From: an uncultured archaeon
Lineage (GTDB): Archaea; Iainarchaeota; Iainarchaeia; Iainarchaeales; CSSED10-239
Direction of reading: 5' to 3'
Length of the DNA stretch: 14,688 nucleotides
Assembly (NCBI GenBank): GCA_964468895.1
Contig: CAYXWT010000015.1
Location: forward strand, 1 to 14,688
The notes beneath the pieces are model-generated. The model saw nothing but the letters and a program-made list of their open reading frames with translations, had not been told where the DNA came from and searched no databases. The translations under genes and the position numbers were made by a program. Of the stretch, positions 1 to 14,688 are shown piece after piece; position 1 is the stretch's first letter, and each line of letters begins with the position of its first letter.

Positions 1-25
1 TATTAATTAATAATTATAAAAAAAA

Positions 26-1270
26 CTAATAAAAATTATATATTTCTAAAAGTCTATTATATTTTGCAGTACGTTCACTTCTTGCTGGTGCTCCAAATTT
101 AACAGAATCACTCTTAAGACCAAATGCCAGATCAGCTATAAAATCATCTTCACTTTCTCCAGATCTATGTGAAACTTGAACTTTCCAATTTTCTTTTTTA
201 GCAATATTAAAAGCTTTAAAAGTTTCACTTAAAGTCCCTATTTGGTTTACTTTTAATAATAATGAATTACATAGTTTTTGACTTATTGCTTTTTTAATAA
301 GTACAGGGTTTGTAACTAAAAGATCATCTCCAATTATGTTTATTTTTTTATTAGCTAAATTATAAAAATATTTCCAAGCTAGTTTGTGATCTTCAGAAAA
401 TGGATCTTCTATAGAACTAATATTATAATTTTTAATTAAATCTAAATAATAATCTGATAATTCTTTATAATTAAATATCTTAGAATCTACTAAATATTTT
501 TTACTTTCAGTATTATAAAAACTATTAGCAGCACAATCTAAACCAATTTTAATATTTTTAGAATATTTACATTTATCTATGGCTTCTTGAATAAAAGAAA
601 TTGCAATTTTTGGATCAGTAATATTTGGTACAAAACCGCCTTCATAACCAACATTTGTAGAACTAGAACCTAATTTCTTTTTAAGTATGTTTTTTAATGT
701 TAGATAAACTTCACAACTTGCTTGCATTGTTAATTCAAAATCTTTAAATTTAGGAATTATTTGAAATTCTTGAAATGCTAAATTACTTCCAGCATGTTCA
801 CCACCATTAATAATATTTAATTGTGGTATAGGAAAAGTTAGTTTTCCAGCAGTATTATTTAAGTTAGCTATATATTCAAATAAAGGTAAATCTAATTCAT
901 CACTTGCAGCTCTACAACATGCTAAACTTACTGCTAGAATTGCATTAGCTCCAAGATGACTTTTATTATAAGTTCCATCTAGTTCAATTAAAATATCATC
1001 TATCCTTTCTTGATCTAAAACAAATTCACCTTTTAATTTTTTAGAAATAATTGTATTTATATTTTTAATAGCTTTTGAAACATCATTACCACAATATTTT
1101 TTGCTTTTATCTCTTAACTCTAAAGCTTCATTTTTTCCAGAACTAGTACCAGAAGGTACTATTGCAGAACTAATAGCATTATCTGTTTCTATAAAACATT
1201 TTATAGTTGGATAACCTCTAGAATCAAAAACTCTTATAGCTTTTATTTTTTTTATATTCAAAACAAACAC
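26..1270 (-). CDS. eno: Enolase (phosphopyruvate hydratase)
   Basis: Full-length match to enolase hallmarks. N-terminal IKAIRVFDSRGYPTI, INGGEHAG, metal ligands in GLDCAAN / IEDPF / GDDL, LLLKVNQIGT, SHRSGESEDDFIADLA, and FGAPARSERTAKYNRLLEI. The track start is GTG (1268-1270), which lies inside a GAGGTG motif (plus-strand cacctc, 1268-1273). A TTG at 1259-1261, 6 nt downstream of that motif, may be the real start and would give MNIKKIKAIRVFDSRG. Confidence 0.95.
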   Translation of the reverse strand: MFVLNIKKIKAIRVFDSRGYPTIKCFIETDNAISSAIVPSGTSSGKNEALELRDKSKKYCGNDVSKAIKNINTIISKKLKGEFVLDQERIDDILIELDGTYNKSHLGANAILAVSLACCRAASDELDLPLFEYIANLNNTAGKLTFPIPQLNIINGGEHAGSNLAFQEFQIIPKFKDFELTMQASCEVYLTLKNILKKKLGSSSTNVGYEGGFVPNITDPKIAISFIQEAIDKCKYSKNIKIGLDCAANSFYNTESKKYLVDSKIFNYKELSDYYLDLIKNYNISSIEDPFSEDHKLAWKYFYNLANKKINIIGDDLLVTNPVLIKKAISQKLCNSLLLKVNQIGTLSETFKAFNIAKKENWKVQVSHRSGESEDDFIADLAFGLKSDSVKFGAPARSERTAKYNRLLEIYNFY

Positions 1271-1349
1271 CTCTAATTCAAATAAATTAATATTATTTAA
1301 TAAAAATCAAACATTATGATTACTATTATTATTAACAGTTTTACTGTTT

Positions 1350-2012
1350 TTATAAGTATCTACTACTAAATTTTTGTATTTTTTTATTAGATAAAATATC
1401 TAAATCACCAACAACTCTTTTAAGTAGATAATTACTTGTAAAATTAAATAATTCAATATAATTAAATTTTATAGATCCACACAAATAAGGCTTAATATCT
1501 TTTAGGTTAGGTTCTATTATACTAAGATTAATAAATCTAGATATATCAATAGTTTTATTATTAAAACAAGCAACAGATTTTAATATAACAAAATCAATAT
1601 TAGAATATTTACTAATATAATAACCATCTGTTAATAAATCAGAACCAATTAATAAAGCATCTTCTTTATTTTTTTTAAAAATTTCATTAAAATAAAATAC
1701 TTTAAAATATTTATCTTTAAATTTAAAATTATCTTTAAACTCTTTTCTTTTAATATCTCTAGTAATATCATTTAAAGAATTTACATATTGTTCAGAAACA
1801 CAAACCATATTTTCTTTACAAAAATATTTATCTAAATTAAATTGAGAAACTAGTTGTTTAGAATAATCTTCTCTAAATTCACTAATTAAATATAAATCTA
1901 AATTATTTGTTTTACAGAATTTGCTTAAATCATCAAAAAAAGAATGATAATTATTAATAGTATTATTTAAAATAAAAATATCATTTAAACTAAAATACAA
2001 ATATTTTTTCAT
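1350..2012 (-). CDS. Hypothetical protein, HAD-superfamily-like with degenerate catalytic motif I
   Basis: A 220-aa ORF is far too long to stay open by chance in this stop-rich composition. The motif layout resembles HAD hydrolases. YLYFSLNDIF sits where hhhhDxDxT is expected, LYLISEF fits motif II (S/T), and KEDALLIGSDLLTDGYYISKYSNIDFVIL resembles motifs III/IV (K...GDxxxD). The functional assignment is by eye only. Confidence 0.5.
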   Translation of the reverse strand: MKKYLYFSLNDIFILNNTINNYHSFFDDLSKFCKTNNLDLYLISEFREDYSKQLVSQFNLDKYFCKENMVCVSEQYVNSLNDITRDIKRKEFKDNFKFKDKYFKVFYFNEIFKKNKEDALLIGSDLLTDGYYISKYSNIDFVILKSVACFNNKTIDISRFINLSIIEPNLKDIKPYLCGSIKFNYIELFNFTSNYLLKRVVGDLDILSNKKIQKFSSRYL

Positions 2013-2073
2013 AAAATATCAAACATTTAAAAGTATATAATAAAATACATTTAAAAATACAAATAATATATAT

Positions 2074-2106
2074 ATCTATAGAAATAATATTATTTAAATC
2101 TATAGA
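2074..2106. repeat. Two exact copies of ATCTATAGA flanking the 12-bp palindrome AATAATATTATT, in a divergent promoter region
   Basis: Read directly. ATCTATAGA occurs at 2074-2082 and 2098-2106, and its core TCTATAGA is self-complementary. AATAATATTATT lies between them at 2083-2094. The element sits between the start of the minus-strand ORF at 2012 and the plus-strand small ORF at 2149. Confidence 0.5.
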
Positions 2107-2148
2107 TTTTGTAAATACTAATATTTAAATAAAAAACAGGTGTTTTTA

Positions 2149-2298
2149 ATGGGTAGAGAACTTGCAAGTGGGATTTTTTTAGGAATAGGAATAGGAACAT
2201 ACATACCATCATTGCCTGCACCAATAAGTGTAATTAACTCTTATTTTGGATTAATATTAATTATTATAGGTGTAATTCTTTTATTAAAAAGTAAATAA
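2149..2298 (+). CDS. Small hydrophobic (probably two-helix) membrane protein, 49 aa, not in the ORF track
   Basis: ATG at 2149 is preceded by AGGTG (2138-2142) with a 6-nt spacer. Hand translation gives MGRELASGIFLGIGIGTYIPSLPAPISVINSYFGLILIIIGVILLLKSK, ending at TAA 2296-2298. There are two hydrophobic stretches with a Pro-containing turn. The segment is visibly more G-rich than the flanking spacer. Confidence 0.5.
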   Translation: MGRELASGIFLGIGIGTYIPSLPAPISVINSYFGLILIIIGVILLLKSK

Positions 2299-2305
2299 CT
2301 AAAAT

Positions 2306-3205
2306 TTATTTTTTTAAAGATTTTTCAACATCTTTAAATATATCATTTATTTCCTTAATATTAGGTTTCTTTTTAGGAAATATTTTAGAAAATAAGGATT
2401 TTGAAATTTCTTCTTTTTTTGGATTTTTAAAATTATAAATCTCACTTTCATTACTTAAAAATTTATCTGAATCTTTATTTTTTTGTATAATAGCACTTTT
2501 TATATTTAAATGATCTTGATCCAAAGATTTAGAATTTTTAAAATTAGAATTGGTTTTAGACTCTCCAATTAAACTATTTATAAAATTAGCAATTTTTGGA
2601 GTTTTAACTTTATTTTTAACACAAAATAAAACTTGATTTTGATTCATTTTGAAAATTACTTTTTCAGCAATATCTAGAGAATAATTTTCATCTAGAATTG
2701 CTTGTTTTAATTCATTTTTAGAATAATACTTTGTTTGAGGTAATAGCAAATCATATAAAAAATCTATTGTTTGATCAAATTTAGATTTAAATTTATTTTC
2801 AGAAACCACACTATCTGAAGAACTTGTGATTTTATAAGATTTAAGTTTAGCTTTATATTCTTTAAAATTAGAAAGAAATTTTATAATCTGTTCATATTCT
2901 TTAGCATAATTAAACTGAGCAAAAACATAATCTTCATAATCAATTTCTTTTTTATTATATAATTCATCTATTCTTTTTAAGTGATCTCTAACTTTAAGAT
3001 ATCTTTCAAAGCATTTAGAAGGGTCTTTTTTATATAGTGGAATTATAAATATATAAATTATAAATAAAAAATAGAAAAACGCAAAAACTAATATGAAATA
3101 GAACAAAGTATTACTAGTAAACAACTGAGAAAATAAATGGTAAGACTCTTGGTTTTCTAATAGTTTCTCTCCAAAATAAACGTCTAATATTATTGAAAAA
3201 TTCAT
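2306..3205 (-). CDS. Hypothetical single-pass membrane protein with a Lys-rich, probably helical or disordered C-terminal region
   Basis: A 299-aa ORF with one strongly hydrophobic segment (LFYFILVFAFFYFLFIIYIFIIPLY) near the N-terminus. The remainder is charged and Lys/Asn/Ser-rich. I recognise no family motif. It is the last gene of the same-strand block that starts at 5851. Confidence 0.65.
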   Translation of the reverse strand: MNFSIILDVYFGEKLLENQESYHLFSQLFTSNTLFYFILVFAFFYFLFIIYIFIIPLYKKDPSKCFERYLKVRDHLKRIDELYNKKEIDYEDYVFAQFNYAKEYEQIIKFLSNFKEYKAKLKSYKITSSSDSVVSENKFKSKFDQTIDFLYDLLLPQTKYYSKNELKQAILDENYSLDIAEKVIFKMNQNQVLFCVKNKVKTPKIANFINSLIGESKTNSNFKNSKSLDQDHLNIKSAIIQKNKDSDKFLSNESEIYNFKNPKKEEISKSLFSKIFPKKKPNIKEINDIFKDVEKSLKK

Positions 3206-3254
3206 ACTTAAAACTAAGTTAATTTTTTTAAAAATAAAAAAATAAAATTAAGAG

Positions 3255-3485
3255 TTATATTGTAATAAATACAATATTATCTCCTCTTAAAAATACTTCT
3301 CCATGTTTTGTTTTAGGTTTATTATTTTCTAACTCTTCAGCATCTTCTAAAACAACATTTAAATGCACATCAAAAGCTTTTAATTTACCTCTTATTTGGG
3401 TACTACCTTTTAATATTATTAAAACTTGTTTATTTATTGATCTATTAAGAGTATCAAAAGGTCTATTTAATTTTAGGTCTACCAT
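3255..3485 (-). CDS. Sm-like archaeal protein (SmAP/LSm)
   Basis: 76 aa. The Sm1 motif is VLIILKGSTQIRGKLKAFDVHLNVVLEDAEE and the Sm2 motif is VFLRGDNIVFI. Size and layout are typical of archaeal Sm proteins. Confidence 0.9.
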   Translation of the reverse strand: MVDLKLNRPFDTLNRSINKQVLIILKGSTQIRGKLKAFDVHLNVVLEDAEELENNKPKTKHGEVFLRGDNIVFITI

Positions 3486-3539
3486 ATTTAATCATTATCT
3501 CCTTTTTTTAAAATTTATTATTTTTTAACAATTATTATA

Positions 3540-4346
3540 TTATTTTGATTTTCTAGAAAATATTCTTGCTAAAAAAGCAAAAAATCCTCTTTTCTTTTTA
3601 TTTTTATTTTTTGAAGTTATAGAGTCTTTACCAGTTATTTTTCTAGCGATAGCTCTAAATGATTCAGAAGAACTACCATTAGCATTATGTATTAATACAG
3701 GTTTTATTTTTTTAAGTAAAAAGGATTGTCTAATATCTTCAGCATAAGGTATTTTTCCATAACAAGGCAATTCTAACATTTTCATTATTTCTTTATCAGA
3801 AATTTCACCTTTTACATTACTAACTTTGTTTACAATTACACCCATTACTCTTTGATTTAATCTTTCTGCAACAATTTTTGCTTTAAAAGCATCAGCTACA
3901 GATGGAGCAGTAGGTTCAGTAACTAAAAGTATTTGAGATGATGCACTCATTGCTGCAAGTACATTTTTTTCAATACCAGCAGGTGAATCTATTAAAATAT
4001 ATTCAAATTTACTTCTAAGTTCATTTACAACTGTAATTAATCTTTCAGAGTCTACTCTTTGATAAGTAGATAATGAAAGTCCTGAAGGTATAATTTTTAT
4101 GTTCTTTGGTCCATCATAAATTGCATCTGTAACAGATGAGGAACCTAATAAAATATCATGTAAAGTTATAGGAGGTGTTTTTAAACCAATTAACAAACTT
4201 AAATTTGCCATAGCTATATCTGCGTCTATTAATAAAACAGAACAATTTAGTTCTGATAAAGCGATACCTAAATTACCTGTGACAGTTGTTTTTCCAACCC
4301 CACCTTTTCCAGAAACAATTGCAATTACGTCACCCATAAACATCAC
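3540..4346 (-). CDS. minD: MinD/ParA-family P-loop ATPase (archaeal MinD-like) with a C-terminal amphipathic helix
   Basis: It has the deviant Walker A VSGKGGVGKTT, LLIDADIAMANLSLLIGL, Walker B-like YILIDSPAG, and IPYAEDIRQS. The C-terminus KKKRGFFAFLARIFSRKSK is a basic and aromatic amphipathic helix. The track start GTG (4344-4346) is followed by ATG at 4341-4343 and ATG at 4335-4337. The last gives MGDVIAIVSGKGG and is the most MinD-like N-terminus. Confidence 0.9.
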   Translation of the reverse strand: MMFMGDVIAIVSGKGGVGKTTVTGNLGIALSELNCSVLLIDADIAMANLSLLIGLKTPPITLHDILLGSSSVTDAIYDGPKNIKIIPSGLSLSTYQRVDSERLITVVNELRSKFEYILIDSPAGIEKNVLAAMSASSQILLVTEPTAPSVADAFKAKIVAERLNQRVMGVIVNKVSNVKGEISDKEIMKMLELPCYGKIPYAEDIRQSFLLKKIKPVLIHNANGSSSESFRAIARKITGKDSITSKNKNKKKRGFFAFLARIFSRKSK

Positions 4347-4362
4347 TATTTAGTATGTAATA

Positions 4363-4815
4363 TTATACAACACAACTTAAATAATTTTCTATATCTTTAA
4401 TTATAACTAAAACTTCCATTTTAGTAAGTCTATCATTTGCTTTTAAAAAATATACTTTTTTATCTTTTTTAAAAATTATTTGCCAACCATTAGCTTCTAT
4501 TAGAATTATACTTAATTCTTTAATTTCACTATTAATATAATTATACATTGCAGCACTTTTAAAACCTTCCTTTAAATTTCTATTAGTACTTGCAATTACA
4601 ATTCCATCTAAATCTGTTATTATAATATCATTAACTAAGTGCTTTTCTCTTAGTTTTTTAAGAAAATCGGTTATATCTTTAGAATACAAATTTAATGGTT
4701 TATAGCACATCATATTTGATAAACCACTATCATAACTTTGATCTTCTATATTTAATAATTTATTTGAAATTTTAGTAATCATTTTTGTAAAACTTTTAAA
4801 CATTTTGAACCACAT
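4363..4815 (-). CDS. Roadblock/LC7 (MglB-like) domain protein with an N-terminal amphipathic extension
   Basis: The by-eye secondary-structure pattern fits the Roadblock fold. Helix DITDFLKKLREKH, strands VNDIIITDLDGIVIAST (the characteristic hhhD.dG.hhA motif), helix FKSAAMYNYINSEIKE, strands LSIILIEANGWQIIFKKDKKVYFLKA, and terminal helix MEVLVIIKDIENYL. The N-terminal MWFKMFKSFTKMITKISNKLL looks amphipathic. No profile search was possible. Confidence 0.5.
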   Translation of the reverse strand: MWFKMFKSFTKMITKISNKLLNIEDQSYDSGLSNMMCYKPLNLYSKDITDFLKKLREKHLVNDIIITDLDGIVIASTNRNLKEGFKSAAMYNYINSEIKELSIILIEANGWQIIFKKDKKVYFLKANDRLTKMEVLVIIKDIENYLSCVV

Positions 4816-4854
4816 TTTAAACAGATGATATAATTTCTAGACAAAAACTGCTTT

Positions 4855-5364
4855 TTAAAGATTAAGTAAATCATCTAATCCTCTTTCATCTAATAATTTC
4901 TTTTGAGAGTCTGGTTTTATTATTTGATCTTTTAAAATTAATTTTACTTTATTAAGATCATAATTTAAATTATTTAAGAAAAAATTCTTTTTTTTAGAAT
5001 TTTTTTTATTAATAGTTTTTATAAATTTAATTTTTTCGTTAAACAGTAATATAAGTTTAATTTGATCTTCACTTAATTCATAAATATCTATAATTCCATC
5101 TTTAGAACCTAAACAATTTAAACAATAATCAAAAGCTTGAGATCCATATCTTTTAATATTATAAATATCAAATAAATAAATACAACCAATTATTTTACCT
5201 TTATCAAAAATAATATAACTTTCTTCAAAACCAAAAGGTGTGTCATTTGTAATAAATATTAATCCAGAAAAAAGATTTTTAGAAAAGTCTAAAATCAATT
5301 TACTTGGTTTGACTTTTTCAAGAAAAACATTTGTTAATATTGGTTTAGTAATTGGTAAATTCAT
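4855..5364 (-). CDS. Hypothetical protein, PATAN/DUF4388-like N-terminal domain, Lys/Asn-rich linker and acidic C-terminal peptide
   Basis: LILDFSKNLFSGLIFITNDT...SYIIFDKGKIIGCIY...YGSQAFDYCLNCLGSKDGIIDIYEL resembles the DUF4388/PATAN pattern (tG.l.v ... iyf.dG.iv.a ... G.eAl..ll.. ..G.f.f). It is followed by the low-complexity INKKNSKKKNFFLNNLNYDL and ends in LLDERGLDDLLNL. The assignment comes from memory of the family pattern only. Confidence 0.4.
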   Translation of the reverse strand: MNLPITKPILTNVFLEKVKPSKLILDFSKNLFSGLIFITNDTPFGFEESYIIFDKGKIIGCIYLFDIYNIKRYGSQAFDYCLNCLGSKDGIIDIYELSEDQIKLILLFNEKIKFIKTINKKNSKKKNFFLNNLNYDLNKVKLILKDQIIKPDSQKKLLDERGLDDLLNL

Positions 5365-5386
5365 ATCTTTTTCTTTTTTCCATTAA

Positions 5387-5851
5387 TTATTTAATAAAAA
5401 CAACTTTATCAACTGTATTTTTAAGAGCAACAGCACTACCTTCATCAACTAAATAAACCATTGTGAATTTACCTTGCCTTTTTGCTTTTAAAATTGCTGG
5501 TAAATAATCTGAATCTCTAGTTATAAAAACAATAGTATCGATATCTTTATTATATGCTGCTTCTGTAGCTTCTACAGCCATACATACATCCACATCTCCA
5601 ACAGTAATTATACTTTCAAAACCTAAATTAACTACTGCTTCTATTAATTTATCTGTAGCATATTGATCTAAAAATACTTTTGCGATTTTTAAATAACCTT
5701 CTTTTAACAAACGTTCTTTTATTTTAGATAAATCAATATTAAATTCTTTTCTTAAAATATTAGGACCATCAACAAAAACTGCAATATTATTTCTTCTAGA
5801 TTTTTTTGGAAATTTACTTTTATCAAAAAATAAATTAGATAACTTAAACAT
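5387..5851 (-). CDS. NYN-domain (LabA/DUF88-like, PIN-related) putative ribonuclease
   Basis: The motifs are NIAVFVDGPNILRK (first acidic motif), GDVDVCMAVEATEAAY and FITRDSDYLPAILKAKRQGKFTMV (the DSD motif), typical of LabA-like NYN domains. GGGTGAG lies 4 nt upstream of the ATG (plus-strand ctcaccc, 5856-5862). Confidence 0.75.
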   Translation of the reverse strand: MFKLSNLFFDKSKFPKKSRRNNIAVFVDGPNILRKEFNIDLSKIKERLLKEGYLKIAKVFLDQYATDKLIEAVVNLGFESIITVGDVDVCMAVEATEAAYNKDIDTIVFITRDSDYLPAILKAKRQGKFTMVYLVDEGSAVALKNTVDKVVFIK

Positions 5852-6092
5852 ATTCTCACCCTATTTAAATATAAACAAATATATCTTAATTTAAAAAGAT
5901 ATACCACACACACCACATTATAGTCTTATAGAACTACAACTTATATTTTAAGTTAATTTCTACAGCGAAATTATTAGTAAAATATTAATTAACATATATT
6001 AATTATAAACAAAACATATTTAAAAACATATTTATATATACTTTATATAACAGAAACTTAATTTTAGGTTATCTTTTAATAAAAAAACAATT

Positions 6093-6110
6093 TTTATAAA
6101 AATATTTAAA
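6093..6110 (+). promoter_or_regulatory. Candidate archaeal TATA box(es) for the aIF5A gene
   Basis: TTTATAAA lies at 6093-6100 and TATTTAAA at 6103-6110. They sit about 40-55 nt upstream of ATG 6149, which would leave a short leader containing AGGTG (6136-6140). This is weak evidence, because TATA-like strings are abundant in sequence this A+T-rich. Confidence 0.3.
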
Positions 6111-6148
6111 CTAAAATTGATTTAGAATTAAATATAGGTGAATATATA

Positions 6149-6541
6149 ATGGGTGATTACGGAATTAAATTTGCACAATTAGGACAACTTAAAGAAAAAC
6201 AATTTATTGTAATTGATGATATTGTTTGTAGAATTGATACAATGCAAAAATCTAAACCTGGTAAACATGGATCTGCAAAAATGAGAGTTGTTGCAACAGA
6301 TTTTTTTACAGGACAAAAAATGAATTTACTTAAACCAACTAGTACAAGTGTAGCAGTTCCAATAATAGAAAAAGGAAATGCACAAATAATAGCAGATTTA
6401 GGTGAGAAATACCAAGTAATGGATGTAATGACATATATAACATATGAAGTAGAAAAAGCAGAATTTAAAGGTCTAGAACCTGGTAGTGAAGTAGAATATA
6501 TGAAAGCTGGTTCTCAAATAAAAATTATTAGAAAGAAATAA
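6149..6541 (+). CDS. eif5a: Translation initiation factor 5A (aIF5A)
   Basis: SKPGKHGSAKMRVVATDFFTGQK contains the conserved hypusination-site motif (KPGKHG). The N-terminal SH3-like half, C-terminal OB-like half and 130-aa length all fit. AGGTGA lies 7-8 nt upstream of the ATG. Confidence 0.93.
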   Translation: MGDYGIKFAQLGQLKEKQFIVIDDIVCRIDTMQKSKPGKHGSAKMRVVATDFFTGQKMNLLKPTSTSVAVPIIEKGNAQIIADLGEKYQVMDVMTYITYEVEKAEFKGLEPGSEVEYMKAGSQIKIIRKK

Positions 6542-6569
6542 ATTTCTTTCTTAAAAATCATATTTTTTT
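6530..6569. terminator. Perfect 10-bp inverted repeat over the aIF5A stop codon, followed by a T7 run (candidate bidirectional terminator)
   Basis: AGAAAGAAAT (6530-6539) pairs with ATTTCTTTCT (6542-6551), with a nominal 2-nt loop. The TAA stop is at 6539-6541 and the TTTTTTT run at 6563-6569. The element lies in the 32-nt gap between convergent aIF5A and pheT. Oligo-T tracts are the usual archaeal termination signal. Confidence 0.4.
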
Positions 6570-6573
6570 AAAA

Positions 6574-8235
6574 TCATTTATTTTCTAATAAATCAATATT
6601 TATTTCAAAATTACTAACAGGTATAAAATAATTATTTTTTCTTAAAACATTAACACTTAATTCTCCAATATGGCCAACACTTTTATTATTAATAACTATT
6701 TGTGCACTTCTACCTTTTATATAAAAATCATATTGCTTTTGTTCTAATTTTAAATCCCAACCAAATAAATTACATAAAGAATATAAACTAGATGCAATTT
6801 TAGTGAAATTAATTTTAGGATTTGCAATCATAGCTGCTAAATGCATAATAGTTCTAGATTTAACATCTGTTTTATCATCTGCAACAACAACATAGTCACA
6901 ACTAAATATTTTTTGTGGATAAACCATATGTTGATTATTTTTTAAAATTTTTAATAATTTAGGAGTTAACCAATTAATAATAACATCTAAAGTTTTATCT
7001 TTAGAATAACCTAATTCTAAATAATTTTCACCACTAATATTAAAATTATCAAATTGTTCTACTTTAGAGCTTAAAGATAAAGGCCTAACTTCTTGATATC
7101 CTAATTGAGCCATAGTATTAATAATATTATCTTGCAAAACAGAACTATCTAATAATTCTCCAATTGTAGAAATTTGAGGTAATCTAAGTTCTATATTTGA
7201 AAAACCATAAGCTCTTGCTAAATCGTCAGCAATATCAACATCATGTAAAACATCAGATCTAAAAGCAGGAACTAAAACTTCTAAATCTTTACCTTTTTTC
7301 TTACAAATATATAACATTTTATTTAATAATTTACAGGCATTATCTAAATCTATATTAGTTCCTAAAACTTTGTTTAAATAATCTAAAGAAACTATTTTTT
7401 TAGAATAATTAAGATTAGGCGTAATTAATTTTTCAGAACCATATTCAACTTCAACAGAATATATTTCTCCACCAAAGTCTGAAAACATAGTTACAATTAT
7501 ATTTAATATTTGTTTTAATTTTTCTAAATTAAAACCTGAACATTCTATAAAAACTTCTTTTGTAGAAACTTCAACTTGACCAGTTTTTTGAGAATTAATT
7601 ATTGGTGGCATAGATAATATTTCATTATTAGAATCTATAAAATAAGGATACTTGTCAAATCCATTTAATAAAGAAGAGTATTCAATACCTGTAGGATGAT
7701 TTCTTAATATTTCTAAACCTGTCATAACTTTAGTTTCTCCAAGAGGTATAAACTTTAGATCCTCACCTTTACTAGCTTTAAAATATATTGGAAAACTAAT
7801 TTTATTGAGAGGATATATACCAATAGCTCCAACTTTTCTTTTTCTAGCTAATGTTAAATGTAGTTTTTCTTGAGCCCAAATTAATTGTTTTATTTTAGAG
7901 TCATTTAAATCTAAATTTTTTATAACTGCACACACAGTAAAAGGTCGAATATTCTTTACAGATTCATCTACTATTACTTTATAATTACTTTTTCTAATTT
8001 TATATTCTTTAGCTAATTCTAAACCTAAATAAGATTTAATAGCTCTACTAAATCCTTCTAAAGATAGCATATCTGGTCTATCAGCAGTGATATCAATCTT
8101 TAGATCATCACTTTCAAGATTATAAGAATCTATTTCTAAACCAAAATTAAATAAAACATCTTCAAGTTCTTCTAAACTAATATCTTGGTTTATTTTTTCT
8201 TTTAATTCACTAAAAGTAATATCTAATACAGCCAT
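6574..8235 (-). CDS. pheT: Phenylalanine--tRNA ligase beta subunit (archaeal type)
   Basis: 553 aa, with ITADRPDMLSLEGFSRAIKSYLG and DVDIADDLARAYGFSNI, typical of the archaeal/eukaryotic B3_4/B5 region. It starts 13 nt downstream of pheS, the classical pheST arrangement. Confidence 0.93.
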   Translation of the reverse strand: MAVLDITFSELKEKINQDISLEELEDVLFNFGLEIDSYNLESDDLKIDITADRPDMLSLEGFSRAIKSYLGLELAKEYKIRKSNYKVIVDESVKNIRPFTVCAVIKNLDLNDSKIKQLIWAQEKLHLTLARKRKVGAIGIYPLNKISFPIYFKASKGEDLKFIPLGETKVMTGLEILRNHPTGIEYSSLLNGFDKYPYFIDSNNEILSMPPIINSQKTGQVEVSTKEVFIECSGFNLEKLKQILNIIVTMFSDFGGEIYSVEVEYGSEKLITPNLNYSKKIVSLDYLNKVLGTNIDLDNACKLLNKMLYICKKKGKDLEVLVPAFRSDVLHDVDIADDLARAYGFSNIELRLPQISTIGELLDSSVLQDNIINTMAQLGYQEVRPLSLSSKVEQFDNFNISGENYLELGYSKDKTLDVIINWLTPKLLKILKNNQHMVYPQKIFSCDYVVVADDKTDVKSRTIMHLAAMIANPKINFTKIASSLYSLCNLFGWDLKLEQKQYDFYIKGRSAQIVINNKSVGHIGELSVNVLRKNNYFIPVSNFEINIDLLENK

Positions 8236-8248
8236 TTAAAACACATAT

Positions 8249-9757
8249 TTATTTATCTAATTTTTTATTATGGATTTGATAATTTCTAAGCCAATCTAAA
8301 TTACATTCATCACCATGTAATTCTTTAATATTTTTATTATAAATTAACATTGCAATTCTTTCACAACCAAAACCCCATGCAATAACACTTTGTTTAATAC
8401 CATAAGGTCTTAGAGTTTCGGGTCTAAAAACTCCTGCATTTAATAATTCAACCCACTTATTAGTTTTTTCTAGATATGCAAAAGCTTCAACACTTGGTTC
8501 TGTATATGGGTTATAATTTGGTTTAAATTTGATTTTAGTAATACCTAGTTTACTTAAAAATTCTTTAATAAAGCCTAACAAATCTGCAAGTCCAAGATTT
8601 TCTCCAATCACAAAACCTTCTGCTTGATGAAATTCAGGTAAATGTGTAGCATCTATAGTTTCATTTCTAAAAACTTTATCTATACAAAAATACTTTTTAT
8701 TAGTTTTATCTTTAAGATTATTAAAAGTTCTAAAAGTAGTAGCTGTAGTATGAGTTCTTAAAATTAACTTTTTAGCATCATCTCTATTCCAAATGTAATT
8801 GTATCCTTTTGAACCAGTATCAAAACCATTAGTATGTAATTCACCCACCATTTTCAGTAAATTTTCATTATTAGGTAAATCTCCAATTTTTGGTAAATAA
8901 AAAGTATCATGATCGTCTCTAGCAGGATGATCTTGAGAAATAAACATAGAATCCATATTCCAAAAACAAGTTTCTACATATGGTCCTTTCATTTCTTTAA
9001 AACCCATTTCTAAAAATAAATCCCTAATATCATATATAACCTTTCTAAAAGGATGAATTCTACCTAAAGTTTGAGGTTTAGGTAATTTTTCTACTTCAAA
9101 AGTTTTTAATTCTAAATCTTCGCTTTCTTTAGTTTTTAATAATTCTGGAGTTAGTTCTAAAACTTTTTCAGAATCAATTTCATAAAATTCAATATTTTTT
9201 AAAATATATTTTTTATGTATGATTTGTTTTTCAATAAGAAAGTTTTTTCTTTTTAATAATTTTTTAATATTAAAAATATTTTCAAAATTATTATTTTTAA
9301 TTTCTTCTAAGACTTTTTTATCTTCTAAAATCAGATTGTTATAATTCTTATTAACACAAATATAACCATCTTTAATAGAAATTAGATTTTTTTTCTTACA
9401 AATACCAAATGCTAAAACAATTTCATTTTTATCTAAATCTGGAATTTCTACAGATTTAAGATCACTTATTTTTGTTTTTTTGTTTACAATACACTTACAA
9501 AAAATTTCTTCAATAAATCCAACATCTAAAGCTTTATTTGCATTAACGTCTAAATCATATTTATTTGTAAAATAAGATTCTTCAGAAATTAAAGAATATA
9601 ATTTTAAAGTCTCTAAATATCTTCTAATTGAATCAATAGAATCTTTAGAAATATCTAATTCTTTTAAAATTTCTTCAAAAGATATTTCTTTTCTAGCTTT
9701 AATTAATTCATACAATTTAGATTCCAAGGAATTTAATTTTAAAGTCATAATAATCAC
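8249..9757 (-). CDS. pheS: Phenylalanine--tRNA ligase alpha subunit (archaeal type)
   Basis: Class II aaRS core motifs are present. ISQDHPARDDHDTFYL, LRTHTTATTFR, FRNETIDATHLPEFHQAEG and AWGFGCERIAMLIY. The long N-terminal helical/winged-helix-like extension is typical of archaeal PheS. The track start is GTG 9755-9757, and ATG 9746-9748 (MTLKLN...) is an alternative. Confidence 0.95.
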   Translation of the reverse strand: MIIMTLKLNSLESKLYELIKARKEISFEEILKELDISKDSIDSIRRYLETLKLYSLISEESYFTNKYDLDVNANKALDVGFIEEIFCKCIVNKKTKISDLKSVEIPDLDKNEIVLAFGICKKKNLISIKDGYICVNKNYNNLILEDKKVLEEIKNNNFENIFNIKKLLKRKNFLIEKQIIHKKYILKNIEFYEIDSEKVLELTPELLKTKESEDLELKTFEVEKLPKPQTLGRIHPFRKVIYDIRDLFLEMGFKEMKGPYVETCFWNMDSMFISQDHPARDDHDTFYLPKIGDLPNNENLLKMVGELHTNGFDTGSKGYNYIWNRDDAKKLILRTHTTATTFRTFNNLKDKTNKKYFCIDKVFRNETIDATHLPEFHQAEGFVIGENLGLADLLGFIKEFLSKLGITKIKFKPNYNPYTEPSVEAFAYLEKTNKWVELLNAGVFRPETLRPYGIKQSVIAWGFGCERIAMLIYNKNIKELHGDECNLDWLRNYQIHNKKLDK

Positions 9758-9795
9758 AACACAACAAATTTAAAAAAAACTTGTTTTTTTAAAAA

Positions 9796-10617
9796 TTATT
9801 TTTCAAAATATTCTGAATCAACAATTTCTTTTAAATTCTTACTAGTTTTTATTTTAGAATTTGATATCACAAATCCTTTTATTAATTTAGATATTGGCTT
9901 TTTAAATATTAAAAAAACAATTATAATAATTAATAATACTAAAATAACATATCCAAACACATCTAATAAATTTTCATTATTATATAAATCTAATATAACA
10001 AATGTTGGTTTAGGTGGCTTTTTTTCAATAGCAATTAATTTTAATTCATTTGATGAAATCCCAGTCCAACTTAAAACACTATTTTTAATTTCTGCATCAG
10101 GTAAAGTTTCTCCAAAAAATAAAGGGTCATAAAGTTTTACTCTTAAATATGAACCTTTTGGAATTGAATATAAATTATTGGTAACAAAATCTCTAAACAA
10201 ATTCTCATTAAATTTCCAAAATATTTCATCTTCATAATCTAAATATTTAATTAAACACAAATCTTCAATAGAATATTCAATAATAACTGCTTTTTTAACT
10301 TCATCAAAAGTAATTTTCACATCTTTATAATCATTTATATAAACATGTGGTTCTAATTCTGAATCAATTTCTTTTAACTCAGGAATATTAATATTAATTT
10401 CTAGAATTTTTTCTTTAAAAGTTTCTAAATCACTTTCTGAATTAAAATCAAATTTCCAATTTTCTACAATTTTAGCATTATTTGGTGATAAAATATCAAT
10501 TTTAACATCATATGAATTTACCTGTGATGCTGAAATTAAATTGGTATTGGAAATTAAAACTAAAATAAAAATTAAAAATATAAATAAATAACTTTTATTT
10601 TTTATATAACAATTCAT
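9796..10617 (-). CDS. Hypothetical exported or surface protein with an N-terminal signal/anchor and a C-terminal transmembrane helix
   Basis: 273 aa. The N-terminus KSYLFIFLIFILVLISNTNLISASQ is signal-peptide-like. The C-terminus VFGYVILVLLIIIIVFLIFKK is a TM helix followed by a short basic tail. I recognise no family motif. Confidence 0.65.
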   Translation of the reverse strand: MNCYIKNKSYLFIFLIFILVLISNTNLISASQVNSYDVKIDILSPNNAKIVENWKFDFNSESDLETFKEKILEININIPELKEIDSELEPHVYINDYKDVKITFDEVKKAVIIEYSIEDLCLIKYLDYEDEIFWKFNENLFRDFVTNNLYSIPKGSYLRVKLYDPLFFGETLPDAEIKNSVLSWTGISSNELKLIAIEKKPPKPTFVILDLYNNENLLDVFGYVILVLLIIIIVFLIFKKPISKLIKGFVISNSKIKTSKNLKEIVDSEYFEK

Positions 10618-10776
10618 AGTTTCTAAAACCTCAATTTATTAAATATGAAATTTATAATTTATTTTAAAAAATAATTTATAATTTAAATCTAAAATATATT
10701 ATAATAGAAGTATTTTTAATATTATACAATTTAGTGGTTTTATTAAATTCTACATAGCATTATCAAAAAAGGTACT

Positions 10777-10786
10777 ATTTAAATAA
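10777..10786 (+). promoter_or_regulatory. Candidate TATA box placed for a leaderless MBL-hydrolase transcript
   Basis: TATTTAAATA is centred about 26 nt upstream of ATG 10808 and preceded by a purine-rich CAAAAAAGG (BRE-like). There is no GGTG-type motif before this ATG, unlike several neighbouring genes. The spacing fits a transcript starting at or near the ATG. This is weak in A+T-rich DNA. Confidence 0.3.
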
Positions 10787-10807
10787 AATTCCATACCTAA
10801 TTTAAAT

Positions 10808-11497
10808 ATGACAATAAAAATAAAATATATTGGTCACTCTTCTTTTATACTAAATTTGGATAATAAAAAAATATTAACAGACCCTTATTTTTCTTCAGAA
10901 AAAAAAGGCCCTTACGAAAGACTCATTCCTTGTAGTGTTGATGTTAAAAAAGTCCCTAAAATCGATACAATTTTAATAAGTCACGAACATTTTGATAGTT
11001 TTGATATAGAAAATACAAATTATCTTTCCAAAAAATACAATCCAAAAATAATTGCTCATCAAAGTGTTTTAAATAAAATTGATTGCGATCCTTTTAATAA
11101 AATTGCTATAGATGAATATGAAAATAAACTTATTAATAATATTAATTACACAGCATATCCTGCACATCATCCAACTTCCTTTTATCCTTTAAGTTTTAAA
11201 ATACAACAAAATAAAAGTAACATTTATTTTGCAGGAGATACACGTATGACAAAAGAACAAGAACAAATGAAGGCCGACATTGTATTTTTGCCAATTGGTG
11301 GTCAAACAACAATGGATATAAGTTCTGCAGCAAGAGTTGCAAAAAAAATAAAACCTAAATATCTAATACCTATGGGTTATAATACATTTGAAAATATTAA
11401 ACAAAATCCATTTATACTTAAAGAAAAATTAGATAAAACTAGATATAATATAAATACCATCATATTAAATCCAGGAAAATCTTTTACTATTAAATAA
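10808..11497 (+). CDS. Metallo-beta-lactamase-fold hydrolase (Lactamase_B_2/3-like), with non-canonical metal-site residues
   Basis: IKYIGHSSFIL...ILTDPYF, ILISHEHFDSFD (an HxHxDH-type motif reading HEHFDS), AYPAHHP, YFAGDTRM and LIPMGYNTF. The order and spacing match small MBL-fold hydrolases. Confidence 0.85.
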   Translation: MTIKIKYIGHSSFILNLDNKKILTDPYFSSEKKGPYERLIPCSVDVKKVPKIDTILISHEHFDSFDIENTNYLSKKYNPKIIAHQSVLNKIDCDPFNKIAIDEYENKLINNINYTAYPAHHPTSFYPLSFKIQQNKSNIYFAGDTRMTKEQEQMKADIVFLPIGGQTTMDISSAARVAKKIKPKYLIPMGYNTFENIKQNPFILKEKLDKTRYNINTIILNPGKSFTIK

Positions 11498-11517
11498 AAT
11501 GATTACTTATAATCATT
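11498..11517. terminator. Perfect 8-bp hairpin spanning the junction of convergent MBL-hydrolase and RNase Z genes
   Basis: AATGATTA (11498-11505), loop CTTA, TAATCATT (11510-11517). The two stop codons (TAA 11495-11497 on plus, TAA encoded by 11503-11505 on minus) are only 5 nt apart. The hairpin overlaps the 3' end of the RNase Z ORF. Confidence 0.3.
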
Positions 11518-12429
11518 AATTTCTATTTGATCTAAATCTTTTGGAGCAAAAGATTTAGGAAATATTTTTTTACTTTCTTTTAAATGTCCAAGGTTATCTT
11601 TATATCTTGAAGAAATATGTATTAAATACAATTTTTTAGCTTTATATTTTTTTGCAAAATTAGAAACTTCACTTACATAAGGATGTTTTACAATTTTAGC
11701 TTTAGCTTTATGCTCTTTTAAAAATGTAGAATCATGTATTAACACATCTAGATTTTTTAAATTAGAATTTATTTTAGAAACATACTTACCATCTAATAAA
11801 TAGGCAATAGAGCTACCTACTTTTTTATATTTAAAATCCATAACTTGATTAGGAGAAATGATTTTATTATTTAATTTGATATCATAGCCACTTTGTAATT
11901 TTGCAAATAATGGACCAACTGGAACTCCTAATTTTAAAGCTTTATTTTTATTAAATTTACCAATTTTATCTTTAATCTTAAAAATATAACCATATGTTAA
12001 AATACTATGATCTAATTTTAGTGAAGTTATACATATATTATCTAATTGATATTTAAAATTACTTTTTACTTCAAAAATATTAATTTTAAAATTAAAATCC
12101 AAATAAAGATCTTTTATTAATTTAATTAGTTTTGACTTATTACCAAATGGTAAGAATATATTTAAATCTTCATTTCTATTATATAAATTCATACTAGCTA
12201 ATAAACCAAATAAACCATAATAATGATCTCCATGCATATGACTTATAAATATACATTTAATTTTAATTATACTTTCTTTAGATTTAAGAATCTGTTGTTG
12301 CACGTTTTCAGCACAATCAAATAAAAAATTATTTCCATTATAATTAATTAAAACAGAACTTAAATTTCGATCTTTAGTAGGAACACTACCTCCAGTTCCT
12401 AAAAAAATAATTTTAATTTTATTAGACAT
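11503..12429 (-). CDS. rnz: Ribonuclease Z (tRNA 3' endonuclease, ElaC family)
   Basis: IIFLGTGGSVPTKDRNLSSVLI, FLFDCAENVQQQILKS, IFISHMHGDHYYGLFGLLASMNL (an intact HxHxDH motif) and C-terminal YLIHISSRY. The 308-aa length is typical of short-form RNase Z. Confidence 0.92.
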   Translation of the reverse strand: MSNKIKIIFLGTGGSVPTKDRNLSSVLINYNGNNFLFDCAENVQQQILKSKESIIKIKCIFISHMHGDHYYGLFGLLASMNLYNRNEDLNIFLPFGNKSKLIKLIKDLYLDFNFKINIFEVKSNFKYQLDNICITSLKLDHSILTYGYIFKIKDKIGKFNKNKALKLGVPVGPLFAKLQSGYDIKLNNKIISPNQVMDFKYKKVGSSIAYLLDGKYVSKINSNLKNLDVLIHDSTFLKEHKAKAKIVKHPYVSEVSNFAKKYKAKKLYLIHISSRYKDNLGHLKESKKIFPKSFAPKDLDQIEINDYK

Positions 12430-12525
12430 AAATAAATATTCAACAAATATATTTTTAATAGAGTTGTTTATTAATAGATATATAAATAATTATAATAAAC
12501 TAATTTTTATATTAACTAAATTTGG

Positions 12526-14409
12526 GTGAACTTTTTAATGAATACAAAAGACAAAATTAAAGAATTAAATTATAAAGACACAAGTGAATTAAAAATTCCT
12601 AAAGATCTTATTAATCAAGTTGTGGGTCAAGAAGATGCAATTAAGTTTATAAAAAAAGTTGCTATTCAAAAAAGACATATAATGCTTGTTGGTGAACCTG
12701 GCACAGGAAAATCAATGATAGCTACAGCTTTAGCAAAAGTATTGCCTACATTTAAATTAACAGATTTAATAAGTTATCCAAATAAAAATGATATTCATAA
12801 TCCAATAATAAGAGAAGTTCCTACTAAACAAGGAAAAAAAATTATAGAAGAAGCTAAAATAGATGCTGCAAAACAAATGGGTTCTAGTAGATTAATATCT
12901 TTTATATTACCTACAGCATGGATAATTTTAGCACTTGTATTTTGGCAAACAAAAATGATTTCTGACATTGTTTTTGGATCTATGCTTATTGTTTCTGGTT
13001 TTATCATGATTGCAACAGCTTTAAGTATGCAAATGATGCAAAAACAAAAAATTATAATTCCAAAAATGCTAATAGATAATTCTAAAAGAAAACAAGCACC
13101 ATTTCAAGATGCAACTGGAGCTAGAGCAGGAGCATTACTAGGAGATGTATTACACGATCCATTACAATCTGGAGGCCTAGGAACACCCCCACACCTTAGG
13201 GTTATCCCAGGTATGATTCATAAAGCTCATAATGGTGTTCTTTTCATAGATGAAATTGCAACTTTATCTCCTAAATCACAACAAGAATTATTAACTATAT
13301 TACAAGAAAAAAAATATAGTATTACTGGTCAAAGTGAAATGTCTTCTGGAGCAATGGTTAGAACAACACCAGCACCTTGTAATTTCATATTAATTGCAGC
13401 AGGAAACTATAAAGATTTAGAAAAAGTACATCCTGCAATTAGATCTAGAATTAGAGGTAGTGGTTATGAATGCTATATGAATGTTAATATGCCAGACACT
13501 ACAGAAAATAGAAATAAATTAGTTCAATTTGTAGTTCAAGAAATTACAAAAGATAAAAAAATACCTCATTTCAAAAAAGAAGCTGTTGATGAAATTATAT
13601 TTGAAGCTAGAAGAAGAAGTACAAGGAAAAATTCATTAACTTTAAAATTAAGAGAACTTGGAGGGTTAGTAAGAGCATCAGGTGATTTAGCTATCAATAA
13701 TAGTCACAAATTAGTTACTAGAAAAGATGTAGTTGATGCTAAAATTAATTCTAAAACTCTTGAAGAACAAATGGTTTCTAAAATGATGAGTATTAAAAAA
13801 GATTATGATATTTATAAAACTACTGGAGCTAAAATTGGTAGAGTTAATGGACTTGCAGTTATTAATGAAAATGCAGGTTTATTGTTACCAATTGAATGTG
13901 AAATTACACCATCACAATCTAAATCTTCTGGAAGAATAATTGCTACAGGTCAATTAGGTAAAATTGCTAAAGAATCTATAGATAATGTTTCTGCAATTAT
14001 TAAAAAATTAACTGGTAAAGAAATTAGTAATTATGATATACATATTCAATTTTTGCAAACTAATGGAGTTGAAGGAGATTCTGCTTCCGTTTCTATAGCA
14101 ACAGCGGTCATTTCAGTTTTAGAAAATATACCTATAAAACAAAATCTTGCAATGACTGGTTCACTTTCTATAAGAGGAGACGTACTTCCTATTGGTGGAG
14201 TTAGTGCAAAAGTTACTGCTGCAGCAAGTGCAAACATAAAAGAAGCAATAATACCATTTTCAAATAAAGAAGATTTAGTATTATCTGATGAAACTAAAGA
14301 TAAAATAAAAATCACAACAGTTAAAACAATTTGGGATGTAATAAAAGCAGCTTTTAAAGATTGTAAAAAGAAAGAGGAACTTCTAAAGAAAGTAAAGACA
14401 ATAAAGTGA
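12526..14409 (+). CDS. lonB: Archaeal membrane-bound Lon protease (LonB)
   Basis: [33 protein letters not shown] carries the Walker A motif. Two hydrophobic helices ([38 protein letters not shown]) are inserted before [35 protein letters not shown] (Walker B). The protease domain has [15 protein letters not shown] (catalytic Ser) and [11 protein letters not shown] (catalytic Lys). The track start GTG 12526 lies inside GGGTGA (12524-12529). ATG 12538, 8 nt downstream, is the more likely start ([10 protein letters not shown]...). Confidence 0.95.
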
Positions 14410-14421
14410 TTTTTAAAAATC
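14408..14421. terminator. 14-bp perfect palindrome GATTTTTAAAAATC between convergent stop codons (oligo-T on both strands)
   Basis: Read directly at 14408-14421. It overlaps the lonB TGA (14407-14409) and ends 3 nt before the minus-strand TAA (14425-14427). It presents T5 on each strand, consistent with bidirectional archaeal oligo-T termination. Confidence 0.35.
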
Positions 14422-14424
14422 ATT

Positions 14425-14688
14425 TTATATTAAAACAAACTTCATTTCTTTTATTTTTTGAGAAATTATATTTTGAATTGTTTTTTTAACTTTTGGTTCT
14501 AATATAATTTCATTTAATTCTAATTCAACAATCAATTTTTCAAAAAAACCAATATTTCTTACTAATTTATTATAAAGCACCTTATTATTAATTTTAGAAA
14601 TACTTTTTTTAGGAATATTTTGTAATTTAATTTCATCTCTAATAAATGTCTATTAAGATATTTATCAAAACTTTTAATTTTCTGTTCA
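14425..14688 (-). CDS. Partial hypothetical protein (runs off the window) with a reading-frame discontinuity
   Basis: By hand translation, one minus-strand frame is open for 75 codons from 14649 to TAA 14425-14427. It reads TFIRDEIKLQNIPKKSISKINNKVLYNKLVRNIGFFEKLIVELELNEIILEPKVKKTIQNIISQKIKEMKFVLI and has no ATG near its 5' end. A second frame is open from the window edge (EQKIKSFDKYLNRHLLEMKLNYKIFLKKVF...) to TAG 14562-14564. The two overlap across an A7 run (plus-strand T7, 14604-14610). An open stretch this long is improbable by chance in stop-rich A+T-rich sequence. Confidence 0.4.

Follow-up and report, generated by a model that had tools for sequence, protein, structure and literature searches.

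A cluster of genes encoding an archaeal MinD-type ATPase, a protein predicted to adopt the Roadblock/LC7/MglB fold and a DUF2226-family protein recurs in 16 distinct loci of DPANN archaea. We read it, with a probability of roughly 0.5, as a conserved, lineage-specific MinD module of the Iainarchaeota/Diapherotrites, Micrarchaeota and their relatives in which, by analogy with ParA/MinD systems, MinD would be membrane-bound and a Roadblock dimer and the DUF2226 protein would act as ATPase regulator and adaptor. Partners that activate archaeal MinD ATPases and steer them are not known to us, and the constant adjacency to MinD makes the Roadblock-fold and DUF2226 proteins good candidates for these missing partners.

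The locus and its MinD ATPase

The window, the whole 14,688-nucleotide stretch of DNA analyzed, contains six consecutive minus-strand ORFs separated by gaps of exactly 22, 39, 16, 54 and 49 nt, and the layout described in the first-pass annotation was reproduced in coordinates and strand. In the direction of transcription these encode an NYN-domain ribonuclease-like protein (5387..5851), the DUF2226-family protein (169 aa; 4855..5364), the Roadblock-like protein (150 aa; 4363..4815), MinD (3540..4346), an archaeal Sm/LSm protein (SmAP; 3255..3485), and a single-pass membrane protein (299 aa; 2306..3205). The gene for aIF5A (6149..6541, plus strand; Pfam IF5A-like_N, 5.3e-17) is divergently transcribed. 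Alignments with homologs suggest that two of the starts are slightly later, probably M4 at 4337 for MinD and M5 at 4803 for the Roadblock-like protein, and two of the gaps would then be 51 and 25 nt. Co-transcription of the cluster is inferred from the short gaps. An SD-like GGGTGA is located 5' of the NYN start and a T-rich tract 3' of the Sm gene; a promoter/terminator scan was also run on the locus but is uninformative for an archaeon. Pfam and NCBIfam searches with every ORF gave no MinC, MinE, or small GTPase in the window, in agreement with the earlier statement that MinC and MinE candidates are absent.

The assignment of the 3540..4346 product as a deviant Walker A ATPase of the MinD/ParA type was borne out by the NCBIfam model TIGR01969 (minD_arch), which it matches with 254.6 bits (cut-off 201.75, E 7.5e-76); it is also above the gathering thresholds of Pfam ParA, AAA_31, and CbiA, with A. 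fulgidus MinD-1 (1HYQ, E 1.3e-57) as its best relative in the PDB. The Walker A (SGKGGVGKTT; the deviant motif SGKGGVGKT with its signature lysine is encoded at 4287..4313, minus strand), Walker A' (DADIAMANL, containing DxD), and Walker B (LIDSPAG) motifs are invariant in 8/8 orthologs, and the enzyme is catalytically intact. At the C-terminus, a Lys-rich linker is followed by the helix RGFFAFLARIFSRKSK (3543..3590, minus strand), which has a hydrophobic moment of 0.63–0.68, a mean hydrophobicity of 0.3, and a net charge of +2. The pattern GFFxxLxxLF within this region is kept in all eight MinDs, with L259 and F263 invariant. The amphipathic helix, which the first-pass annotation had also pointed out, is predicted to be a membrane-targeting sequence that is MinD-like rather than ParA-like.

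The Roadblock-like and DUF2226 proteins

The AlphaFold2 model of the 150-aa protein has an overall pLDDT of 79.5, with values of 82–93 (about 90) in the core (residues 45–150; 4366..4683, minus strand). Secondary structure elements assigned by DSSP within the core (H48-59, E63-68, E73-76, H81-97, E103-107, E111-117, E120-126, and H132-149) follow exactly the alpha-beta-beta-alpha-beta-beta-beta(-alpha) order of the Roadblock fold. The top 50 Foldseek matches in the PDB are all Roadblock, MglB, LAMTOR, or dynein LC7 structures (probability 1.0, E from 6.5e-5, target-normalized TM 0.5–0.73), the best including MglB (6HJM/6H5B) and Asgard Roadblock proteins (9JUE/7F8M). A search of PDB sequences with the family profile returned six matches, all dynein Roadblock, at marginal E-values of 0.019–0.17. 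The 150-aa protein itself gave no match to Pfam Robl_LC7 (PF03259) at E<=1 and is hence below the gathering threshold; weak matches were obtained for 4/43 family members, the best with an E-value of 0.0043. On the basis of the model, the protein has a Roadblock/LC7/MglB fold, so that the earlier Roadblock/LC7-like call is right at the level of the fold, and it is presumably dimeric like other Roadblock proteins.

The family is narrow, with 48 clusters among 1.84 billion representatives, and is defined by a conserved N-terminal extension of ~40 aa (residues 1–44 here; 4684..4815, minus strand) present in about 43/43 members. Within the core, E134 is invariant in 43/43 members, and W111, H59, and G71 are strongly kept. 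The extension comprises a cationic amphipathic helix that has a hydrophobic face at positions 13/16/17/20/21 and conserved Lys or Arg at positions 14/15/19, followed in most lineages by an acidic turn, D-D-T-x-x-P-x-E-Q. The amphipathic segment FKSFTKMITKI, whose amphipathic character the first-pass annotation had pointed out, has a hydrophobic moment of 0.77 and a charge of +3, and the extension is modeled at low pLDDT (50–53). The helix may serve only to anchor the protein in the membrane, which weighs against the contact with MinD proposed below.

The 169-aa protein matches Pfam DUF2226 (PF09987) with 28.9 bits (cut-off 22, E 1e-6) over model positions 28–110 of 252. The same model is matched by 27/42 close and 12/15 broad relatives (best E 2.3e-10), and PF09987 was annotated or scored for the corresponding neighbors in loci L007–L010, L013, and L091–L093. 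The protein consists of a compact alpha/beta core (residues 1–118; 5011..5364, minus strand), a variable Lys-rich linker, and a conserved C-terminal peptide, KKLLDERGLDDLLNL (4858..4902, minus strand). The AlphaFold2 model has a pLDDT of 85.9, with core blocks at 90–96 arranged in the order b-a-b-b-b-b-a-b-a-b, and the core retains the motifs F-x-G-Y, G-x-E-E-G, G-x-I-x-G, A-x(5)-N, and L-x(3)-Q-x(2)-L-x(3)-F-N. In alignments, the C-terminal pattern [KR]-x-[DE]-L-[LF]-x(3)-G-L-x-x-L is kept past the variable linker even in distant members, and the peptide is a candidate short linear interaction motif. The low pLDDT of the C-terminal region (63–66) is consistent with a flexible tail.

This protein had originally been labeled PATAN/DUF4388-like, a call that was replaced by DUF2226. 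None of the 42 close and 15 broad family members (0/57) matched DUF4388/PATAN (PF14332) at E<=10, a search in which HMMER filters may hide very weak matches; tblastn on plasmids for remote PATAN homology matched nothing, and Foldseek found no structural neighbor of the model in the PDB or BFVD. The absence of DUF4388 matches and structural neighbors leaves the PATAN label unverified. Like PATAN proteins, DUF2226 proteins are small alpha/beta regulatory domains encoded beside Roadblock genes, and the G-x-h-x-h and G-x-h-x-x-A motifs may be spaced in a roughly comparable way in the two families.

To our knowledge, all characterized Roadblock regulators act on small GTPases. A classical Roadblock-GTPase switch could operate in trans, with an MglA/Arf-type GTPase encoded elsewhere, DUF2226 perhaps serving as a PATAN-like partner, and the adjacency to minD reflecting work in one pathway, for instance in polarity or division, instead of direct regulation of the ATPase. 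The MglB, LAMTOR, and Asgard Roadblock proteins found as structural neighbors fit such a switch, as do the frequent location of PATAN genes near MglA/MglB genes (10.1101/2021.06.11.447907) and the use of small-GTPase oscillators by archaea (Dip/Arco). However, the Roadblock subfamily is divergent, falling under the Robl_LC7 threshold and carrying a unique N-terminal extension; DUF2226 has no detectable PATAN similarity; and none of the genes called in the 16 loci encodes a GTPase domain. We regard a switch in trans as quite unlikely.

Conservation of gene order and the neighboring genes

The order [NYN]-DUF2226-Roadblock-like-MinD-Sm was found in the window and in 15 further loci from Iainarchaeota/Diapherotrites, Micrarchaeota, and unclassified DPANN. 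In 16/16 loci the Roadblock-like gene comes immediately after DUF2226; minD is the next gene in 14/16 and stays adjacent in the other two. Over these loci MinD identity falls to 38%, while the DUF2226 and Roadblock-like proteins, which evolve much faster, fall to 22–30% (about 25%) or below BLAST detection; fast evolution is common among ParA/MinD partner proteins. The outer flanks vary from locus to locus (PheRS/enolase, AglB/Nre, MCM/agmatinase, TatD). None of 76 further MinD loci, drawn from other archaea and from bacteria, has DUF2226 or Roadblock-like neighbors; among them are the second MinD paralog of an Iainarchaeum genome (L050) and the haloarchaeal loci sampled (L029, L038), which also have no Sm neighbor. 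Conversely, every Roadblock-like family member that was looked up, including the weakest (E 9e-5), adjoins minD. Because the order recurs in 15 further loci with different flanks and is absent from 76 other MinD loci, the adjacency is more than chance, and the triplet stays syntenic over deep DPANN divergence, contrary to the incidental adjacency that the first-pass annotation had named as a refuting outcome. The first-pass annotation had also considered that a small GTPase might turn out to be the conserved neighbor; the genes called in the 16 loci include none, and MinD is the conserved NTPase neighbor.

The cluster could alternatively be a housekeeping superoperon, comprising the five genes and the nearby aIF5A, that is kept by descent or for co-expression in small DPANN genomes and in which MinD is not a target of the DUF2226 and Roadblock-like proteins. 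The NYN, Sm, and aIF5A genes, which serve RNA or translation housekeeping, are also conserved neighbors, and all of the loci come from related DPANN lineages, in whose reduced genomes gene order can persist by descent. The block can also be split, since L092 contains an opposite-strand gene between the Roadblock-like gene and minD, implying that strict co-transcription is not required, and NYN has been lost in L008 and L013 with the remaining cluster undisturbed. Against this, the flanks have been repeatedly reshuffled while the DUF2226-Roadblock-MinD-Sm order survives at 25–40% protein identity, and the narrow Roadblock subfamily occurs only beside this minD subfamily in all cases examined. 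Moreover, this spot upstream of minD is taken in other DPANN lineages by a conserved small gene of another kind, which suggests that the position is functionally meaningful. Retention as a superoperon is in our judgment unlikely.

The identities of the NYN and Sm proteins were secured by matches above the Pfam cut-offs to NYN (PF01936; 82.9 bits, cut-off 24.2, E 4.1e-23) and LSM (PF01423; 82.2 bits, cut-off 23.4, E 2.1e-23), as the first-pass annotation had called them; the NYN protein also matches TIGR00288 (E 2.4e-52) with 177 bits, marginally under the cut-off of 178.45. NYN is the usual first gene of the cluster, lying upstream of DUF2226 in 13/16 loci; L007, like the two loci that have lost it, does not contribute to this count, its sequence being cut at that end. 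In all loci whose sequence reaches far enough (15/15), the gene directly downstream of minD is Sm, the minD stop and Sm start abut or overlap in L008 and L092, and Sm remains with minD where the cluster is split. Sm is thus the tightest-linked neighbor of this minD subfamily, whereas the earlier suggestion was that both genes might reflect mere operon packing. The 299-aa membrane protein (maximum KD19 hydrophobicity 3.03 at residues 37–55; no Pfam family) has homologs only in L001–L005 and L011, with a marginal match in L007, and is peripheral, being conserved in close relatives only. aIF5A, which is upstream or nearby in L001, L006, L008, and L091–L093, probably lies outside the module.

The linkage to Sm and NYN raises a further reading, an RNA-centered module in which MinD would position or scaffold an RNA-processing assembly made up of the NYN RNase and Sm ring, with the DUF2226 and Roadblock-like proteins as adaptors between MinD and this RNP cargo. 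RNP cargo is not known to us from any MinD/ParA system, and the dispensability of NYN in two loci also argues against this reading, whereas the constancy of Sm and the presence of NYN as first gene in 13 loci favor it, as does the wide variety of protein cargo that A/D ATPases are able to position (PMC11407121). It overlaps with the MinD module proposed here because only the cargo is specified, and in its RNA-centered form we consider it improbable.

Proposed mechanism and comparison with known systems

In the MinD module that we favor, ATP-bound MinD would dimerize and bind the membrane via its C-terminal helix, as in studied ParA/MinD systems. The Roadblock-like dimer would use its conserved cationic N-terminal peptide to contact the MinD dimer, and this contact may stimulate ATP hydrolysis and membrane release or may recruit MinD to a site. 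The DUF2226 protein would be a co-regulator or cargo adaptor, acting via its core domain and conserved C-terminal GLxxLL peptide. A more specific version, in which the Roadblock-fold protein is a functional MinE analogue, an ATPase-activating and membrane-release factor working through its N-terminal peptide, and DUF2226 is the effector or adaptor, is put forward only tentatively as the less probable form. Roadblock proteins are known to us as regulators of TRAFAC-class GTPases only, not of SIMIBI ATPases, and Roadblock control of MinD would accordingly be without precedent. Besides division, envelope, or attachment machinery, the invariant Sm and frequent NYN linkage makes an RNA- or RNP-related cargo possible. 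Divisome positioning in FtsZ-based archaea is performed by the Dip/Arco GTPase oscillator, which is unrelated to MinD (PMC13228585; 10.64898/2026.07.23.738820); a division-site role for the MinD module is thus less of a default assumption, and an archaeal MinD need not be a division-site selector.

If the version with a MinE analogue is correct, an archaeal MinD would for the first time have its complete partner set, and the Roadblock regulatory fold would for the first time be seen to control a SIMIBI-class (ParA/MinD) ATPase rather than a small GTPase. It would also provide a function for DUF2226, a family without literature or structural relatives, and a minimal self-organizing positioning system would be possible in DPANN cells, with the Sm/NYN linkage hinting at RNP cargo. 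The module bears on the organization of these ultra-small cells, divisome placement elsewhere in archaea being assigned to the unrelated Dip/Arco system, and it offers two small, soluble candidate MinD partners suited to in vitro work without culturing.

The module resembles bacterial MinCDE in combining a MinD-family deviant Walker A ATPase that has a C-terminal amphipathic, membrane-targeting helix with two small partner genes in a tight cluster, and the cationic amphipathic N-terminal segment of MinE has a counterpart on the Roadblock-like protein. Unlike MinCDE, the DPANN cluster has no MinC or MinE homologs, and its Roadblock-fold and DUF2226 genes, which encode the putative partners, are upstream rather than downstream of minD. 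With MglA/MglB of Myxococcus and Thermus, LAMTOR-Rag, and the Asgard Roadblock proteins it shares a Roadblock/LC7 fold, here of 150 aa, whose gene adjoins that of a nucleotide-dependent switch protein, but the adjacent NTPase is a SIMIBI-class MinD and not a TRAFAC small GTPase, and classical Roadblock proteins do not have the ~40-aa N-terminal extension of the DPANN protein. Haloferax volcanii MinD4 and MinD2, which position motility machinery and shape cells, also belong to the archaeal MinD family, and MinD4 has a C-terminal membrane-targeting sequence; they represent different MinD subfamilies, however, and the haloarchaeal loci sampled have none of the DUF2226, Roadblock-like, and Sm neighbors. 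Given the tiny size of DPANN cells, most of which are non-motile, the cargo is probably not that of the Haloferax proteins. As in McdA/McdB, FlhG/FliM-FlrA, ParC/ParP, and PomZ/PomXY, an A/D ATPase is accompanied by small, fast-evolving neighbor genes; in those systems the N-terminal region of the partner contacts the ATPase dimer, an arrangement that is only proposed for the DPANN module, and the partners there adopt folds with no relation to Roadblock or DUF2226. The Dip/Arco proteins (2026 preprints) are unrelated in sequence, DipA being a Ras-superfamily GTPase, DipB a DUF2073 SepF-like protein, and DipC a Zn-ribbon/IDR protein, but they too form a three-gene operon of a membrane-binding NTPase with two small partners that acts as a Min-like spatial regulator of archaea.

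Gene layout and the MinD, NYN and Sm proteins

Six genes follow one another on the minus strand of the window, whose G+C content is ~22%: NYN (5387–5851), a 169-aa ORF (DUF2226; 4855–5364), a 150-aa ORF (Roadblock-like; 4363–4815), MinD (3540–4346), Sm (3255–3485) and a 299-aa membrane protein (2306–3205). The intergenic gaps from the NYN gene to the 299-aa gene are 22, 39, 16, 54 and 49 nt, which confirms the reading frames and spacings of the first-pass annotation. Alignment with homologues suggests that the true start of MinD is M4 (4337) and that of the 150-aa protein M5 (4803), with which two of the gaps become 25 and 51 nt. Solely from the short gaps, we infer that the cluster is co-transcribed. 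A sigma-70 promoter scan (27 sites versus 38 expected) and an intrinsic-terminator scan (one terminator-like site within minD) were uninformative for an AT-rich archaeon. The aIF5A gene (6149–6541, plus strand) is divergent from the NYN gene across a 297-nt intergenic region (5852–6148), and the other genes in the window encode enolase, PheRS alpha and beta, an MBL-fold protein, RNase Z and LonB. No tRNA, MinC, MinE or small GTPase was found within the window.

The MinD assignment holds, with a score of 254.6 bits against a cut-off of 201.75 for the archaeal model TIGR01969 and A. fulgidus MinD-1 (1HYQ, 1.3e-57) as the nearest solved structure. The deviant Walker A (SGKGGVGKTT), DxD and Walker B motifs are invariant across MinD orthologs, and a C-terminal GFFxxLxxLF segment, which follows a Lys-rich linker, is conserved and amphipathic (hydrophobic moment 0.63–0.68). 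By these features the window MinD has intact catalytic motifs and is probably membrane-binding. NYN (Pfam 4e-23; TIGR00288 2e-52) and Sm (LSM 2e-23) were likewise confirmed.

Several further genes of the window are without family assignment. The 299-aa single-pass membrane protein, encoded 3' of Sm, is kept only in close relatives (loci L001–L005 and L011), where its homologues are 311 to 374 aa long. A ~50-aa hydrophobic ORF (2140–2298) adjoins it on the opposite strand and is also called in L001–L005. A 220-aa protein (1350–2012) is encoded between enolase and this small membrane ORF, and a 273-aa protein (9796–10617), signal-like at its N-terminus and with a TM segment at its C-terminus, is encoded downstream of PheRS; neither has a Pfam family.

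The Roadblock-like and DUF2226 proteins

The 150-aa protein has no significant match in Pfam or NCBIfam. Its AF2 model (mean pLDDT 79.5, core 82–93) has the a-b-b-a-b-b-b-a topology of Roadblock, and the best 50 Foldseek matches in the PDB are all Roadblock proteins, among them Streptomyces Roadblock 3KYE, MglB 6HJM/6H5B, Asgard Roadblock 9JUE/7F8M, dynein LC7 and LAMTOR. A profile of the family matched only dynein Roadblock chains among PDB sequences, at marginal E values (0.019–0.17), and 4 of 43 members weakly matched Pfam Robl_LC7 (PF03259). Together, the predicted topology, the structural and profile matches and the weak Robl_LC7 hits show that the Roadblock/LC7 call is correct at the level of the modelled fold, even though the family falls outside Pfam's own model. 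The subfamily is narrow, with only 48 clusters recovered among 1.84 billion representatives in an exhaustive profile search. Common to every member is an extension of ~40 residues at the N-terminus, in which a hydrophobic face (positions 13/16/17/20/21) is conserved, K/R residues are interspersed and an acidic turn reads D-D-T-x-x-P-x-E-Q; E134, a Glu of the last helix, is invariant.

The 169-aa protein, which had been called PATAN/DUF4388-like, belongs instead to DUF2226 (PF09987; 28.9 bits against a cut-off of 22, model length 252 positions). Its model is confident (pLDDT 85.9), with a b-a-b-b-b-b-a-b-a-b core, and Foldseek found no structural neighbour for it in either the PDB or BFVD. The flexible tail terminates with the conserved peptide [KR]x[DE]L[LF]xxxGLxxL (window 4858–4902, KKLLDERGLDDLLNL), preceded by a variable, Lys-rich linker that in locus L009 is ~150 residues long and Pro-rich. 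From its conservation pattern, this peptide looks like a short linear interaction motif. None of 57 relatives (42 close and 15 broad members) matched DUF4388 (PF14332) in Pfam at E≤10, and tblastn of a less AT-biased DUF2226 member against plasmids, seeking annotated DUF4388 genes, returned chance matches only. The PATAN label is rejected as unsupported, short of disproof. The reading of DUF2226 as a cryptic Roadblock paralog (MglC-like) was also rejected, the family alignments of the two proteins having an hhalign probability of 0.6%. No paper on DUF2226 was found in the literature.

Gene order across DPANN loci

Loci were collected from homologues of both proteins, including the remotest Roadblock-like members (E 2e-8 to 9e-5), and by a separate MinD-anchored scan of one genome per GTDB species; they are a sample and not a census. 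At least 16 distinct loci, the window included, share the cluster order, and they come from Ca. Iainarchaeum/Diapherotrites, Micrarchaeota and unclassified DPANN MAGs. The DUF2226 gene is followed by the Roadblock-like gene in 16/16 loci, and the Roadblock-like gene directly by minD in 14/16. The two exceptions are L007 (GCA_016234835.1), with a 52-aa ORF in between (L007 1080–1238), and L092, with a PP-loop ATPase gene inserted on the opposite strand. In these loci MinD is genetically tied to two proteins, one of Roadblock fold and one of the DUF2226 family.

Identity to the window proteins goes down to 38% (MinD), 44% (Sm), 47% (NYN) and 27% (DUF2226), while the Roadblock-like protein drops below BLAST detection; the last two evolve much faster than MinD. 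Locus flanks vary (PheRS/enolase, AglB/GT4/Nre, MCM/agmatinase, TatD). By HMM, DUF2226/Roadblock-like neighbours occur in none of 76 other MinD/ParA loci sampled (26 archaeal, 50 bacterial). The archaeal sample covered Methanoregula, Methanobacterium, Methanothermococcus (no DUF2226 being detected by HMM at the sampled MinD loci of these three), haloarchaea, Woese-, Pace-, Nano-, Aenigmat- and Nanohaloarchaeota, and the second Iainarchaeum MinD paralog (L050). That the arrangement is simply an inherited housekeeping gene order is unlikely. The Roadblock fold also raises the reading that the true client is a small GTPase acting in trans, which we consider less probable still; no small GTPase is among the called genes of any of the 16 loci, in keeping with the first-pass view of a MinD-type ATPase in place of a GTPase.

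NYN is the first gene in 13 loci, is absent from L008 and L013, and L007 is cut at that end. minD is followed directly by Sm in all 15 loci that reach far enough. An RNA/RNP-centred module is the least probable of the alternatives, and it overlaps the direct-partner model because it specifies the cargo only.

No gene is linked more tightly to this minD subfamily than Sm/LSm: the minD stop and Sm start abut or overlap in some loci (L008 7478/7480; L092 7565/7562), and Sm stays beside minD in L092, where minD is split from the Roadblock-like gene. In L001, L006, L008, L091, L092 and L093, aIF5A lies close upstream of the cluster, often accompanied by agmatinase; translation-factor genes may therefore belong to the conserved neighbourhood.

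Diverged DUF2226/Roadblock-like partners were sought 5' of minD in Woese-, Pace- and Nanoarchaeota and rejected; the ORFs there belong to other, non-homologous families, an apparently all-helical ~146-aa family and NAC. The ~146-aa protein, without a Pfam family and seemingly helical, directly precedes minD on the same strand (L018 4367–4807, L020 929–1354, L022 4552–5004, L025 4558–4998, L028 4473–4979, L033 4543–5010, L035 4558–5004, L052 4486–4974) and has the pattern EKISADHLLYVSLKYTKTCDVI..NL..RW...EFRKNV.LKV. A second, ~155-aa family (L022 4074–4550, L033 4000–4500, L052 3994–4458) and a NAC gene often lie just 5' of it. In those DPANN lineages these genes may serve as a set of MinD partners analogous, though not homologous, to the pair described here. 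In two other DPANN loci, L030 (uncultured archaeon, 4523–4975) and L032 (Aenigmatarchaeota MAG, 4479–4955), the gene directly 5' of minD is of a further type. Its ~150-aa product is a multi-pass membrane protein that contains HExxH and weakly matches Peptidase_M50B (E 6e-4).

Proposed mechanism and comparison with known systems

ParA/MinD proteins bind a matrix as ATP-bound dimers, through the C-terminus, and a neighbouring partner that activates the ATPase usually engages the dimer with its N-terminal region (review PMC11407121). By analogy, the Roadblock-like protein would fit the role of such a partner through its conserved, cationic N-terminal extension; this extension may just as well be a membrane anchor, as the first-pass annotation held. 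DUF2226, with its globular core and conserved C-terminal peptide, would fit a co-regulator or cargo adaptor. We assign a probability of about one half to the model in which both proteins are direct partners of MinD. The first-pass interpretation is supported in part, its MinD, Roadblock-fold, synteny and no-GTPase points standing and its PATAN point falling. The cluster is a ParA/MinD module whose candidate partners had not been described before; it is confined to some uncultured DPANN lineages and directly testable with recombinant proteins.

Literature searches found no paper linking MinD with Roadblock and no description of the NYN–DUF2226–Roadblock-like–MinD–Sm cluster; a search for PATAN with Roadblock returned noise only. 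In FtsZ-based archaea the divisome is placed by the Dip/Arco GTPase oscillator, which also occurs in part of DPANN (2026 preprints PMC13228585; 10.64898/2026.07.23.738820). The cluster is not Dip/Arco, whose GTPase, DUF2073 and Zn-ribbon components are unrelated to the window proteins. H. volcanii MinD4 and MinD2 have roles in motility and shape. Since Dip/Arco places the divisome and these MinD proteins act on motility and shape, a division-site role for the window MinD should not be assumed. The module also differs from MinCDE, because MinC and MinE are absent from the cluster. The 150-aa protein shares its fold with the Roadblock superfamily, but none of the criteria tested makes it an MglB-type GAP: no cognate GTPase accompanies it, it does not reach the Pfam threshold and its N-terminus has an additional extension. 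The module would work in the manner of ParA/MinD-partner systems.
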